Source of the DNA: Longimicrobiales bacterium
Lineage (GTDB): Bacteria > Gemmatimonadota > Gemmatimonadetes > Longimicrobiales > Gaopeijiaceae
Assembly: GCA_965249725.1 (NCBI GenBank)
Contig: OZ252251.1
Location: forward strand, 128,001-192,000
DNA length: 64,000 nt
Direction of reading: 5' to 3'
The notes below the pieces were generated by a model that had not been told where the DNA came from, did no database searches, and saw only the letters and a program-made list of their open reading frames with translations. A program made the translations under genes and the position numbers. This document shows positions 1-64,000 of this stretch, one piece after another. Numbering within the stretch: the first letter of the stretch is position 1; each line of letters starts with the position of its first letter.

Positions 1-2
1 TT

Positions 3-1139
3 TCGGTAGATCCTCCGCTGTTGGGCACCCCACTCGCGCCTCCGGGGCGAAGGGCCATCGCCGTCTTGATCGATCTTTTGGTGGTGGGAATGATCACGGC
101 GCTCACCAGCGGATTCTGGTTCGTCTTCGGCGTGGTCGCGGCGGCATTCTTCTTCACGACGGCGAGAACCCCCGGCAAGGGCGATCGTACATCCAAGATC
201 TTCCGGGCGTTCTTGGGATGCATGGGCGTATCGGTACTGCTCGTGACGGTGATGATCTTCGTCGGTCTTCGCATTCTGAGCGACGGCGACGAGGGCCCGG
301 TGTTCAACGCTTCCGTCACGAGCGACAGTACCGAGATCAACCTGTCTGGTGCTTTCGACGGCGTGCTTGGAGGTATCGCCGAGGGGGCCCAGATCGTCAC
401 TTCGGAGACGCCCGAAGAGGTCGTGGCACTGTCCACGAGGCTCGGACGCCGGCTCGAGTCGACGATGTCGAGGAGCGAGGTGGAGGAGGCGCTCGGGGAG
501 CTCATCCCCGACGAAGTTGGCGACGCCGACGTGGAGGACCTGTTGGAACGGGTGATGGCAAACCTGGATTCGTCTGCCGAGAGCGAGCCGGAGGACCCCA
601 GCGACGAGGCGACGGCCGAGGACGCACAGCGCACGATGACCGAAGCCATGGCGCTGGCGGGCGATACCATCGAAGAACTGCAGGACCGTCTCGACCGCGC
701 GGAGCGCGACCTCGAGCAGACAGAAGCCCAACTCCAGCAGGCGGAGGAGCGGCGGGGCGTCTTCGGGTGGCTGGCGGAGCGGGTCGAATCGCTGGGCTTC
801 GGACTCGGGTGGTGGACCATGTACTTCGCCATCCTGATGCCCTGGATGAACGGACAGACGCCCGGTAAGCGGGCGGTGGGGATTCGGGTCGTACGGTTGG
901 ACGGACAGCCGGTCACCTGGTGGCACGCGTTCGAGCGCGCCGGTGGATACGCCGCCGGGCTCGCGACGGGAACCCTCGGCTTCTTGCAGATCTACTGGGA
1001 CCCGAACCGACAGGCGATCCACGACAAGATCGCCGGCACCGTCGTGACGTTGGACGGCGCCCCCAAGGTGCCGGGGCGTTGGGACCTGGCCGCACAGGGC
1101 GCGGACGGACATACCACTGAAACCCCCGGAGACGCGTGA
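3..1139 (+). CDS. RDD family membrane protein with a large acidic/coiled-coil insert (probably 5'-truncated by the window)
   Basis: N-terminal RDD motif (LAPPGRRAIAVLID) and C-terminal RDD motifs (GQTPGKRAVGIRVV, HDKIAGTVV); the frame is open to the window edge. Confidence 0.8.
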   Translation, partial: SVDPPLLGTPLAPPGRRAIAVLIDLLVVGMITALTSGFWFVFGVVAAAFFFTTARTPGKGDRTSKIFRAFLGCMGVSVLLVTVMIFVGLRILSDGDEGPVFNASVTSDSTEINLSGAFDGVLGGIAEGAQIVTSETPEEVVALSTRLGRRLESTMSRSEVEEALGELIPDEVGDADVEDLLERVMANLDSSAESEPEDPSDEATAEDAQRTMTEAMALAGDTIEELQDRLDRAERDLEQTEAQLQQAEERRGVFGWLAERVESLGFGLGWWTMYFAILMPWMNGQTPGKRAVGIRVVRLDGQPVTWWHAFERAGGYAAGLATGTLGFLQIYWDPNRQAIHDKIAGTVVTLDGAPKVPGRWDLAAQGADGHTTETPGDA

Positions 1140-1993
1140 CTGAAGAGCTGAACGAAATCGAGGAGCCCTCCACCACCGACGGCGCCGGACGTACGGTCGA
1201 AGAGCGGTTCGCCCGTCGCATTCAGATCAACGTCCCCGACCGCCACAGCCCCAGGCTCCAGGCCCTCATGGAGATCGTGAACGCCGACGATGATCTCTAT
1301 GCGCTCTGGGTGGCCAGCAACGTGGTCGCGATCGAGCGTCTGGACATGACGGACCACGGTCCGGTGCACGTGAAGATCGTCACGAACATCGCCCTGAAGA
1401 TGCTGCGGCTCCTGGTCGACGCCGGTGTCCAACCTTCGGTGGTAGAAAACTACCGACTCGAGGTGCAGGACGCAGAGGCGGTGGTGGTCCTGGGGGCACT
1501 GCTTCACGACCTCGGAATGTCCATCCAGCGATCGGACCACGAGAGCTACTCTCTCTTCGTCGCCCAGGACAAGCTCAAAGCCATCCTCCCGCAATTGTAC
1601 GACACGGCCACCTCGGCGATCATGCGGAGCGAGGTGCTCCACGCCATCATCTCGCACCGGTCCGGCGGTAGGCCGCTGACGATCGAAGCCGGCGTTGTGC
1701 GGATCGCCGATGCGCTGGACATGGCCAAGGGTCGTTCGCGAATCCCGTTCGAGAAGGGCTCGGAGAGCATTCACTCGGTGTCCGCAGCCGCCATCGACTC
1801 CGTGTCGATCGACGCCGGATCGGATCGGCCCGTCTGCCTCACCGTGGAGATCACCAACTCCGCAGGCATCTTTCAGCTCGACCAGCTGTTCCGGGAGAAG
1901 CTCAAGGGAAGCGGCCTCGAGGAGCACGTGGAGCTCCGCGCTGTCCTCCAGGGTGACACGGAGCAGAGACTATTCAAGGAGTTCCGGATTTGA
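1136..1993 (+). CDS. HD-superfamily metal-dependent phosphohydrolase
   Basis: DHGPVH, LLHDLG, IISH and IADALD motifs; GTGA overlap with the upstream stop. Confidence 0.85.
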   Translation: MTEELNEIEEPSTTDGAGRTVEERFARRIQINVPDRHSPRLQALMEIVNADDDLYALWVASNVVAIERLDMTDHGPVHVKIVTNIALKMLRLLVDAGVQPSVVENYRLEVQDAEAVVVLGALLHDLGMSIQRSDHESYSLFVAQDKLKAILPQLYDTATSAIMRSEVLHAIISHRSGGRPLTIEAGVVRIADALDMAKGRSRIPFEKGSESIHSVSAAAIDSVSIDAGSDRPVCLTVEITNSAGIFQLDQLFREKLKGSGLEEHVELRAVLQGDTEQRLFKEFRI

Positions 1994-2060
1994 GGTCGAG
2001 TCACCCTATGCCTTCCACGGACCTCTAGTGCCGGGTCTCTAGACCCGCAACCGACGCTCC

Positions 2061-2795
2061 ATGGACTCCGTCAGCATCTCGCTTCCGTTCGCCTTTCTCG
2101 CGGGTCTGGTGTCGTTTCTGTCTCCGTGTGTGCTCCCCGTGGTTCCGACGTACGTCACGTATGTCTCGGGACTGACGCTCGACGAGCTCGCCGCGGACGG
2201 TTCGGGCGCGCGTCGCAAGGCGGTGCTCCACTCGGCACTCTTCATCCTGGGTTTTCTGCTCGTCTTCATGACATTGGGCGCGTCGGCGACGGCCGCGGGC
2301 CAGACCTTCAACCGCATGCTCCCGCTCATTTCGCGGCTGGGCGGAGTGGTGGTCCTCTTCTTCGGGCTTCTGCTACTCGACTGGGTCCGCCTACCCGCAC
2401 TCGCTCGTGACATCCGAGTGCATTTGCGGTCGAAACCCACCGGAGCCCTAGGGTCTCTGGTGGTGGGAGTGATCTTCGGCGCCGGATGGACGCCGTGCAT
2501 CGGTCCCATCCTGGCGACCATTCTCTTCTACGCGACCATGGAGGCCACGGTGGCCCAGGGGACCCTGCTCCTGGCCGTGTACGGGTTGGGTCTGGGAGTC
2601 CCGTTTCTCGTGTCGGCCGTGGCATTCAACTGGTTTCTTGCTAGCTTCGGGGCGGTTAGACGCTGGGCCCTGCCGGCCCAGAGAGTGGCCGGGATCCTTT
2701 TGATCGTGGCAGGAGTTCTGCTCGTTACCGGAAAGTTCGCGTCCGTCTCGGCGTCTCTGGCCGACCTCGGGCAGTGGATCAATCTGGAGATATGA
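2061..2795 (+). CDS. ccdA: Cytochrome c biogenesis / thiol-disulfide transporter CcdA
   Basis: LSPCVLP and WTPCIGPIL cysteine motifs; about six TM segments. Confidence 0.9.
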   Translation: MDSVSISLPFAFLAGLVSFLSPCVLPVVPTYVTYVSGLTLDELAADGSGARRKAVLHSALFILGFLLVFMTLGASATAAGQTFNRMLPLISRLGGVVVLFFGLLLLDWVRLPALARDIRVHLRSKPTGALGSLVVGVIFGAGWTPCIGPILATILFYATMEATVAQGTLLLAVYGLGLGVPFLVSAVAFNWFLASFGAVRRWALPAQRVAGILLIVAGVLLVTGKFASVSASLADLGQWINLEI

Positions 2796-3604
2796 TGATC
2801 CGTTCGAGCGCATCGACCCGAAGGCCGGGGTTGAGAGCCTTTGTGGTGCCGGTGCTTCTCGGCACCGCTCTCTCGCTGTTCTCCGGTGCGTGCGCGTCGG
2901 ACCAGGACGCCCCCACCGACGAAGCTCGCCTCACCACCCGCGGGGCAGGCGACCTCCTGGCTACCGGAGCCCCCGCTGCGCCCGTACCCGAGGGCTTCGA
3001 GAGCCTGACCCGGCCGCCGCCCAATACGCCCCCCCAAGAGCAGATTACACTCGAGATGCTCGGGGTGGATTTCGGGAGCGACGAGGCTCCGGCGCGCATT
3101 CTCGAGCTCTTCGACTTCGGATGTGGGTTCTGCCGCAAGTTCCACAAGGAGACCTTGCCAGCGCTGACCGCGAAGTACATCGAAGACGGGAAGCTCCTGT
3201 GGAAGGCCGTTCCCTTCGTTATCGGTAATTGGGCCAACTCAGTTCCGGCCACCATGGCCGCGGAGTGCGCCCTCGGTCAGGGGACCGATCAGTATGAGCA
3301 GATGGCCGAGGCTCTCTTCGACCGTCAGTCGGATTGGAAGCAGGCCTCCGAGCCCGAGGCGGTCATCGACGAGATCGCGATGGACCTGGGGCTCGACATG
3401 GAGGCGTTCCAGGCGTGCCTGGCCAGCGACGAGTACCTATGGAGGGTGCAGGCACATACGTCTCTGGCCCGACAGATCGGCGTCCGGGGCACCCCGACGT
3501 TCGTCGTCGTGGGATACGCACCGTTCTCCGGCGCCCTGCCCCTCGAACTCTTCGAAGAGATCATCGACACGGTGCTCGTGAACGCGGCGGCCGACACCCC
3601 GTAA
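2792..3604 (+). CDS. DsbA/thioredoxin-fold lipoprotein
   Basis: CGFC active site, GTPTF cis-Pro loop, lipobox-like FSGAC; ATGA overlap with ccdA. Confidence 0.85.
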   Translation: MMIRSSASTRRPGLRAFVVPVLLGTALSLFSGACASDQDAPTDEARLTTRGAGDLLATGAPAAPVPEGFESLTRPPPNTPPQEQITLEMLGVDFGSDEAPARILELFDFGCGFCRKFHKETLPALTAKYIEDGKLLWKAVPFVIGNWANSVPATMAAECALGQGTDQYEQMAEALFDRQSDWKQASEPEAVIDEIAMDLGLDMEAFQACLASDEYLWRVQAHTSLARQIGVRGTPTFVVVGYAPFSGALPLELFEEIIDTVLVNAAADTP

Positions 3605-3623
3605 CCGGCAGCGAACCGCATCA

Positions 3624-4529
3624 GTGACTACTAGCCGACGCCGGAGCCGTCTCACCGGGCTCGGCCGTTCGGTCGGGCTCGGCACCGTACCCCTCGTCCT
3701 GTCGTGCGGCCTGTCGATCGGAGACGGCCCGGGATGCCGTTTGGACGGGGCGCCCGTAGCGCTGCCCGAGATCCTGGACGAAACCAGCGGCCTGGCCGTG
3801 GGCATCCGAGACCCCAGCCGCATCTGGAGCCACAACGACTCGGGCCACGAGCCCCAGCTCTTTGCGCTGGACCACGCCGGCGTCCTCCATGCCACCGTCG
3901 AGGTCGATCACAGGAATCGCGACTGGGAGGACATGGACAGGGCGCGCTGTGGGGAGGGCTCGTGCCTGTACCTGGCCGACACAGGTGACAACCTGGAACG
4001 CCATGACCAAGTAGCCCTGTACCGCTTTCCGGAGCCCGACGGTCGCTCGGACGGAGCGGCGGGCGCCGAGGAGTACCTGATGAAGTTCCCCGACGGGCCC
4101 CGGGATGTGGAGGCGATGTACATCCTTCCGGACGAGAGGATCTTCTTCATCACCAAGGGGCGAAACCACCCCATCACGGTTTTTCGCTACCCGCCGCCGC
4201 TAAGGTCGGACCAGGTGGTCACACTCGAGGCTGTCCAAGAGATGAGTGACGGCGCCGTCGCCCCACCTCGCTACGTAACCGGCGCTTCGGCCACACTGGA
4301 CGGCTCCAAGGTGGTGGTCCGAACGTACGAGACTCTGGAGTTCTTCGGGGTGGGAGAGAACGGAGAGCTTCGTCCGACAGACGACGGTCGTGTGAACCTA
4401 CGGACCCTCCGGGAACCCCAGGGCGAAGCAGTGGCGTTCCTCCCCGACGGTCGCCTCGTCCTCAGCTCGGAGTCGGGGTTTACGTCGCTCCCGTCGATCG
4501 TGATGCTGACCTGCGAGATGGATCACTAA
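3624..4529 (+). CDS. Secreted/lipoprotein hypothetical, likely beta-propeller
   Basis: Repeated blade-like motifs ETSGLA, HNDSG, DWEDM, DTGDN, QGEAV; function unassigned. Confidence 0.6.
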   Translation: MTTSRRRSRLTGLGRSVGLGTVPLVLSCGLSIGDGPGCRLDGAPVALPEILDETSGLAVGIRDPSRIWSHNDSGHEPQLFALDHAGVLHATVEVDHRNRDWEDMDRARCGEGSCLYLADTGDNLERHDQVALYRFPEPDGRSDGAAGAEEYLMKFPDGPRDVEAMYILPDERIFFITKGRNHPITVFRYPPPLRSDQVVTLEAVQEMSDGAVAPPRYVTGASATLDGSKVVVRTYETLEFFGVGENGELRPTDDGRVNLRTLREPQGEAVAFLPDGRLVLSSESGFTSLPSIVMLTCEMDH

Positions 4530-4552
4530 CACCTTCCCCGTCCGGAGTTCCC

Positions 4553-5581
4553 ATGGGTGCGAACACCACACGTCGACTCAGAACCGCCCTCATGCTAATG
4601 CTGGTCTGTATTCCAGTCGCCCTCAGCTACGAGTTCATCGAGTCCGCGCTGAACAGCGACCATGCCAAAGTGTCGTTCATCGGCGTGTTCGTCGGCGTCG
4701 TCCTCGCGTTGCCCCTGGCGATACTCGAGGAGTCCGGGTTCGACGAGCGAATGAGGCGCCTGCCGTTCTCGGTGGCGGTCGTCGCGAAATCTCTCACGTA
4801 CATCGCCGCACTCTTCGTGGCCTTCTCCCTCGCCGGTTTGGTGGTCGGACTGCTGCAGGGCCTGCGCTGGGCGGACTTCTGGGCGTCCATGGCCGAGCCC
4901 GGACTCTACGTGCAGATGGCAGTCGGGTTCGTTCTCTACATGATCATCGTCTTCTTTCGACAACTCGATCGGCTCCTCGGTCCAGGCGTGCTGGTCCGGT
5001 ACATCCTGGGCCGATATCACCGGCCCCGTAGTGAAGCCCGCATCTTCATGTTTCTGGATCTCAAGTCGTCGACGACCCTGGGCGAGGAACTGGACCGCGA
5101 TAGCTACTACGGGTTGCTCAACGAGTTCTTCCGTGACATCTCCGGCCCGGTGCTCGACAGCGAGGGAGAGATCTACGAGTACGTCGGCGACGAAGCGGTC
5201 ATCACGTGGAAGGAGGAGCGCGGGATCAAGGACGCGAACTGCATCCGCGTGTTCTTCGAAATCGATCGGGTCATCGAGAAGAAGCGGCAGAGCTACCTGG
5301 ATCGATTCGGTGTCGCGCCGGAGTACAAGGCGGGCGTCCACGTCGGTGACGTGGTCGCTGCCGAGATCGGAGACTTGAAGAAGGCCCTGGTCTTCAACGG
5401 CGACGTACTGAATACGGGCGCCCGGATTCAGGCGGAGTGTGGCCGCCTGGGCAAGCGTCTTCTCTCATCGGCCGCCCTCTTCGAGCGTCTGGTTCTTCCG
5501 GAGGGGCGAACGGCCGAACAGTTGGGGCCCACGGCTTTGCGCGGGAAGGCCGAACCGGTAAACCTGGTGGCGTTCGCCTGA
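4553..5581 (+). CDS. Membrane-bound class III adenylate/guanylate cyclase
   Basis: Four N-terminal TM segments; FLDLKSST, YVGDE, GDVLNTGARIQ. Confidence 0.9.
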   Translation: MGANTTRRLRTALMLMLVCIPVALSYEFIESALNSDHAKVSFIGVFVGVVLALPLAILEESGFDERMRRLPFSVAVVAKSLTYIAALFVAFSLAGLVVGLLQGLRWADFWASMAEPGLYVQMAVGFVLYMIIVFFRQLDRLLGPGVLVRYILGRYHRPRSEARIFMFLDLKSSTTLGEELDRDSYYGLLNEFFRDISGPVLDSEGEIYEYVGDEAVITWKEERGIKDANCIRVFFEIDRVIEKKRQSYLDRFGVAPEYKAGVHVGDVVAAEIGDLKKALVFNGDVLNTGARIQAECGRLGKRLLSSAALFERLVLPEGRTAEQLGPTALRGKAEPVNLVAFA

Positions 5582-5589
5582 TCTGCTCG

Positions 5590-6083
5590 TCATTGACCCA
5601 GGGGCTTCTTGAAGCAGACGATGCGCCCTGCCTCCGAGAATCCCGCCGCAGTGTGGAAGGCTTGGCTCGCCTCGTTCTCGATTGCGCAGTCTGAGCCGAA
5701 CTCCGTGAAACCGCTGGATCGGGCCCATGCTTCCGCCTCACGGACCAAGGCGAGCGCAACGCCGGTCCGACGGACATCAGGATCCACCCAGATCCCTCGA
5801 GGTAGGCCACGGGCGAGCTGTCGCAGCCCTCGGCAAACCTCCTGGTGCCGAGCTCTGCAAAGCCGCAGAGCCGACCCTCTCGGCCCTCGGCACCCGGGCG
5901 CTCGGCCGCCGAGCGCTCCGCCGCCGAACGCTCCGCCGCCGAACGCTCCGCCACCAGGATCTCTGCGTCGGGAGGAGGTGCCGCCAGCAACGTGTCGACC
6001 TCAGCTTCCTTCGAATCCCGCCAGAGCGCTTGGCGCATCCGCACCAGTTCGTCGCGGTCGGACAGGCGTAGGCGTCGGATCAC
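5590..6083 (-). pseudogene. AAC(6')-I-like GNAT acetyltransferase, frameshifted near 5795
   Basis: FAEGCDSSPVAYLEG in one frame continues as IWVDPDVRRTG...FGSDCAIENEASQAFH in another; one base missing at GAG GG ATC. May be a sequencing error. Confidence 0.8.
5899..5952. repeat. 15-bp tandem repeat x3.6 (encodes AERSA)
   Basis: cgctccgccgccgaa units read directly. Confidence 0.9.
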
Positions 6084-6132
6084 GGAGTAGTGTTCAATCG
6101 GATACCGTCGGGTCGGACATGATGCCCTTCTC

Positions 6133-6731
6133 CTACAGGTCGGGATCCGCCTCCATCCGTCCCGACGACGGGAGTCGAGCTCGGTCGTTCACCGGGACCG
6201 GTAGATCCTGAGTCGCCACCAAGAGCACCAACGCTTCCAGACGGTCGGCCGCGGACTTCACCCATCCCATCCATCGACCCTTACGGAGCATGATCTTCGA
6301 TACGAAGACGCGCATCTCGGTCACACACCCGGCCGACGTGACCCTGAAGCCGAGACCCCTGCGATCCCGCCATGTGATCTGATCTTCCTCGAGCTTCACC
6401 TGAGCCGGCCCTTCACGGTAAGGCTGGAAGAGGCGTACCGCCCGCATGAGCTGTTCGGAGCTGATCTCGACCGGAATCGTTCGGACCGTCCAAAGGAATG
6501 TCACGAGGAGCCCCGACCTCTGCACCGGATGCCTGCGGACCTCCGTAGCGGCGGCCTGTTGGGCCTCCGCGATGGCGCGCTCCACGGCCTGTGAGCCAAA
6601 CCCGGCTTCTCCGGCAATCGACCGGAGTTCCGCGACCGTGACGGGTCTCGTGTCCTCCGACCCCTCGATCTCCGCGGCTCGCCTAGAATGCGGTCGGCAT
6701 CGAGCTTGGAGAAACTTGGCAGGTTGTTCAT
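6133..6731 (-). pseudogene. Hypothetical protein, frameshifted near 6684
   Basis: MNNLPSFSKLDADRIL joins RRAAEIEGSEDTRPVTVAELRSIAGEAG in another frame if one base is restored. Confidence 0.6.
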
Positions 6732-6872
6732 ACGCTTCAGGGTTACAGCCGAGCCGGCCCGACGGACTGCCGCGCGGTTCTGGCTCCAAGGATCGCCAAC
6801 CTGCAGGGCCGCCGATACTCGGCGCAAGCAACGAGGGTTGCTTCAACCGGCGGCTCACTCGATCGTCACCGA

Positions 6873-7907
6873 ATGCGCTGCCTCACCCTCATCCATCTGA
6901 CGGCCATCGCCGCTCTGCTCGTCGCCGTCCCGCTCACGGCCCGGGGACAGCAACGTCCCGGCGTCGTTGTCATCACTACGGGCGGGACCATCGCCGGCAG
7001 CCCGGGCGGAGCCCTATCGGGAGACAGCCTGGTTGGAGCGGTACCGGAGCTGCTCGAGCACGCAAACGTGAGTGTCGAGGAGATCTATCGGATCGGCTCT
7101 TCACAGATGACGCCGAATCACTGGCTCTCGCTTGCGAAGCGAGTGAACGAGTTGTTGAGGGCTGATCCCGACCTCAGCGGCATCGTGATCACACACGGGA
7201 CGGACACGCTCGAGGAGACGGCGTTCTTCCTGAACCTGACCGTGCGTGACCCGCGGCCGGTCGTCATGGTCGGTGCGATGCGTACCGCCGACGCGATCTC
7301 GGCCGACGGTCCCGGGAACCTGCTCAACGCCGTTCGGGTCGCCGTCTCGCCCGAGGCCGTCGGAAAGGGTGTTCTCGTCGTGCTCAACGAGGACATCGGC
7401 GCGGCCCGCGACATATGGAAGACGCACAACCAACGGGTGGAGACGTTCCGGTCTCCCGAATTGGGCTTCCTGGGTTACGTGGATCCCGATGAAGTGGTTT
7501 TCCACCGCGAGACGCTGCGGCCACACACTACGGGGAGTCCGTTCGATGTAACCGGGCTCGAAGAACTCCCCCGTGTCGACATCGTCAGCGACTACGCTGG
7601 ATCGGACGGCCGCATCCTGACGAACGCCGCCGAACAGGCCCCTGATGGCATCGTGGTGATCACGTTCGCGGGGGGCCGCATGAGCGCGGGCACGCAGATG
7701 GGTCTCCAGGCCGCGGTCGCGGCGGGGGTGCCCGTAGTGATCGCGTCGAGGGTGCCAGGCGGCAGGATCGTCGGCAATCCGGCTGAACGCTTCGGGGCGT
7801 TGCAGTCCTCGGACTTGCCGGCCAACAAGACGCGCATCCTGCTGATGTTGGGACTGACGCAGACGACGAGCCCCTCCGAGCTGCAGAGGATTCTCGACCT
7901 CTTCTAG
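6873..7907 (+). CDS. Secreted L-asparaginase (type II-like)
   Basis: Signal peptide; TGGTIA and HGTDTLEET catalytic motifs. Confidence 0.92.
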   Translation: MRCLTLIHLTAIAALLVAVPLTARGQQRPGVVVITTGGTIAGSPGGALSGDSLVGAVPELLEHANVSVEEIYRIGSSQMTPNHWLSLAKRVNELLRADPDLSGIVITHGTDTLEETAFFLNLTVRDPRPVVMVGAMRTADAISADGPGNLLNAVRVAVSPEAVGKGVLVVLNEDIGAARDIWKTHNQRVETFRSPELGFLGYVDPDEVVFHRETLRPHTTGSPFDVTGLEELPRVDIVSDYAGSDGRILTNAAEQAPDGIVVITFAGGRMSAGTQMGLQAAVAAGVPVVIASRVPGGRIVGNPAERFGALQSSDLPANKTRILLMLGLTQTTSPSELQRILDLF

Positions 7908-7939
7908 GAGCCCGGACGCGGTCTACGCCGGGCGTACCG

Positions 7940-9334
7940 CTACCGGACCCGGGGGCCCTCCGTCTCCTGGCCGCCCTGGTGGAGCGTCAGGGCTGTGGCC
8001 TTGCCATCGTCGAGCTGGAAGACCACTCGAACCGCATCATCGAAGGTGGGCACGAAGAGGTCGTCTCCTTGGGCCCTGAGCCTGAACTCACTCTGCCCCG
8101 TCGCTCCGGCAAAGAGCTGGCCATCCCGCACGACGACAGTCAACTCGAACTCGGGCGCGAGTTGATAGACACCCTCGTAGGCGGCCAGCGCTTCGGCGGA
8201 GAGCGCTACGTCCACAACGGGTGGCACCTCGATTCCCAGCGCCCACTTCGCGATGACCTCGGCCATGCGTCCCGGATGTCCCCCTTCCGTGTTCGAGAGC
8301 ACCACCACATCCAGTTCCTCCTCCGGGTAGGTCGCCAACATGGTGTTGAACCCGTTGATCCCTCCCCCGTGGGACACACGGGCATGTTCGTTGAGCTCTC
8401 CGACGCCAAGCCCAAATCCATAGCCCGTCGCCGATCCGTCGCTGAGGGTCGCGGGCGTGGTCATCTGTCGATAGCTCTCGCCGGATACCACCTGTCCGGC
8501 CCTCAGGGCGGAAGCCCAGGAGAGCAGATCCGGAACGGTAGAACAAAGTGCGCCGGCCGCGCCGGGTTGGTTCATCGAGAGGTAGAGGTCGTTCATCAGC
8601 TCCCCATTCACCGCCTCATAGCCCTCGGCCCTGGCCGGAATGATCGGTCGCTCGTCGCAGTACGAAGAGCCCGTGAGACCGAGGGGCCCGAAGAGATGGG
8701 CATCGAGGTACTCCCGGTACGTCTCGCCACTCGCCCGCTCGATGATCATGCCCAGCAGATAGAAGCCCGAGTTGTTGTAGCGATACTGTTCGCTCGGCTC
8801 GAAATCGAAGGGCTCCTCCTGGAAGAGCGCCAGGAGCTCCTCGTCCGTCAGATCCAGGGTCATTTTGGGCCGCCACGCCTCGAGGCCCGTGTAGCTCTTG
8901 ATGCCTGACGTATGCGTGAGGAGGTGCCGGATCGTGATGTGACGCCCCTTCGTCGGATAGTCGAGCAGATAAGTGGTCATGGACTCGTCGAGGCTGATCT
9001 TGCCGTCTTCGACGAGCTGCACCACGGCCGCCGCCGTGAACTGCTTGGTGATGGACCCGATGCGGTAAACCGTTTCGGCAGTGGCCGGAGCCCCGAGCTC
9101 GATGTCCGCCTGCCCGTAGCCCTTCACCAGCAGCAGATCGCCACCGCGCTTGACGCCGATACTCACCGCCGCGACGGGGCCCTCGGCCAACGTCGCTTCG
9201 GCCAGCGAGTCGATCTTGCTCACCAAGTCGCCACCCCACAGGGCCTCCTGCCCGGCAGCGGGACGCGGAAGGAGTGGGCCGCCGACAGTGAGGGTCAGCA
9301 CGATTGCCAGGGTGATCGAGATGCGGCTTCTCAT
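7940..9334 (-). CDS. Serine hydrolase, beta-lactamase/class C PBP-like family, with C-terminal extra domain
   Basis: SITK, LLTHTSG, YNN and HGG motifs; signal peptide from MRSRIS. Confidence 0.88.
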   Translation of the reverse strand: MRSRISITLAIVLTLTVGGPLLPRPAAGQEALWGGDLVSKIDSLAEATLAEGPVAAVSIGVKRGGDLLLVKGYGQADIELGAPATAETVYRIGSITKQFTAAAVVQLVEDGKISLDESMTTYLLDYPTKGRHITIRHLLTHTSGIKSYTGLEAWRPKMTLDLTDEELLALFQEEPFDFEPSEQYRYNNSGFYLLGMIIERASGETYREYLDAHLFGPLGLTGSSYCDERPIIPARAEGYEAVNGELMNDLYLSMNQPGAAGALCSTVPDLLSWASALRAGQVVSGESYRQMTTPATLSDGSATGYGFGLGVGELNEHARVSHGGGINGFNTMLATYPEEELDVVVLSNTEGGHPGRMAEVIAKWALGIEVPPVVDVALSAEALAAYEGVYQLAPEFELTVVVRDGQLFAGATGQSEFRLRAQGDDLFVPTFDDAVRVVFQLDDGKATALTLHQGGQETEGPRVR

Positions 9335-9371
9335 GTTGTTTCTCCAGACCGCGTTTGACGACGGGTCGATT

Positions 9372-9782
9372 TCAGTTGGCCGAGCGATCAGGATCGCCCG
9401 GCGTGTCAACGGGCCAAGGCGGCATCCACATCAGTTTGCCGAATCCGAGGGCTTGAGCGGCGAAGATACCGGCGATAGGCCAACCCCACGTCCCTACGGC
9501 TCCGTCCATGAGAGCAGAGGTCAGGGAACCCGAGGTTATGACGCCGAATCCGAAGTTGGCGATCACGATAGGACGACCATAGATACCCCCGTAGATCGCC
9601 CCTCGGCCCATCCAGTTCAACGTCGCGATGGCAAAGAGCCCACCCGCGAGGAGTTGCACAGGGAGCTGGGCCGTCGAGTCCCAGTCGAGCGCACGTGCGA
9701 GTTCCTGAGGGAAGAAGAGGGTCGCTCCACCCAAGATGGCGAACACTCCCGCCGTCCCAATCATCATCACCCTCGTCGGCAT
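9372..9782 (-). CDS. Small four-TM hypothetical membrane protein
   Basis: Hydrophobic ORF with GGIYGRP; start uncertain. Confidence 0.6.
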   Translation of the reverse strand: MPTRVMMIGTAGVFAILGGATLFFPQELARALDWDSTAQLPVQLLAGGLFAIATLNWMGRGAIYGGIYGRPIVIANFGFGVITSGSLTSALMDGAVGTWGWPIAGIFAAQALGFGKLMWMPPWPVDTPGDPDRSAN

Positions 9783-9911
9783 CGGTCTCGGGGTTGGAGC
9801 ATTGCCGGTGGATCCGTCTACCAATTGCGCGTCCACAATCGCTGAGGGGACCGGTCGGGGGCAAGGAACGGGGTGGGCGGAAGTCACCTTCGTCCGAGTG
9901 GATAGACGACC

Positions 9912-10070
9912 TCAGACCTCCACTGCCCGGACGCAGGTGTGCTCGCGGGCGGTCCTGGCCAGTCGGCCATCAGCCGTATAGAGAGTCGCCCCTACCGCCT
10001 CCGCCAACGCTACGTAGATCGCATCGTACACGGTGAGGTTGTCGCGAAGTGAGAACGCCCGAGCCAGAAC
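9912..10070 (-). pseudogene. C-terminal remnant of a VapC/PIN-domain toxin
   Basis: AFSLRDNLTVYDAIYVALAEAVGATLYTADGRL is a PIN C-terminal signature; the N-terminal half and an antitoxin gene are absent. Confidence 0.75.
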
Positions 10071-10073
10071 ATA

Positions 10074-10102
10074 TTGACGGATCCACCGACGCAAACCATA
10101 TT
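10074..10102 (+). promoter_or_regulatory. Sigma70-type promoter of the marR-arsM unit
   Basis: TTGACG-N17-CATATT. Confidence 0.6.
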
Positions 10103-10103
10103 G

Positions 10104-10120
10104 GTTGTATCTTACAACTA
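10104..10120. promoter_or_regulatory. Putative MarR operator 1
   Basis: GTTGTA-TCT-TACAAC inverted repeat immediately after the -10 element. Confidence 0.65.
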
Positions 10121-10134
10121 TCAGCGAGCACGCA

Positions 10135-10626
10135 ATGCCCACAACCATCACCGACAAGAGCATCGCCCGAGACGCGGCGGCTCTCTCGCAGGCCTTCTCC
10201 GAGCTCATCCGCCTGGTGCAGTTTCGCGACCGCGATCGGGCGTGCTGCTACGGGCTCACGGTGAGTCAGTGCTATGGACTCAAGGCGGTGTGTGAGACAG
10301 GACCGCTCAGCGTGAATGAACTCGCCGGCGCGCTCTACTTGGAGAAGAGTACGGCAAGTCGCCTCGCGAGCGGACTGGAGGCGGCAGGCCTGGCGGTTCG
10401 TTCCCCCGATCCGGAAGACCGACGTTCCATTCGCCTCGCCGCGACTCCGGCAGGCCGACGCGCCCACGCCGGCATCGAGGCCGATCTTCGGAGAGAGTAC
10501 GCCACCCTACTGGAGGACTTCGAGCCCGAGGTCCGGTCTGCGATGACCGAGCTGCTGGGCCGCTTGACTCGAGCAGTCGGTAGCCGAGTTGAGGCCGAGG
10601 GAGGCAGCTGCTGTGTGGTCCGCTGA
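10135..10626 (+). CDS. Cys-rich MarR family regulator, likely arsenic-responsive
   Basis: MarR winged helix (LSVNELA...KSTASR...DPEDRRS); CCYGLTVSQC and C-terminal CC; lies upstream of arsM. Confidence 0.85.
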   Translation: MPTTITDKSIARDAAALSQAFSELIRLVQFRDRDRACCYGLTVSQCYGLKAVCETGPLSVNELAGALYLEKSTASRLASGLEAAGLAVRSPDPEDRRSIRLAATPAGRRAHAGIEADLRREYATLLEDFEPEVRSAMTELLGRLTRAVGSRVEAEGGSCCVVR

Positions 10627-10669
10627 CCGCTCGAATCACGATCTCGACTTCCCTTTTTTTCGATCAACA

Positions 10670-10686
10670 GTTGCATGTACCAACTA
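10670..10686. promoter_or_regulatory. Putative MarR operator 2, adjacent to the arsM RBS
   Basis: GTTG-CATGTAC-CAACTA, the same GTTG-N7-CAACTA frame as operator 1. Confidence 0.6.
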
Positions 10687-10698
10687 AAAGGAGTGACC

Positions 10699-11517
10699 AT
10701 GGAATACGACACCATCCGCGAAGCCGTTCGCGATCGATACGCCACAATTGCCGTCGACGGGAGTTCCTGTTGCGGGCCCTCCTGCTGCTGTTCGGAGGAG
10801 GAGCCTTCCGTCTCGACGGCGGTGGGCTACGACGAGGGCCAGCTCAAGAGCGTCCCTGAGGGCGCCGACCTGGGCCTCGGCTCCGGGAACCCCGTAACAG
10901 CGGCGAATCTCCAGGAAGGCGAGACCGTGCTCGACCTCGGTTCCGGAGGCGGGATCGACTGCTTCCTGGCCGCCGAGCAAGTCGGTCCGACGGGGCAGGT
11001 CATCGGCGTCGACATGACGTCCGAGATGGTCGCCCGAGCGCGCGGGAACGCCAAGAAGGGCAGCTACCCCAACGTCGACTTCCGACTGGGAGAGATCGAG
11101 GCACTGCCGGTGGCCGACGCCACTGTCGACGTCATCATCTCGAACTGCGTCATCAACCTGTCACCCGAACGCGACCGGGTGCTCGGTGAGGCGCTGAGGG
11201 TTCTGAAGCCGGGCGGCCGGTTGGTGATCTCCGATCTGGTGTGTAGCGCGCCCGTCCCCCGAGCACTGCGCGAAGAAGCGGAGGCGGTCACGGCCTGCTT
11301 GCCGGTCGAGGAGCACGCGTATGTCGCGGACCTGGAGGCGGCGGGATTCAGGGACGCGCGCATTTCCAATGCACGGCCGTACCCGCGCGAGGCCATGTCC
11401 TCTGATCCCCTCGCTCAGAAACTCCTAGAGGAGCGTCCCGAAATCGCGGACTCCCTCGAGGACTTCGCGTCGTCCGTGCAGGGCGCGATCATCGAGGCGC
11501 GTAAGCCGCTCGCATAA
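10699..11517 (+). CDS. arsM: Arsenite S-adenosylmethionine methyltransferase
   Basis: VLDLGSGGGIDC, GVDMT, SNCVINL; N-terminal SCC...CCC; AAGGAG RBS. Confidence 0.88.
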   Translation: MEYDTIREAVRDRYATIAVDGSSCCGPSCCCSEEEPSVSTAVGYDEGQLKSVPEGADLGLGSGNPVTAANLQEGETVLDLGSGGGIDCFLAAEQVGPTGQVIGVDMTSEMVARARGNAKKGSYPNVDFRLGEIEALPVADATVDVIISNCVINLSPERDRVLGEALRVLKPGGRLVISDLVCSAPVPRALREEAEAVTACLPVEEHAYVADLEAAGFRDARISNARPYPREAMSSDPLAQKLLEERPEIADSLEDFASSVQGAIIEARKPLA

Positions 11518-11550
11518 GTAACATCGGCAAGGCTCGCCAGCGTTGCGGTG

Positions 11551-11580
11551 GGGCCCCGACTCGGATCCGGGTCGGGGCCC
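11551..11580. terminator. GC-rich hairpin between convergent genes
   Basis: GGGCCCCGACTCGG-AT-CCGGGTCGGGGCCC. Confidence 0.7.
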
Positions 11581-11598
11581 GCCGTATGCTGAGGATTC

Positions 11599-11961
11599 CT
11601 AGATCCACTCCGGCTCGGCTACGGTGCGTTCACCTGCCGCAGTACCGGTATTGACGGTGGACTTGGGCTCGAACATGAGGAGATGGGCCTCTTCGCGGGC
11701 CACCGGTCGGTGCTCGACTCCACGCGGCACGACCAGAATCTCACCGGGCCCCAACGTGATCGGGGGGTGGCCGCGGAGTTCCATCGACAACTCACCCTCG
11801 ATCACCATGAACAGTTCGTCTTCGTCATCATGGGCGTGCCAAACGAATTCGCCCTCGACCTTGGCGATCTTGACGTGCATGTCCTCGACCTGAGCCACGA
11901 TCTTGGGCGTCCACTGCTCACTGAAGAGCGCGAACTTCTCCAGCAGGTTTACCTTCTCCAT
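11599..11961 (-). CDS. Cupin domain protein
   Basis: GEFVWHAHDDEDELF and VPRGVEHRP. Confidence 0.9.
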   Translation of the reverse strand: MEKVNLLEKFALFSEQWTPKIVAQVEDMHVKIAKVEGEFVWHAHDDEDELFMVIEGELSMELRGHPPITLGPGEILVVPRGVEHRPVAREEAHLLMFEPKSTVNTGTAAGERTVAEPEWI

Positions 11962-12007
11962 CTTCGGCCTCCCTTGTTCCGTGACCGCATGCGGCTCGTT
12001 GCGGGAT

Positions 12008-12829
12008 TCATCGGTCGTTCTCCTTCATACGAGCTTCTCCCGGGCGAGCTCCCAGGTCCGGAGACGCGCCGGACCCTGTCTCCAGGTCGGTAGAACCGAG
12101 ATAGCGAAGGAATACGATCGCCAACTCCGACGCCAATTCGTCATCCTCGATGCCGTCCTCCCGAGCTCCCCAGGTGAAGATGTATCGACTTCTGAGGGTG
12201 GCGAAGACCTGCAACGTGGCCAGGCGCACCGCCTGCTCCGGATCGGCATGGCCCAGCTCCTCCCGGCGCTCGAGCAGTAGCTCGATGAGATAGTCGGCCA
12301 CGAGATTGTCGAGTCCGGCCGTCCGTTCCAGCAGGAGAGGGTCGGGGTGCTCCATGGCATACGCCAGGAAGGCCCGGAGCAGCGAGCTGTGGGCCCGGCT
12401 CCAGAGTACCACAATGCGGGCGAACTGCGTGACGATCTCCCGAACGCCCGCAGCCGACCAGCGCCCGGGGGCCAACACCGCCTCCCAACCGTCTTGGGCA
12501 TCGTCCCAGAACCGTGTGGCCAAATACGCCAGAAGCGCGTCGCGGCTGTCGAAGCGCGCGTAGAACGTGCCGGCGCCGACGCCGGAGCGGGACAGGATCT
12601 GCTGAACCGTCGTCGCTTCTAGCCCCTCCTCGGCGATCAGGTCCGTTGCGGACGCCACCATCCGATCGAATGACGCGCGGCTCCTCGCTTGCTGTGGGAG
12701 ACGTACACCCAAGAGCAACGATCCTTGCGGCGTCTCACCTCCCAGTCCCGGGGGGACACCGCGCGGCGGTGACGGCAACGGTGACGGCAACGGTGGCCGC
12801 AACGGTGGCCGAAACGGTGGATGATTCAT
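12008..12829 (-). CDS. TetR/AcrR family regulator
   Basis: PQQARSR...GLEATTVQQI...GTFYARFDSRD HTH; start uncertain. Confidence 0.85.
   Translation of the reverse strand: MNHPPFRPPLRPPLPSPLPSPPRGVPPGLGGETPQGSLLLGVRLPQQARSRASFDRMVASATDLIAEEGLEATTVQQILSRSGVGAGTFYARFDSRDALLAYLATRFWDDAQDGWEAVLAPGRWSAAGVREIVTQFARIVVLWSRAHSSLLRAFLAYAMEHPDPLLLERTAGLDNLVADYLIELLLERREELGHADPEQAVRLATLQVFATLRSRYIFTWGAREDGIEDDELASELAIVFLRYLGSTDLETGSGASPDLGARPGEARMKENDR
12767..12820. repeat. 12-bp tandem repeat x4.5
   Basis: cggtgacggcaa / cggtggccgcaa units. Confidence 0.85.
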
Positions 12830-12869
12830 GACACAGGCACACCTGGGTCAGATCAATTCACAACATTAA

Positions 12870-12887
12870 TTTGAATTCAAATTCAAA
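12870..12887. promoter_or_regulatory. AT-rich inverted repeat, candidate TetR operator
   Basis: TTTGAAT-TCAA-ATTCAAA in the AT-rich gap between the two TetR genes. Confidence 0.5.
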
Positions 12888-12919
12888 GAAATAGATCGGA
12901 CGTAGGAAATGCAAGGGTT

Positions 12920-13564
12920 TTATCCCCAGATATCGAAGAACTCGACATCCTCGTCGGAGGCCTGCACGGGGAGGTGCTCGCCCGTCAGATGCTGAATCAG
13001 GGCCGCGCACAGGTCGGCCATGACCTCCGGATCCAGGGAGAGGGCGCAGGCCTCCAGGCTCCGGCACGCGGTCTCGACGGCAAGGTCGGGCTCGGAGTGA
13101 GTGATCGCGCCGGTTCGGTCCAAGAGTAGGCGGCGGGAATCCCCCAGGATCTTGGTCTTGAATCGCACGGCGGCTTCCGAGGGACCCGCTCCGGGCCCGC
13201 GAACGGCCTGGGCGAGGGAATGGCGCGCCGCGCGGTGCATCAGCTCCAGCTCTCCATAGAGCTTGGCGAGGCCCGTGACAACGTCCGGAATGGCACGATC
13301 GCCCCAACCGTCGCCGATCGCCTCGTTCCAGCGCTCCTCGGCCTCCTCCCAGATGCGCTCGTCCAGATAGACGAGAAGATCGTCCTTTCCGTCGAATCGG
13401 GCATAGAAGGAGCCCACGGAGGAGCCGGCATGGTGGACGATGGCGTTGACGGTGGTGCCGTCCACTCCCTTGTCGGCGATCAACTCGAGGGCGGCCCGGG
13501 TAATGCGCTGAAGCGTCTGACGGCTCCGGCTCTGCTTGGGCTGTCGTAGGTGTGCGTCGCTCAT
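12920..13564 (-). CDS. TetR/AcrR family regulator
   Basis: PKQSRSR...GVDGTTVNAI...GSFYARFDGKD HTH. Confidence 0.85.
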   Translation of the reverse strand: MSDAHLRQPKQSRSRQTLQRITRAALELIADKGVDGTTVNAIVHHAGSSVGSFYARFDGKDDLLVYLDERIWEEAEERWNEAIGDGWGDRAIPDVVTGLAKLYGELELMHRAARHSLAQAVRGPGAGPSEAAVRFKTKILGDSRRLLLDRTGAITHSEPDLAVETACRSLEACALSLDPEVMADLCAALIQHLTGEHLPVQASDEDVEFFDIWG

Positions 13565-13698
13565 CACCGGCTTCGTCAAAATAGTACGGTGATTCTAAAT
13601 ACGACGATAATGACCGGTTCGCAACAGAAATCGGTTGCCCGGAGGCTCGAAGCAAGGCACTATTCAAGGCAGAAGAACACCGAAGGAGGAGCGCTGAA

Positions 13699-13992
13699 AT
13701 GGCAACACAAGACCCTCTGCAAGAGATCCCCGGGGTGGGGCCCTCCATGAGCGCCTGCCTCCGGGGACTCGGAATCGAACAGATCTCCGATCTGGTCGGA
13801 TGTGATCCCGTTCAACTCTACGAGCGACAGTGCGTGATCGAGGGCGGATACGTAGACCGTTGTGTACTCTATTCCTTCCGCTGCGCGATCTACTACGCCA
13901 CCGAGGAGCGTCCCGACCCCACGTTGCTCGTCTGGTGGAACTGGAAGGACCGTACCGAGCTGGATGGAAAGGGAGCCGCCGGTCGTAGCTAG
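13699..13992 (+). CDS. Helix-hairpin-helix protein (Cdd1/pathogenicity-locus type)
   Basis: IPGVGPS HhH, DRCVLY, WWNWKD; AGGAGG RBS. Confidence 0.8.
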   Translation: MATQDPLQEIPGVGPSMSACLRGLGIEQISDLVGCDPVQLYERQCVIEGGYVDRCVLYSFRCAIYYATEERPDPTLLVWWNWKDRTELDGKGAAGRS

Positions 13993-14671
13993 GGATATCG
14001 CGTCCCTTTCGCACTCCAGGATCAGTCCATTGCCGAAACCGAACGAGGGCATCGAGCGGGAGCTGGATCGACGGCAAGCCTTTCGGGTGGCCGCCGAGAC
14101 GCTCGGCGCGACGTTCCTGCCCGGCAAGCGGACCTCCCAGGACGAGGTCCACCTCAAGCACGGCCCCTGGCAGCTGACCCTCGACACCTACACCCAGAGC
14201 AACGGCCAGACTTCGGTTACCTACACTCGAGCGCGGGCCTTCTACGTTGCCAAGGAGGACTTCACATTCCGCGTCTCTCGAAGGAACATCTTCACCCGGA
14301 TCGTCGAGATGTTCGGCTTCTACGGCCTCCTCGTAGGAGACCAGGAGCTCGAACGGAAGTACACGATCAAGAGTTCGAGCGCTCCTCGGGGAAGATCTCT
14401 GCTAACGGATCGAAAGCTGCGTGAGCTGATCATGGTACAGCCGTCGCTAAGGCTCGAGATCCGTCGACTGTCCTGGGCCAAACGGAGGAAGAGAGGGGAG
14501 GGGGTCCGAACGGTGACGGTCCGGACGACAGGTGTGATCAAAGAACCGGAGCGGCTGGCCAACTACATGCGGTTGGTGGCCAATGCATTGGAGCAACTGG
14601 TGAGGATCGGCGCCGCGCACGAGCTACCCGCCGCCGAGGATCGGGTCTACGCTCTCCCTCGACACATCTAG
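13964..14671 (+). CDS. Hypothetical protein
   Basis: Long ORF with genome-typical codon usage; start uncertain. Confidence 0.6.
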   Translation: MEREPPVVARDIASLSHSRISPLPKPNEGIERELDRRQAFRVAAETLGATFLPGKRTSQDEVHLKHGPWQLTLDTYTQSNGQTSVTYTRARAFYVAKEDFTFRVSRRNIFTRIVEMFGFYGLLVGDQELERKYTIKSSSAPRGRSLLTDRKLRELIMVQPSLRLEIRRLSWAKRRKRGEGVRTVTVRTTGVIKEPERLANYMRLVANALEQLVRIGAAHELPAAEDRVYALPRHI

Positions 14672-14785
14672 GCCTCTGGGGGTAGCGGTGCCGGTCGCTC
14701 GCACCAAGCCGAGGGATCCGGAAGGCCTCGGTTGCGTACCAAGGGCGTTCAGAGATTCTCACCCAAGAAAAGAGCCCAAGCACCG

Positions 14786-16163
14786 ATGACTTCGACACGC
14801 TCAACTCTCACGGGACGCGCGGCACTGATCTTCGCGTTCACCGCGATGCTCCCCGCCGGATCCGCAAGCGCCCAGCAGCCCCTCGGTGCCTCCCCCGTGG
14901 TGGACGACCTCCCGGGCATGGGCCGCGCCGTCGACCTGGTGGAGACACGCGCCCGGAGAGAGGCGCTCGTCGCTCGTACCGGTGCGGGCGTGATCGCCAT
15001 TCCAGCGGGGCGGAGCCGCGACCTCGAGTTGGAGGTGCTGCAGGACAACAACTTCAGGCAGGACGACTACTTCTTCTACCTCACTGGCCTCGAGTCGCCC
15101 GACGCCTGGCTCGTCATGCCCGTTGAGCCGTCGGGTGCCGCCCAGAGCCATCTCTTTCTGCCCGACCGAGATCCGGCCACCGAACAGTGGACCGGCAAGA
15201 AGCTCGGTCCCGGGGATCGGGCCAAGGAACTGGCCGGCGTGCTTCACGTCCACTCCCTGAGTGATCTCGACGCCGAACTGCAGCGGATGCGCCGGGCCAC
15301 GCCGGGGCCGCTCTTCACCACACTCTATGCCGCGAACGCCGAAAACGAGCGGATCGAGGGCTGGGTCGAGTCGGCCGTCGGAATCGATCTGCGCAACGCG
15401 GTGCCGATCCTCGACAGCCTGCGCCTGATCAAAGACGAAGCGGAGCTACGAAGGCTGCGCAGTGCGATCGACATCACGAGCGAGGCGCAGCGCAGGGCCA
15501 TGCAGTCGATCACATCAGGCATGTACGAGTACGAGATCGAAGCTCTGATCGAGCACACGTTCCGGTCGAACGGGGCGGACCGCCTGGGCTTTCCGTCAAT
15601 CATCGGGAGTGGTCCCAACAGCACCACGCTCCACTACGACACCAACCGCCGACAGACCCAGCCCGGTGACCTCGTGGTACTCGACATCGGCGCGGAGTAC
15701 GGGCAGTACTCGGCCGACGTCACCAGAACCGTTCCAGTCGACGGGCGCTACACCGAGCGACAGCGTTCCATCTACGAGCTGGTCCTCGGGGCTCAGCAGG
15801 CGGCCATCGACGCCACACGCCCGGGCGTCACGATCGGTGAACTGTCTGCGCTCGCGCGAGAGTACTATCGATGCCCATAGCGGTGATCTGTGTGGTGGAC
15901 CGTCCTGCAACCGCTATTACATCCACGGCCTGTCTCACTGGCTCGGCATGAGGGTGCACGACGTCGGGGACTACACCGTTCCGCTGGCGGAGGGGATGGT
16001 CTTCACGATCGAGCCGGGGATCTACATCGAGGACGAGCAGATAGGCGTTCGCATCGAGGACGACATTCTCGTGACGGCCACGGGTGCGGAGGTGCTGTCG
16101 GCCGGTGCGCCTCGAGGCGTCGAGGAGATCGAGGCGCTGATGAGCAGGCCGCTGTTGCCTTGA
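14786..16163 (+). pseudogene. Secreted Xaa-Pro aminopeptidase (M24B), frameshifted at ~15866
   Basis: FRQDDYFFYLTG, LHY, DIGAE, ADVTRT, then [20 protein letters not shown] and RIEDD in another frame; extra T in TAC-T-ATC. May be a sequencing error. Confidence 0.85.
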
Positions 16164-16211
16164 ACTCTGCCGGCCGACTGAAAGCCTGACCCCGAGACCG
16201 AGGATGATGCG

Positions 16212-16736
16212 ATGAGTGACCCCAGATACCCCATCGGACCGTTCCAACCAGCGGGGGCCCTGACCCCAGAGGAGAGGACGGCCCATCTGCTGCACATCGA
16301 GGAGGCGCCGGCCAGGCTACGGCTGGCCGTAGAGGGGCTGAACGACGCCCAGCTCGACACGCCCTACCGTGAGGGCGGGTGGACCGTCCGTCAGGTGGTG
16401 CATCACGTGGTGGACAGCCACATCAACGCCTACATGCGTCTGCGCTGGGCCCTCACCGAGGACGGACCCACGGTCAAGCCGTACGACGAGAAGGACTGGG
16501 CCCGACTTCCCGATGCACTATCGGCGCCGGTCGAGGTCTCACTTGACATTCTGGACTCACTGCACGGGCGATGGCTGTTACTGTGGCGGGCGATGGAGGC
16601 CTCGGACTTCTCGAGAACCTGGAAGGGGCCCGACTTCGACCACCTACCCGTGGACGAGCTGCTGAGGCTCTACTCCTGGCACGGACGTCACCACGTGGCG
16701 CACATCACTTCGCTGAGGGAGGGGATGGGTTGGTAG
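16212..16736 (+). CDS. YfiT/BstA-like DinB-family thiol transferase
   Basis: RYPIG, YREGGWTVRQVVHH, WHGRHH. Confidence 0.88.
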   Translation: MSDPRYPIGPFQPAGALTPEERTAHLLHIEEAPARLRLAVEGLNDAQLDTPYREGGWTVRQVVHHVVDSHINAYMRLRWALTEDGPTVKPYDEKDWARLPDALSAPVEVSLDILDSLHGRWLLLWRAMEASDFSRTWKGPDFDHLPVDELLRLYSWHGRHHVAHITSLREGMGW

Positions 16737-16806
16737 GGGGGTCGCTCGTGGGGCTTTCGCGGAACACCGCCTCTTCCTCGATCGACTTGCCCCTTCCTGC
16801 GAGCTG

Positions 16807-18216
16807 CTAGAAGGCCCCTGGAACACGCACCCCATGGGGTCTGGCATACACTTTTCTTGGCAATAGCCGGGGCGGGCTAGGGATGTCCACCAGCGTGTCC
16901 GCGGAAGCAACCTGCTCCCGACCAACGGCAGCCGCATGGTCCTCCAGCAAGGAGGACCGAGTGACGACCGCTACGATCGATTGGTCAAATTGCACCCCCG
17001 CAAACTCGGCTAGCTGTTCTCGCACCATGGGAATCGACAATGCCTTCCGATACGACCGGTCCGAGAGCATCGCGTCGATAGCATCCGAGACCTTGATGAT
17101 GCGCCCACCGATGGGGATTCGATCACCGGAAACGCCGTCGGGGTAGCCTTGGCCATCGACACGCTCGTGATGGTGTCTCACCGCGCCCAAGACCTCCTCT
17201 GGGAACGACGAAAAGGACTCGAGCAATTCAACACCGCGTGCGACGTGTGACTCGATAACAGCCCGTTCGGCTGGGGTGAGAGCCCCTGTCTTCTTCAGGA
17301 TCTCATTGTAGATCAAGTCGATCTTGCCGATGTCGTGAAGTAGTGCAGCCGTCTCAATGAGCTTCACTCGACCGGGAGAAAGCGTCAAATCCTCGGCAAT
17401 GCGCCTGGAGAGATCTGCCACCCTCTGCGAGTGCCCGGATGTATAAGGATCGCGTACCTCAATCGCCTTCACTAATGCCTTGAGAAGATTCGTGTTGGCT
17501 TCCTGCAGTTGGAAAGTGGTCAGGTAACCCCGGCGAATGAACAAGAGCGGCAGGAGGACCAGCAGGAAGCCCGGGACCCCGTAGTCGACATAGAGGAATG
17601 CGATCAAGAGGGACATCGGACTAACGAGCAAATCATACAGGAGATTGGTTCCGGACTTCCCAACCAGCAGTCTCCAAGCCTTCCTAAACGGAATCCCCTG
17701 GCTAACAGCGATCGCGCCCGAGACCGAGCCCTGATTGATCAGCAGAAACGCAAAACCGAAAGCGATCAAGGGTCCGAACTGGAAGGTGAACCCCTCACCC
17801 GCGAGTTCGGGAGCCTGCGGTAGTCCCCCAACCTGACTAAACACAAAGCCAGCAAGAACGGTTGAAAGAGTGAACTGACCAATGTTGAAGACGGTCTTGA
17901 TTGGCTCGGTTCGCCGGATGATCAGTTCACCGAACACGCCCGTGGTCACATGGAGTGCCAGGGCCGGCACCGGCCCAAACAGGAGCACGCATGCCAGGAG
18001 CGGAAGGAAGGTAATTGAAGAACTACCCGAATTCCCCCCGACCTTGATAGTAAGAGAGAGCGACTCCGACAGCAGCCCAAGAGTTATGAGCGCCAGAAGT
18101 CCCAACCACGCTTCCGGTGGAAGCGTGGTAAGAGAACTCCAGTCTGCCAACGGCAGTGCGCACAGGGATAGGACAACCACTACCCCGACGTACACGCGTA
18201 TGGGTCCTGTGTCCAT
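16807..18216 (-). CDS. Multi-TM membrane HD-GYP cyclic-dinucleotide phosphodiesterase
   Basis: About seven N-terminal TM segments; RDPYTSGHS, LLHDIGK, HHERVDGQGYPDG, DAIDAM. Confidence 0.9.
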   Translation of the reverse strand: MDTGPIRVYVGVVVVLSLCALPLADWSSLTTLPPEAWLGLLALITLGLLSESLSLTIKVGGNSGSSSITFLPLLACVLLFGPVPALALHVTTGVFGELIIRRTEPIKTVFNIGQFTLSTVLAGFVFSQVGGLPQAPELAGEGFTFQFGPLIAFGFAFLLINQGSVSGAIAVSQGIPFRKAWRLLVGKSGTNLLYDLLVSPMSLLIAFLYVDYGVPGFLLVLLPLLFIRRGYLTTFQLQEANTNLLKALVKAIEVRDPYTSGHSQRVADLSRRIAEDLTLSPGRVKLIETAALLHDIGKIDLIYNEILKKTGALTPAERAVIESHVARGVELLESFSSFPEEVLGAVRHHHERVDGQGYPDGVSGDRIPIGGRIIKVSDAIDAMLSDRSYRKALSIPMVREQLAEFAGVQFDQSIVAVVTRSSLLEDHAAAVGREQVASADTLVDIPSPPRLLPRKVYARPHGVRVPGAF

Positions 18217-18243
18217 TCACAAGACCCCCCTCGACCATACCGT

Positions 18244-18330
18244 TTACCAACCAGCAATCCCGCTGTTGATCAACGCCATCACCGTACCGAAAAAATCGAA
18301 CAGAGAGTCAAACAAGCCAACGACGAGCAC
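18244..18330 (-). CDS. Unannotated 28-aa hydrophobic peptide MLVVGLFDSLFDFFGTVMALINSGIAGW
   Basis: GTG start preceded by AAAGGAGGTGA (18336-18346); stop 27 nt before the HD-GYP ATG. Confidence 0.65.
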   Translation of the reverse strand: MLVVGLFDSLFDFFGTVMALINSGIAGW

Positions 18331-18464
18331 ATGCGTCACCTCCTTTCAGGGTGGTGTCAGCTTCCTCCGCTCAGGAAGCCGCAGCGCTCCGCTCTTGCCT
18401 CTCCGCTTCGCTCTTGGCCGGTCGAGGGGGTCTCCCTTTTGTGTTGTTCCGCTCCGGGTCCGCT
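18331..18464 (-). promoter_or_regulatory. Structured purine-rich intercistronic leader with five AGCGGA repeats and an anti-RBS segment
   Basis: AGCGGA x5; hairpin GGCTTCCT-GAGCGG-AGGAAGCT; AGACCCCCTCGACC is complementary to the HD-GYP RBS region. Confidence 0.6.
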
Positions 18465-19148
18465 TTAGACTCTGCCTCGGACCCATCGGTCCGTGGCCTG
18501 CAGCGTTCCCAATATTACAGCCTTATCGGCTGTATCTTCGACGGCCGCCGCCCCCGCGAGGGCGGTTACCGACCGTCCATGAATCGCATGTATGGCGACC
18601 AACGCGAACTGCGAGTCGACCGCCTCCACCAACTTTACGCCGTCGACGGATAGTGCCACCTCGCCCTCTCCCAAGAGGGGTGCGATGGCACCTTCGATCG
18701 CTTTCACCGCCGCCGAAGCAGTCGTTTCTAGTCTTGCACGGATCAGGTCAGCTCCGCTGGCCTCACCCTCAAAGCGCTCTCCGCGCCATTCCACCGTCAC
18801 CCGGATTCGCACTCGGTGAGACCGCTCGGTCTCGACCTGGTGGCTGATGAAGAGGATCCGGTCCTCCATGGTCAGCCGCGCCGGATGATCCAATACCTTT
18901 GCTTCGCTAGCCGCGTCCTCGTCCGTCGTCTCCGCCACCGACACCTTGCGGTGGTCGATCTTCATGCCGAAGTGGGCCAACAAGGCCGATTCGACATTCC
19001 GCACCGACTGCTTCGGCGACAGGTCTCCCATAGTGAGGAGATGGATCTCGTCGATCTCCCCTCCGGGACGCGCCACCACGCGTGCCGACACGACTCCCCG
19101 CAGGGAGTTCAGCAGAGCCTCGGCCTCCTCGATACTCCATTCCCTCAT
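18465..19148 (-). CDS. Conserved two-domain hypothetical protein
   Basis: Globular ORF from MREWSIEEAE; N-domain EIHLL...PKQSVRNVES...IDHRKVSVA; C-domain resembles the LeuA regulatory fold by eye. Confidence 0.75.
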   Translation of the reverse strand: MREWSIEEAEALLNSLRGVVSARVVARPGGEIDEIHLLTMGDLSPKQSVRNVESALLAHFGMKIDHRKVSVAETTDEDAASEAKVLDHPARLTMEDRILFISHQVETERSHRVRIRVTVEWRGERFEGEASGADLIRARLETTASAAVKAIEGAIAPLLGEGEVALSVDGVKLVEAVDSQFALVAIHAIHGRSVTALAGAAAVEDTADKAVILGTLQATDRWVRGRV

Positions 19149-19657
19149 GGGTGGAGTAGGGCTCTTCTCCGCGTTCAATTGCGGAGCCGACAGGGGTATG
19201 AACAGCCCCACCGGGTCGTGCCCCCAGACCCGTTCCCAACCGGGTCGACTCGATCTAGATCACCGGCCGAAGCACGGCTTTTCAAATCTATGTTGCTCCC
19301 TCGCATCATTCCCCGATGTTGGCGATCCGTGAGCGACGGCAATTCTGGCCCAACCACGGTGACATCAGTGAGAGGACAAGTCATATGTTTACGAAACTCC
19401 GGCACTATGTGTCCAGACGTCACCGCTTGTCAAGAACAGCATAGGGCGGGCCGTATATCGGCGACAGAGGAAGCGTTTTCTTATCGGTACGGCGGAGTGG
19501 AATAATGGTAAAAAAATGCAACAAGCAAACATCCGTGTCCGGAGACGGGAGGAGCCACCGGAAATCGCCATGCTGGACACACGAGGACGGTCGGTTTATA
19601 CACCAGTCAACCGTCGCAGTTGAGACGGCCCAACCCTCTGGACAGGACCCGGAACTC

Positions 19658-20377
19658 ATGGCGAGACGCGGCGGCCTTGCTGTAACCGTCCTTGCTTTCT
19701 CCTTCTTTCTCGGCGGCTGTGCATCGAGGCAGTCCATCCCCCAAGTTACGAGAGTCACAGAGCTTCCGACGATTACGAAGACCGGCGTGCAACCGGGCGA
19801 CCAAGTCGCTATCACGTTCTACACGGCAGCCGGCAGCGAACTGTCCGAGGTGTCCGGCGAGCGCACGGTCGATGCCAACGGGGAGGTCTTCCTACCGTTC
19901 TTGGGGACCGTGAGCGTCCTCGGGCTCGACTCTCAGACCATTCGCGAGATGCTGGAAGATCGCTACGGAACACTCTACTCTGATCCGGTCGTCGAAGTCT
20001 CGACGAACATCCATGTCAACGTCACGGGAGCCGTCGGTCGACCTGGTCGTTACTTCCTGCCTCCATCCGCGACCTTGGTCGACGCTCTCGCCCTCGCTGG
20101 GGGCTCAGGCTCCGACATCGACGTCGCGGTGCAGGGGGGAGCCGCTGACCCGGCCAACGTACGTCTGGTAAGGGAAGGCGTATCGACAATCATCGATATG
20201 CGGCCCTTGGAGATTCGGCCAGTGGTCCTCGACCTTCGTGTGCAGTCCGGCGACTGGCTCCACATACCCAGAGCCGTCCGGTCCGAGCGGCGTGACGACA
20301 TCAGCTTCTACGGCAGCATCCTGAGCACGCTCCTGACCTTCGTTTCGCTCATCGTCCTCGTCGGGCAGAACAAGTAG
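19658..20377 (+). CDS. Polysaccharide export family lipoprotein (Poly_export + SLBB)
   Basis: Lipobox LGGC, QPGDQV, VDANGEVFLPFLG, VTGAVGRPG, LVDALALAGG. Confidence 0.85.
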   Translation: MARRGGLAVTVLAFSFFLGGCASRQSIPQVTRVTELPTITKTGVQPGDQVAITFYTAAGSELSEVSGERTVDANGEVFLPFLGTVSVLGLDSQTIREMLEDRYGTLYSDPVVEVSTNIHVNVTGAVGRPGRYFLPPSATLVDALALAGGSGSDIDVAVQGGAADPANVRLVREGVSTIIDMRPLEIRPVVLDLRVQSGDWLHIPRAVRSERRDDISFYGSILSTLLTFVSLIVLVGQNK

Positions 20378-20554
20378 CCGATCAATCCACATGCGCCCCG
20401 CGGAGGGCCCCACGGTCCAGGTGGGCGGCTCCGACACCTACGAGGCTCGATGCCGAAAATGTCACGAGGTGCCGCGGCGTCGGTGGCGCCTTGACACCCC
20501 CCTCGAGGCTCTAGAGTTTTTTGGTTCACTCTGCCGCAAGTCGGCATGAGTCAA

Positions 20555-20627
20555 TCCCGCGTAGCTCAGTTGGTAGAGCAGTCGGCTGTTAACCGACTTG
20601 TCGCTGGTTCGAGTCCAGCCGCGGGAG
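20555..20627 (+). tRNA. tRNA-Asn(GTT), CCA not encoded
   Basis: Full cloverleaf: TCCCGCG/CGCGGGA acceptor stem, GTCGG-CTGTTAA-CCGAC anticodon arm, TTCGAGT T-loop; TTGACA at 20491 upstream. Confidence 0.97.
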
Positions 20628-20641
20628 TTCAAGCACCACCT

Positions 20642-20689
20642 TCTCAAGCTCCGTCTCAGGCTCCGTGTCAGGCTCCGTGTCAGGCTCCG
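20642..20689. repeat. 12-bp tandem repeat x4 downstream of the tRNA
   Basis: tctcaggctccg / tgtcaggctccg units. Confidence 0.9.
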
Positions 20690-20718
20690 TCGTTCGTTAT
20701 GGGCGACGGAGCTTCTTC
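20684..20718 (+). terminator. Intrinsic terminator after tRNA-Asn
   Basis: GCTCCGTCGTTC-GTTAT-GGGCGACGGAGC followed by TTCTTC. Confidence 0.7.
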
Positions 20719-20882
20719 GTCCCGGCAGACCCGCCCAGGCCCCCGGGGCTGACCCCGATTCGGTGTTCGGCTAGTTTTTAGAGCTTGAGCATAGGCCACC
20801 TCGTTCGCGGAAATGTCCTTGGGGGCGAACGAAGTGAGATGTAGATTAGCTGCCACCAGAGTTGCTCGCATGGAGGGCTCAC

Positions 20883-22235
20883 ATGGGTGAAGACAAGCCT
20901 GAGACCACACGGCAGGGCGGGATGTTTACCGACGAGACCGGTAGCCAGCTCCCGCTCGCCATGCAGTACGACTACACGAATTTCTATTTCGGGTCGGGCG
21001 ACGATGCCTTCGGCATGCTCGACCCGTTCGACGAGTGGTACAAGGACGCGAAGCCGGCCGGGTACTACCTATACGGGCTCCCCATGCAGGGCGCGCCGAC
21101 CACGCGCGTGGACATCCGCAACACGAAGACGGATGAGATCCACAGGGGGCTACTGAACTTCGCCTCCTATAACTACCTCGGTCTCTCGTATCGTCCGGAG
21201 GTCAAGGAAGCCGTGATCGCGGCGACCCACCTCTATGGCAACGGTGCGTCAGGCTCACCCATCCTGAGCGGCTCGCTGGAGGTCCACCACGAGTTGGCCG
21301 AGCGGCTGGCGGCCTTCAAGGGCAAGGAAGCGGTACTTCTCTTCCCGACCGGCTACAGTGTGAACGTGGGGGTCATCGCGGGGCTCATGCGCTCGGGCGA
21401 CCTCATCGTGGCCGACCAGTACGCCCACGCCAGCCTCGTGGACGGCATGATCCTGTCCAAGGCCACGAGTCGCTTCTTCCGCCACAACAAGGTCGAGGAC
21501 CTGGAGCGCAAGCTGAAGCGCTACGACGGCAAGAAGCTGGTTCTGATCGAAGGCGTGTACTCGATGGACGGCGATTTGGCCGTGGTTCCGGAGATCGTCG
21601 AAGTATGCCAGCGCTACGGCGCCCGCATCTTGATCGACGAGGCCCACTCGACGTTCATCTACGGCGAGAACGGACGCGGCGTCGCCGAGTCCTCGGGTTT
21701 CGAGGACGAGATCGACATTCATGTGGGGACCTTCTCCAAGAGCCTGGGAGGCCAGGGCGGCTTCGTGGCCGGTTCCAAGAAGCTGATCAACTACCTGCGA
21801 GGTTTCTCGAGGTCGCGCTTCTTCTCTTGCGGGCTCTCGCCCGTGGTGGCCGCAGGCATTCTCAAGGCGCTGGATCTCTTCGAGGCCGAGCCGGAGCTGC
21901 GCACTCAGCTGTGGGAGAACGTGGACTTCATGCAGAAGAGCCTCCGCGAGGCCGGCATCTCCGTGGGCGACTCCGAGTGTCAGGTCATTCCCATCATGGT
22001 GCAGGACGACGCCCGCGTCTTCGAGATCGGTGAGGCATTGATGCAAGAGGGCGTCTACCTAAACCCGGTCAAGTATCCCGCAGTCCCCAAACACAAATCA
22101 CGGTTCCGCATGTCCATTTCCGCGGCTCACTCGAAAGAGGAGCTCGAAGAGGGCGTCCGGATCATCACCAGCGTCTTGCAAAGGTACGGCATATGTCCGA
22201 AGGCCGAGGACGGTATTACTTCGACAACGGGCTGA
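20883..22235 (+). CDS. PLP-dependent alpha-oxoamine synthase, serine palmitoyltransferase-like
   Basis: SYNYLGL, DQYAHASL, EGVYSMDGD, DEAHS, GTFSKSLG. Confidence 0.8.
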   Translation: MGEDKPETTRQGGMFTDETGSQLPLAMQYDYTNFYFGSGDDAFGMLDPFDEWYKDAKPAGYYLYGLPMQGAPTTRVDIRNTKTDEIHRGLLNFASYNYLGLSYRPEVKEAVIAATHLYGNGASGSPILSGSLEVHHELAERLAAFKGKEAVLLFPTGYSVNVGVIAGLMRSGDLIVADQYAHASLVDGMILSKATSRFFRHNKVEDLERKLKRYDGKKLVLIEGVYSMDGDLAVVPEIVEVCQRYGARILIDEAHSTFIYGENGRGVAESSGFEDEIDIHVGTFSKSLGGQGGFVAGSKKLINYLRGFSRSRFFSCGLSPVVAAGILKALDLFEAEPELRTQLWENVDFMQKSLREAGISVGDSECQVIPIMVQDDARVFEIGEALMQEGVYLNPVKYPAVPKHKSRFRMSISAAHSKEELEEGVRIITSVLQRYGICPKAEDGITSTTG

Positions 22236-22864
22236 GCTGCCTATTCGAGATGCCGACCTCCGATGCGAGGCGGCTCCTACCATCTCATCTCCAGCCTCTC
22301 GAAGTACAGCACGAGCGTAGCATCCTCTCCGTCACCGCCTTCGATTTCTACGAGGGGGACGGAGGGGTGTACCAGGAGTTGGTCCTTTCGATTCTGGTCC
22401 CGCCCCTCGTGAAGCCGGGCGATACGCTCCCCAAGGCCGCTCTCTATCCGTTCATCGTGGCGACGAGCACCGAGTTCGGGCGCAAAGAGGGCATCGATCG
22501 CTGGAAGCTGCCCCATCTCATGCGCGATATCGATGTGGAGTTCACCGAGGGCGAGAACGAGATGACGGTGGCCGTGAGTGCCGACGGCGACCCCATCTGC
22601 GAGATGACCGGAACGAGCCACGAGTTCGAGCCGGCCGGGCTGCTCTTCCATTCCTTCGTGTCGGACGACACGGGCAACTACAAATCCGACCTGACCATGG
22701 AAGGGGAGGGATACAGCGAGCACGAGTTCGAGCGTGGATCTCTTACCCTGTACGAGCACGAGATGACGGCGGGACTCACCATCGACGAGGTCGCCGACTA
22801 TCCGTTTCGCGAGCAGTGGATGAAGCGTGGCGTGGAGACCTTTACTCCCCTCGAGAATATCTGA
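22193..22864 (+). CDS. Acetoacetate-decarboxylase-like fold protein
   Basis: ARRLLPSHLQP, YQELVLSI and GIDRWKLP pattern. Confidence 0.6.
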   Translation: MSEGRGRYYFDNGLSCLFEMPTSDARRLLPSHLQPLEVQHERSILSVTAFDFYEGDGGVYQELVLSILVPPLVKPGDTLPKAALYPFIVATSTEFGRKEGIDRWKLPHLMRDIDVEFTEGENEMTVAVSADGDPICEMTGTSHEFEPAGLLFHSFVSDDTGNYKSDLTMEGEGYSEHEFERGSLTLYEHEMTAGLTIDEVADYPFREQWMKRGVETFTPLENI

Positions 22865-22902
22865 GCGCCCTAGACAACGAGCCCCGGTCACAAGAACCGG
22901 CC

Positions 22903-23868
22903 ATGTCGTCCGACCAAAACTCGAAGCGTGCCTTTGTAATCTTCAACCCGGCCTCGGGTAGGGGGCGCGGCGCGCGCGGGAAAGACCACCTGCTCGATCT
23001 CCTCTCACGGCACCTGCCGGGATTCGAGCACGCCGTCACGAAGGGTCCCGGCGACGAAGGCGCGCTGGCCGATCAGGCTCTCGCCAGCGGACGCTTCGAT
23101 CTGATCGTCGCCGTGGGCGGCGACGGCACCTGGAGCAACGTGGCGGACCGGATCGTGGCATCCGGTACGGAGCACGTGACCTTCGGACTTCTTGCGGCGG
23201 GCACGGGCAACGACTTCGGACGCAACTTCGGAGTCTCCGGCAGTGATCCCGAATCGGCGGTTCGGACCCTGGCCGAGGGACGCGTGGTGAAGGTGGACGT
23301 CGGCCGCGTCGTTACGGGTGGGACTCCCCAAGGTGTGCATCAGGACGTCTCAGGCCCCTTGAGGGGCCGTCACTTTCTCAACCTGGTCGGGTTCGGGTTC
23401 GACGTCGCCGTTATCGAGGCCACATCAGGGGCCCGATTCCTGAGGGGAGCCCTGCTCTACAAGGTGACGGCCCTGCAGAACCTGTTCTCGTTCCCGGGCG
23501 TGGACCTGTCGCTCACCAGCGAGGAGCCCACGGTCGATGGCAAGCAGTTGATGCTCACCATCTCCAACGGTCCGTTCTTCGGGGGAGCCTTCCCCATCGC
23601 CCCGGCCGCGGAGATCGCGGACGGTCTGCTCGACGCCTGCGCCATCGGGAACGCGTCGCCGTTCACGCGAATGCGGCTGTTCCACATGGCCGAAAAGGGC
23701 GATCACGTAAGGTCCCCACTCGTCCACACCCGACGGAGCGGGCGGTTCACGGTGAGTTTCGCCGAACCACCCAAATACGAGGTGGACGGCGACGTCTGGC
23801 AGGCCGAGGAGTCCGACGTGGTGGTAGAGGTCTTACCTCAGGCTCTGAGGATCGTGGTCCCGGGCTGA
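22903..23868 (+). CDS. Diacylglycerol/sphingosine kinase family (YegS/DgkB-like) lipid kinase
   Basis: NPASG, GGDGT, GTGNDF, NGPFFGG, VDGD. Confidence 0.9.
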   Translation: MSSDQNSKRAFVIFNPASGRGRGARGKDHLLDLLSRHLPGFEHAVTKGPGDEGALADQALASGRFDLIVAVGGDGTWSNVADRIVASGTEHVTFGLLAAGTGNDFGRNFGVSGSDPESAVRTLAEGRVVKVDVGRVVTGGTPQGVHQDVSGPLRGRHFLNLVGFGFDVAVIEATSGARFLRGALLYKVTALQNLFSFPGVDLSLTSEEPTVDGKQLMLTISNGPFFGGAFPIAPAAEIADGLLDACAIGNASPFTRMRLFHMAEKGDHVRSPLVHTRRSGRFTVSFAEPPKYEVDGDVWQAEESDVVVEVLPQALRIVVPG

Positions 23869-23886
23869 CTCACCTCGGACCTCCGT

Positions 23887-24375
23887 CTAACCTCGCGAGA
23901 TGCTCAGGCGATAGCGGACGAAGGGCTCGTTCCCGATCGGGTGCTCACCCTCTTCCCGAAATCCCAGTCGTAGAAGCCCAGCAACACGCGCCCTACTCGG
24001 GGGAAGCAAGGCGATTACCGAGTCCACCTGGAGCTCGGCCGACGCGTATCGAATGATCCTCTCGAAGAGGGTTCGGCCTGCCCCCCAATGGGCCGGGTGA
24101 AGCACCATGCCCACGTCGGCGTCGTCGCCCTCCGGTTGCAGCCCGCCCCATCCGACGAACTCATCACCGATGAAGAACGCCCACGGACCGTAGCCGCTCT
24201 CTGCCCACATGCGCTCCTTGGCCGCGACGAACTTCTCGCACATCTCCGGCGTGAACGGGCCTCGTGCGAGCGGTAGGTGACGACGCACGAGGGCATCATT
24301 CATCAAAGCGATGATCGCCTCGGGGTCCACTTCACCGAGTCGTTTGAACTCGATGTCCTGATAGTCCTGGCCCAT
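23887..24375 (-). CDS. GNAT family N-acetyltransferase (RimJ/RimL-like)
   Basis: GYGPWA...FVGWGGL...LHPAHWGAG...LGF. Confidence 0.8.
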   Translation of the reverse strand: MGQDYQDIEFKRLGEVDPEAIIALMNDALVRRHLPLARGPFTPEMCEKFVAAKERMWAESGYGPWAFFIGDEFVGWGGLQPEGDDADVGMVLHPAHWGAGRTLFERIIRYASAELQVDSVIALLPPSRARVAGLLRLGFREEGEHPIGNEPFVRYRLSISRG

Positions 24376-24380
24376 GGCGT

Positions 24381-25028
24381 CTAGGCAGACGTCTCCTCGA
24401 GACGTCCGGCCACGAGCGTCCAGCTCTGGTCGGCCAACAGCTCTGCATCCGCCTCGTCATGGCTCACCAGGACCAGAGGGGTGCCGTTGCCCTCGGCGTA
24501 TTCGCGTACCGCCCTGGCGATCTCCAAGCGTAGAGGCCGATCGAGCGCCGAGAACGGCTCGTCCAGGAGCAGAAGGCTCGGCTCGGAGAGCAGGGCCCTG
24601 CCGAGGGCCACCCTCTGGCGTTCCCCCCCCGACAGGAACCGGGGCCGTCGGTCCAACAACTCCGAGAGAACGAGCAACTCCGAGACCTTCACGACCTGCG
24701 ACGGATCGGGCGCCGTGTAGGCCAGGTTCTCCCGCACGGAAAGATGAGGGAACAGCAGTGCCTCCTGAGGCACCCAACCCACCTTGCGCTCCCACGCAGG
24801 GACCGACACTCCCGCCCCGGTATCGAGCCAGACATTCCCGTTGACCCGCACCGTTCCGAACGCCTTGGGCTCAAGCCCTGCAAGCACCCTCAGGAGTGAG
24901 CTCTTTCCCGACCCCGACGGCCCGACGATAGCGACCGATGCACTGCTCGGGCTCCAGTCCACATCGAGCTCGAAGGCATCGAGTGGAAGGCGAATGCGAG
25001 CTCGCAGGACTCCCGCCTCAACGGCCAC
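24381..25028 (-). CDS. modC: Molybdate ABC transporter ATP-binding protein
   Basis: GPSGSGKS, LSGGERQRV, LLLDEPF; follows modB. Confidence 0.85.
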   Translation of the reverse strand: MAVEAGVLRARIRLPLDAFELDVDWSPSSASVAIVGPSGSGKSSLLRVLAGLEPKAFGTVRVNGNVWLDTGAGVSVPAWERKVGWVPQEALLFPHLSVRENLAYTAPDPSQVVKVSELLVLSELLDRRPRFLSGGERQRVALGRALLSEPSLLLLDEPFSALDRPLRLEIARAVREYAEGNGTPLVLVSHDEADAELLADQSWTLVAGRLEETSA

Positions 25029-26559
25029 CGTGGTCCTCCAATCGTCTCCGCTGCCACCGGGACAGCGATTCGAAACCCAGCAGCGCCAGCAAGGAAAGCG
25101 TCACGCTGGCGGCTACGAGCGTCCAGGTGGCGGTGCGGCCCGAGGGGGACTCCAGGAGCGAGTAGACGGCGAGCGCGATCGTGCGTGTCTCGCCCTCGAG
25201 GTTTCCGGCCAGTACCACCGTCGCCCCGAACTCCCCCAAGGCTCGAGCAAACGCCAGCACGGCCCCCGCCGCGATGCCCGGCAGGGCCAGGGGCAGGGAA
25301 ATCCTGCGAAACGTGGGTGCCCTCGGCACACCCAGTGTCCACGAGACCTCCTCGAAGCGCCGGTCCACGGTCTCGAACGCACCTCGGATCGCCATGACAT
25401 ACAGGGGAAAGCCGACGACGAGGGCCGCCAGGACCGCGCCCAGGACGGTGAAGGGTACGGGTAGTCCGATGGCATCGAGCAGCCCCCCCAGCATCGATTG
25501 TCGGCCCAGAGCGCCGAGCAGAAGAAAGCCTGTGACCACGGGCGGAATGACCAGAGGTGCCATGAAGAGCATGGAGACGAACGTCTTGCCCCTGAAGTCG
25601 CGCCGCGCCAACAACCACCCCACGGCCACGGCCGGCACGAGCCCCAGAATCACCGCCCCGAGGGCGACGATCAGGGAGAGGCGGACGGCGGCCCAGGGGT
25701 CCAAGACAAAGGCCGACTCCGGTCTCTGAGCAACGGGTGCAAACAGCCCCGACCCGTTCTCGTCTCCGAAGCCCGATGCCGCGAAAATCGACGCGGCATC
25801 CGGCCCCTGCAAGAAAGCCAAGAAGGCCTCGGCCGCCCCTGCGCTGCTCGTGCCGGCGACCACCGCCCCCGGATACACCACGGTGGGCGATCCCCCTCGG
25901 GGGAACTCGAACGCGACCCTGACCCGACTCTCGGCCAGGGCGTCGCTTCGGTACACGATGCCTCCGTCGGCCTCGCCCCGGGCCACCCACTCCAACGCGC
26001 CCCGGACGCTCCCACCCCGGACGATCCGGCCCTGCACGGCCTCCCAGAGGCCGGCGGACTCCAGGGCTGCCTTCGCATAGCGCCCGGCCGGAACGTCTTC
26101 GCCGGCCAGAGCGATCCTGTCGAGGTCCGGATCTTCCAGATCCCGGACTTCACGCGGCCCGAAGGCGGTCCCCGGCGGTACGACGAACACCAGGCGGTTC
26201 GTCACCACCGGGCGAACCGACGCCGCATCCACGGTGCCGTTCTCCTCGAGCCAACGCATCCAATCGACGTCGGCCGAGATGAACACATCCGCGGGCGCGC
26301 CACGGAACAGTTGGGGCGCCAGACGGGACGTCGCGTCGAAGCTGAGACGTACGGGAGGTCCACCAGCGCGCTCCCAGGCTCGCGCTACCTCCGGGAGTAC
26401 GTCTTGAAGACTCGAAGCGGCCAGAACGGCGAGATGTGGCTCCTGGGGGCTCACGCAGTCGGGTGACGGAATGCCCCAGCACGGTAGAGGGGCAGCCGAA
26501 AGCCCCTGAATCGCCCATAGCTGGACAGCTACGGCCCATCGGAGACATTGTTTAGTCAT
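25018..26559 (-). CDS. Fused molybdate-binding protein ModA and permease ModB
   Basis: AASSL, ADVFISA, VPAGRYA (ModA) in frame with PLVIPPVVTG and FARALGEFGAT (ModB). Confidence 0.85.
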   Translation of the reverse strand: MTKQCLRWAVAVQLWAIQGLSAAPLPCWGIPSPDCVSPQEPHLAVLAASSLQDVLPEVARAWERAGGPPVRLSFDATSRLAPQLFRGAPADVFISADVDWMRWLEENGTVDAASVRPVVTNRLVFVVPPGTAFGPREVRDLEDPDLDRIALAGEDVPAGRYAKAALESAGLWEAVQGRIVRGGSVRGALEWVARGEADGGIVYRSDALAESRVRVAFEFPRGGSPTVVYPGAVVAGTSSAGAAEAFLAFLQGPDAASIFAASGFGDENGSGLFAPVAQRPESAFVLDPWAAVRLSLIVALGAVILGLVPAVAVGWLLARRDFRGKTFVSMLFMAPLVIPPVVTGFLLLGALGRQSMLGGLLDAIGLPVPFTVLGAVLAALVVGFPLYVMAIRGAFETVDRRFEEVSWTLGVPRAPTFRRISLPLALPGIAAGAVLAFARALGEFGATVVLAGNLEGETRTIALAVYSLLESPSGRTATWTLVAASVTLSLLALLGFESLSRWQRRRLEDHGGR

Positions 26560-26685
26560 AGGCAGTCGGCAGGTTAGGCATCCCCTCAGGTACCGGCAAG
26601 GACGCGCCGGAGGCTTCCGCTGGGTATGGTTCTTCAAAGCGAACACCTCGATGGCTGAGCGGCTCCCTCCGCTTCGACTCGCACC

Positions 26686-28446
26686 GTGACCACCGCCCTA
26701 CTTCTCGTGGCTGTGGCCTTGGCGCTCACCGCCGGCTGGGCTCTCATCCAGCTCGCCGAGGCGTCAAGCGGTCCGCCTGCCCCCGCGGGAGGCGACCTCA
26801 TGGTCCTGGAGCACTCGCCGGTCGGGGCGCTCCTGCTCGATCCGGCTCTACGCATCACCTGGGCCAATGACACCTTCTGTCGCTTCTTCGGGCTGACCCG
26901 GGCCGAGGTCGTGGGCCAGAAGATGCCCGACCTGATCCGGGCCAAGTTGAAGGCCGCGGTAGCGGAGCCGCCCGCGTTCGAGTCCGGGCTGCTGACCGCG
27001 TACGCCCCGGGCGGTACCCCCACGCCACTCGAGATCCACGTGATCCCTCAGGGCACGCGGCAGCATCGCTGGCTCGAGCATCTGAGCCACGTAATCCGGC
27101 AGGGCCCTCTCGAGGGGAGCCGGATCGAGTACTTCGTAAACGTGACCCCGCTCAAACACGTCGCTCTCCACCAACAGGCCGAGGTGCGTCGTCGAGAGGA
27201 GCTCAACAGGGCCCTCGTGGATCTGTCCAGACAGCGAACCCTCGGCAGGGGGGACCGCAAGACGGCCCTGCGAGCAGCGTCGAAGGCAGCAGCGACCACC
27301 CTCGGGGTGGCACACGCGGAACTCTGGCTGCTCTCCGGCGAGCGCGACCGGTGGACCCTCGACCACTATTTCGACCTGGCGACGAAGCGACACAAGACCA
27401 CGGCTCACGAGGTGAAGGCCTCGGACGCAGAGGAGTATTTCGGGGTGATCGAGGAGGTCCGCGTCCTCACCGTGTCCGATGCGAAACACGACCCGAGGAG
27501 CAGGGGGCTCGTGGGCCAGGGCGTTCTGGAACCGGTGGCCGGCTCACGCCTCGACGTACCCGTCCGCGTCCATGGCAAGGTGGTCGGTACCTTGGTCCTC
27601 GCCGACCATGGCGCCCGGACCTGGACGTCCGAGGAGGAGCAGTTCGCGGCGTCTCTAGGGGACCGGTGTTCGCTGATTCTCGAATCGACCGAGGGAAGGG
27701 AGGTCTCGCCTCCAGTCGCTCGACCCGGTCCGATTCTGGACTCCGATCCCATGGACGGCTTCGTTCACCTCGACGAGGACCTGTGTTTCACTTACCTGAA
27801 CCCGACGGTGCTGCAGTGGCTCGCGGACCGCGGTCATGACGGCACAGCTCTGGTGGGTACCGGCCTCGTGGAGTCCCTCCGTGGCGTAGAGGACACATCG
27901 GTGATCGCCGAAGTGCGGAAGGCGGCCAGGGGCGGGGGCCGCGCGCGTCTCAGGCGTCAAGTCGAATCCGACGGCCCGTGGCTCGACGTCTACATCAATC
28001 CCGTTGAGGACGGTGTGTCGGTCACCCTGCAGAACAAGACGCGCCGCCACGAGAAGGAGGCGGAGCGTTCGCTGTTGGAGTCCGAAACGCGCTTCCGCTC
28101 CCTGGTGGAGTCCCTCGGTGAGGGACTCGTCATCACCGACCTACAAGACCGCATCGTCTACGTGAATCCCCGCGTCACGGAGCTTACGGGACATCGGCCG
28201 GAGGATCTCACGGGACGAAGCGCTCAAGAACTCCTCTTCGACACGAAGAACTGGCAGAACGCCCCGGTGCGGATGGCAGCTCGCAAGGATCGGAAGCGCA
28301 AGCAGTACCTCGCTCCGCTCCTCCACAAAGACGGTCACTCCGTCGACGTAGAGGTCATCTCGAGCCCCCTACGCAATGCCGACGGGGACGTGACCGGCGT
28401 CGTCGATGCCGTCACCGACGTCTCGAGCCGACCGGCCCAGGAGTAG
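26686..28446 (+). CDS. TM-PAS-GAF-PAS-PAS sensor with no output domain
   Basis: WANDTFC, RLDVPVRVHGKVVG...WTSEE, YLNP, SETRFRSLVE...YVNP; ends just after the PAC motif. Confidence 0.8.
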   Translation: MTTALLLVAVALALTAGWALIQLAEASSGPPAPAGGDLMVLEHSPVGALLLDPALRITWANDTFCRFFGLTRAEVVGQKMPDLIRAKLKAAVAEPPAFESGLLTAYAPGGTPTPLEIHVIPQGTRQHRWLEHLSHVIRQGPLEGSRIEYFVNVTPLKHVALHQQAEVRRREELNRALVDLSRQRTLGRGDRKTALRAASKAAATTLGVAHAELWLLSGERDRWTLDHYFDLATKRHKTTAHEVKASDAEEYFGVIEEVRVLTVSDAKHDPRSRGLVGQGVLEPVAGSRLDVPVRVHGKVVGTLVLADHGARTWTSEEEQFAASLGDRCSLILESTEGREVSPPVARPGPILDSDPMDGFVHLDEDLCFTYLNPTVLQWLADRGHDGTALVGTGLVESLRGVEDTSVIAEVRKAARGGGRARLRRQVESDGPWLDVYINPVEDGVSVTLQNKTRRHEKEAERSLLESETRFRSLVESLGEGLVITDLQDRIVYVNPRVTELTGHRPEDLTGRSAQELLFDTKNWQNAPVRMAARKDRKRKQYLAPLLHKDGHSVDVEVISSPLRNADGDVTGVVDAVTDVSSRPAQE

Positions 28447-28451
28447 CGAAA

Positions 28452-28532
28452 CTGACGGTCGCCGAATCGGTTATCGAAGCGCGCTCATACGAGCTCGACT
28501 CCTTCGGGCACGTCAATCACGCGAAGCCCTGA
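28452..28532 (+). pseudogene. N-terminal remnant of a 4HBT/YbgC-type acyl-CoA thioesterase
   Basis: IEARSYELDSFGHVNHA followed by KP-stop. Confidence 0.7.
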
Positions 28533-28556
28533 GCGAGATCGAGTAACCTCCCGGTC

Positions 28557-28592
28557 CTCAGCCCCCGTTCGGCTCTCAGCCCCCGTTGGGCC
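28557..28592. repeat. 18-bp direct duplication covering a stop codon
   Basis: ctcagcccccgttcggct / ctcagcccccgttgggcc. Confidence 0.75.
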
Positions 28593-29715
28593 GGTAGCGG
28601 AAGAGGACGGTCACTCCGTATCGCTCGTAGTACTGCTCACCCACATCCGTCTCCGCGCGTGTCCAACCCAACTGGAGCGCGGCGTCGAGATTGACCGCCA
28701 CAGGCCGACTCAGAGTCAGGTAGGCCTGGGAGGCATTGTCGGCCTCCTCGCCAGGCACCAGTCTCACGAACTCGGTCTCGAACAGGTAGCTCTTGCCCGT
28801 CGCCACTACGAAGGCGTCGGCAATGATGGACCAGGGCAGGGGGTAGGTGATCTGCCCTCGTACGGAGAGAGCGTCGTACTCCGGTCGTCTGGAGTTGGAC
28901 CGGTTCCGCGTCCCCTCGACTCCCAGATCGACGAGGAGTGCATCGCCCAAGTACGTCCAGGTGGCGCCCATCTTGACGGTGTGGTCCCGGCGGAACGGAT
29001 CATCGGGAACGAAGCTGCCCTGTTGCGGATACTTCGAACGTTCGAACTCTCCGAAGACCCGCAGCCGCCAGTCGTGCCGAGTCTGCCAGTTGACACCCAG
29101 CTCGGCGGACGCTCCGCGCCGATCGAGAAGGTCCAACTGGGGCACAAGATCGACTCGTTGGAAGTTCTCTATCTGGCCGGTCACCCCCAGATCGAACGAC
29201 AGTCCATTTGCGGCCACATACTGTACGAGCCCACCCCCGGTCCACTGGTTGTAGCCCGGCTGGAGGAAGAGCGGCATAGGTGGCCGATCTTCGACCGTAC
29301 GCCCCTTGAACCTACCAACGAGGACCAGGCTACCCCATCCCTGGAGCGCCCGTGAGTAGTTCGCGTCGATGCTCCCGACCCACTCCCTCGGCGCGTAATC
29401 CCGAATCTTGAACCCGGTTGCCGCGAACTGGCGGAGTCCCGCGTCCACCGTGACGTCGAGCAGGCTCCGCTCACTTCCGGGCAGCAGCTGCATCTCCAAT
29501 CGAGTCGAGAACTGACCCACGGCCGCCGCCGCGTCGCTGATGCTGTCCACCACCGGGAGCGTCACGGCCGAGAGGTTGCCCGAGTAGCCTTCGCCGGCCA
29601 ACCCGCCCGTGACCACGAGGTCGCGAATCACCTGTCCGGCCGCCGGCGCCACGGAGACCAGCGGCACGGCGAAGGCCCCGAGGGCAGCCAAGAAGAGCGA
29701 AGCGCGAATCTTCAT
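28576..29715 (-). CDS. Putative outer-membrane beta-barrel protein
   Basis: Signal peptide, alternating amphipathic strands, aromatic-rich terminal strand YGVTVLFRY. Confidence 0.65.
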   Translation of the reverse strand: MKIRASLFLAALGAFAVPLVSVAPAAGQVIRDLVVTGGLAGEGYSGNLSAVTLPVVDSISDAAAAVGQFSTRLEMQLLPGSERSLLDVTVDAGLRQFAATGFKIRDYAPREWVGSIDANYSRALQGWGSLVLVGRFKGRTVEDRPPMPLFLQPGYNQWTGGGLVQYVAANGLSFDLGVTGQIENFQRVDLVPQLDLLDRRGASAELGVNWQTRHDWRLRVFGEFERSKYPQQGSFVPDDPFRRDHTVKMGATWTYLGDALLVDLGVEGTRNRSNSRRPEYDALSVRGQITYPLPWSIIADAFVVATGKSYLFETEFVRLVPGEEADNASQAYLTLSRPVAVNLDAALQLGWTRAETDVGEQYYERYGVTVLFRYRPNGG

Positions 29716-30656
29716 CAGGCGTCCTCCCCCGCAACGTTGCGGAAGCTCGTCGCCCTGGCCGTCAGTTGGTCCCGGAAGCCCACCAGATCCCCACGGAGCC
29801 GTTCGAGCCCGCGGATCTGATCTTCGAGCGTGCGCGGTCGCTGGGTCGCGGTCGAGTCACCCGTCGTCACCCCCACAACCGGGGCCGGATCGGGGCTACG
29901 GCCAGCCGGTCCCACGGGGAGGCGGTTGTCGTCGAACCGCCCCAACTCCGAGAGGTTGTCGCGACGGCTTCGATTGAACCGTTCCCGCTCTCCCAGGGTG
30001 CGGAGCTGTTCGTCGATGTCCGCGATGTTGTCGTTCGCCTGCCGGGCCCTGTGCTCCAGGAGCTCCGCTTTGGCGAGAATGTCGTCCGGCCCGTCGATCG
30101 GATCGATCGTGATGGACGACAACGCCACAGCCTGCACCACCATCGTGCCTTCTCGCACCAGCTGGTCGCGCTCGACCTCCAGGTCTCCCACGATGGCGTT
30201 GATTCCACGGTAGGTCACCGCACTCGCAGTGTCCGCAGCCACGACGAGGCGTTCGATTTCTTGGTCGAGGACGGCCGCGAGGAGCCCCCCGGCGTCCTGG
30301 GCCGCCTGGACTCGCTCTTCATAGCGCTCCGCCGCCGTACTCCGGGCGTCCGCAAGAGCCTCGGCACGCACGAACCACCTGGTACGTCCCGCCTCGTCAC
30401 CCCCGGTGCGGGCCGCAGCGATGGAGTCCATCACTTCGGTCCATTGGCCATCACGGGCCTCGAGGGCGAAGCGGGCCGCCTCCGCCTCACTCACGGCGGA
30501 CTGATAGTCGAGACGAATCTGCGACAGGTTAGGTGGGGTTTGTCCTGAAAGACCTGCTGGGAGCATCGCACAGGCGCACAGAACCGCCAGCGCCGCGAAC
30601 GTCAATTGAACCCGGGGCGTCCTGTGCTCCGTGCGATGCGAAGGCTGGGTGGTCAC
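29715..30656 (-). CDS. Secreted coiled-coil hypothetical protein
   Basis: Signal peptide; long A/E/R-rich helical segments. Confidence 0.65.
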   Translation of the reverse strand: MTTQPSHRTEHRTPRVQLTFAALAVLCACAMLPAGLSGQTPPNLSQIRLDYQSAVSEAEAARFALEARDGQWTEVMDSIAAARTGGDEAGRTRWFVRAEALADARSTAAERYEERVQAAQDAGGLLAAVLDQEIERLVVAADTASAVTYRGINAIVGDLEVERDQLVREGTMVVQAVALSSITIDPIDGPDDILAKAELLEHRARQANDNIADIDEQLRTLGERERFNRSRRDNLSELGRFDDNRLPVGPAGRSPDPAPVVGVTTGDSTATQRPRTLEDQIRGLERLRGDLVGFRDQLTARATSFRNVAGEDA

Positions 30657-32050
30657 GCCTCTATCCCGTACTTTTCCAACTTGTAGTAGAACGCGCTGGA
30701 CTTCAGTCCGAGAAGTCTCGCTGCCTCCGCCTTTACACCGTGGGCCCTTTCGAGAGCCCGTCGGAGCATCTGCTCCTCCATGGTCTCGACCATGTCGTTC
30801 AGGTCCATGCCCGTCTCGGGAAGCTTCGCATCCGGGAAGGTCGCAAAGGTCTCGGCGGCGCCTTGGGGGAGCGGGATGTCGTCCGGCTCCAGCATTTCTC
30901 CTTCGGCCAGGACCAGTGCCCGCTCCATGACGTTCTCCAGCTCCCTCACGTTCCCCGGCCAGTGGTAGGACGACAGCTTGGCCATCGCGTTCATGCTCAC
31001 CGATTGCACGGCGGACCGGGTCCGCTCATGGAGCTTCTCGATGAAGTACTGAACCAACAGAGGCACGTCGGACATGCGGTCCCGCAGCGGCGGGATCGTC
31101 AGGGGCACCACGTGAAGGCGATAGAACAGGTCTTCGCGAAATCCGTGGGACTCGACGAGGTCTTCCAACGGGACGTTCGTCGCGACGATGATGCGCACGT
31201 CGACGCTGATCGTCTCTTCTCCACCCACCCGCTCCAACTCGCGCTCCTGCAGCACACGCAGGAGCCTTATCTGGGTCGCCTGGGCGATGGTGGAGATCTC
31301 GTCCAGGAAGAGCGTGCCGCCGTCGGCCAGCTCGAAGCGTCCGCGGCGCTGCCTCTCGGCCCCGGTGAACGCTCCCTTCTCGTGTCCGAAGAGTTCGGAG
31401 TCGAGCAGGCCCTCCGTGAGCGCCCCGCAGTTCACGCGAACGAAGGGCCCGTCCGCGCGCTGCGATCGAGCATGGATCGCACGGGCCACGAGTTCCTTTC
31501 CAGTGCCCGATTCTCCGTAGACCATGACCGTCGAATCGCTTCGGGCGACGCGGTCCACCATGCGGAAGACGTCTTCCATGGGAGCAGAGGCGCCCACCAT
31601 CTCGCCATAGCGAGCTTCCGCTTCCTCTCGCAGGTAGGCGTTTTCGACCCGGAGCGTCTCGTTCTCTCGGCGGAGTCGCAGTCGCTCCGCCCGGTCGCTC
31701 AGGATCCGGTCCACCTTGGCGCCGAACTCCTCTGAAGAGAACGGCTTGGTGATGAAGTCGACCGCCCCGTATTTCATGGCCGCTACCGCCTCTTCGATGG
31801 TGCCGAAGGCCGTGATGACCATCACCTCCGAGTCCGGGGACAACTCGCGCACGCGCTGAAGCACCTGGAGGCCATCCATCTTGGCCATCTTGAGGTCCGT
31901 AATCACCAGGTCGGCGCCCTCTTCCTGAAGGAGCTCGATCCCGCCCTCGCCATCCTGGGCCACCGACGTACGATGCCCACGCTTCCGCAGAAGGAGTTCG
32001 ATCCCCTCCCGGATAGTGTCGTGATCATCGATGATGAGAACGTTGGCCAT
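30653..32050 (-). CDS. Sigma54-dependent response regulator (NtrC/AtoC family)
   Basis: REC domain, GESGTGKE, GAFTGA, FLDE, WPGNVREL, Fis HTH. Confidence 0.95.
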   Translation of the reverse strand: MANVLIIDDHDTIREGIELLLRKRGHRTSVAQDGEGGIELLQEEGADLVITDLKMAKMDGLQVLQRVRELSPDSEVMVITAFGTIEEAVAAMKYGAVDFITKPFSSEEFGAKVDRILSDRAERLRLRRENETLRVENAYLREEAEARYGEMVGASAPMEDVFRMVDRVARSDSTVMVYGESGTGKELVARAIHARSQRADGPFVRVNCGALTEGLLDSELFGHEKGAFTGAERQRRGRFELADGGTLFLDEISTIAQATQIRLLRVLQERELERVGGEETISVDVRIIVATNVPLEDLVESHGFREDLFYRLHVVPLTIPPLRDRMSDVPLLVQYFIEKLHERTRSAVQSVSMNAMAKLSSYHWPGNVRELENVMERALVLAEGEMLEPDDIPLPQGAAETFATFPDAKLPETGMDLNDMVETMEEQMLRRALERAHGVKAEAARLLGLKSSAFYYKLEKYGIEA

Positions 32051-32089
32051 ATCGCGAACGGCTGAAGTCTACGGGTTATGTGGCAGGAG

Positions 32090-33523
32090 TCATGCCGGGA
32101 GGAGGAGATCCTCCGATCCGTTGAAATATACGTGGAACTCCGTGCCGCTCCCAAGAGAAACGGCTTCTCCCGGGCCATCGGCGCTCGAAACCCATACCCG
32201 CCCACCGTTGGCCAGGACCAGCTGTTTGACGATCGCCAAACCCAGTCCCGCACCCTGTTCCTTGTCTGACACGAAGGGGTCGAAAATGCGGTCCTTGAGT
32301 TCCTGGGGGATACCGGGGCCGTCGTCCTTCACGATGACCCGGACCTCTCCGCGGTGCGCCTCACAGCTCAGGGTCACGTTGTCGCCGGCCTGCGCAGCAT
32401 TCCGCAGGAGGTTCAGCGCAATCCGCTTCACGTGACTCGGATCGGCGAGAGCAACGAGCGGGTCCGGGGGCAAATCGATGGCCAGTCGGCAGTCGTCCTT
32501 GCTCTCCAGCGCCACCAGCTCGGCCGCCTCCCGCACCGGCCCGCACACGTCGTGGAGGGTCACGTTCGCATCCATCGGCTTCGCGAACGCCAAGAAATCG
32601 TTGATGATGCCGTTCAGGCCCTGCACCTCACTGCGGATCCGTTTGATCAACCGATCTCGCTCCTCGACGGACTCGGCATCTCCAACCGCCGCCGCGAAGA
32701 GTTCTAGACCACCCAGGGGATTCCTGATCTCGTGCGCCACCTGGGCCAGCATGAGCCGCAGGTGCTCGTCCCTTCGCACAATGCCCTCACGCATGCGCTC
32801 CATGGCTCTCGATAGTTGCCTTAGTTCCCGCCCCTGCTCCTCTCCCACCGGCTCGGCCCAACGGCCTCTCTGGATACGCATAGCCACACGACTCAGGCGT
32901 TCCAGCGGCCGTGCCACGTTCCGTGCGAGGAGCAGAGCCAGCAGGATCGCCGTGACCGCCGCGACCACGGACCCCCAGAGAATCCTGGCCCTCAAGAGCG
33001 CGAGGGGCACCAGGTAGTCGGCTCGCATACGTACGGCCAGGACAACGCCGGGATTCTGAGCGCCCAGCCCGATGAAACCGTACTTGAACGGTTGCCCGTC
33101 CATCGAAAAGAGGTCGGAGGTGGTGGTAGTGTTCAGGCGCTCGGCCTCACGAATCTCCTCCCGATACGCCTCGAAACGGGTCAGCGAACCGATGGGCACC
33201 TCACTGGCGGGAGCGGTCGACACCACCGACGTGTAATCGGCGGTTCGGATGATCCAGGCCTCGGCGACAAACTCGAGAAGCTGCTGGAGTCGGCTTTGCT
33301 GGCTCGTGTAGGTGCGGAGCGCCTCGTCGCCCGGCCTGAGCGCCGCGAGCCCGGAGGTGGAGAATCCCACTCGGGCGGCGGTTCCCGTGACCTGTTGCAG
33401 CTTGTCGTCCATCTCGGCCTCGAGGTCGGCCCGAACGATGAGCCACGTGCCCCATCCACCCACCACCGCGAGCACAACCGAGAACGTGACCAGGACGGTG
33501 ATGAACTGGCGGCGCAGAGACAT
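32090..33523 (-). CDS. HAMP sensor histidine kinase
   Basis: Two TM segments, HAMP, AHEIRNPL, NLLRNA, DDGPG, GAGLGL. Confidence 0.93.
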   Translation of the reverse strand: MSLRRQFITVLVTFSVVLAVVGGWGTWLIVRADLEAEMDDKLQQVTGTAARVGFSTSGLAALRPGDEALRTYTSQQSRLQQLLEFVAEAWIIRTADYTSVVSTAPASEVPIGSLTRFEAYREEIREAERLNTTTTSDLFSMDGQPFKYGFIGLGAQNPGVVLAVRMRADYLVPLALLRARILWGSVVAAVTAILLALLLARNVARPLERLSRVAMRIQRGRWAEPVGEEQGRELRQLSRAMERMREGIVRRDEHLRLMLAQVAHEIRNPLGGLELFAAAVGDAESVEERDRLIKRIRSEVQGLNGIINDFLAFAKPMDANVTLHDVCGPVREAAELVALESKDDCRLAIDLPPDPLVALADPSHVKRIALNLLRNAAQAGDNVTLSCEAHRGEVRVIVKDDGPGIPQELKDRIFDPFVSDKEQGAGLGLAIVKQLVLANGGRVWVSSADGPGEAVSLGSGTEFHVYFNGSEDLLLPA

Positions 33524-33585
33524 CACGCCCTCGCCACGCTGGACGCGGCGGCGCTCTGCCTGAGATTCTGCCGGGTCGGCTTCGT

Positions 33586-34572
33586 CTAGCCGCACGGAAT
33601 CCTCTCCACCTGAGCCTCGGGAAAGAGCACCGGTGGCTCCGTTTTGGGCGCCATAACGATGTGGAATGGCACGTGGAGACGGGCCGCGGGTGAGCAGAAA
33701 TCGCCGGGCACCCGTTCGACCACCTCCGCGAGGGTGCCACCATCGATCTGGAGAATCCGCCTCACTTCGACGCTGTCCCCTGCCTCGACGCGCAGGCCTA
33801 CGGCCCCGATGACCACCATGTCGCGCTCGAAGTCCACATGGGGGGGGGTCTCATCACGACCGACGTGCGATCTCCAGAACTCGGTCCATCCCAGGGGAGA
33901 CGTGAACGTGAACGAGGCCCCGAGCTCAGCGAACGAATCCTCGCCGCGATCCAGGGTGCCGAACGGCACACTGCCGCTGTACAGGGAGACGAAGTCCTCG
34001 CCCAAGGTGAACTGACCGGCCAGAGAAGCCACCTGGATAACCCTGCTGGCTGCCGCGTCCGGCCGGGCGCCGGCCGGCGACAGATTGCTGAAGTCGCCGG
34101 ATGAACAGCGGACCCACGTCTCAGATTGGCCACGTGAGTTGTCCTGGATCGTCAGGATGACCGTCGTGCGTGTGATTCCGCAGATCGGGATCAGATCAGG
34201 GTCCAGCTCATCCGTAAAGAGCGTGAGCCCTTCCGTTTCGTTGATCTGGATGATCATGCCGGCGTAGGCCGAGGCGTAGGCGGACGGATCGCCGGGGTTG
34301 GGCCGTATATCCTCGTCCCCCAGCACCCCCAGGTACGAAATCCTCTCGGTGAGCTCCCACGCACCGGAGGACTCCCAGATCAGGGTCTGCTGCAACTCCC
34401 CCTGGTCTACCGACAAAGGAAGCAGCAAGGTCACCCGAATCTGTCCTACCTGCCCGAAGCGCAGCGTAGCCGGATCCGTGCCCGATCCACCGTCGCACGC
34501 CGACCCAATCGTGGCGGCTGCCACGAGGAGGATGCTGCGGATCCATAGGGAATTCAGGGTCATTCGGAACAC
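33586..34572 (-). CDS. Lipoprotein with C-terminal PrcB-like domain
   Basis: Lipobox GSAC; PPHVDFERDMVV...PGDFC...PFHIV. Confidence 0.6.
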   Translation of the reverse strand: MFRMTLNSLWIRSILLVAAATIGSACDGGSGTDPATLRFGQVGQIRVTLLLPLSVDQGELQQTLIWESSGAWELTERISYLGVLGDEDIRPNPGDPSAYASAYAGMIIQINETEGLTLFTDELDPDLIPICGITRTTVILTIQDNSRGQSETWVRCSSGDFSNLSPAGARPDAAASRVIQVASLAGQFTLGEDFVSLYSGSVPFGTLDRGEDSFAELGASFTFTSPLGWTEFWRSHVGRDETPPHVDFERDMVVIGAVGLRVEAGDSVEVRRILQIDGGTLAEVVERVPGDFCSPAARLHVPFHIVMAPKTEPPVLFPEAQVERIPCG

Positions 34573-34601
34573 CCGCCGAGCCTTGAGGGTTCGATCGCAC
34601 T

Positions 34602-35186
34602 ATGAGCAAACAAATGAATGAACGGGAACGACTCAAGGCTCTTCTTCTCGAGCGCTCCGTCCGTATCGGAGATTTTACCCTCGCGAGCGGAGCCCGTTCG
34701 TCCTACTACGTAGATGCCCGACGGACCACCATGACCGCAGAGGGCCAACGCCTCACCGGCAAGGTCTGCTACGATCTCATCGAGGAAGCGGGCTGGGACG
34801 TGTCACATATCGGCGGACTCACGTTGGGCGCCGATCCGGTCACCTACGCCATGGCCCACCACAGCTGTGAGCGCTCCAGGGTTCTCGACGGGTTTACGGT
34901 CCGTAAGGAAGCCAAAGAGCATGGAACAGGGCGGCAAATCGAGGGCGGTCTGCCCGAAGACGCCACCGTGGTGATCATCGAGGACGCCGTGACCAGCGGG
35001 GGGAGCGCTCTCAAGGCCATCGAAGCGATCCGCCAACACGGTGCGACCATCGCCGGCGTCCTCTGCCTCGTGGACCGACAAGAGGGCGGCAAAGAGTTGC
35101 TCGACGAGTTGAGCCTCCCCCTCCTGGCGGCATTCACCGGAAGCGAACTCCTGGCTGCCGCCCAAACGGCGTCAGGCGGTGAGTGA
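34602..35186 (+). CDS. pyrE: Orotate phosphoribosyltransferase
   Basis: FTLASGARS, RKEAKEHG, IIEDAVTSGGS. Confidence 0.95.
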   Translation: MSKQMNERERLKALLLERSVRIGDFTLASGARSSYYVDARRTTMTAEGQRLTGKVCYDLIEEAGWDVSHIGGLTLGADPVTYAMAHHSCERSRVLDGFTVRKEAKEHGTGRQIEGGLPEDATVVIIEDAVTSGGSALKAIEAIRQHGATIAGVLCLVDRQEGGKELLDELSLPLLAAFTGSELLAAAQTASGGE

Positions 35187-35223
35187 GGCAGTAGCACTGC
35201 GAGTAACCGCGAGCAGCGCAGTG

Positions 35224-35255
35224 ACCGGCGCCCCCACCGGCGCCCCCACCGGCGC
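35224..35255. repeat. 12-bp tandem repeat x2.7 between convergent pyrE and dnaN
   Basis: accggcgccccc units. Confidence 0.8.
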
Positions 35256-35282
35256 AGTGGAGTTGTCGATTGCTAGAGAACG

Positions 35283-36398
35283 TCAGTCGAGCAGCCTCAG
35301 CGGCATGACCAAGCAGAGGTAATCGCCCGGCCCCTCTCCCTCCGGCGGCACGGGCTCGATCGTCGCGGCACGCTCCGGAGCTCTGAACGTGATCTTCACG
35401 TCATCCGTCTCCATGTGGCGCAGCACCTCGAGTAGGTAGGCGGCGTTGAACCCGATCTCCAGGCTCTCTCCTTCGTAGGTGAGTTCCAGCTCGTCCTCGC
35501 CCTCACCCAGATCGGGAGTCAGCACATTGAGGTGCACGCGGTCCGCCTCGAACACCATCCGGATCCTGTGGGTCTGGTCACTCGCGACCACGGCCATCCG
35601 CCGAACGGCCGACGCTAGAGCCTTCTTGTCGACGATGGCGTGCTTGTCGTTGTCCTTCGGAATGACCTGCTCATAGTTGGGATACGCCCCTTCGATCAGA
35701 CGCGTGTAGACCTCGGTGCCCCCGGCCCGGAAGCCGAGGTGATTCCCACTCCGTGCTACCTCTAGATCATCCTCATGCTCGAAGAGTCTCTGGACTTGCT
35801 GCAACGCTACGGGCGGCACGATGAAGTCGGCGCTCGTCGCACTCGACGCACCCGCAGGAATGCCCATGCGGGCAAGCCGGTGTCCGTTGGTGGCGACCAT
35901 ACGCATATGTCCGTCCCGGAGCTCCCAGAGTACACCATTCAGGATGGGACGACTCTCTTCAGTCGATACCGCGAAAGACGTGTGCTTGATGAGCCCGTGC
36001 AGATCGCTTCCTTTGACCTTCCATCCATCCTCGAAGTCGACCTCGGGAAGTGTAGGGAACTCGTCGCTCGGCAGACCGTTGAGCTTGAATTGGCTTCGCC
36101 CACACTTCAGTTCGATCTGGTCTCCTCGCGTCGTCACTTCCACCGGCTGATCCGGAAGCTCACGCGCGATCTCCTGGAGCTTCTTACCTGGGGCGGTCAA
36201 GCTACCCTGCTCTTTGACCTCGGCAGGGACTCTCACGCGTACGGCAACGTCGAGATCTGTGCCGCTCATCCATACCCCGTCCTGCCCAGCCTCGAACAAG
36301 ATGTTGGAAAGCACCGGAAGAGTCGTCTTTGTGGGGATGCTCGCAGAAACAGCTGCGAGGCCCGTGTGAAGATTCTGCCGAGTGATGATACAGTTCAT
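35283..36398 (-). CDS. dnaN: DNA polymerase III beta sliding clamp
   Basis: GTDLD, ATNGHRL, RLIEGAYPNY, VMPLR. Confidence 0.97.
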   Translation of the reverse strand: MNCIITRQNLHTGLAAVSASIPTKTTLPVLSNILFEAGQDGVWMSGTDLDVAVRVRVPAEVKEQGSLTAPGKKLQEIARELPDQPVEVTTRGDQIELKCGRSQFKLNGLPSDEFPTLPEVDFEDGWKVKGSDLHGLIKHTSFAVSTEESRPILNGVLWELRDGHMRMVATNGHRLARMGIPAGASSATSADFIVPPVALQQVQRLFEHEDDLEVARSGNHLGFRAGGTEVYTRLIEGAYPNYEQVIPKDNDKHAIVDKKALASAVRRMAVVASDQTHRIRMVFEADRVHLNVLTPDLGEGEDELELTYEGESLEIGFNAAYLLEVLRHMETDDVKITFRAPERAATIEPVPPEGEGPGDYLCLVMPLRLLD

Positions 36399-36419
36399 CG
36401 AGCCTCCCATAGAGGGGTT

Positions 36420-36658
36420 ACGGCGTCGGTTGAGCCCGGGTTTTTCACAGTGCCTACTTAATTAAAGACTACACTATAAGAAATAACTAGTAGTAGTAGA
36501 GGGTGTGGAAGTGTGGAGGACTGCATTTAGCCCTGTGTCTCCAAGCATTTCCACTGTGTGACACGAGCGTGGAAAAGAATGAAGCTTCCTTGACGCTGCC
36601 CGCGCCCGTAGAAAACTCGGGAGAAACAAGCCGTCTTCCACATGCCTATCCACAGCCA
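36420..36658. other. Chromosomal replication origin oriC
   Basis: dnaA-dnaN gap; AT-rich tract 36455-36490; (TAG)4 DnaA-trios 36488-36499; DnaA-box-like 9-mers at 36441, 36504, 36512, 36568, 36634 and 36646. Confidence 0.88.
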
Positions 36659-38032
36659 TCAGGCGGGTTTCATCAACTCGTCGCGCACGGCTTCGACACG
36701 TCGTCGGAACGATGCGTCGCCCGCGATCGTCTCCTCGACTTTGCGGATCGAGTGGATCACGGTCGAGTGATCCCGGCCACCGAACAGCTTTCCGATCTGC
36801 ACCAAAGGGTAGTCGAGGAGATCCTTGATCAGGTACATGGCGACCTGGCGGGGGACCGTCAAGTCTTTCGTCCGGCGCTTGGAGCTCAGGGCTTCGTCGC
36901 GCACCTGCCAATGCCTGGCGACGACCTCGCGAATGCGTTCCGGGCTCGCCGGACCCCCTGTTGAATGCGGGTCGTATCCGAAGGTCGCCTGCAGAGCCCT
37001 GCGGGCCAGTTCGACCGAGATTTCTTGATTGGTGAGCGACGAATAGGCCAGGAGCTTGATGACGGCGCCTTCGAGTTCGCGGACTGACGACGTGCAGAAA
37101 CGGGCGATGAAATCGATGACGTCGTGGTCCAGGGTCAGATCGTCGTCGGCCGCCTTCTTCCGGAGGATGGCGATGCGTGTCTCGTAATCCGGCTGCTTGA
37201 TGTCGGCGACCAGCCCCCACTCGAAGCGCGAGATGAGCCGCTCCTCGAGTCCCGGGAGCTCCTTCGGCGGTCGGTCGCTCGTGAGGACGATCTGCTTCTG
37301 AGCGTCGTAGAGGGCGTTGAACGTATGAAAGAACTCCTCCTGGGTGCGCTCCTTGCCCTGGAGAAACTGGACGTCGTCCACGAGGAGCAGGTCCATCTGC
37401 CGGTAGGTGCGCCGAAACTCCGCTGTGGTCCCGTTCTGGATGGCGGTGACCAGGTCGTTGGTGAACTGCTCGGTCGGCAGATATGCGATCCGGCTGTTGG
37501 GCGTCGTCTCACGAATGGCGTTGCCGATGGCGTGCATGAGGTGTGTCTTGCCCAGGCCCACGCCTCCATAGAGGAAGAGCGGGTTGTACATGCGCGCCGG
37601 TTTGCCGGCCACAGCGGTACAGGCTGCCGTCGCGAGCTCGACATTGTCGCCGACCACGAACCGTTCGAAAGAGTAACGCTCGTTCAGCGTAGGAAACGTC
37701 GACGACGTTGCGACGTCGGGTGCGGGGGGTCGCGAACCGGGGGTCGCCACCTCTACGGTCGGAACCGCGAGTGGTGGCGTCGGGTCGCCGCATTGGACCT
37801 TGAGCCGGAGGGGACGTCCGAGAGTCTGCTCTATCAAATCGGCCAGCAGTGGCCCATACTTGTCCTCGAGCCATTCCACGTGGAAAGCGCTGGGCGCCTC
37901 GACGAGGAGTTCCGAGTCGGTGAGTCCGACCGCCGTCGTACCCGCGAGCCAGGTGCGGTAGGTCTGTTCCTGCAGGCGGCCTCGGGCAGCCTCGAGGACC
38001 TTCGACCACAGGTCGTCCGCGGTGAACTCCAT
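36659..38032 (-). CDS. dnaA: Chromosomal replication initiator DnaA
   Basis: NPLFLYGGVGLGKTHL, DDVQF, QEEFFHTFN, GGRDHSTV. Confidence 0.98.
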   Translation of the reverse strand: MEFTADDLWSKVLEAARGRLQEQTYRTWLAGTTAVGLTDSELLVEAPSAFHVEWLEDKYGPLLADLIEQTLGRPLRLKVQCGDPTPPLAVPTVEVATPGSRPPAPDVATSSTFPTLNERYSFERFVVGDNVELATAACTAVAGKPARMYNPLFLYGGVGLGKTHLMHAIGNAIRETTPNSRIAYLPTEQFTNDLVTAIQNGTTAEFRRTYRQMDLLLVDDVQFLQGKERTQEEFFHTFNALYDAQKQIVLTSDRPPKELPGLEERLISRFEWGLVADIKQPDYETRIAILRKKAADDDLTLDHDVIDFIARFCTSSVRELEGAVIKLLAYSSLTNQEISVELARRALQATFGYDPHSTGGPASPERIREVVARHWQVRDEALSSKRRTKDLTVPRQVAMYLIKDLLDYPLVQIGKLFGGRDHSTVIHSIRKVEETIAGDASFRRRVEAVRDELMKPA

Positions 38033-38118
38033 GCGCTCCTTGGGAATGTCTGGACGGTCCGGCGACGCTAGTGCTGAATCTAGCGGAGAGTCAGCGGGCA
38101 GGCACGCTAGAATCCTGA

Positions 38119-38127
38119 TGTGGAAAA
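38119..38127 (-). promoter_or_regulatory. DnaA box upstream of dnaA
   Basis: TTTTCCACA on the minus strand. Confidence 0.6.
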
Positions 38128-38182
38128 GTCAATTTCGGTGGTATGCGTCAAGGAGTTTCAGGCTTCAGGGACCCGCCTGGGC

Positions 38183-38212
38183 TTGACCTCGGTTCACGCT
38201 CTCGGATATCTT
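38183..38212 (+). promoter_or_regulatory. Candidate rpmH promoter
   Basis: TTGACC-N18-TATCTT. Confidence 0.45.
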
Positions 38213-38277
38213 TCCATGCTAATTTTGTGGCGGTCCGAACAGCGGATCCCAGGACGACAAAAGAAGGCTCCAACGCT

Positions 38278-38427
38278 ATGAAGCCCACATACAGGCCCCG
38301 CAACCGGAAGCGCGTGAACAAGCACGGTTTCCGTGAGCGGATGAAGACTCGCGGAGGGCGGAAGACGCTGGCCAGGCGGCGGGCGCGAGGGCGCGCTCAG
38401 CTGGTGGTGAAGATCGGCTCGAAGTAG
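38278..38427 (+). CDS. rpmH: 50S ribosomal protein L34
   Basis: [22 protein letters not shown]...RRRARGR. Confidence 0.96.
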
Positions 38428-38431
38428 TCGC

Positions 38432-38836
38432 ATGAACGCGGCCCGCTCGGCAGCCGGGCCGGGTCCGAGCCGGACCGCAGAGTTTCGCTTCCCACGCTCG
38501 GCACGCATCACCCAGACCCGAGAGATCCGGTCTCTGCTTCGGCAGGGCACCCGGAAGAAGACGCCCAACCTGGACGTCTTCTTTTTGTCTTCACACGGGC
38601 CGCGGAGCCGGTGGGGTCTCATCGTTCCCAAGCATAGGCATTCCATTGTCGAAAGAAACCGCGTGAAGCGCCGTCTGAGGGAAATCGGACGGATCCGGGT
38701 GCTACCGCGGCTCGACGAAGCGGGGACTGCCTTCGACGTGTTGGTGCGAGCCCGGAGAGAAGCCTATGCTGCCGGCTTCCGTACTCTCAAGGCAGAGCTT
38801 CAGGCGGTGACGGAGGACCTGTGTTCGGGCGAATGA
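38432..38836 (+). CDS. rnpA: Ribonuclease P protein component
   Basis: [13 protein letters not shown]; canonical position. Confidence 0.93.
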
Positions 38837-39078
38837 TTTTCGGGATGATCCGGTTCTATCAGCGAGGGATCTCGCCGTTCACCCGTGCTTCATGCCGGTT
38901 TTCACCTACCTGTTCCGAGTACGCGGCCGTGGCCGTGGAGCGCTACGGTCCGGCGCGTGGAACCTGGCTCGCGATCAAACGAATCCTGCGATGCCGGCCG
39001 TTCGGAGGGTGGGGCCACGACCCCGTGCCGGATGATCTCGAGGTTGCTCAGTTGAATCGACGCGGAAGTGTGGGGTAG
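38821..39078 (+). CDS. yidD: Membrane protein insertion efficiency factor
   Basis: [22 protein letters not shown]. Confidence 0.93.
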
Positions 39079-40854
39079 ATGAAACAGGAAGCGCGGTTCC
39101 TTCTCGCGATCTCTCTGATGATCCTCGTCCTTGTCGGGACGAACCTTCTCTTCCCGCCCATTCCGCCCGAGGATCTCCAACCGGCTGTGGGTGACTCGGT
39201 GACCTCTGCGGAGGCTCCGCCCGAGGCCACGCCGCCACCCGAGCTCGTCGCCCCCGGCCAAGCACAGACCGACGCCGTACCGGCCATTGTCAGTGATCCG
39301 CTGCAGCAGCCGGCCGGACAAGGCGTGCCGACCGAGGCTGCGCCGCCGCCGCCCCCGCCGGCGCCCCTCCAGCAGCCCGCCGCGGTTCCAGCCGAGGCGA
39401 TCGTGGTCGAGGGGCCACTCTACAGATTCACGTTCAGCAACTACGGCGGTCGTTTGACGTCGGCACGGCTGCTCCAATTCCCATCGTTCGCCAATGAAGG
39501 ACCGGTAGAGCTTTTCCACGAGGACGGAACGGGTGCGCTGGGCGTCGAGATCCAGGCCGACAGAGGCAGTCTGGATCTACACAATCTCCCCTTCGAGGTG
39601 GTACCCCGTGAGGGACTCGTCCTGACCGAGGGGGGTGGTCCGAAGACCCTGACACTGACCTATCGACACCCATCCGGAGCGGTCACGTTCAAGACGACGT
39701 ACACCTTCGATCCGGGTTCGTACGAGATCGGAGTCCGGACGGACCTCAGCGGCGTCGATCGGTCGCTCCTGGTGACGGACATGGGGACCGGCCTTGCGTA
39801 CAACGAAGCGAGGCAGGCAGACGAGTCACGCATCATGGGCTACGTGACGAATCACCTCCGTGAAGGCATCCAGGCGGAGCCGATGCGCAAGGTGGACGAG
39901 GATCAGTTGGTGGAGGGTCCGCTCCTCTGGTCGGCGCTGAAGAGCAAGTACTTCCTCTTCGCCGTATTGCCGGGAACGGGCAACGAGGAGCAGTACCTCG
40001 GTGGCCTGATGGCGAGTCCGGCGCTCGGTGAGGACCAGGCTGAGGTCTCCGTGACCCAGCCGTTCGGGGCGACCGGGTCCACGAGCTATCGGCTCTTCAT
40101 GGGCCCTCAGGAGCGAGAGCTCCTGACGGTCTACGGCAACGGGCTGGAGGAGGCCAATCCCTTCGGGTATCGCTGGATGCGCGTGGTCGTCCGACCCGTC
40201 GTCGTGATCGTGCTGGCGGTCCTCAACTTCCTACACTCCAGGCTGAATGTCGGCTACGGCTGGGTGCTCATCATCTTCGGCGTGATGATGCGGGTGCTGC
40301 TGTTCCCGCTGAACCAGAAGGCGATGCGGGCGCAGATGCGCAACATGGCCGTGCAGCCGCTCCTGCAGGACATCCAGAAGAAGTACAAGGACCAACCGGA
40401 GAAGCTTCAGAAGGAGATGATGAAGCTGTACAAGGAGCATGGCTTCAACCCGCTTGCCGGGTGTCTGCCGATGCTGCTGCCTTGGCCCGTCCTCATCACC
40501 CTCTTCTTCATCTTCCAGAACACGATCCAGCTCAGGGGCGAGAGCTTCCTCTGGCTCCCGAACCTGTCGGCGGCCGATCCGTTCTACATCCTGCCCGTTC
40601 TGTTGGGCGCATCCATGTTCCTCATGCAGTTCATCTCGGTACGGTCGATGCCGGAGCCGAACCCGCAGATGAAGATGATGATGTGGATGATGCCGATCAT
40701 GATGACGTTCATCTTCCTGAACTTCGCGTCGGGTCTGAACCTCTATTACGCGACCGCGAACCTGGCCACGCTACCCCAGCAGTACTTCATCGCCAAAGAG
40801 CGACAGAAGCTCAAGGCGCAGCCCCCCCTGAAGCCCGCTACCAGCGGTGACTGA
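39079..40854 (+). CDS. yidC: Membrane protein insertase YidC
   Basis: YGWVLII...RVLLFPL, NPLAGCLP, GLNLYY. Confidence 0.96.
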   Translation: MKQEARFLLAISLMILVLVGTNLLFPPIPPEDLQPAVGDSVTSAEAPPEATPPPELVAPGQAQTDAVPAIVSDPLQQPAGQGVPTEAAPPPPPPAPLQQPAAVPAEAIVVEGPLYRFTFSNYGGRLTSARLLQFPSFANEGPVELFHEDGTGALGVEIQADRGSLDLHNLPFEVVPREGLVLTEGGGPKTLTLTYRHPSGAVTFKTTYTFDPGSYEIGVRTDLSGVDRSLLVTDMGTGLAYNEARQADESRIMGYVTNHLREGIQAEPMRKVDEDQLVEGPLLWSALKSKYFLFAVLPGTGNEEQYLGGLMASPALGEDQAEVSVTQPFGATGSTSYRLFMGPQERELLTVYGNGLEEANPFGYRWMRVVVRPVVVIVLAVLNFLHSRLNVGYGWVLIIFGVMMRVLLFPLNQKAMRAQMRNMAVQPLLQDIQKKYKDQPEKLQKEMMKLYKEHGFNPLAGCLPMLLPWPVLITLFFIFQNTIQLRGESFLWLPNLSAADPFYILPVLLGASMFLMQFISVRSMPEPNPQMKMMMWMMPIMMTFIFLNFASGLNLYYATANLATLPQQYFIAKERQKLKAQPPLKPATSGD

Positions 40855-42229
40855 GCACCTGGCGGTGGACACCATCGCCGCGGTGGCGACCGCCCCGGGG
40901 TTGGGCGCAGTCGCGATGGTGAGGCTCTCGGGAAGCCGGGCCTTCGACATTCTCAGGGTGCTTACACCCGATCAGTCCGACCCGGGAACGCCCCGTACCG
41001 CGCGCCTCTTGGAGCTGCGAGATCCTGATTCGGGCGGGCTGCTGGATCGCGCACTGGTCACCACCTTCCCGGCACCCGACAGCTACACCGGCGAGGACGT
41101 CGTAGAGATCTCGAGTCACGGGGGATGGCTGGTGCCCGCTCTCGTGCTCGAGGCCTGCCAGACCGCCGGTGCGCGTGTCGCCGAGCCCGGGGAGTTCACG
41201 CGGCGGGCGGTCTTGCACGGCAAGATGGACTTGGTGCAGGCCGAGGCGGTGCTCGACCTCGTGGAGGGACACAGCCGTGCGCTCCACGACAGCGCGCTCT
41301 TCCAGTTGGATCGGGGGCTCAGTACGCGGATCGGGGCGCTGCGGGAGCAGGTGGTCGCCGTCGAGGCCCTCCTGGTCCATCACATCGACTTTCCCGAAGA
41401 GGACGAGGCGCCTGTTTCGTTGGAGCGCGTCGTTGAAGAGGCGAGGGTCCTACTCTCCGACCTGGACGCGCTGTTGAGTACGGCACCCGAGGGCGAGTTG
41501 CTCCGCGAGGGGGCGCTCACCGTTCTGGCGGGCCTGCCCAACTCCGGCAAGTCGAGTCTCTACAACGCGCTGCTCGGTCAGGATCGAGCGATCGTCACGG
41601 AGATTCCGGGCACCACCCGAGATGCTCTGGAGTCCGTCGTGTCGTTGGGTGGTTTCCCGTTTCGATTGGTCGACACGGCGGGCATCCGGGATACAAAAGA
41701 GACCGTGGAGCGCTTGGGCATCGAGGTGGCGAGGCGCTATCTCGATCGCGCGGACCTGGTGCTCTTCTGCGTGGAGAGCGGCCGCGCCCTGCTCCCTGAC
41801 GAGAGGGAATTCCTCGGGGACCTGGGAGACGTGCCGGTCGTGGTCCTTCGCACCAAGACCGATCTCGCGTCTGATAAGGGTGCCAACTCGGACGGCACCC
41901 CCCCCTCGGGCGAGAGCGTCGAGATCTCCGTGCTGGATGGAACTGGCCTGGCTCGCCTTCGACAGGTGCTTCCCACGCTCGTGTATCGGGGCTTCGTTCA
42001 GACCGGCGTCACCGTGCCCGCTCTGACCCGTGCGAGGCACCGGGAGGGAATCCGTGCGGCCCGGGACCATGTGGCCGGTTTCATCACGGCGCTGACGGAC
42101 GCGGTGCCGGCTGAGTTGGCATCGACGCATCTTCGACCTGCCCAGACGGCGCTGGAGGAGTTGCTCGGAGTGGTATCCCACGACGAGGTTCTGGACCGGG
42201 TGTTTCGTGACTTCTGTATCGGCAAATGA
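40847..42229 (+). CDS. mnmE: tRNA modification GTPase MnmE
   Basis: DTIAAVAT, GEFTRRA, GLPNSGKSS, GTTRD, FCIGK. Confidence 0.97.
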   Translation: MTEHLAVDTIAAVATAPGLGAVAMVRLSGSRAFDILRVLTPDQSDPGTPRTARLLELRDPDSGGLLDRALVTTFPAPDSYTGEDVVEISSHGGWLVPALVLEACQTAGARVAEPGEFTRRAVLHGKMDLVQAEAVLDLVEGHSRALHDSALFQLDRGLSTRIGALREQVVAVEALLVHHIDFPEEDEAPVSLERVVEEARVLLSDLDALLSTAPEGELLREGALTVLAGLPNSGKSSLYNALLGQDRAIVTEIPGTTRDALESVVSLGGFPFRLVDTAGIRDTKETVERLGIEVARRYLDRADLVLFCVESGRALLPDEREFLGDLGDVPVVVLRTKTDLASDKGANSDGTPPSGESVEISVLDGTGLARLRQVLPTLVYRGFVQTGVTVPALTRARHREGIRAARDHVAGFITALTDAVPAELASTHLRPAQTALEELLGVVSHDEVLDRVFRDFCIGK

Positions 42230-42531
42230 TGACGGACGAGCACACAGCTCTGCAGTTGGGCTTCCGGATCGAGGGCCGTGTCCAGGGCGTCGGTTTCCGG
42301 TGGTGGACACGCCGGATGGCGACCGAACTCGGGCTTCGGGGTGTGGTCCTGAACCGCAGGGACGGAAGCGTGGAGGTGCATGCCGTGGGCGACATCGATT
42401 CGGTCGAGCGGCTCGAGGCCTACTTGGTGGACGGACCCCCCGGGTCCCGAGTCGACCGAGTGGCACGGGTGGCGTCGGACCGGTCCCTGCCGGACGACTT
42501 CGAGATCGTCTCGGGCTCAAGGCTCTTCTGA
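42226..42531 (+). CDS. acyP: Acylphosphatase
   Basis: GRVQGVGFR, NRRDGSVEV. Confidence 0.92.
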   Translation: MMTDEHTALQLGFRIEGRVQGVGFRWWTRRMATELGLRGVVLNRRDGSVEVHAVGDIDSVERLEAYLVDGPPGSRVDRVARVASDRSLPDDFEIVSGSRLF

Positions 42532-42550
42532 TGATCGTAGTGTGGTGCCG

Positions 42551-44509
42551 ATGAGCGGCGAACGCTACGACGTGATCGTCGTTGGTGGAGGTCACGCCGG
42601 GTCAGAAGCGGCGGCCGCTGCGGCCCGAATCGGCGCTCGGACCCTGCTGATCACGCCCGACCTCTCCCGGGTCGGACAGATGAGCTGCAATCCGGCGATT
42701 GGTGGGATCGCAAAGGGCGTGGTGGCGAGGGAGGTAGACGCGTTGGGTGGCGTCATGGGACGTGCCACCGATGCCTCGCGGATCCAGTTCCGAATGCTCA
42801 ACCGACGAAAGGGACCCGCCGTTTGGGGCCCGCGTGCCCAGTGCGATAGAGGTCTCTACCCGAGGGCCGTGCGGCGAGTGCTGGACGCGCTTCCGAACCT
42901 GGCGCTCTTCCAGGAGATGGTGACCGGGCTGCTCATCGAGGGGGACCGGGCAAAGGGAGTGCGCACGCGTGGGGGTTTGGACTTCCGGGCGGAGAGGGTG
43001 GTGGTGACCGCCGGCACCTTCCTACGCGGCCGAATTCACATTGGTGGTGAGGCCGGACTGGGGGCGGGTCGCGCGGGTGAAGCTCCTTCCATAGCGCTGG
43101 CCGAAGAACTGGAGGCTCGGGGCCTGGAGATCGCCCGTTTCAAGACGGGCACGCCCCCGCGCATCGACGGCCGAACCGTGGACTACTCCCGGGTCGAGAG
43201 GCAGGACGGCGATCCGGAGGACTTCCGGTTTTCCGCGTATGCCGAAGAGAGTGTCCCCGACCAGCGTCCATGTTGGATCACATGGACCGGAGAGGACCTG
43301 AGTAGGGTGGTCCAGGACAACCTGGAGCGCAGCGCGCTGTTCGGCGGTGAAATTTCCGGAAGGGGACCCCGATACTGCCCTTCCATCGAAGACAAGATCG
43401 TTCGCTTCCCGGACTCTCCCCGACATCAGGTGTTCTTGGAACCCGAGGGACTGGAGACGACGGAGCTCTATGTGAACGGGCTGTCGACGTCTCTACCGCC
43501 CGAGGTGCAGGTCGACTTCCTCAGAACCGTCCCGGGTCTCGAACGTGTCGAGGTCACGAAGGTCGGATACGCTATCGAGTACGACTACTTCCCGCCCCAC
43601 CAGCTCCGTCATACGCTCGAGGTGCGCGAAGTCCCAGGCCTCTACTTCGCCGGACAGATCAACGGAACGACCGGATACGAAGAAGCCGCCGGTCAGGGAT
43701 TGATCGCCGGGGCGAACGCCGGACTGAGCGCGCTCGGCAGGGCTCCGCTCATCCTGGAGAGGGACCAGGCGTACATCGGGGTGCTTATCGACGACCTGAT
43801 CACCAAGGGTGTGGACGAACCCTACCGGTTGTTCACGTCACGGGCCGAGTTCAGGCTCATGCTCCGACAGGACAATGCGGCGCGTCGGCTGGGGCCGCTC
43901 GCGCGGGATGTCGGTCTCTTGACGACGGATCAAGAGGCAGCATTGGACCGTCGTGTGGAGCGAGAAGACGGCATCCGACAGTGGTTCGTCGAGACCGTGG
44001 TGAAGCCGTCGGAGGTGAATCCGCTGCTGGCACACGTCGACACGCCTCCGATCGAGCAGTCGGTGCGAGCGGCCGAACTGCTCAAGCGGCCGCAGGTTCC
44101 GGCGAGCGGCCTGGCCGTGGCCGGAGGCGCTCCGTTCGATCCCGCCCTGGAGGTAGATGCCGTGGCGGCGGTCGAGGTGGAGCTCAAGTACGAAGGGTAT
44201 GTGCGACGCGAGGCCGAGCGCGCGGAGAGGCTACGGGAACAGGCGGACTTCGTTTTGGCGGACGACCTCCCGTACGCCGATTTCGTGAACGTGTCGTCCG
44301 AGGCGAGAGAAAAGCTCGCCCGGATCCGGCCCGAGTCCTTGGCGCAGGCGGCACGGATACCGGGTGTGTCTCCGTCGGACCTGCAGAACCTGATCCTCGA
44401 GGTTCGACGATGGCGGAGTCGGCGTGTGCTGGAGGTGACCGGCGAGGTGACCGGCGAGGTGACCGGCGAGGTGACCGGCGAGGCGACCGGTGAGGTGACC
44501 GGCGATTGA
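42551..44509 (+). CDS. mnmG: tRNA uridine-5-carboxymethylaminomethyl(34) synthesis enzyme MnmG
   Basis: GGGHAG, SCNPAIGG, GPRYCPSIEDK, GQINGTTGYEEA. Confidence 0.97.
   Translation: MSGERYDVIVVGGGHAGSEAAAAAARIGARTLLITPDLSRVGQMSCNPAIGGIAKGVVAREVDALGGVMGRATDASRIQFRMLNRRKGPAVWGPRAQCDRGLYPRAVRRVLDALPNLALFQEMVTGLLIEGDRAKGVRTRGGLDFRAERVVVTAGTFLRGRIHIGGEAGLGAGRAGEAPSIALAEELEARGLEIARFKTGTPPRIDGRTVDYSRVERQDGDPEDFRFSAYAEESVPDQRPCWITWTGEDLSRVVQDNLERSALFGGEISGRGPRYCPSIEDKIVRFPDSPRHQVFLEPEGLETTELYVNGLSTSLPPEVQVDFLRTVPGLERVEVTKVGYAIEYDYFPPHQLRHTLEVREVPGLYFAGQINGTTGYEEAAGQGLIAGANAGLSALGRAPLILERDQAYIGVLIDDLITKGVDEPYRLFTSRAEFRLMLRQDNAARRLGPLARDVGLLTTDQEAALDRRVEREDGIRQWFVETVVKPSEVNPLLAHVDTPPIEQSVRAAELLKRPQVPASGLAVAGGAPFDPALEVDAVAAVEVELKYEGYVRREAERAERLREQADFVLADDLPYADFVNVSSEAREKLARIRPESLAQAARIPGVSPSDLQNLILEVRRWRSRRVLEVTGEVTGEVTGEVTGEATGEVTGD
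44432..44503. repeat. 12-bp tandem repeat x6 (EVTG) at the mnmG 3' end
   Basis: gaggtgaccggc units directly before GAT TGA. Confidence 0.95.
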
Positions 44510-44522
44510 GGGTTGGCTTGCC

Positions 44523-45611
44523 TCAGTCCCTCGATGAACTCGACTCATCCAGAACGGTGTTGGCGAGCGCCCGCGCCACCGGCGCAGCCTTCGCGAGTCG
44601 TTCACCATCTATCTCCTGGCCCGGTGTCTGATTGGTCAACACGACCACGCAGATCTCCTCGGTGGGAATCCGTAGGATGAACGCGTTGAAGCCCGGTAGT
44701 CCCCCGCCGTGGGCGAGCGTGCGGTGGCCGCGTAGCTGCCCGATCCGCCAGCCGTAGCCGTACGACTCCCTCTCGGGCCGGTACAGGGCTGCATAGGCGG
44801 CCTCCGATACGAAGGAGTGGGACGAGAGTGCGACATCCCATCGGGCCAGGTCCTCGGCCGTCGAGTAGAGGTTTCCGCCGCCGGTGAGGATGGCCAGGAA
44901 GATGTCTGATGCGTTCTCGATCGTCCCATCCTCACTTCGGACGTAGCCTGACGCACGATCACGCAGAAGCGGCCCGGGGACGTCGGCCCCCGAATCGCGC
45001 ATGCCGCTTGGCGTGAAGATCTCGGCGTCGAGAAAGGCCTCGTAGGGCTGTCCTGAAACCTCCTCGACGACCTTGGCGAGCAGGAAATACCCGACCCCGC
45101 TGTACCGGTAGTCGGTCCCGGGCGCGAAGACGAGCGGCTGCTCGAAGAACCGCTCTAACGTTTCGTCCAGGGTGGTCGGCACCGCCATCGTCTCCGCGAA
45201 ACCGGGCAGCGCCCACGAGTGCATGATGCCGGATGTGTGCGTGAGAAGCTGATGGAGGGTCAGCGCCTGCCATGATTCGGGGACGCTCTGGAGGTGATCC
45301 CCCACGCGATCCTGGACCCGGAGCCGTCCTCGATCTTGCAGAATCATGATCGCCATCGAGGTGAACTGCTTGGTGATGGATCCGATCCGGAACTTCGTGC
45401 CGGGCGCGTTAGGCACACCCAGCTCGAGGTTGGCCATCCCGTATCCTGCAGACAGCACGGTCTCACCGGCCCTGGTGACGATGATCGAGCCGCTGAGGTC
45501 GGCCTCCTTTGCCACCTCGTCGAGCCGGTCCGCGAGCGGCTGGGCCTCCACCCCCGCGCCCGTGAGTGCGAGCGCCAGGAGTGTAAGGCAGGTCGGGATG
45601 TCGCGTGCCAT
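44523..45611 (-). CDS. Serine hydrolase, beta-lactamase family
   Basis: Signal peptide; SITK, LLTHTSG, YSG, HGG. Confidence 0.88.
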   Translation of the reverse strand: MARDIPTCLTLLALALTGAGVEAQPLADRLDEVAKEADLSGSIIVTRAGETVLSAGYGMANLELGVPNAPGTKFRIGSITKQFTSMAIMILQDRGRLRVQDRVGDHLQSVPESWQALTLHQLLTHTSGIMHSWALPGFAETMAVPTTLDETLERFFEQPLVFAPGTDYRYSGVGYFLLAKVVEEVSGQPYEAFLDAEIFTPSGMRDSGADVPGPLLRDRASGYVRSEDGTIENASDIFLAILTGGGNLYSTAEDLARWDVALSSHSFVSEAAYAALYRPERESYGYGWRIGQLRGHRTLAHGGGLPGFNAFILRIPTEEICVVVLTNQTPGQEIDGERLAKAAPVARALANTVLDESSSSRD

Positions 45612-45629
45612 GGTGTCTCCGTGTTGGAC

Positions 45630-46865
45630 TTACCGAACCTCAAACGTGATGGGAATCTGCACCCAGACCTTCACGGGTTCGTCCTTGTTGAGTGCCCCGG
45701 TAAACCTATACACGCGGGCGACCTCCAGGGCGGCATCGTCGAGGGCGTCGCGCCCACTGGTCCGAGACAGGCGGCTCTCGATGGTCCTCCCCGTTTCGTC
45801 GATGTGGAACCAAACCAAGGTCTGTCCACCAACCCCCGCATCCCGGAGTACCTGGGGATACGCTCCCATCATGGCCTGAATCACCTCACGGCGATTGGTG
45901 ATTTCGGGCCGGACCGTCATAGGCGTGAAGTAGGGTCCGTCCTGGGCGACAACGGAGGCCTGTGGCGGCGTGGTCGGTAGCTGTTCCATCTGACAAGCGG
46001 TCACGACCAACAAACCCGCGAGGAAGGTCATGCCGAGGGCTCGGCCGTAGTGGGGATCTGGGTTGTCTGTCATGGCTCGAATCCTCCTTTCGAGGAATGG
46101 TGCGGGGCGTGCGAACGCCAAAACGCCGGCCGGGGAGGTCATCCTTCGGGCACCGATCTCGACCAGAAGGCTTGCGTACGGCCTCACCTCTGACGAACGG
46201 CGAAGGACTCTATGGTCGCAGTCGATTTCGATAGCCAACCGAAGCCTACGGACCATCCACCACATGGGAACGCACCAAGGGAGCATGACCAGCAGCCAGA
46301 GGGCTGATGACGTTAACCACACATCACCCGCAGCTCGGTGCTCCGATTCGTGCTGGAGCATGAGTTCCTGCTCGGGCGCGGGCATCTCGAGTGCCCATGA
46401 AGGCATGACGATGGCCGATCTGACGAGTCCAACGACTCCGGGCCCAAAATTCTCCGCCAGGAGGATGTCTCGGTCTCCGAGCTTCATCCGAGTCCAGGTG
46501 GAGCGCTCGGATGAAAGGCCGACATGGGCGCAGAGGAGCACCAGGCCCACCACGAGAGACAGAGTTCCCCAGACTGCGGCGGCGTAGGGGTCGAGGCCGG
46601 CAGGAAGGACAAAGCTGGAGGTCAACTCTGTGAGCGACGCCGCAACAGGACCGCCAGCGGCGTCCGGACCGACGACGTCTACAGGCGTAGACGAGCCTCC
46701 AGGCCAAGGGAATACCAGCAGGGTGAACCCCAGCGATGTGGCGAGGGCCGCTGCCCAGATCCAGCGGGTGAAAAAGAGGAGTCCGCGCACTGCCCGTTCG
46801 CACGTGAAGGCTGCGAGGGCGAGGAGGAGCGTCACCGCAGTCACGTAGATCATCAGGCTCAACAT
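45630..46865 (-). CDS. M56 (BlaR1/MecR1-type) peptidase fused to a TonB C-terminal domain
   Basis: TM segments, HESEH, EIDCD, LERRI; C-terminal YPQVLRDAGVGG...IPITF. Confidence 0.88.
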   Translation of the reverse strand: MLSLMIYVTAVTLLLALAAFTCERAVRGLLFFTRWIWAAALATSLGFTLLVFPWPGGSSTPVDVVGPDAAGGPVAASLTELTSSFVLPAGLDPYAAAVWGTLSLVVGLVLLCAHVGLSSERSTWTRMKLGDRDILLAENFGPGVVGLVRSAIVMPSWALEMPAPEQELMLQHESEHRAAGDVWLTSSALWLLVMLPWCVPMWWMVRRLRLAIEIDCDHRVLRRSSEVRPYASLLVEIGARRMTSPAGVLAFARPAPFLERRIRAMTDNPDPHYGRALGMTFLAGLLVVTACQMEQLPTTPPQASVVAQDGPYFTPMTVRPEITNRREVIQAMMGAYPQVLRDAGVGGQTLVWFHIDETGRTIESRLSRTSGRDALDDAALEVARVYRFTGALNKDEPVKVWVQIPITFEVR

Positions 46866-46867
46866 CG

Positions 46868-47257
46868 TCAGTCCTCCTCTTCCGTTGGATCATCGCCCAG
46901 TCGTTCGTCTACGAGCTGGCGAATGCGCCGGAGCTGCTCTTCATCCATGCGCCGGTCGGAGACGAGCTCTACGAGAAGAAGCTCGGGCGAACCCTTGAAT
47001 ATCTTCTTGAGCAGACGGCCGAGTTCGCGTCCCCCGGCGGTCTGCCAGTCCACAGTAGGGTGGTAGCGGTAGGCGCGGCCCTCCGCCTCGTGTCGGACGT
47101 AGCCCTTCTCTTCCAGCGTCTGAAGGGCGGATAGGACCGTCGTGTATGCGAGCGAGTCCACCATACGCTCTCTGACTTCGGCGACCGTCGCCGAGCCCAG
47201 GTCCCAGAGGATAGACATCACGTCCAACTCGCGAGGGGTAAACGACTCTGGCGGCAC
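46868..47257 (-). CDS. BlaI/MecI/CopY family repressor
   Basis: ELDVMSILW, LAYTTVLS...LEEKGYV, GRAYRY. Confidence 0.93.
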   Translation of the reverse strand: MPPESFTPRELDVMSILWDLGSATVAEVRERMVDSLAYTTVLSALQTLEEKGYVRHEAEGRAYRYHPTVDWQTAGGRELGRLLKKIFKGSPELLLVELVSDRRMDEEQLRRIRQLVDERLGDDPTEEED

Positions 47258-47271
47258 TGGTTCTCCTTGTT

Positions 47272-47332
47272 TACGGGAATTCCCGTAGCAATATTGGTGT
47301 CGGCCGCATGGTTGTCAACGGGGAAACCCGTA
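47272..47332 (-). promoter_or_regulatory. blaI-like promoter with two palindromic operators
   Basis: Minus-strand TTGACA-N17-AATATT; perfect palindrome TACGGGAATTCCCGTA (47272-47287) and variant AACGGGGAAACCCGTA (47317-47332). Confidence 0.7.
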
Positions 47333-47389
47333 GATGGGACTTGCGGCCCACGAACTCGAGGCGGCGGCGTAACACGGGCAGATCCGGCC

Positions 47390-47405
47390 TGTTCCACGTG
47401 AAACA
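47390..47405. other. parS site 1
   Basis: TGTTCCACGTGAAACA matches the chromosomal parS consensus. Confidence 0.92.
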
Positions 47406-47414
47406 CCCGCATTC

Positions 47415-47430
47415 TGTTTCACGTGGAACA
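47415..47430. other. parS site 2
   Basis: TGTTTCACGTGGAACA. Confidence 0.92.
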
Positions 47431-47456
47431 GCAAGCAACTACGGGTAAGTGGGGTC

Positions 47457-47945
47457 CTACCGGGGCACCAACACGGTTCGAAGGGTCGCCGCCTCGGTCG
47501 TGCCGTCGAGATTGAAGTCGAAGTTTGTGCCTCCGGAGAAGATCACGGAGTTGCCTTCCCGCTCCCAAGCAGCTCGGGACTCACCCGACGTGGGGAGCTC
47601 CCGGTTGAACACGATCTCCGATCCTTCGACCGTAAGCATCCCGGACTCACTCGATGATTGGCCGTATCCCGAGAGAATGGCGGTGTATCGGCCCGACGGC
47701 TGCACGTTCAGGGTGAACGCGGCATTGAGGGGGGGTGCGACGATGTCGGGCGAGACCTCGGGGTTGATCAGGCTTGTGACCACCATGGATTCGGCGATCC
47801 AATTCCCGACCATGAAATCCGGGCCGAACTGAGGGCTTACCAGGTTGCTGGTGTCACCGCCACCGCCGCATCCCAACGCGAGAAAAGCCAGCCACAAAGC
47901 GGTTGATCGGGCAGCGGCACGACAGTTGCGGATCATGTCAGACAC
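47457..47945 (-). CDS. Lipoprotein, possibly lipocalin-like
   Basis: Lipobox LALGC; MVGNW motif; beta-rich sequence. Confidence 0.6.
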   Translation of the reverse strand: MSDMIRNCRAAARSTALWLAFLALGCGGGGDTSNLVSPQFGPDFMVGNWIAESMVVTSLINPEVSPDIVAPPLNAAFTLNVQPSGRYTAILSGYGQSSSESGMLTVEGSEIVFNRELPTSGESRAAWEREGNSVIFSGGTNFDFNLDGTTEAATLRTVLVPR

Positions 47946-48050
47946 TCAGCCTCATAGCGAATCTCAGGGAGGAGACTGCCCATGTCTCGGGCCCCTCAAG
48001 GCCCTGAATCTATCATCCGTCGGGCGCCTGCGGAACCAGTGCAGCCTTGC

Positions 48051-48079
48051 TTTACCGTGTGTCTCGCAGGCCGTATATT
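48051..48079 (+). promoter_or_regulatory. Candidate parAB promoter
   Basis: TTTACC-N17-TATATT. Confidence 0.5.
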
Positions 48080-48119
48080 CCCGACCTCACCGAAGGATTC
48101 ACATCCCAACGGTCCGTGC

Positions 48120-48899
48120 ATGTCACGCGTCATCGCAATCGCCAACCAAAAAGGCGGGGTCGGTAAGACCACCACCGCAATCAACCTCGGCGCCTCGCTG
48201 GCCGTAGCCGAGTGTCGTACGCTGGTCATCGACATGGATCCCCAGGGAAATGCCAGTAGCGGCCTAGGTATTTCGGCCGGTCCAGACCTCCTCACGATCT
48301 ATGACGTCCTCATCGGCGGACGCGAGGCTGAGGAGGCCATTATCAAGTCGGTGCAGTTCCCTTTCTTGGATCTGATGCCGAGCACGCGCGATTTGGTGGG
48401 GGCGGAAATCGAGCTCGTGGGAGCTCTGAGTCGGGAGACCATCCTCCGACGAGCCTTGGAGTCGATTCGCGAGGAGTATGACTACATCCTCGTGGATTGC
48501 CCCCCTTCCCTGGGCTTGTTGACGCTCAATACGTTGACGGCGGCGGATTCCGTGTTGATCCCGATACAATGCGAATTCTACGCTCTCGAGGGCCTGAGTC
48601 AGCTTCTGAACACCGTGCGGCTCGTTCAGCGGGCCCTGAATCCCGCTCTCGAGATCGAAGGTGTTCTTCTCACGATGTTCGATCGCCGCCTGAATCTGTC
48701 CCGCCAGGTCGCCGCCGAGGCCCGTGAGTATTTCCAGGATCGTGTGTATCGCACTGCCATCCCCCGTAACGTCCGATTGGCCGAGGCCCCGTCGTTCGGT
48801 CAGCCCATCGTGCAGTACGACGTGCTGTCACAAGGAGCCCAGAGCTATCTGGCTCTCGCGAAAGAGCTCCTGGTCGGGCGCGGGCCGGCAGCGGCGTAG
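48120..48899 (+). CDS. parA: Chromosome partitioning ATPase ParA/Soj
   Basis: NQKGGVGKTTT, DMDPQGNA, DCPPSLG. Confidence 0.96.
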   Translation: MSRVIAIANQKGGVGKTTTAINLGASLAVAECRTLVIDMDPQGNASSGLGISAGPDLLTIYDVLIGGREAEEAIIKSVQFPFLDLMPSTRDLVGAEIELVGALSRETILRRALESIREEYDYILVDCPPSLGLLTLNTLTAADSVLIPIQCEFYALEGLSQLLNTVRLVQRALNPALEIEGVLLTMFDRRLNLSRQVAAEAREYFQDRVYRTAIPRNVRLAEAPSFGQPIVQYDVLSQGAQSYLALAKELLVGRGPAAA

Positions 48900-48938
48900 A
48901 GTCGTGTCAGTCGTTCATCCATTGGAGGCCCAAGGCCA

Positions 48939-49835
48939 GTGACTCCCCCCGTGAAGAAGGACCGGTTGGGCAAAGGCCTCGGGGCCCTGCTCGGCGACTA
49001 CATGGATCCTGCGGTCACCGGTGCCGAGGCGCCTCGCTTGCCTGTGTCGGCCATCGTCCCCAATCCCAAGCAGCCCCGGCGGACGTTCTCCGACAGCGAT
49101 CTCGAGGACCTGGCGCGATCCATCGACGAGAACGGGCTTCTCCAGCCTCTGTTGGTCCGCCCTGCCCCGGGCATACCGGATCGGTACGAACTGGTCGCCG
49201 GTGAGCGCCGTCTTCGCGCAGTTCGGAGCTTGGGCTGGGACGATGTGCCTGCTCTCACGCGCCAGGTCGATGATGACACGCTCCTGGTGTTGGCGCTCGT
49301 CGAGAACCTCCAGCGCGAGGCCCTGAACCCCATCGAAGAGGCCGAGGGCTACCAGGCATTGGAGGCGCAACACGGTTTGAACCACGGTGCGATCGCCAAG
49401 TCCGTCGGGAAGAGCCGATCGACCGTGGCGAACATGCTCCGCCTGCTCCAACTCCCCGTATCCGTGCGCAAGTTGGTGGAGAAAGGGGATCTGGCCACCG
49501 GTCACGCCCGCGCGTTGCTGGCCGTCAGCGACCCCATCCAATTGGCTGAGCTCGCTCGCCGGACCGTCGAATCGGGCTGGTCGGTGCGAGAGGTGGAGCG
49601 GCGTGTGCGGAGGGGTCCGCCGAAGAAGAAATCCGGACCTCGGTCCACCGAGGCGCGGGATCCCGTAGTTCGGGCGCTCGAGGAGGAGCTTCGCTCGGCC
49701 CTGGCCACGAAGGCTCATGTCCGACAGGGTTCGGCGGGAACGGGGGTCATCGAGATTCCGTACCGGAATGCAGAGGACTTCGAGCGTGTCTTCGAGGTCA
49801 TTACCGGGCGTGACGCGTCCGAGGTTGTGTCTTGA
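48939..49835 (+). CDS. parB: Chromosome partitioning protein ParB/Spo0J
   Basis: LGKGLGAL, AGERRLRA, ENLQRE, HTH. Confidence 0.96.
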   Translation: MTPPVKKDRLGKGLGALLGDYMDPAVTGAEAPRLPVSAIVPNPKQPRRTFSDSDLEDLARSIDENGLLQPLLVRPAPGIPDRYELVAGERRLRAVRSLGWDDVPALTRQVDDDTLLVLALVENLQREALNPIEEAEGYQALEAQHGLNHGAIAKSVGKSRSTVANMLRLLQLPVSVRKLVEKGDLATGHARALLAVSDPIQLAELARRTVESGWSVREVERRVRRGPPKKKSGPRSTEARDPVVRALEEELRSALATKAHVRQGSAGTGVIEIPYRNAEDFERVFEVITGRDASEVVS

Positions 49836-50590
49836 GTGATCGTCTCCTGAGGATCGTCCTCATTCCCGACTCCGCCGAGAGTCGTTCTTACAAGATCGGT
49901 TACCGTCGGCTTCGGATCCTCAGGGGTCTGGCCATCGGGCTCGGCGTCATCCTTCTCTTTGTGGTCGCCACGTGGGCCTATATGGCGGCTCGGGTCTCTC
50001 ATGTGGTCGAACTCGAAGCGCAGGTTGCGGCCCTGCAGGCCGAGCGGGCCCGCTTTCCGGCTCTCATTCGGCAGATCAACGCCTTGGAGGAGCAGTACGA
50101 GGGCCTCCGTGCGCTGTTCGCACCGGATGGAGCCGGTGCGCCGTCGGAGCTCTGGCTACCTCCCCCGGCCTCCTTGAGTCGATCGTCAGCCCGAGACGAG
50201 AGCGGTGCCGGGGTTCCCGACAGCTGGCCTCTGACGGAGCGTGGATTCGTCACGCAGGGGCTGTTGGATGACCAAGGGCGAGCCCATCCGGGACTGGACA
50301 TCGCGATCCCCACGGGGTCATATATTCGAGCCGCCGGCGCGGGCCAGGTACTCGACGTGGGTGAGGATGCCACGTATGGGTTGTATGTTCGTTTAGGACA
50401 TGGAAACGGATACGAGACCCTCTACGCTCATGCCTCGGTCACGGCGGTGGAGCTTGGAGAGGACGTTCGGAAAAACGAAGTGATCGCGTTCAGCGGATCG
50501 ACAGGACGGTCGACCGCTCCGCACCTCCACTTCGAAATCCTGCTCGAGGGAGCGGCGGTTGATCCCCTCGAGTTGGTTCAACAGCCTTAG
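49832..50590 (+). CDS. M23 family peptidoglycan endopeptidase
   Basis: TM plus coiled coil; HPGLD, YAH, PHLHFE. Confidence 0.92.
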   Translation: MSDRLLRIVLIPDSAESRSYKIGYRRLRILRGLAIGLGVILLFVVATWAYMAARVSHVVELEAQVAALQAERARFPALIRQINALEEQYEGLRALFAPDGAGAPSELWLPPPASLSRSSARDESGAGVPDSWPLTERGFVTQGLLDDQGRAHPGLDIAIPTGSYIRAAGAGQVLDVGEDATYGLYVRLGHGNGYETLYAHASVTAVELGEDVRKNEVIAFSGSTGRSTAPHLHFEILLEGAAVDPLELVQQP

Positions 50591-50613
50591 AATCAGCCAG
50601 GAGAGCGGGCGTT

Positions 50614-51393
50614 ATGGCCAAGAACGACAGGAACAACAACCACACCACAGCCCCCGAGGCGGTCATCTCCATCATCGGGGTGGGCATGACGCTGACCGGC
50701 GATTGTGAGACGGATGGCGCGCTCCGGATCGAGGGTACCGTCCAGGGTAACGTTCGGGCCGGAAAGGCTGTCGTCATCGGCAAGGAGGGACTCGTCGATG
50801 GTAACATCTACACTCAGGACGCCGTTATCTCAGGTCGGGTGCTGGGGTCGGTTCACGCCCAGTCGCGACTCGAGCTGCAGTCCACCAGTCAGATTTCGGG
50901 CGAGATCGAGGCGCTGCGGATGCAGCTCGAGGAGGGTGCTTCGGTCCAGGGGAAGGTCGCCGTAGGCGAGGCCCAGCCCGAGGCCAGACCGGCGGTCGCC
51001 ACTCCGAGAGCGTCGGAGGGTGGGGTCGGAGGCCAGGGAGCCCCTGGGCCTTCAACCGCTGGGGCTTCAACCGTTGGGGTTTCAGGCGGTGTGACCCACG
51101 GGGGCGGTTCTGCAGTGTCAGCGTCTCCGGCCCGGTCAGCGCCGTCGGGCCCTGGGGCTTCAACCGCTGGGGCTTCGACCGCTGGGGCCGTGCCCTCGTC
51201 GCCCTCTCAGGCGTCGCCCCAGACAGCGCCGCAGACGTCACCCGGACCGGGTCCGTCCCAGTCTGGACCGGCTCAAAGACCGGCTCAAGGACCGGCTCAA
51301 GGACCGGCTCAAGGACCGGCTCAAGGACCGGCTCAAGGCGAGGGTCGTTCGGCTCAGGTGCCGCCGTCCCCTCCGATCACTCGACCCACGTAG
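50614..51393 (+). CDS. Bactofilin with long low-complexity C-terminal tail
   Basis: SIIGVGMTLTGD...LRIEGTVQG beta-helix; G/P/A/S/Q-rich tail. Confidence 0.9.
   Translation: MAKNDRNNNHTTAPEAVISIIGVGMTLTGDCETDGALRIEGTVQGNVRAGKAVVIGKEGLVDGNIYTQDAVISGRVLGSVHAQSRLELQSTSQISGEIEALRMQLEEGASVQGKVAVGEAQPEARPAVATPRASEGGVGGQGAPGPSTAGASTVGVSGGVTHGGGSAVSASPARSAPSGPGASTAGASTAGAVPSSPSQASPQTAPQTSPGPGPSQSGPAQRPAQGPAQGPAQGPAQGPAQGEGRSAQVPPSPPITRPT
51265..51338. repeat. 12-bp tandem repeat x6 (GPAQ)
   Basis: ggaccggctcaa units. Confidence 0.95.
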
Positions 51394-51523
51394 CTTTCCC
51401 ACAATGGTGGATATTCAAGTTATGTCGGTGGGGCACAATGGGTTACGGTAGCCTAACGTCACCCGGCACACCTTTGAATGGAGCCAACCACGGCACTTTT
51501 CCACATTGTGAAGACCTCCATAC

Positions 51524-52276
51524 ATGAAATTAGAATCTTTGCTCCAATACCTGGCGGAGTACCTGGAGGTGGAAGGGTTTCCGGATCACGCTTTGGCCCA
51601 CAACGGGTTGCAGGTGGAGGGGCCGACCGAAATCGAGCGTTTGGCCGTGGCCGTGGATGCCAGCGAGGCCGTGATCGTCCAAGCGGTGGAAGCCGGCGTG
51701 GACCTGCTCATTGTGCACCATGGTCTCTTCTGGGATGGGCAGACCCCGATCACGGGGCGCAGGTTCAGGAAGGTACGCTCGCTCATCCAGGGCGGGACCG
51801 CCCTCTACGGTTGCCATCTACCGCTCGACGCCCACGTCGAGGTCGGTAACTGCGCCGTCTTGTGCAAAGAGATGGGTTGGGAGCCCGCCGGGCGCTTCGG
51901 AGGCGAGGAGGGGCGTGAGATCGGCTGGTGGTGCGAGGTCGACGTCGACCGGGAGGCCTTGGTCACGCGGGTTTCAGAGGTGGTGGGCGGCCCCGTTCGT
52001 CTCATCCCTGGGGGCCCCGAACACGTCTATCGAATCGGGGTGGTCACCGGCGCTGCTGCGAGCCTGATTCCCGATGCCGCTGAGTTCGGTTTGGATGCAC
52101 TCCTGACCGGGGAAGGGTCTCACCACACCTTCAACGACGCCATGGAGTACGGGGTAAACACCCTATACGCGGGCCACTACGCGACGGAGACATGGGGTGT
52201 GAAGGCCCTCGGCGCCCACCTCGAGGAGCGTTTCGGTCTCACCTGGCAGTTCATCGACGCGCCTACGTGTCTCTGA
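51524..52276 (+). CDS. Nif3-like dinuclear metal center protein
   Basis: NGLQVEG, VHHGLFW, HLPLDAH, GHYATE. Confidence 0.93.
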   Translation: MKLESLLQYLAEYLEVEGFPDHALAHNGLQVEGPTEIERLAVAVDASEAVIVQAVEAGVDLLIVHHGLFWDGQTPITGRRFRKVRSLIQGGTALYGCHLPLDAHVEVGNCAVLCKEMGWEPAGRFGGEEGREIGWWCEVDVDREALVTRVSEVVGGPVRLIPGGPEHVYRIGVVTGAAASLIPDAAEFGLDALLTGEGSHHTFNDAMEYGVNTLYAGHYATETWGVKALGAHLEERFGLTWQFIDAPTCL

Positions 52277-52297
52277 CGCGCCGACGGGTCTCTGACT

Positions 52298-54430
52298 CTA
52301 AAACAGTCCGTCGAAGTAGATGTGCAGCCGAGTCCCGTCTCCACCTTTGAGGACGTGGGCCAGGTCGAATCGTACGAGGCCATCGAGCAGCGAAGCACCG
52401 ATCCCCGCCGATGACGCGTACCCCTCCGTGTCGAATCGCTCCTCGGGGCCGACCCAGGCGAAATCGGCGAAGCCCACGACCCGGACCGCCGGGAAGTTGG
52501 TCGCGACCTCGGCCCTTCCGAACCAGAATGCCGTCCCTGTCAGATCCCCGGTGTACATGCCCCGGAAGGTCTCCGGTCCTCCGAGATAGAAGTGCCGTTG
52601 GACGGGGGTGTCTTCGGCTGCCATGCCGATGCCGCCCTCGACGGCTCCGACCAGGTCGAACGGCAGCGGGTGGGACAGTGTGCCGCTGGCCAGCCAGCGC
52701 CAATACTCGATATCGCCTGTCCTATCCCGAAGGTCACCAGCTCCGCCCTCGAGCACGACACGGCCCGAGAGCATGAGCGCGGCGGGATCGACACCGCGAT
52801 GCCCGCGGAGCCCCACCTCTCCCCCGTACACGGAACCCTCGACTGCCGAGATGTTCTCCGGCATGTGGTCGTCGGGCCCGATCGCGCGCTGGAGGTAGAA
52901 GTCGGTTCCCTTGGACACGGCACGATGCTCCTCGAAGAACAACCTCATCGTCCTTCGCGACGAACGCCCTGACGACACGAGGCTGAGCTCCGCTCCGAAC
53001 GCGTCGAAAAAGGCACCCTGGTCATGGCCCCCCAACAGGTTGTTGAAGGACCGAGTAAACTCGAGAGGCCGTGCCCCGTCCGAACCGTAGTCGAGCCGTC
53101 GGTAGGCGGATATGGCCCATCCCCGGTCGGGCTCGCCGCGGTACACGGTGACCTCTCCTCTCGGCTCCCAGTCTGCGGTACCGATCCGTCCCTCCGCGCG
53201 TACGCTGAAGCGACTCGGAAGGGGTAGGGTGCCTGACGTACCGAGGCTCAGCCCCTCGATGCGGTTGTAACGGGCCATCCCTTCGCGGAGGCCCCAGGCC
53301 CATTCGGGGCCGGGTCGAGCCTGCGATGGCAGCAGGTCTTCGAGTTCGCCCTTGAGCTCGTCGATCTCACTGTCACTGAAGGCTGCGGGAGCGCGATCTA
53401 CGGTGGCCTCCGACAGCTCGGGAGAGTTGACGATCGAGTCGGTGGGCGGCATGAGGATGGTCACGTAGCTGACCTGCCCGTCCCGATCCCTTCGGTGCTC
53501 GCCTCGGGTCCACCCGGGGGGGAGAGGCCCGACGATGGGCAGTTCCGATTCCTCTTCATTCACAATGTACCCGCCCACGGTCCACTCCACCGTCAGCGGG
53601 ATCTCGAGAAACCGCCCAAGGGTGGCCTCGCCCTCTAACGCAAAGCGCCGCGGGAGCCAGTAGCGGAGTTCGTGGAGGCTGTACTCCACGGTGACGTACT
53701 CGATTTCGGCCGTGATGGGCTTTAGAAGGCCCGGCACCTCCTCTGCGTCCTCCGGCTCCATGAGGTCGAGGTCGAACGGTCGCGCGGGCTTGTAGCTCGC
53801 ACGGACCAGACTACCCGAGTCCTGATCGAACCAGAGCGAGCCGGCCACCAGGTGTATGTCCGGCCGTCGTGGCTCGACCTGTACCTCGATCATCGTGAGC
53901 CGACGATCCGGGAGCGACAGGCGTAGGGTGTCGCCCGAGCCGAATCGATAGTGCAGCGCGGCCGAATCGGAGAGAGGATGGAGCACCCACTCGTCCCCGA
54001 AGAGCATGCGGTCGTCCCAGGGATCGAACTCCAGCGCTGCGGGCGGCTCGTCCATGAGGTCGTCACCGATGTCTTCGTTGATCTCGGCCTGCATCTCGGG
54101 GCTGTTTCCGACCAGGGGCACCTGATAGCGCGCGCCGATCCACTCGATGTACCGGTCGCCACCCCTCTCCCAGCGTATCCGGGCCACCCGCTCTCCGTCG
54201 AAGAGGCCCCGTTCGCGGCGGAAGCGCGTCACGTTCAGGCCCACGTAGATCCTCTCGCGGGCCAGCCCCTCGTAGCTGAGAATCCCCTCCATGTCCCTGG
54301 TGCGGGCCGCCGCGGCGCTGGCCAGAATCGTCTGAACTCCCTGGTCCTTGTAGGTGTCCTGCGGCACGGTAGGGGGTGTGGAAACCTGGAGAGAGGCCGC
54401 CACGAGCAAGGGGCCGAGCGTGGTAATCAT
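52298..54430 (-). CDS. Outer-membrane protein with C-terminal Omp85/TamA-like barrel
   Basis: RYNRIEGL, FYLGGPETFRG, terminal YFDGLF. Confidence 0.65.
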   Translation of the reverse strand: MITTLGPLLVAASLQVSTPPTVPQDTYKDQGVQTILASAAAARTRDMEGILSYEGLARERIYVGLNVTRFRRERGLFDGERVARIRWERGGDRYIEWIGARYQVPLVGNSPEMQAEINEDIGDDLMDEPPAALEFDPWDDRMLFGDEWVLHPLSDSAALHYRFGSGDTLRLSLPDRRLTMIEVQVEPRRPDIHLVAGSLWFDQDSGSLVRASYKPARPFDLDLMEPEDAEEVPGLLKPITAEIEYVTVEYSLHELRYWLPRRFALEGEATLGRFLEIPLTVEWTVGGYIVNEEESELPIVGPLPPGWTRGEHRRDRDGQVSYVTILMPPTDSIVNSPELSEATVDRAPAAFSDSEIDELKGELEDLLPSQARPGPEWAWGLREGMARYNRIEGLSLGTSGTLPLPSRFSVRAEGRIGTADWEPRGEVTVYRGEPDRGWAISAYRRLDYGSDGARPLEFTRSFNNLLGGHDQGAFFDAFGAELSLVSSGRSSRRTMRLFFEEHRAVSKGTDFYLQRAIGPDDHMPENISAVEGSVYGGEVGLRGHRGVDPAALMLSGRVVLEGGAGDLRDRTGDIEYWRWLASGTLSHPLPFDLVGAVEGGIGMAAEDTPVQRHFYLGGPETFRGMYTGDLTGTAFWFGRAEVATNFPAVRVVGFADFAWVGPEERFDTEGYASSAGIGASLLDGLVRFDLAHVLKGGDGTRLHIYFDGLF

Positions 54431-54527
54431 GGCGTCGAAAACGTCTCCTTCAGGGGAGGTTGCCCCCCGTATGGCTCGTAGATACGATCCCGGTGCATTC
54501 CGGCTGTACATCCTTGGAGGAAACGAT

Positions 54528-56876
54528 ATGTCCTACCGGTTCCTGACCGGCCCTGCCCTCTCCTTCGTCGCGGTGAGCCTCCTGGCGGCTCAGAGCGTAC
54601 CGACCCCCCGATCCTACTTCGGTTTCGCGATCGGCGACGAGCGAAAGATGGCGAATTGGACCCAACTTACTTCGTACTACGAGAAACTGGCGGAAACGAG
54701 TCAGCGCGTAGAAGTAGATACCCTCGGGGCGACCACGATGGGTCGTCCGTTCGTGATGCTCACCATCACGAGCGAGGAGAATCAGGCCCGGATCGACGAG
54801 CTCCATGCCATCCAGATGAAGCTCTCCGATCCTCGCCAGGTTTCCGGCGAGGACGAGCTCGCTCGCCTGCTCGACACGGGGCGGGCGGTCGTGCTCATCA
54901 CCCACGCTATTCACTCGACGGAAGTCGGGAGTGCCCAGACCGCAGCCCGGCTGGCTCATCGCCTCGCCTCTTCCGATGATCCGAAGGTGCGGGAGATTCT
55001 GGACAACGTCATCCTGCTGGACATCCCGTCTCTCAACCCCGATGGGACTGAGTGGGTCGTCGACTGGTACAACCAGTGGCTCGGCACCGAGTACGAGGCG
55101 GCGCCCATGCCCTGGCTGTACCACTACTACGTGGGGCACGACAACAACAGGGACTGGTACGCGTTCACTCAGAAGGAGACTCAGCACACCGTTCTGGGCG
55201 CCCACAACGTGTGGCATCCCCAGATCGTGCACGATGTCCACCAGATGGGCGGCAACGGTGCCCGCATCTTCTTCCCGCCGTACATCGATCCCATCGAGCA
55301 CAACGTGGATCCGGGCCTCGTCACGGCCGTCAACATGCTGGGCACCTATATGGCCGCCGAACTGACGTCTCAGGGCAAATCCGGAGTAGTCGTCGATGCC
55401 ATCTATGATGGCTTCACCCCGGCCCGTGCGTATCAGCACTACCATGGGGGAGCGCGCATTCTGTCCGAAACGGCCTCGGCTCAGCTCGCTACCACGGTGA
55501 ACATATCTCCGGATCGCGTCGGCGGCGGTCGGGGATACGATGCCGCGGTCGCCTCAGCCAACTACCCGGACCCATGGAGGGGCGGAGAGTGGGGTCTCCC
55601 TGATATCGTGGAGTATCAGGATGCGGGGGCCATGGCGCTCCTCAGCAATGCGGCCAAGAACCGTCGCTTCTGGCTCGAGAACTTCTACCGGGTCAACGAG
55701 CGGGCGGTGAACGGGTGGGACGAGTGGCCCAGTGCCTGGGTGCTCCCGGCCGACCAGGCCAATCCTGACGGCCTGGCATACGCTCTCCGTGTCCTCCGCA
55801 TGGGCGACGTCGAGGTCCACGAGGCGTCACGAGCGTTCCAAGGCGACGGGAACCGGTATCCCGCCGGGACCTACGTGATTCCCATGAATCAGCCTTATGC
55901 GTCGTTCGCTCAGACCATGCTCGAGGTGCAGCACTACCCGGACCTACGGGAGTATCCGGGCGGTCCTCCGCGGAGGCCCTACGATGTGACGGCGCATACG
56001 CTGCCGCTCCTCTTGAACATAGAGGCCGTGTCGGTCGAGAGCGTTCAGCCCGGATTGGAAGCCATCGTCGGGGGCGAGGCGATACCGACACCGGAGTTCT
56101 CGTTCAACCTGCCACCTGGGTTGGAGGGAGACGACGCACCGAGAATCGCCGTGTACAAGTCCCGGCAGGAGCCCATGGAAGGTGGATGGACTCGCTGGGT
56201 CTTCGACCAACACGGACTGCAGTACGACACCCTGGGAGATGCCCGGGCCAGGGAGGGTTCGCTCAGGAGGAACTACGACGTCATCGTCTTCCAGGACCAG
56301 AGCCCCACGTCGATCTCCCAGGGAATCTCGGCGGGGACTCTCCCCGAGCCTTACGTGGGAGGTCTCGGAGAGGAGGGCCTGAATGCGCTCGAGGCCTTCG
56401 TCAACGAGGGTGGCCGAATCGTGGCGATCGAGGCCGCGACGGAGCTCGTCGCGGACCTCTTCGACATCGGGATCTCGAACGCCGTTGAGCGTCTCGAGTC
56501 CCGTGAGTTTTACGTCCCCGGATCGATTCTGGAGCTGCAGTTGGACACCGATCATCCGTTGAACGATGGGATGGACGAGTCGGTCGCGGCTTGGTACTGG
56601 GGTAGCAGCCGGGCGTTCGACGTACAGGATCCCGAGGTTCGGGTCACCGCCCGCTACAGCGAGGGGAATCCCGTACGATCCGGATGGATTCTCGGACCGG
56701 AACACCTGGCCGGGAAAGCCGCCGCGGTCGAGGCGTCCGTAGGCGGGGGGTCCGTGGTGCTGATCGGCTTCCAACCCAACTATCGGGCCCAATCGATGTC
56801 CACGTGGCGAATGTTGTTCAATGCGATGAACCCGTCCGACGGCGAGAGGCCGCGCACAGACGGAGATGCTTCATGA
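54528..56876 (+). CDS. M14 zinc carboxypeptidase family protein
   Basis: Signal peptide; IHSTE, NPDG, DNNRD, DVHQMG. Confidence 0.88.
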   Translation: MSYRFLTGPALSFVAVSLLAAQSVPTPRSYFGFAIGDERKMANWTQLTSYYEKLAETSQRVEVDTLGATTMGRPFVMLTITSEENQARIDELHAIQMKLSDPRQVSGEDELARLLDTGRAVVLITHAIHSTEVGSAQTAARLAHRLASSDDPKVREILDNVILLDIPSLNPDGTEWVVDWYNQWLGTEYEAAPMPWLYHYYVGHDNNRDWYAFTQKETQHTVLGAHNVWHPQIVHDVHQMGGNGARIFFPPYIDPIEHNVDPGLVTAVNMLGTYMAAELTSQGKSGVVVDAIYDGFTPARAYQHYHGGARILSETASAQLATTVNISPDRVGGGRGYDAAVASANYPDPWRGGEWGLPDIVEYQDAGAMALLSNAAKNRRFWLENFYRVNERAVNGWDEWPSAWVLPADQANPDGLAYALRVLRMGDVEVHEASRAFQGDGNRYPAGTYVIPMNQPYASFAQTMLEVQHYPDLREYPGGPPRRPYDVTAHTLPLLLNIEAVSVESVQPGLEAIVGGEAIPTPEFSFNLPPGLEGDDAPRIAVYKSRQEPMEGGWTRWVFDQHGLQYDTLGDARAREGSLRRNYDVIVFQDQSPTSISQGISAGTLPEPYVGGLGEEGLNALEAFVNEGGRIVAIEAATELVADLFDIGISNAVERLESREFYVPGSILELQLDTDHPLNDGMDESVAAWYWGSSRAFDVQDPEVRVTARYSEGNPVRSGWILGPEHLAGKAAAVEASVGGGSVVLIGFQPNYRAQSMSTWRMLFNAMNPSDGERPRTDGDAS

Positions 56877-57658
56877 AGTGCACGAACTGCGGGTCGGAGG
56901 TGAGCGGCCGGTTCTGCTCGAGCTGCGGAGCCGCCCAAGGAGCCGCGAAGTGTCCGAAGTGCAGTCACGAATCGGCTCCGGGAGCTCGCTTCTGCAACCA
57001 GTGCGGCACCGCGATCGCCGGGGGAGGCGGAGGGGGCGGAGAAGCCGGACCGGCTGCGGCCGGGGGGGCACCAGCATCGGGTCCCGCCAACCAAGCGGTC
57101 TGGTACATGGCCGGAGCCCTCATGGTCGGCCTGATCCTGGTGGTAGCCTATCCGGTCTACGGACCGGGCCGTACGGCCCCGCCCCCGCCGCCGCCGCCGG
57201 CGCCGAACGCTGCGGCAATCGACCTCTCGACCATGTCGCCGCGGCAGGCTGCGGATCGGCTGTTCAACCGGGTCATGAGTGCTTCTTCGGCCGGAAACAT
57301 GGCAGAGGTGACCAACTTCCTGCCGATGGCCATCGGCGCCCATGAGTTGGTCGAAGATCTCGACGCGGACGGCAAGTTCCATCTGGTCCTGCTCCGGCTA
57401 CAGGGGTCGCTGAACGAGGACGCCCTGGCGTCGGCCGAGGAGATCCTGGCCGACCAGCCCGAGCACTTGTTGGGCCTGGCGGGAGCGGCCGACGCCTCCC
57501 TGGCGCTCGGGGACTCGGCCAGCGCACGCGCGTTCTACCAGCGCTGGCTGGATGCCTACGATGCCGAGATGGCCAAGGGCCTGTCGGAGTACAACGACCA
57601 CGGTGCTCTTCTCCCCACCATGCGGGCGACGGCCCAGGTGCTGATCGGGAACGACTGA
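56873..57658 (+). CDS. Double zinc-ribbon membrane protein with helical (TPR-like) C-terminus
   Basis: Four CxxC pairs, one TM segment, helical periplasmic part. Confidence 0.8.
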   Translation: MKCTNCGSEVSGRFCSSCGAAQGAAKCPKCSHESAPGARFCNQCGTAIAGGGGGGGEAGPAAAGGAPASGPANQAVWYMAGALMVGLILVVAYPVYGPGRTAPPPPPPPAPNAAAIDLSTMSPRQAADRLFNRVMSASSAGNMAEVTNFLPMAIGAHELVEDLDADGKFHLVLLRLQGSLNEDALASAEEILADQPEHLLGLAGAADASLALGDSASARAFYQRWLDAYDAEMAKGLSEYNDHGALLPTMRATAQVLIGND

Positions 57659-57663
57659 CCGGC

Positions 57664-58701
57664 GTGGACGCCCCGGTCCCGCCGACCCCGGCACCACGGG
57701 TCCAGGTGCCGGCGCGAGTCTTCCTGACCGGAGGCTCGGGGCTGCTGGGATCTCATATCGCTGAGCGGCTGCTCGAGTCCGGGCACGAGGTGGTCGCGCT
57801 ACAGCGGCCGACCTCGAATACCGGACTGCTCAGAGAGATCGGCTGCTCCGTTGCCGAGGGGGACATCCGCGACGACCCCGACCGGCTTGCAGCACACATG
57901 GAGGGATGCCGGTGGATGGTCCACTGCGCGGCCGTCGTGTACAGCGGTACGGAGTGGCCGAGCGTGCGAGCCGTCAACGTGGACGGCACCCGCAACGTGC
58001 TCGAGGGTGCGGCGCGTGCAGCGCTCGAGCACGCCGTCCACATCTCGTCGGTCTCTGTCTACGGACAGGTCGCCGCAGAGGCGGATGAGTCGGGACCTCT
58101 CGAAGGCCACCTTCGACCCCGGGATCTCTACGCGAGATCGAAGAGGATGGCGGAAGAGGTCGCTACGGAGGTACACGAGTCCGGACGGCTCGAGGTCACG
58201 GTCGTTCGCCCGGCCGTCGTCTACGGCGAGCGCGATCGGTTGTTCGCACCCCGGTTGGCCAGGTTTCTGCGGTGGCCGGTGGTGCCCGTGTTCGGATCAG
58301 GGGAGAACACCGTACCCGTCGTCTATGCTGGGAACGTGTCGGTGGGCGTGGAGGCGGCGCTGGACGGAACGGGCGCCGGTGAGGCGTTCAACCTTTCGGA
58401 GGATCATCCTCTGACCCAGAAGGGACTCCTCACGGGTCTCGCGAACGGACTCGGGCGATCTCCTCGATTCGTACACCTGCCGGCCAGTCTGATTCGGGGC
58501 GCGGCTCAACTCGGGGACGTAGCAGGTATCTCGGTTTCCGGAGCAGAGGGGCTCGCCCCGTCCCGAGTGGCGCGGCTCGCCTTGCGGGACAATCCTTATC
58601 GCTCCGAACGCGCCCGCGACATTCTGGGGTGGCGACCCCCTCACCGGCACGAAGATGCCCTCCGTCGAACCGGAGATTGGCTCTCCGGAAGAGCGAGGTA
58701 G
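57664..58701 (+). CDS. NAD-dependent epimerase/dehydratase (extended SDR)
   Basis: TGGSGLLG, YARSK, RPAVVYG. Confidence 0.9.
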   Translation: MDAPVPPTPAPRVQVPARVFLTGGSGLLGSHIAERLLESGHEVVALQRPTSNTGLLREIGCSVAEGDIRDDPDRLAAHMEGCRWMVHCAAVVYSGTEWPSVRAVNVDGTRNVLEGAARAALEHAVHISSVSVYGQVAAEADESGPLEGHLRPRDLYARSKRMAEEVATEVHESGRLEVTVVRPAVVYGERDRLFAPRLARFLRWPVVPVFGSGENTVPVVYAGNVSVGVEAALDGTGAGEAFNLSEDHPLTQKGLLTGLANGLGRSPRFVHLPASLIRGAAQLGDVAGISVSGAEGLAPSRVARLALRDNPYRSERARDILGWRPPHRHEDALRRTGDWLSGRAR

Positions 58702-58708
58702 AGAGACT

Positions 58709-59401
58709 TTGAGCGACGACAGCAGCGAGACGAAGGACCCGACGGTTCTGGCCCGTCCACCCCACACGAAAGAGACGGAGGACGAGCGCTTCCTTCAGTC
58801 CACCGTCGATGAGCTTCAGGAGCGGGGGCTCCTCCGCGGGGGTCAGGAGTCTTGGCGTGTCTTCAGAATCCTGGGTGAGTTCGTCGAGGGATTCGGGGAG
58901 CTGAGCAACGTCGGCCCGTGCGTTTCCTTTTTCGGATCCGCCCGGCTGACCGATGCGGATCCCGTCTATCAGGAGTGTGTCGATCTCGGCCTGGACTTCC
59001 GGTACTTCTTCGTCCGGAAGACCATGTTCGTGAAGTACGCCCAGGCCTTCGTCATCTTCCCGGGTGGATTCGGGACGATGGATGAGTTGTTCGAGGCCCT
59101 CACGCTGATCCAGACGGGTAAAGTGCGGAACTTCCCCGTCGTCCTGTTCGGAACGGAGTATTGGTCGGGACTCCTGGCCTGGGTGCAGGAGCGGCTGGTC
59201 GGGGAGCAGAAGATCTCTCCGGAGGACCTCGATCTGATCTTCGTCACCGACTCCCCGGCCGAGGCGGTCGCCCACGTCGTGGACTGTCAGCCCAAGGGAT
59301 CGAGCGCACATCCCAAGCGTCGCAAGGAGGATGTGACGCGCGCGGGCGACGACCCTGGTCAGCCGGGTGGCGATGGGGCCCGCGCCGGAGATCTCGGTTG
59401 A
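58709..59401 (+). pseudogene. LOG family (TIGR00730-type) protein with a large internal in-frame deletion
   Basis: FGSAR...YQECV joined directly to DLGLDFRYFFVRK; PGGFGTMDE present but the TGGGPGxMEAAN segment is missing. Confidence 0.75.
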
Positions 59402-60534
59402 TCGAGTCCCCGCTCCTGCTGACAGCCGTTATCGCTGCCGCGACCGCGCTGGCGTTCCTGCTCGACCACAAGATTGCGCCGCTGTCCAAGCTGGGTGCCT
59501 CCCTGCTCGCGATCCTGTTCGGCGCCATCCTGTCCAACCTGGGGATCGTGACGGCCGCGTCTCCGATCTACGGGACCATCAGCGGGTCGGTCACGTCGCT
59601 CGCCATCGCGGGGCTGCTTCTGGCGGTCAATTTGGCCGACCTCAAGAAGGCCGGCCGGCGGATGGTAGGGGCGTTCGTGCTGGCCGTAACCGGAACGGCC
59701 CTCGGCGCCTTCGTTGGAGCCCTGATCTTCGCCGGGCGTTTCGAGGCGGAGACCTGGAAGCTGGCCGGCACATTGACCGGGACCTACTCCGGTGGTGGGG
59801 TGAACTTCGTCGCCGTGGGGAGGGGGCTGGGTCTGCCTGAGGTGCTGTTTGCCGGGGCCACTGCGGCCGACAACGCGATGACGGCGATCTGGTTGGGGGT
59901 GAACCTGGTGCTGCCGCTCTGGTTGATTCGCTTCTATCCGACGCCGATTCCCGGGGCAGGCGAAGGGTCCAAAACCGAGGTGGACCACCCCTTCTTCTCG
60001 AGGACTCCGCTGTCGACCCTGGATCTCGCCTCGCTCTTGGCGGTGGGCTTCGTCCTGCTCGTGGCGGCCGATTGGATGGGAGCTCTGCTACCGGCCGTTC
60101 CGTCGGTTCTGTGGCTCACGACGTTCGCGCTCGTAGTGGGGCACGTCGGGCCTTTCCGGAGCGCCCCGGGCGCCATGCAGTTGGGTACGCTTGCACTCCA
60201 CTTCTTCTTCGTTGTCATCGGGATCTACTCGCGCATCGACATGATTCTCCTGGTGGGCGTGGCGGTCTTCTTCTATACGGTCGTGGTCGTGGGCGTGCAC
60301 GGTATGGTAGTGTATGGAGTGGGCCGGCTCCTGCGCATGGATATCGCAACCATCACGGTCGCCTCGCAGGCTTCCGTCGGAGGACCCTCCAGTGCCGTGG
60401 CCGTCGCCATCTCGCGGGAATGGAACGAGTTGGTCCTACCCGGCATCGCGGTGGGCCTCCTGGGGTACGCCCTCGGGAACTACGTCGGGTTCGGGCTGGG
60501 GTACCTCGTGCGGAGTCTCGGAATAGGGTTGTGA
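59398..60534 (+). CDS. DUF819 family membrane protein
   Basis: GTYSGGGVNF, ASQASVGGPSSA, GYALGNY. Confidence 0.85.
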   Translation: MIESPLLLTAVIAAATALAFLLDHKIAPLSKLGASLLAILFGAILSNLGIVTAASPIYGTISGSVTSLAIAGLLLAVNLADLKKAGRRMVGAFVLAVTGTALGAFVGALIFAGRFEAETWKLAGTLTGTYSGGGVNFVAVGRGLGLPEVLFAGATAADNAMTAIWLGVNLVLPLWLIRFYPTPIPGAGEGSKTEVDHPFFSRTPLSTLDLASLLAVGFVLLVAADWMGALLPAVPSVLWLTTFALVVGHVGPFRSAPGAMQLGTLALHFFFVVIGIYSRIDMILLVGVAVFFYTVVVVGVHGMVVYGVGRLLRMDIATITVASQASVGGPSSAVAVAISREWNELVLPGIAVGLLGYALGNYVGFGLGYLVRSLGIGL

Positions 60535-60622
60535 CGCCCTGAGGGAGACGCTTTCTTTATTGGCTCGGCCAGTGCGGGTTATCTAGGTCCCGCCTCCGAT
60601 TCACCCCAAATACAGGTCGCAG

Positions 60623-61756
60623 GTGTCGAGAACTCTTACCGAAGCGCCGGGGGGTTATGCCCCGGGTAGCAAGGACACGGGAGTCGTAAAACCCAAGGGC
60701 CACTCCAAGATCAAGGCCCATGAGGGTTTGGAGACCGTCCCGATCCGTGACCGCAAGCCCTCGTGGCTCAAGGTGCGGTCGCCGGGGGGGTCCGAGTACC
60801 TGCGTCTCAAGAGTCTCATGCGTACCCAGTCCCTGCACACGGTCTGTGAAGAGGCCGGCTGCCCGAACATCGGCGAGTGCTGGGACGCTGGGACCGCGAC
60901 GTTCATGATTCTGGGGGACGTCTGCACGCGCGCCTGCAAGTACTGCGCGGTGGCTCACGGGCTGCCGACGGAGCTCGACCTGGACGAACCACGACGGGTC
61001 GCCGAGTCGGTGCGCACCATGTCGCTCGAGCACGTCGTGATCACGAGCGTGAACCGTGACGAGCTGCCGGACGGAGGGGCCGGTATCTACGCCGAGACCA
61101 TCCGTCGGATCCACACCTTGGTCCCGGGCTGCTCGGTAGAGGTGCTCATACCCGACTTCAAGGGTGACGAAGAGGCTTTGCGGGTGGTGCAAGAGGCCAA
61201 GCCCGCCATCCTCGGGCACAACCTCGAAACGGTCGAGAGACTGCATCCGGAGGTCCGCCCCGGCGGCCGCTATTGGCGCTCCATCTCATTTCTGGGAGCG
61301 GCCAAGCGGATCGACGCCTCCATGCTGACCAAGACCGGCATCATCCTCGGCATGGGAGAGGAAGAGGCCGAGCTCCACCAGGCCATGAAGGATCTGCGCG
61401 AGGCCTCCGTCGACATTCTGACGCTCGGCCAATACCTGCGTCCCTCTCTGCAGCACATCCCCGTGGCCCGCTGGGTCACGCCGGACGAGTTCGCGGACTG
61501 GAAGCGCGTGGGTGAGGAGACATACGGCTTCAAGCATGTGGAGTCGGGTCCGCTCGTGCGCTCCAGCTATCATGCCAAGGAACAGGCGCGAGAGGTCGAG
61601 GCCGGCGCCGTGGGCAGCATTCAACGTGTGCTCGAGGCCGACATCCCCGCTCCTGCCGAGGTGTTGCCGGGTCTGGAACTCGTGCAACTCGAGATGGGCC
61701 GTCCAAAGCGGCCCGAGTCGGGGTCTCACGGAGACCCGATAGGGTGGGACCGATGA
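60623..61756 (+). CDS. lipA: Lipoyl synthase
   Basis: CEEAGCPNIGEC, CTRACKYC, RSSYHA. Confidence 0.96.
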   Translation: MSRTLTEAPGGYAPGSKDTGVVKPKGHSKIKAHEGLETVPIRDRKPSWLKVRSPGGSEYLRLKSLMRTQSLHTVCEEAGCPNIGECWDAGTATFMILGDVCTRACKYCAVAHGLPTELDLDEPRRVAESVRTMSLEHVVITSVNRDELPDGGAGIYAETIRRIHTLVPGCSVEVLIPDFKGDEEALRVVQEAKPAILGHNLETVERLHPEVRPGGRYWRSISFLGAAKRIDASMLTKTGIILGMGEEEAELHQAMKDLREASVDILTLGQYLRPSLQHIPVARWVTPDEFADWKRVGEETYGFKHVESGPLVRSSYHAKEQAREVEAGAVGSIQRVLEADIPAPAEVLPGLELVQLEMGRPKRPESGSHGDPIGWDR

Positions 61757-62889
61757 GCGACGCCGAGACGACGACGAGAAAGGCCACCAACGGGGGCCCC
61801 GAGTTGGACGCCGAGCTGGACGCCGAGTTGGACGCCGAGCTGGACGCCGAGTTGGACGCCGAGTTGGACGCCGAGTTGGACGGGTTCGCGAAGGATCAGC
61901 TTCTGCACATTCTCCGCGAGATGCTGCTCTATCGGCGCTTCGAGGAGAAGGCAGAGGAGGGATACGCCATTGGTAAGATCGCTGGGTTCTGTCATCTGCA
62001 TATCGGGCAGGAGGCGACCGCGGCCGGGTGCATTCTGCCTCTTCGCAAAGACGACTACGTCATCACCGCCTACCGGGATCACACCCAGGCGCTCGCCAAG
62101 GGTCTGACGCCGGAGGCCGTCATGGCGGAGCTGTACGGGAAGGCCGCCGGAGCGTCGGGCGGGATGGGCGGCTCGATGCACATCTTCGGCGCCGATATGG
62201 GGTTCATGGGCGGTCACGGCATCGTAGGCGGTCAGACCGGTCTCGCTCTGGGCATGGCGTGGGCCATTCACTACCGAGGCGGCGATCAGGTCTGCATGTG
62301 CTTCATGGGCGACGCGGCCGTGAACCAGGGCGGTTTCCACGAGTCCATGAACATGGCGGCCGTGTGGAACCTGCCGGTCATCTATGTCGTGGAGAACAAC
62401 TCGTACGGCATGGGCACCGCGTTCTCCAGGGTTTCACGTACCGACATGGCGGCGAAGGCCTCGTCTCACGGGATCCCCGCGACGGTCGTGGACGGTCAAG
62501 ACGTCATGGCGACGCTCACTGCGTTCGACGACCTCGTCACACGGGTGCGTGAAGGGGCCGGTCCTCAGTTCGTCGATCTGCAGTGCTATCGCTTCAAGGG
62601 CCACTCGATGTCGGACCCGGTGTCGGGCACGTACCGACCCAAGGAAGAAGTCGACGATCGGACGGAGAATGCCGATCCGATCAAGATCCTGCGGGACCGG
62701 CTCTTCGCTGCAGAACTCCTGGACCAGGAGGGGCTCGAAGCGATGGACGCCGAGGTCAAGCAGGTGGTCGATGCCGCGGATGAGTTCGCCGAGGCGGCTC
62801 CCGACCCCGATCCGGCCAACCTCTACGATCACGTCTACTCCGACATCAACCCGCACGGCCGTCTGTTCTTCGATGGCCGAGAGCGGTAG
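61753..62889 (+). CDS. pdhA: Pyruvate dehydrogenase E1 alpha subunit
   Basis: GFCHLHIGQEA, GGSMH, GDAA..QG, YRFKGHSMSDP. Confidence 0.95.
   Translation: MSDAETTTRKATNGGPELDAELDAELDAELDAELDAELDAELDGFAKDQLLHILREMLLYRRFEEKAEEGYAIGKIAGFCHLHIGQEATAAGCILPLRKDDYVITAYRDHTQALAKGLTPEAVMAELYGKAAGASGGMGGSMHIFGADMGFMGGHGIVGGQTGLALGMAWAIHYRGGDQVCMCFMGDAAVNQGGFHESMNMAAVWNLPVIYVVENNSYGMGTAFSRVSRTDMAAKASSHGIPATVVDGQDVMATLTAFDDLVTRVREGAGPQFVDLQCYRFKGHSMSDPVSGTYRPKEEVDDRTENADPIKILRDRLFAAELLDQEGLEAMDAEVKQVVDAADEFAEAAPDPDPANLYDHVYSDINPHGRLFFDGRER
61801..61882. repeat. 12-bp tandem repeat x~7 (ELDA) at the pdhA 5' end
   Basis: gag(t/c)tggacgcc units. Confidence 0.95.
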
Positions 62890-62902
62890 CGGGGGGCGAC
62901 CA

Positions 62903-63886
62903 ATGGCTGAACTGACCTATAGAGAGGCCCTGAACCAGGCCCTCGCCGAGGAGATGGAGCGGGACGACACTGTCTTCCTCCTGGGCGAAGAGGTGGCCGA
63001 GTACGATGGGGCCTACAAGGTCTCCAAGGGCCTGCTCGAGCGTTTCGGGGACAAGCGTGTGGTGGACACGCCCATCAGCGAACTCGGATTCACGGGCTTG
63101 GGAGTCGGGGCCGCGATGGTGGGCCTCAGGCCCGTCGTAGAGTTCATGACGTTCAACTTCTCGATCCTGGCGCTCGATCAGGTGATCAACAGCGCGGCCA
63201 AGATGCTCCACATGAGCAATGGTCAGATCGGGGTCCCCATGGTCTTCCGGGGCCCGACGGGCGCCGCGCTTCAACTGGGCGCCCAGCACTCACAGGCCTG
63301 CGAGATCTGGTATGTACACGCCCCTGGAGTGAAGCTCGTAACGCCCGCGACGCCGGCGGACGCAAAGGGACTACTCAAGGCCGCCATCCGGGACAACGAC
63401 CCGGTCGCGTTCATGGAGGGGGAGCTCCTCTACAACGTGAAGGGCGAGGTTCCGGACGATGACGACTTCATCGTGCCCCTCGGTGTGGCGGACCTGAAGC
63501 GTTCCGGGGACGACGTGTCGATCATCACCCACGGTAAGATGGTCCACGTTGCCCTACAGGCGGCCGGCCAGCTGGCCAAGGAAGGAATCGAAGCCGACGT
63601 GCTGGACTTGAGGTCTCTCCGTCCTCTCGACGTAGACGCCATTCTGGAAACGGTCGCAAAGACGCACCGGGCGGTCTATCTGGAAGAGGGTTGGCCCTAC
63701 GCGGGCATCGGCTCGCAAATCGTCTCCATTCTCATGGAGGAGGCGTTCGACGATCTCGATGCACCGGTTCTGCGCGTCACCCAGGCGGACATCCCCATGC
63801 CGTACAACAAGAAGCTGGAGGCCTGGACCAAGCCGAGCGCCAAACACGTCGTCGAGGCGTGCAAAGAGGTTCTATATGTCGACTAA
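62903..63886 (+). CDS. pdhB: Pyruvate dehydrogenase E1 beta subunit
   Basis: [32 protein letters not shown]. Confidence 0.95.
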
Positions 63887-64000
63887 GGTCCACATGGAGG
63901 CTCTCTCTCCCACGATGGAAGAGGGACAGGTGGTGAAGTGGCTCAAGTCCGAAGGTGACGAGGTAGCCAACGGGGATGTCATCGCCGAGATCGAGACGGA
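63876..64000 (+). CDS. pdhC: Pyruvate dehydrogenase E2, N-terminal lipoyl domain (truncated by the window end)
   Basis: [30 protein letters not shown]...IAEIET. Confidence 0.9.

Follow-up and report, generated by a model that had tools for sequence, protein, structure and literature searches.

A conserved, probable Gemmatimonadota operon with a structured leader RNA and a hydrophobic micro-gene ahead of a MASE9-HD-GYP gene

In the ermC, cat and cmlA systems, a leader ORF precedes a gene whose Shine-Dalgarno (SD) sequence is buried in a helix; a ribosome located on this leader ORF releases the SD. The strand that sequesters the SD is part of the leader ORF or follows it, and drug-dependent stalling is required for induction. 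MgrB and SafA (PhoQ), AcrZ (AcrB) and KdpF are small membrane-protein modulators of sensors or pumps. HutP and PyrR are encoded first in their own operons and act on the downstream leader. In Salmonella, translation of mgtQ, a small ORF between mgtC and mgtB, frees the sequestered ribosome-binding site of mgtB; the parts of the account used here describe 8 codons, acidic ribosome-destabilising codons and local alternative stem-loops (PMC8092293). With respect to the enzyme encoded at our locus, TM1467 from Thermotoga maritima and HdgA from Streptomyces venezuelae have the same MASE9-HD-GYP architecture. One MASE9 protein alone had been studied, according to the sections of the account drawn upon, and neither a leader RNA nor an upstream micro-gene or accessory protein is mentioned in these sections (bioRxiv 10.1101/2021.11.05.467447).

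The window analysed here is a stretch of 64,000 nucleotides from a Longimicrobiales bacterium. A sequence-only reading had claimed four co-oriented elements, and all of them were found on the minus strand where they had been placed: a gene for a 227-aa protein (hyp227), a 134-nt leader, a small ORF and a MASE9-HD-GYP gene, in this order (Table 1). Like mgtQ (PMC8092293), the small ORF is located in an intergenic region within an operon. Unlike mgtQ, it comprises 20–28 codons and encodes a hydrophobic, Trp-ending peptide with signs of selection at the peptide level; the putative inhibitory helix P1 (14–19 bp) is long-range, spanning about 190–200 nt and enclosing the whole leader and the ORF; and the downstream gene codes for a predicted c-di-GMP phosphodiesterase. 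The arrangement resembles ermC, cat and cmlA in that a leader ORF lies ahead of a gene with its SD in a helix, whereas the partner strand is located upstream of the ORF. As for MgrB, SafA, AcrZ and KdpF, a short hydrophobic peptide of conserved hydrophobic character is encoded beside a membrane signalling protein or regulated jointly with it; in contrast to these, its synthesis would be tied to that of the enzyme by an RNA helix, and it is a candidate binding partner. Similar to HutP and PyrR, the protein is encoded by the first gene; next come an intercistronic RNA, in which short repeats are evenly spaced, and the genes presumed to be regulated. The modelled hyp227 has an amino-acid-binding-like domain fold; however, it is unrelated to HutP and PyrR in both sequence and fold and is a putative RNA binder, and the output of the module would be translation instead of antitermination.

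Table 1. Features of the module and its surroundings in the window.
Feature	Position	Strand	Basis or remark
MASE9-HD-GYP membrane phosphodiesterase gene (predicted), 469 aa	16807..18216	-	Pfam HD_5, HD, MASE9; NCBIfam HDIG domain
P1 3' strand, holds HD-GYP SD GAGGGGGG (18232-18225)	18226..18239	-	SD 8 nt before ATG
Small ORF, 28 codons and stop, hydrophobic peptide ending Gly-Trp	18244..18330	-	GTG 18330, stop 18246-18244
Intercistronic leader: two AGCGGA, P1 5' strand, GAGCGRA repeats, P2, small-ORF SD	18331..18464	-	sequence, 69 distinct leaders
Small-ORF Shine-Dalgarno AAAGGAGGTG	18337..18346	-	nearly invariant in leader alignment
Hairpin P2, 10 pairs, bulged A, loop UGAGCGGA	18355..18383	-	RNAalifold, covariation
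GAGCGRA repeat block	18384..18413	-	more AGCGGA copies in the P2 loop and at 18448-18453 and 18459-18464
P1 5' strand, C-rich anti-SD	18417..18430	-	pairing extendable to 18436; RNAalifold, covariation
hyp227, gene for 227-aa two-domain protein	18465..19148	-	ORF; first module gene, no named family
Tentative promoter-like site preceding hyp227	19404..19433	-	10/12 sigma-70-like positions

Conservation of the module in relatives is far beyond chance. Eighty loci were collected with the 227-aa protein; the named ones are Gemmatimonadota-type MAGs, save three contigs labelled otherwise and two labelled 'uncultured bacterium'. In 68 of these loci, the 227-aa gene is followed by an HD-GYP homologue. 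In 11 of the other 12, the contig ends 162–277 nt past the 227-aa gene, and the exceptional locus (L028) has a transposase-like ORF. The order proposed beforehand, namely hypothetical gene, small W-ending ORF and membrane HD-GYP gene, is kept among the related loci, as are the AGCG.AG repeats and the anti-SD covariation. A covariance model of the leader (R1) matched the leader of the window's genome at 1.0e-23, the sole match there, and found a single match in each of 17 out of 151 genomes of the phylum. A 227-aa homologue precedes all 17 matches, and an HD-GYP gene follows 14 of them, the remaining three being located at contig ends. The MASE9 profile matched in 58 of the 151 genomes. The 28 best-scoring MASE9 loci from other genomes were searched with R1, filters being switched off; a match just upstream of the HD-GYP gene was found in 24 (E ≤ 0.023), a weak one in three and none in one, and each of the 28 has a 227-aa homologue upstream. 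None of five genomes without the 227-aa gene has a MASE9 match. The module is a conserved, probable operon of Gemmatimonadota consisting of the 227-aa gene, a structured leader, a hydrophobic micro-gene and the MASE9-HD-GYP gene. Since this arrangement recurs over the phylum, a second-messenger enzyme is probably controlled here by a module not described before; Rfam, Pfam and the literature searched contained no counterpart.

The genes of the module are probably transcribed together. As had been expected, no convincing terminator was found between them on the minus strand, which contains one weak consensus match (18340–18319) lacking a real U-run. Counting both strands of the region, there are six terminator-like matches versus 2.4 ± 1.9 in shuffled sequences. 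The promoter-like site is the sole sigma-70-like consensus match in 16500–19700, where 0.7 ± 0.9 are expected by chance.

The spacer is a conserved structured RNA. At E ≤ 1, Rfam yielded just a tRNA in 16000–21000, and the leader has no Rfam family. RNAalifold predicted both P1 and P2 unaided. The minimum free energy fold of the window region forms P1 (–103.1 kcal/mol, z = –4.26), and none of 200 shuffles was as stable. The suspected pairing of the HD-GYP SD with the spacer was found between CCCCCUCGACCG (18430–18419) and UGGUCGAGGGGG (18237–18226), and the anti-RBS covariation that would be expected from it is present: the HD-GYP ribosome-binding site sits in a helix that covaries with the spacer. 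Among 69 leaders, 92.1% of the cells of the 14 P1 pairs are paired, and 11 of these pairs have changed on both sides; for P2, the corresponding values are 88.1% and eight of ten pairs. For the 24 named pairs of P1 and P2 taken together, 90.4% of the cells are paired versus 37.8–51.2% with the partner slid, and the number of double-change cells is 215 versus 24–49. In none of 500 shuffles was the observed value equalled for any of five measures. The duplex energy of P1 is –33.8 kcal/mol in the window; across the leaders, cognate strands reach –34.1 ± 3.4 kcal/mol, whereas values for non-cognate and shuffled strands are –27.4 ± 5.3 and –15.5 ± 4.2, respectively. In deep lineages, the pairing is maintained by different sequences, such as CCCCCAAUCUCU/AGAGAUUGGGGG and CUGACACCCG/CGGGUGUCAG. 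The G-run ends mostly 8–13 nt upstream of the first start-like codon downstream. As in leader-ORF unmasking of the mgtQ and ermC type, the downstream SD lies within a conserved helix.

The leader might also be a direct sensor, that is, an RNA thermometer or riboswitch that opens the SD regions in response to temperature or a metabolite and does not require the peptide to have a function. Such a sensor would be in line with the location of both SDs within structure, with invariant unpaired purine-rich elements like those of many ligand pockets, and with a fold far more stable than that of shuffled sequences. However, P1, at about –34 kcal/mol, is much too stable for a thermometer, a search of the leader alignment revealed no covarying junction or pseudoknot besides P1 and P2, Rfam offers no match, and the coding signature described below indicates that the ORF matters as protein. 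We regard a direct sensor as very unlikely.

RNase III cuts long, near-perfect duplexes of the P1 kind. P1 could be a processing or stability element that splits the polycistronic RNA instead of gating translation. Its 14–19 perfect to near-perfect base pairs between distant segments would suit this role. Moreover, 25 of 69 relatives have a GC-rich hairpin without U-run directly behind the 227-aa gene, which suggests segment-specific stability. Processing leaves unexplained why the 3' strand is an SD at the right spacing and why the micro-gene's stop abuts it, and a cut within the SD would abolish HD-GYP translation. A processing element is therefore highly improbable.

The five AGCGGA motifs described in the sequence-only reading are borne out, and one AGCGAA was found in addition; all lie on the minus strand within 99 nt (18366–18464). 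In the whole window, AGCGRA occurs 78 times on both strands, which is no excess over the shuffle mean of 84.8. About 0.06 copies are expected per 99 nt of one strand, and the leader copies are therefore a strong local cluster. The leader alignment shows 3–4 evenly spaced copies with invariant AGCG.AG columns; no covariation of the GAGCGRA repeats that would indicate pairing with the small ORF was found in it. The strong SD claimed for the small ORF is present, and a possible, weak 4-bp CNCC:GGNG hairpin covers part of it. Control of the leader by CsrA/Rsm was considered and rejected: PF02599 was not found in the window's genome (95.8% complete), the same search having matched in three of 14 control genomes, and many leader repeats read AGCGAA and hence lack GGA.

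The small ORF shows a coding substitution pattern that indicates purifying selection. Pairwise differences at codon positions 1, 2 and 3 are 0.355, 0.17 and 0.515, respectively, for 35 ORFs of 23 codons, and identical peptides are encoded by different codons. The peptides consist of 20–28 residues, with 64 distinct ones among 68 and a GRAVY value of 1.22; in the window, an alternative reading from GTG 18339 gives 31 codons. The coding signature, the strong SD and the position of the stop, which precedes the P1 3' strand by a median of 3 nt (range 0–13 in 69 leaders, 4 nt in the window), would be compatible with a ribosome that translates the ORF and reaches the helix. As in the MgrB-PhoQ case, a short hydrophobic peptide under selection is encoded beside a sensor gene.

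Two further readings of the micro-gene have to be weighed. In the first, ribosome arrest is regulated as in ermC, cat or tnaC: a conserved C-terminal G-x-x-x-W-stop would stall the ribosome on the stop codon or shortly ahead of it whenever a signal is received, for instance a small molecule or the supply of tryptophan. P1 would stay open only under a parked ribosome, and HD-GYP synthesis would therefore report the signal. The peptide ends agree with arrest insofar as W closes the peptide in 63 of 69 leaders, the sole invariant columns are G27 and W31, a W at or near the C-terminus persists in deep lineages while the remaining peptide diverges, and the stop codon abuts the P1 3' strand. Arrest does not need the hydrophobicity that is conserved along the full peptide, though; moreover, six of the 69 leaders end differently, and all three stop codons are in use (TAA 33, TAG 30, TGA 6). 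We judge arrest to be quite unlikely. In the second reading, the ORF encodes a type I toxin-like peptide, whose mRNA is silenced by fold-back and whose function is unrelated to the HD-GYP gene. A short hydrophobic peptide and a structured mRNA are typical of hok- and AapA-type loci, and the micro-gene has both, including long-range pairing. Type I loci carry an antisense RNA antitoxin and are often multi-copy or mobile. Yet the micro-gene occurs in a single copy per genome, in strict synteny with both genes across families of the phylum, and is lost jointly with them; P1 masks the SD of the downstream gene and not that of the peptide, which is strong and lightly masked at most. A toxin of this type is exceedingly improbable.

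The HD-GYP ribosome-binding site lies in a covarying helix, and the most economical reading is therefore the one put forward from the sequence, namely post-transcriptional gating linked to translation of the peptide. To this extent the claim is supported; the coupling itself would operate as follows. As long as P1 is closed, the HD-GYP start site would be inaccessible. A ribosome translating the micro-gene to its stop would enter P1 and melt it, so that translation of HD-GYP would depend strictly on that of the peptide, a case of translational coupling by unmasking. Control would then actually be exerted at initiation on the micro-gene, which the leader would set through the repeats, P2 and the strong SD. 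That ribosomes finishing the small ORF open P1, and that HD-GYP translation depends on peptide translation in this way, appears rather probable to us.

Coupling by unmasking has several weak points. The stop codon is located 4 nt before P1 in the window and up to 13 nt before it in some relatives; given the ribosome footprint, a ribosome terminating at this distance would unpair no more than the outer part of P1, the energy of which is about –34 kcal/mol. The transcript could be terminated or processed at the GC hairpins behind the 227-aa gene. In lineage L115, the P1 3' strand is not SD-like. Finally, the coupling model gives the most conspicuous feature, the GAGCGRA repeats, no role.

The repeats had been interpreted as an RNA switch possibly read by the upstream protein. 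Homologues of hyp227 number 1040 at E ≤ 0.001, and among the 120 matches listed, the named ones are all from Gemmatimonadota; their alignment begins at residue 3–4. An AlphaFold model (pLDDT 89.3) was used for structure comparison. The C-domain resembles the regulatory domain of LiCMS/LeuA (3f6g_B, Z 9.6, rmsd 3.0, 109 of 115 residues aligned; further matches are 3fig_A with Z 7.8 and, with Foldseek, 3hps_B with E 1.8e-06), and the model shows the two beta-beta-beta-alpha units of the LeuA_dimer/citramalate synthase regulatory fold. The N-domain resembles the C-terminal domain of CzcD (Z 9.0). In the model, these folds resemble ligand-binding or dimerisation domains. Membership in the LeuA_dimer sequence family was rejected: hyp227 has no match in Pfam or NCBIfam at E ≤ 0.1, and identity in the structural alignments is 8–18%.

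It is conceivable that hyp227 is a ligand-controlled RNA-binding regulator, which would act on the GAGCGRA repeats in the manner of HutP or PyrR and set translation of the micro-gene and, through it, of the enzyme; this could be combined with coupling by unmasking. The 227-aa gene precedes the leader in all loci inspected (17 of 17 and 28 of 28), the repeats form 3–4 evenly spaced copies with invariant cores, and the C-domain is folded like the regulatory domain with which citramalate/isopropylmalate synthase binds amino acids. RNA-binding domains of the uS5/dsRBD-like kind are further matches for each beta-beta-beta-alpha half, with Z 6.4–6.8, but Z 6–7 falls within the background of the structure search, and family profile searches found no recognised RNA-binding family. 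Furthermore, paralogues of hyp227 adjoin histidine kinase and receiver genes and have no AGCGRA cluster (at most one per 100 nt versus six in the window leader), and therefore protein-level signalling is indicated. In 12 of the 28 MASE9-first loci, the 227-aa gene is not adjacent but located about 0.9–1.2 kb upstream of the HD-GYP start; the three of these that were read (L110, L113, L117) have an extra gene between it and the leader, which in L113 encodes HTH_17 and receiver domains. The claim that the upstream protein reads the repeats is not supported by these findings, and we consider an RNA-binding role unlikely.

The product of the last gene is predicted from its domains and motifs to be a phosphodiesterase that hydrolyses c-di-GMP or another cyclic dinucleotide. 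HD-GYP proteins are defined by an HD dyad and an HHE...GYP motif, and HDIGK and HHERVDGQGYP are legible in the translation. Pfam matches are HD_5 (6.3e-31, 107.8 bits, cut-off 27.2), HD (2.1e-19, 70.3 bits, cut-off 22) and, for residues 56–228, MASE9 (PF20972; 3.5e-08, 34.1 bits, cut-off 24.3). Because the peptide is hydrophobic and under selection, it is probably also a small membrane protein that is made together with the enzyme, and it may bind the MASE9 domain. A role as partner of the transmembrane domain, as proposed earlier, is still compatible with its purifying selection and hydrophobicity; for binding, co-folding gave a weak pass, with a score of 0.34 versus 0.00 for the best of three controls, runs agreeing on at least 58% of contacts and a partner pLDDT of at least 52. 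In the calibration of the tool, the mark was passed by 116 of 157 solved complexes and two of 215 mismatched pairs; passes at 0.60 or under comprised 18 of the 157 solved complexes and both mismatches, and a weak pass is wrong in most cases except where the pairing was likely beforehand. The literature searched described no accessory-peptide partner of an HD-GYP or MASE9 protein. In the passages of their account considered here, Galperin and Chou argue that MASE9 ligand binding takes place within the membrane (bioRxiv 10.1101/2021.11.05.467447). There is a small chance of a self-contained RNA-peptide-enzyme circuit, in which the peptide would be an intramembrane ligand or subunit of MASE9 with P1-tied synthesis, and the 227-aa protein, possibly in an amino-acid-bound form, would recognise the repeats and thereby determine whether peptide and enzyme are produced.

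HD-GYP phosphodiesterases with membrane MASE domains are common, and the signals that they sense and their control are largely unknown. The module offers three handles that are conserved phylum-wide: an RNA structure that should gate translation, a micropeptide and a linked accessory protein. The co-made micropeptide may be the membrane partner or ligand of the enzyme. The leader is a new RNA class and the micro-gene a new family, both absent from Rfam, Pfam and gene calls, and together they would provide a clear natural case of a long-range helix joining the translation of two cistrons. Gemmatimonadota are abundant in soil, and few of their regulatory systems have been studied. If true, the RNA-peptide-enzyme circuit would control the turnover of c-di-GMP in a new manner and would be the first case of an accessory peptide serving an HD-GYP or MASE domain.

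The four co-oriented elements claimed from the sequence alone, i.e. the gene for the 227-aa protein, the leader RNA, the small ORF and the MASE9-HD-GYP gene, are all present in the same minus-strand order; this observation is confirmed and extended here. Comparison of the 469-aa protein with Pfam yielded matches to HD_5 (6.3e-31), HD (2.1e-19) and MASE9 (3.5e-08; 34.1 bits versus a cut-off of 24.3), and the motifs HDIGK and HHERVDGQGYP can be read in its translation. For the 227-aa protein and the small ORF, no family was found in Pfam and NCBIfam at E <= 0.1, and an Rfam scan of positions 16000-21000 at E <= 1 yielded only tRNA and no match for the leader. The sole promoter-like match precedes the 227-aa gene. 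Between the genes of the module no convincing terminator was found, in line with the same reading, which had seen no obvious one. Since the neighbouring genes, coding for a Wza-like exporter and a DinB-family protein, are divergent and convergent, respectively, the three genes form a stand-alone unit.

Features of the module and its surroundings (positions of the window; SD, Shine-Dalgarno sequence; P1, long-range helix between the 5' edge of the leader and the SD of the HD-GYP gene)
Feature	Position	Strand	Basis
Promoter-like match	19433-19404		
227-aa ORF	19148-18465	minus	ORF reading
Spacer/leader, 134 nt	18464-18331	minus	sequence
P1, 5' strand CCCCCUCGACCG	18430-18419	minus	
Small ORF, from GTG to stop	18330 to 18246-18244	minus	preceded by SD AAAGGAGGTG (18346-18337)
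Overlapping 17-codon ORF	18332-18279	minus	
P1, 3' strand UGGUCGAGGGGG	18237-18226	minus	
MASE9-HD-GYP gene, 469 aa	18216-16807	minus	Pfam, motifs
Wza-like exporter gene	19505-20377	plus (divergent)	Pfam
tRNA	20555-20627		
BioF/serine-palmitoyltransferase-like PLP enzyme	20862-22235	plus	NCBIfam
DinB-family gene	16212-16736	convergent	
M24 aminopeptidase P gene	14732-16163	plus	
ORF with AMP_N and first part of Peptidase_M24	14732-15880		
ORF with remainder of Peptidase_M24, other frame	15609-16163		

The Wza-like protein comprises Poly_export and SLBB domains (Pfam), and the plus-strand side at 19505-22235 also holds the tRNA and the PLP enzyme. Of 14 other loci examined, three have Poly_export genes close to the module, five a type I phosphodiesterase/nucleotide pyrophosphatase gene immediately upstream of it and four a convergent TPR gene downstream. 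The M24 aminopeptidase P gene of the window appears to be split across two frames; its straight translation contains two stops, which indicates a frameshift or an assembly error.

By the names given to the homologues, the organism belongs to Gemmatimonadota. A homologue of the 227-aa protein was found in 31 of 41 related genomes, a tally that includes the window's own genome and a weak match in the unpublished genome G025. The linkage of hypothetical gene, small ORF and HD-GYP gene that had been claimed from the window holds in its relatives. Six of the first 20 loci were close relatives with enough downstream sequence, and all six contain a related small ORF followed by an HD-GYP gene; in four further loci of this set the sequence stops within the small ORF. 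A scan of species-representative genomes added 80 loci, and in 68 of these the 227-aa gene is followed by an HD-GYP homologue. Of the remaining 12, 11 stop 162-277 nt past the 227-aa gene, and locus L028 contains a transposase-like ORF (read by eye) after a shortened 227-aa gene. In L073, an inserted rve-family integrase gene separates the small ORF from what is left of the HD-GYP gene; as read from these two loci, the module is struck by mobile elements in both. One additional ORF is present in L098. The contigs of L042, L047 and L099, which were binned as Phycisphaerales, Bacillota and Isosphaeraceae, carry Gemmatimonadota-like modules, and L042 shares its peptide sequence with L052 and L055. 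Because these copies closely resemble those of Gemmatimonadota, mis-binning is probably the cause rather than transfer.

The reach of the module within the phylum was assessed by means of R1, a covariance model that covers the 5' two-thirds of the leader. R1 has one match in the window's genome (1.0e-23) and matches 17 of 151 phylum genomes, once each and in six families. In all 17 loci a homologue of the 227-aa protein is encoded upstream (35-56% identity, and 100% in the locus of the window itself), and an HD-GYP gene lies downstream in 14, the other three being cut by contig ends. Deep lineages retain P1 with other sequences, for example CCCCCAAUCUCU/AGAGAUUGGGGG, CCCCGGGUUGCC/GGCAACCUGGGG and CUGACACCCG/CGGGUGUCAG. 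Their small ORFs are unrelated in sequence, yet short and hydrophobic, and most of them end in Trp. A search with the MASE9 region gave a match in 58 of the same 151 genomes (including the unpublished G096), and 28 loci were fetched as the best-scoring matches in other genomes. With filters off, R1 was detected just upstream of the HD-GYP gene in 24 of the 28 (E <= 0.023) and weakly in three (E 0.27-0.5); it gave no match in L126. The 227-aa homologue is located upstream in all 28. The distance from the end of its gene to the estimated start of the HD-GYP gene is 192-473 nt in 16 loci and about 0.9-1.2 kb in 12, with automatically picked start codons that are unreliable for several loci. Three loci of the variant with a distant 227-aa gene (L110, L113, L117) were read through, and in each an extra gene separates the leader from the 227-aa gene; that of L113 codes for HTH_17 and receiver domains. 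Five genomes lacking the 227-aa gene, of which two belong to the same genus as the window's genome, gave no MASE9 match either. On the grounds of this synteny and joint absence, the module is apparently inherited, and also lost, as one unit.

For the analysis of small ORF and leader, 90 loci were used, i.e. the 80 scan loci and 10 of the first 20. Left out were L006, L009 and L010 (contig ends) and the distant homologue loci L014-L020, where either no HD-GYP gene occurs within the 1.5-kb flank (L014-L016, L019, L020) or the contig is short (L017, L018). The 90 loci gave 69 distinct complete leaders; 14 end before the stop of the small ORF, four are duplicates, one is too short, and L028 and L098 contain no recognisable small ORF. 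Among 35 distinct 23-codon versions of the small ORF, pairwise differences per site amount to 0.355, 0.17 and 0.515 at codon positions 1, 2 and 3, and three loci encode the same peptide with several synonymous differences. Judged by sequence, the small ORF is a gene. Its products have 20-28 residues (median 23), a GRAVY of 1.22 and mostly a net charge of -1, and among 68 peptides there are 64 distinct sequences. In the consensus MFSSLFDxFGxVLxLxxxGxxxW only one Gly and the terminal Trp are invariant, and the terminal residue is Trp in 63 of the 69 leaders. That so short and hydrophobic a peptide acts as a type I toxin is a minor rival reading of this gene. A function as RiPP precursor was dropped, as modification enzymes were not found nearby and the peptides are very short. 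An overlapping 17-codon ORF of the window starts from an ATG two bases inside the small ORF and reads MCSSLACL... in another frame; it has no conserved counterpart in relatives and is regarded as a chance occurrence.

The sequence-only reading had also claimed that the ribosome-binding site of the HD-GYP gene can pair with the spacer, and this pairing was recovered as P1. Applied to A2, the alignment of the 69 leaders, RNAalifold predicts P1 and the leader hairpin P2 unaided. The strands of P1 are C-rich at the 5' edge of the leader and G-rich just past the small ORF. For the covariation test, 14 pairs in P1 and 10 in P2 were named. Of the corresponding 1653 cells 90.4% are standard-paired, compared to 37.8-51.2% with the 3' partner shifted by 1-3 columns (slid controls). 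Double-sided changes occur in 215 cells versus 24-49 in the slid controls and were seen in 19 of the 24 pairs; none of 500 shuffles attained the observed value on any of five measures. The duplex energy of P1 is -34.1 +/- 3.4 kcal/mol for cognate strands, -27.4 +/- 5.3 kcal/mol for strands of different loci and -15.5 +/- 4.2 kcal/mol for a shuffled 3' strand, and in 34 cases the cognate partner is among the best 5 of the 69. In the window, the MFE fold of 18445-18205 contains P1 (-103.1 kcal/mol, z = -4.26). GC-rich hairpins with an MFE <= -12 kcal/mol and no U-run after them are found between the stop of the 227-aa gene and P1 in 25 of the 69 leaders and are absent in the window; they may serve as atypical terminators, stabilise the RNA or mark sites of processing.

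Five AGCGGA motifs had been counted in the spacer; all five are there, together with one AGCGAA, within 99 nt. AGCGRA has 78 matches in the whole window versus a shuffle mean of 84.8; given this lack of window-wide enrichment, the cluster in the spacer is local. Two roles of the repeats were rejected. Binding of CsrA to the GGA motifs was discarded, as a search of the window's own genome revealed no CsrA gene and many repeats do not contain GGA. The repeats might also form a strand that masks the small ORF: the MFE fold of the window pairs them with its 5' half, and the duplexes reach -26.8 kcal/mol versus -21.0 for shuffled and -25.4 for non-cognate sequences. This reading was given up because these pairs do not covary in the alignment (67.4% paired versus 67.5% in shuffles). 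A 4-bp CNCC:GGNG hairpin over the SD of the small ORF is possible; it is paired in 84.8% of cells, yet in 82.6% after a slide of -3, and the indication is weak.

The structure of the 227-aa protein, predicted with confidence (pLDDT 89.3), consists of two domains with a disordered linker between them (residues 78-94). The modelled C-domain is composed of two beta-beta-beta-alpha units and resembles the regulatory domain with which citramalate synthase binds isoleucine (Z 9.6, rmsd 3.0, 109 residues aligned) and the LeuA regulatory domain (Z 7.8; Foldseek E 1.8e-06); its halves resemble uS5/dsRBD-like domains (Z 6.4-6.8). The N-domain, alpha-beta-beta-alpha-beta, resembles C-terminal domains of CDF metal transporters (Z 9.0) and also matches BolA-like proteins and ring-building motifs. 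At 8-20% identity, these model-based fold resemblances assign no function; the protein might bind the repeats of the RNA. An ESM Atlas search yielded only unnamed Gemmatimonadota clusters. Paralogues in another family of the order adjoin histidine kinase and receiver-domain genes and have no AGCGRA cluster nearby, and on account of this neighbourhood the 227-aa family looks like an accessory of signalling proteins. In L148 (G034:C5:69000-84000) and L150 (G032:C3:57000-71000), tandem paralogues flank a histidine kinase (HisKA and HATPase_c) or adjoin receiver-domain genes, and an HD-GYP gene is absent.

MASE9 has been proposed to bind a ligand within the membrane (Galperin & Chou, bioRxiv 10.1101/2021.11.05.467447), which makes the peptide a reasonable candidate for a membrane partner of this domain. 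Co-folding of the MASE9 region (residues 1-238) with a 31-codon form of the small ORF, using alignments of 26 rows each, yielded a score of 0.34, compared to 0.00 for the best of three controls; the runs share at least 58% of contacts, and the partner pLDDT is at least 52. Of 157 solved complexes, 116 attain this score mark, as do 2 of 215 mismatched pairs; only 18 of those 157 complexes, and both mismatches, lie at 0.60 or under. The support is weak. According to the calibration of the tool, a pass of this kind is wrong more often than it is right, except where the two partners were already likely to pair.

The SD of the HD-GYP gene lies within the 3' strand of P1; in the window it reads GAGGGGGG and is located 8 nt upstream of the ATG. 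The G-run of the 69 leaders mostly ends 8-13 nt ahead of the first start-like codon, and the stop of the small ORF precedes the 3' strand by a median of 3 nt (range 0-13; 4 nt in the window). Closed P1 should, by its strength, keep the SD shut. At a distance of 0-13 nt, a ribosome at the stop would have to enter the helix. In the ermC, cat and cmlA leaders, translation likewise frees a sequestered site. The closest documented mechanism is that of mgtQ, an 8-codon ORF between mgtC and mgtB; when it is translated, the ribosome-binding site of mgtB is released from sequestration (PMC8092293). The module departs from these systems in three respects: its long-range helix surrounds the leader and the ORF in full; the peptide encoded by the ORF is hydrophobic, under selection and terminated by Trp; and the set always includes a third gene and an RNA that bears repeats. 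No description of the module was found in the literature on MASE9, on leader peptides and small membrane proteins linked to HD-GYP and on Gemmatimonadetes RNA motifs, covered mostly at abstract level. A post-transcriptional gate on the HD-GYP gene that is tied to translation of the peptide is the best-supported reading and, in our judgement, a moderately probable one; we infer the coupling step because the stop abuts P1 and the helix would be strong enough to close the SD otherwise.

Follow-up and report, generated by a model that had tools for sequence, protein, structure and literature searches.

A candidate nested RNA lock over a small peptide gene and a MASE9-HD-GYP phosphodiesterase gene in Gemmatimonadota

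Between the gene for an orphan protein, P0001, and that for a MASE9-HD-GYP membrane phosphodiesterase, the genome of a Longimicrobiales bacterium carries a structured RNA element in which a long-range helix, P1, pairs a C-rich strand with the ribosome-binding site (RBS) of the phosphodiesterase gene and encloses a complete small open reading frame. We propose that the element is a nested double lock that is opened in two steps: a factor binding to short repeats would free the start of the peptide gene, and translation of the peptide would then open P1. We put the probability of this reading at roughly 0.55. The evidence comes from the 64,000-nt stretch of contig OZ252251.1 in which the element lies (the window, whose positions are used throughout) and from homologous loci in Gemmatimonadota and Bacillota.

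The operon is encoded on the minus strand. A sigma70-like promoter, TTGACA-18-CATAGT (19404..19433, minus), lies upstream of it and is the sole promoter-like site within 16000-20600. In the aligned upstream regions of homologues, TTGAC falls within the consensus at a threshold of at least 70%, as does a promoter-proximal motif, GTAAACATATG (19382..19392, minus; consensus AAACAT.TG). This motif has 11 matches in the source genome, of which just the copy at 19382..19392 has TTGAC at most 50 nt upstream; it lies 3′ of the promoter in most Longimicrobiales homologues, and in L003 and L056 it occurs in the reverse orientation ahead of the -35. It is possibly a transcription-factor site (19382-19433). 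There follow the gene of P0001 (18465..19148, minus; 227 aa), an intergenic region of 250 nt that contains a 28-aa peptide ORF with a GTG start, VLVVGLFDSLFDFFGTVMALINSGIAGW (18244..18330, minus), and the gene of the 469-aa MASE9-HD-GYP protein (16807..18216, minus; Pfam MASE9 E 3.5e-8, HD_5 E 6.3e-31). The HD and GYP motifs of the latter, a predicted phosphodiesterase, are intact in the sequence. The RNA element, P0001 and MASE9 each give one match in the source genome, whose completeness is 96%. The window's sole Rfam match is a tRNA gene with a GUU anticodon (Asn) at 20555-20627 on the plus strand. At four other loci (L070, L071, L079, L080) a GGDEF-type diguanylate cyclase gene, recognized by its motif in the translation, runs up to or into the start of the P0001 homologue, which places synthesis and breakdown within a single operon there.

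The 5′ arm of P1 is the C-rich anti-RBS strand AGACCCCCTCGACC (18420..18433, minus), and its 3′ arm, GGTCGAGGGGGGTCT (18222..18236, minus), contains the HD-GYP RBS GAGGGGGG (18232-18225, minus), 8 nt before the ATG at 18216. The initial annotation of this DNA had described a 14-bp pairing with one bulged G between 18433-18420 and 18236-18222 that covers a G-rich RBS 8 nt before the HD-GYP ATG, and every one of these coordinates is correct. The loop, given there as about 185 nt, measures 183 nt and does enclose the whole peptide ORF, whose stop codon (TAA at 18246-18244) ends 7 nt before the helix, as had been claimed. The energy of the SD:anti-SD duplex for the HD-GYP RBS is -12.2 kcal/mol, with a median of -10.9 across 37 loci.

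That annotation had also named RNA folding and covariation in related genomes as checks. Folding of the 271-nt region gives -112 kcal/mol with z = -3.48, and none of 200 shuffled sequences is equally stable. In both the MFE and the centroid structure just the inner 9 bp of P1 form (18428-18420 with 18236-18228). The outer Gs of P1 are taken by a local 10-bp hairpin (18202..18227, minus) that places the HD-GYP AUG in its loop; in either arrangement the start of the HD-GYP gene is closed. This hairpin is strong in the source genome, and a similar stretch occurs in L031; among the folds of homologues it is not seen family-wide. The opposite (plus) strand carries a terminator-like hairpin with a T-rich tail at 18423-18441, which is the reverse complement of AAGGGAG-CCCC at the 5′ arm. 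Pairing of the AAGGAG part with the pyrimidine spacer that precedes the HD-GYP AUG makes P1 longer in many homologues.

Homologous loci were collected in two ways. Of 34 loci obtained via P0001, 21 have the element, some of them cut by contig ends (L032 duplicates L002), five have too little downstream DNA, and eight are weaker matches with different neighbours (L027 is from an unpublished genome). A scan of metagenomes with a pattern that includes neither arm yielded 33 loci, all of them adjoining P0001 and/or MASE9/HD-GYP homologues, and both arms of P1 are present in all 31 that are not cut by a contig end. The resulting 46 candidate loci gave 43 complete ones (L013 does not match the pattern of the arm-finding script; L044 and L065 are cut) and, at less than 90% identity, the 37 non-redundant loci to which the counts below refer.

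Over these loci, P1 duplexes made from a locus's own arms average -37.5 kcal/mol versus -30.8 kcal/mol for swapped arms, a contrast that none of 20,000 permutations matches and that is made weaker, not stronger, by the wrongly chosen 5′ arm of L046 that the test took in. Against the nearest relative, own arms are better than both swaps in just 17 of the 37 loci. In an anchored, ungapped register, which was picked per locus for maximal pairing and is biased in consequence, 192 of 222 cells of the inner columns +1 to +6 are paired versus 157 in shuffled data (0 of 3,000). In a MAFFT alignment of 20 of the 37 loci, selected for their alignability, pairing in P1 amounts to 92.9%, and 6 of its 15 pairs show double changes; whole-structure slid registers give 36-54%. 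On a tree made without the arms, changes in the 5′ and 3′ arms share 11 parsimony steps versus 6.0 ± 1.4 (maximum 9) for 265 mismatched column pairings; this tree has 33 loci, L008, L010, L046 and L056 being left out for bulges near the anchor. RNAalifold reduces P1 to a 6-bp invariant core when run on the MAFFT alignments, since the 3′ arms are misaligned there. Compensatory changes of the kind that the initial annotation had proposed to look for are therefore present across the 37 non-redundant Gemmatimonadota loci, and the conservation and covariation tests together place P1 under selection. We regard it as close to certain that the helix is real and selected. Chance complementarity is ruled out by the z-score of the fold, the arm swaps, the anchored columns, the MAFFT double changes and the shared steps on the tree, and a mobile or repeated element by the single copy that BLAST and the covariance model find in the source genome.

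The element reaches well beyond the close relatives of its host. A covariance model of its 5′ part matches 15 of 151 genomes of the phylum, the source genome included, and the other 14 matches stand in the same context (L073 is cut downstream); in the same 151 genomes MASE9 occurs in 74 and the P0001 family in 116 (the unpublished G116 and G037 are counted). A second test was anchored on MASE9 and covered 27 of the best 30 loci, three being left out: the locus itself, the unpublished L098 and L110 with no upstream DNA. An SD-led short ORF with AGCGRA upstream is found in 27 of the 27, W lies within the last three residues in 23, and the arm duplex has z < -2 in 19; two loci of this set are truncated on the upstream side, and L101 seems atypical. 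In family f4, several loci lack a purine-rich SD before the start picked by the script, and some have a U-tract after the arm. In the same family, a gene predicted from sequence to encode a 200-aa protein with a MerR/excisionase-type HTH and a receiver-like part stands between the P0001 homologue and the RNA (L075:874-1476), and a similar spacing between the two is seen in L074, L076-L078, L081 and L082.

Outside the phylum, two Bacillota records in a plasmid collection, from Natranaerobius thermophilus (L083) and Subdoligranulum variabile (L084), have the same order: P0001 homologue, repeats, hairpin with AGCGGA in its loop, SD, hydrophobic peptide, enclosing helix and HD-GYP gene. The AGCG(A/G)A repeats stand directly behind the P0001 homologue in both, and these two records make up the cross-phylum evidence. 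Their folds are weaker (z -1.8 and -1.7), and P1 ends upstream of the HD-GYP RBS, by 6 nt in L083 and by about 150 nt in L084, so that the anti-SD action is lineage-specific. The enclosing helix is the general feature, and covering the SD is its form in the lineage studied here. In the Natranaerobius record, which is labelled a plasmid, the MASE9-HD-GYP protein is annotated in two frames (L083:4935-6733) and a neighbouring DUF5317 gene in two pieces; DUF5317 was not found in the source genome.

Given the retention of P1 in L083 and L084, where no RBS is covered, one may ask whether the helix is mainly a processing or stability stem of the RNase III-like kind, or terminator-like in some lineages, that frees or ends a small peptide mRNA, with the cover over the HD-GYP RBS a secondary and lineage-specific gain. 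The length of P1 in L005, about 24 bp, and the U-tracts that follow it in L084, L077, L078 and L081 would agree with such a role. On the other hand, in the 37 close loci the 3′ arm is the SD itself and lies 13-22 nt before the AUG, with the median SD energy given above, and the U-tract is absent in the source genome. We consider a processing stem quite unlikely as the main function of P1.

Models of start accessibility bear on what P1 does in the close loci. Opening the interval from -18 to +6 around the HD-GYP AUG is computed to cost 22.2 kcal/mol, the highest value among 27 starts in the window (median 12.0), which are the SD-bearing starts of long ORFs, some of them possibly misassigned. 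The median of the 37 loci is 22.2 kcal/mol for naked RNA and 11.6 with the 5′ arm blocked or removed. The claim of the initial annotation that HD-GYP translation is off by default is thus upheld as a prediction, by a conserved and covarying helix over what the models make the hardest of the 27 starts to open. That P1 represses HD-GYP translation in this lineage seems to us a probable conclusion, held with some confidence.

How the helix would be opened is a different matter. The initial annotation had offered two routes, translation of the peptide, whose terminating ribosome would overlap the helix, and binding of a protein to the loop. For ribosome footprints that end +4, +6, +8, +10, +12 and +14 nt beyond the stop codon of the peptide, the modelled median cost over the 37 loci is 20.5, 19.2, 17.6, 14.9, 11.9 and 8.6 kcal/mol, respectively. 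In the source genome it goes from 22.2 to 20.9 at +10 and to 16.7 at +12, remaining high because the local hairpin additionally covers the AUG. The footprint of a ribosome at termination extends about 5-10 nt beyond the stop codon. Such a ribosome would reach the inner end of P1 and leave the remainder outside its footprint, so the proposed overlap is real in part, and it is insufficient for release, which needs active unwinding or post-termination scanning. The first route stays plausible in the models inasmuch as the costs fall with the footprint, and it is qualified by how little they fall at +4 to +8. The second route fares worse: holding the repeats of the loop single-stranded gives a median HD-GYP start cost of 22.0 versus 22.2 kcal/mol (37 loci), so the models speak against direct opening of the HD-GYP RBS by a protein on the loop. 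The same treatment lowers the cost at the peptide start from 14.5 to 11.0-11.4 kcal/mol, by about 3, and binding to the loop would therefore act first on the peptide.

The inner domain of the element is organized around those repeats, which are its most conserved part. The AGCG(A/G)A repeat tract (18385..18413, minus), likely a binding site, pairs with the peptide start region in the closed fold to form P2. Two more AGCGGA copies lie upstream of P1 (18448..18464, minus), and the locus is the densest AGCG[AG]A cluster of the source genome, with six copies within 100 nt. All 37 loci have 2-5 copies between the C-rich arm and the peptide SD, the spacing between the two main copies varies from 16 to 22 nt, and 46 of 122 copies read AGCGAA. 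The P2 duplex averages -24.1 kcal/mol for a locus's own strands, -22.2 for swapped strands (1 of 20,000 permutations) and -16.8 for shuffled ones, and control windows give the weaker values of -16.6 and -14.9; its repeat strand is nearly invariant, and the partner strand varies, often through G-U pairs. Next to it, the hairpin P3 (18356..18382, minus) presents AGCGGA in its loop and has an invariant base and a conserved bulged A at 18357; in the MAFFT alignment 95.6% of its cells are paired and 5 of its 9 pairs have double changes. The small hairpin P4 (CACC/GGUG; 18336..18356, minus) lies over the peptide Shine-Dalgarno sequence AAAGGAGGTGA (18346-18336).

We propose the following order of events. 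In the closed state, P1 pairs the C-rich arm with the HD-GYP RBS, as covariation shows and folding predicts, and P2 and P4 would bury the start codon and RBS of the peptide gene under the repeats and the small hairpin; with P1 closing the HD-GYP gene and P2 and P4 closing the peptide gene, both genes would be locked. A sequence-specific factor, most likely P0001, would then occupy the repeats and free the peptide start, and the LeuA-type regulatory domain of P0001 would read a small ligand. Finally, ribosomes translating the peptide would melt the inner helices, reach the stop codon 2-20 nt before P1 and unwind it or scan into it, and the phosphodiesterase would be made along with the peptide.

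A simpler arrangement would dispense with a trans-acting factor. Translational coupling could be fixed, setting the ratio of HD-GYP protein to peptide, with initiation taking place in a kinetic window during transcription; the repeats would then be structural, pairing with the start region, or their GC-GRA-GC units pairing mutually via tandem G-A pairs. RNAalifold does pair the first and third repeats through their GC ends, and, at a median of -16.7 kcal/mol, the SD of the peptide gene is very strong. P2 is already present in transcripts ending at codon 10 in three of the four loci folded, and partly in the fourth, which also suits fixed coupling. Such coupling leaves unexplained why AGCGGA also stands upstream of P1 and in the loop of P3, why the repeats are invariant over two phyla and why they are steadily linked to P0001, and we think it unlikely.

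The inner domain could also be read as a riboswitch for a small molecule, for example a cyclic dinucleotide, with P2, P4 and P1 as its expression platform. Conserved unpaired nucleotides (the bulged A, GAC and AGCGRAG) would suit an aptamer, the target is a signalling phosphodiesterase, and a GGDEF gene directly precedes the operon in the four distant loci mentioned above. Searches of Rfam at its gathering score, which include the c-di-GMP-I and c-di-GMP-II riboswitches, give no family match at the locus or in 10 homologues of the element. The element is also found in a single genetic context, and a short word repeated at a spacing of 16-22 nt is less what one expects of a compact aptamer than of a protein that binds at several sites. 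A riboswitch is, in our estimate, very unlikely.

Neither TRAP nor CsrA accounts for the repeats by the tests made. A search for TRAP (PF02081) gives no match in the source genome, at its 96% completeness, and the same search finds it in B. subtilis as a control; this absence speaks against TRAP regulation of the leader. CsrA (PF02599) likewise has no match in the source genome, which, together with the lack of GGA in the 46 of 122 repeats that read AGCGAA, speaks against a CsrA/Rsm target.

The peptide gene most likely starts at GTG 18330 and encodes 28 aa. Over 11 nt its SD is complementary to the 3′ end of the 16S rRNA of the source genome, with an SD:anti-SD energy of -17.6 kcal/mol, and an ORF with a strong SD can be read from the sequence in 37 of 37 loci. 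An out-of-frame AUG 2 nt before the GUG opens a 17-codon ORF that ends well before P1 (18332-18279, minus), and an ATGTG/GTGTG overlap at the peptide start is seen in 6 of 37 loci; this AUG may merely serve P2 pairing, or it may be a decoy start that lowers coupling. The homologous peptides are amphipathic, 19-31 aa long and end in G-x-x-x-W: the last residue is W in 35 of 37, G stands at -5 in 36 of 37, the hydrophobic moment exceeds the shuffle mean in all 37, and the median GRAVY is 1.17. The glycines at positions 10 and -5 use all four codons, from which it follows that the peptide is selected as a protein too. In a clade of 19 loci, codons 3 and 5 are fixed at the nucleotide level, matching the pairing requirement. 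The peptide would probably serve the MASE9 domain as a ligand or as a partner in the membrane.

The terminal tryptophan raises the thought of a tryptophan-sensing leader, with P1 kept open by a ribosome stalled at that codon, or with the RAG repeats, of period 5, as the site of a TRAP-like ring; the GAG-CG-AAG-CG-GAG succession in the repeats resembles the spacing of a TRAP site. The conservation of W at the end of the peptide is its main support. Against it, there is a single Trp codon, at the very end, and it is missing in 2 of the 37 loci and in 4 of the 27 distant ones. Selection acts on G at -5 and on amphipathicity as well, the source genome gives no match for TRAP, and no Trp-related gene lies downstream. 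Tryptophan sensing is thus highly improbable. An amino-acid leader-peptide attenuator is ruled out by the single terminal Trp and by the absence of a sense-strand U-tract terminator after the ORF in the source genome.

A hydrophobic, amphipathic peptide encoded in an mRNA whose 5′ and 3′ parts fold back on each other also recalls type I toxin-antitoxin systems, where a membrane-active peptide is kept silent by the folding of its mRNA, with an antisense RNA in control. The terminator-like site on the opposite strand at 18423-18441 would suit an antisense RNA. No promoter-like site is found on that strand, the element is single-copy, and its position within a signalling operon is fixed in all loci examined. 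We give this explanation very little credence.

The candidate factor of the double lock, P0001, has no match in Pfam or NCBIfam, an HMM search of PDB sequences with its alignment as query returned nothing significant, and its matches in the ESM Atlas are unnamed Gemmatimonadota clusters only. Its closest named relative, from a Longimicrobiales (Gemmatimonadota) genome, is 85% identical. The AlphaFold2 model (pLDDT 89) has two domains. The C-terminal one is like the regulatory domain of LeuA and citramalate synthase (CimA), with a Foldseek match to LeuA at E 7e-7 and a VIA-align match to the LiCMS regulatory domain at Z 9.4, rmsd 3.0 and 109 aligned residues; the modelled likeness to the duplicated beta-beta-beta-alpha fold of the LeuA/CimA allosteric domain is one of fold only. 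The alpha-beta-beta-alpha-beta fold of the N-terminal domain is a common one; this domain matches the CzcD C-terminal domain at Z 9.0 (68 residues aligned, rmsd 2.0) and fits metal-transporter C-terminal domains, BolA and ring-building motifs (EscJ) about equally well. Its topology is similar to that of type II KH domains, though the GXXG loop between two helices is absent from its alignment. The basic or polar residues H36, K46, R50, D65 and R67 are conserved across 117 sequences of the family, and K46, R50, D65 and R67 are retained in both Bacillota homologues.

The repeat cluster occurs in none of nine P0001-family loci that have other neighbours or a cut downstream end. On linkage and surface conservation, P0001 is a candidate binder of the repeats. 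Paralogues of family f3 (L022-L026) stand without the RNA, some of them in tandem or adjoining histidine-kinase-like ORFs, and a stand-alone copy of a LeuA-like domain is also present in many genomes. Viral collections held no relative of P0001, and their nine matches to the element pattern were counted as chance, as they came without matching flanking genes.

A bolder version of the double lock may be entertained, tentatively and with more doubt than belief: that P0001 represents a new RNA-binding family in which a stand-alone LeuA-type metabolite sensor reads the repeats through an RNA-binding N-terminal domain and unlocks the RNA, and that the translated peptide both unlocks the phosphodiesterase and binds its MASE9 domain, the whole forming a cross-phylum module. 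If true, protein-gated RNA switches would gain a new class, one that couples the breakdown of a second messenger to amino-acid status, and MASE9 would have its first named partner or ligand.

Several known systems invite comparison with the double lock. In the MS2 coat-replicase region, ColIb-P9 repY-repZ, R1 tap-repA and hok/mok, translation of an upstream region releases a downstream RBS that a remote strand keeps shut. Those are phage and plasmid systems that use antisense RNAs or coding-region strands, whereas the present element is a nested double lock in a chromosomal second-messenger operon. Staphylococcus aureus RNAIII, with paired ends and a short amphipathic peptide encoded within, is a free trans-acting RNA; our element, by contrast, forms part of an operon, with the RBS of the next gene as its 3′ arm. 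TRAP, HutP, CsrA/RsmA and ANTAR proteins read short repeated words in a structured leader, and their occupancy changes the fold. Amino acids gate HutP and TRAP, and the LeuA-type domain of P0001 might give it gating of the same kind. The word here, AGCG(A/G)A, differs from theirs, and the candidate binder lies outside the Pfam and NCBIfam families.

The element would work like Salmonella mgtQ, described in the available text of its report as an 8-aa intergenic uORF whose translation frees the sequestered RBS of mgtB, a downstream membrane-protein gene, acting via stem-loops that overlap the uORF and via ribosome-destabilising residues (PMC8092293). As far as that text goes, both systems have a small ORF lodged between neighbouring operon genes, a sequestered downstream RBS and coupling, which here is proposed. 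They differ in the 183-nt loop that encloses the whole ORF, in the locking of the ORF start by repeats and in the selection on the amino acids of the peptide. Among our loci, the small ORF has its own RBS, and the target RBS lies in a conserved helix in Longimicrobiales-like loci, not in L083 and L084. The small proteins of C. difficile, in the available portion of their description, are a riboswitch-controlled family with a different arrangement (PMC13724677).

The MASE9-HD-GYP architecture is shared with Thermotoga TM1467 and Streptomyces venezuelae HdgA, to judge from the accessible parts of the sources (10.1101/2021.11.05.467447, PMC6205966, PMC13232838), and in those parts no upstream peptide, RNA structure or partner protein is mentioned for either. 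The MASE9 paper, in the portion available, suggests that binding takes place inside the membrane and does not name a ligand, and the word "peptide" has no occurrence in its main text as available (10.1101/2021.11.05.467447). HdgA is described in the accessible text as poorly expressed and without a phenotype (PMC6205966, PMC13232838).

A literature search whose scope excludes the supplements of comparative RNA-motif surveys and most subscription papers found the element undescribed. It is apparently an undescribed family of structured RNA, widespread in Gemmatimonadota and present in Bacillota, and, as read from the sequences, a candidate for uORF-coupled translational control in a new form, with a candidate new RNA-binding family. 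The closing of both an enclosing helix and the start of the ORF that it encloses would be an unusual design for the translational control of second-messenger turnover, and the element has a clear target and testable mechanics. It supplies candidates on two sides, the peptide as what MASE9 senses and RNA binding as the role of an orphan LeuA-fold protein, and it may offer a reason for the laboratory silence of MASE9-HD-GYP enzymes such as Streptomyces HdgA.
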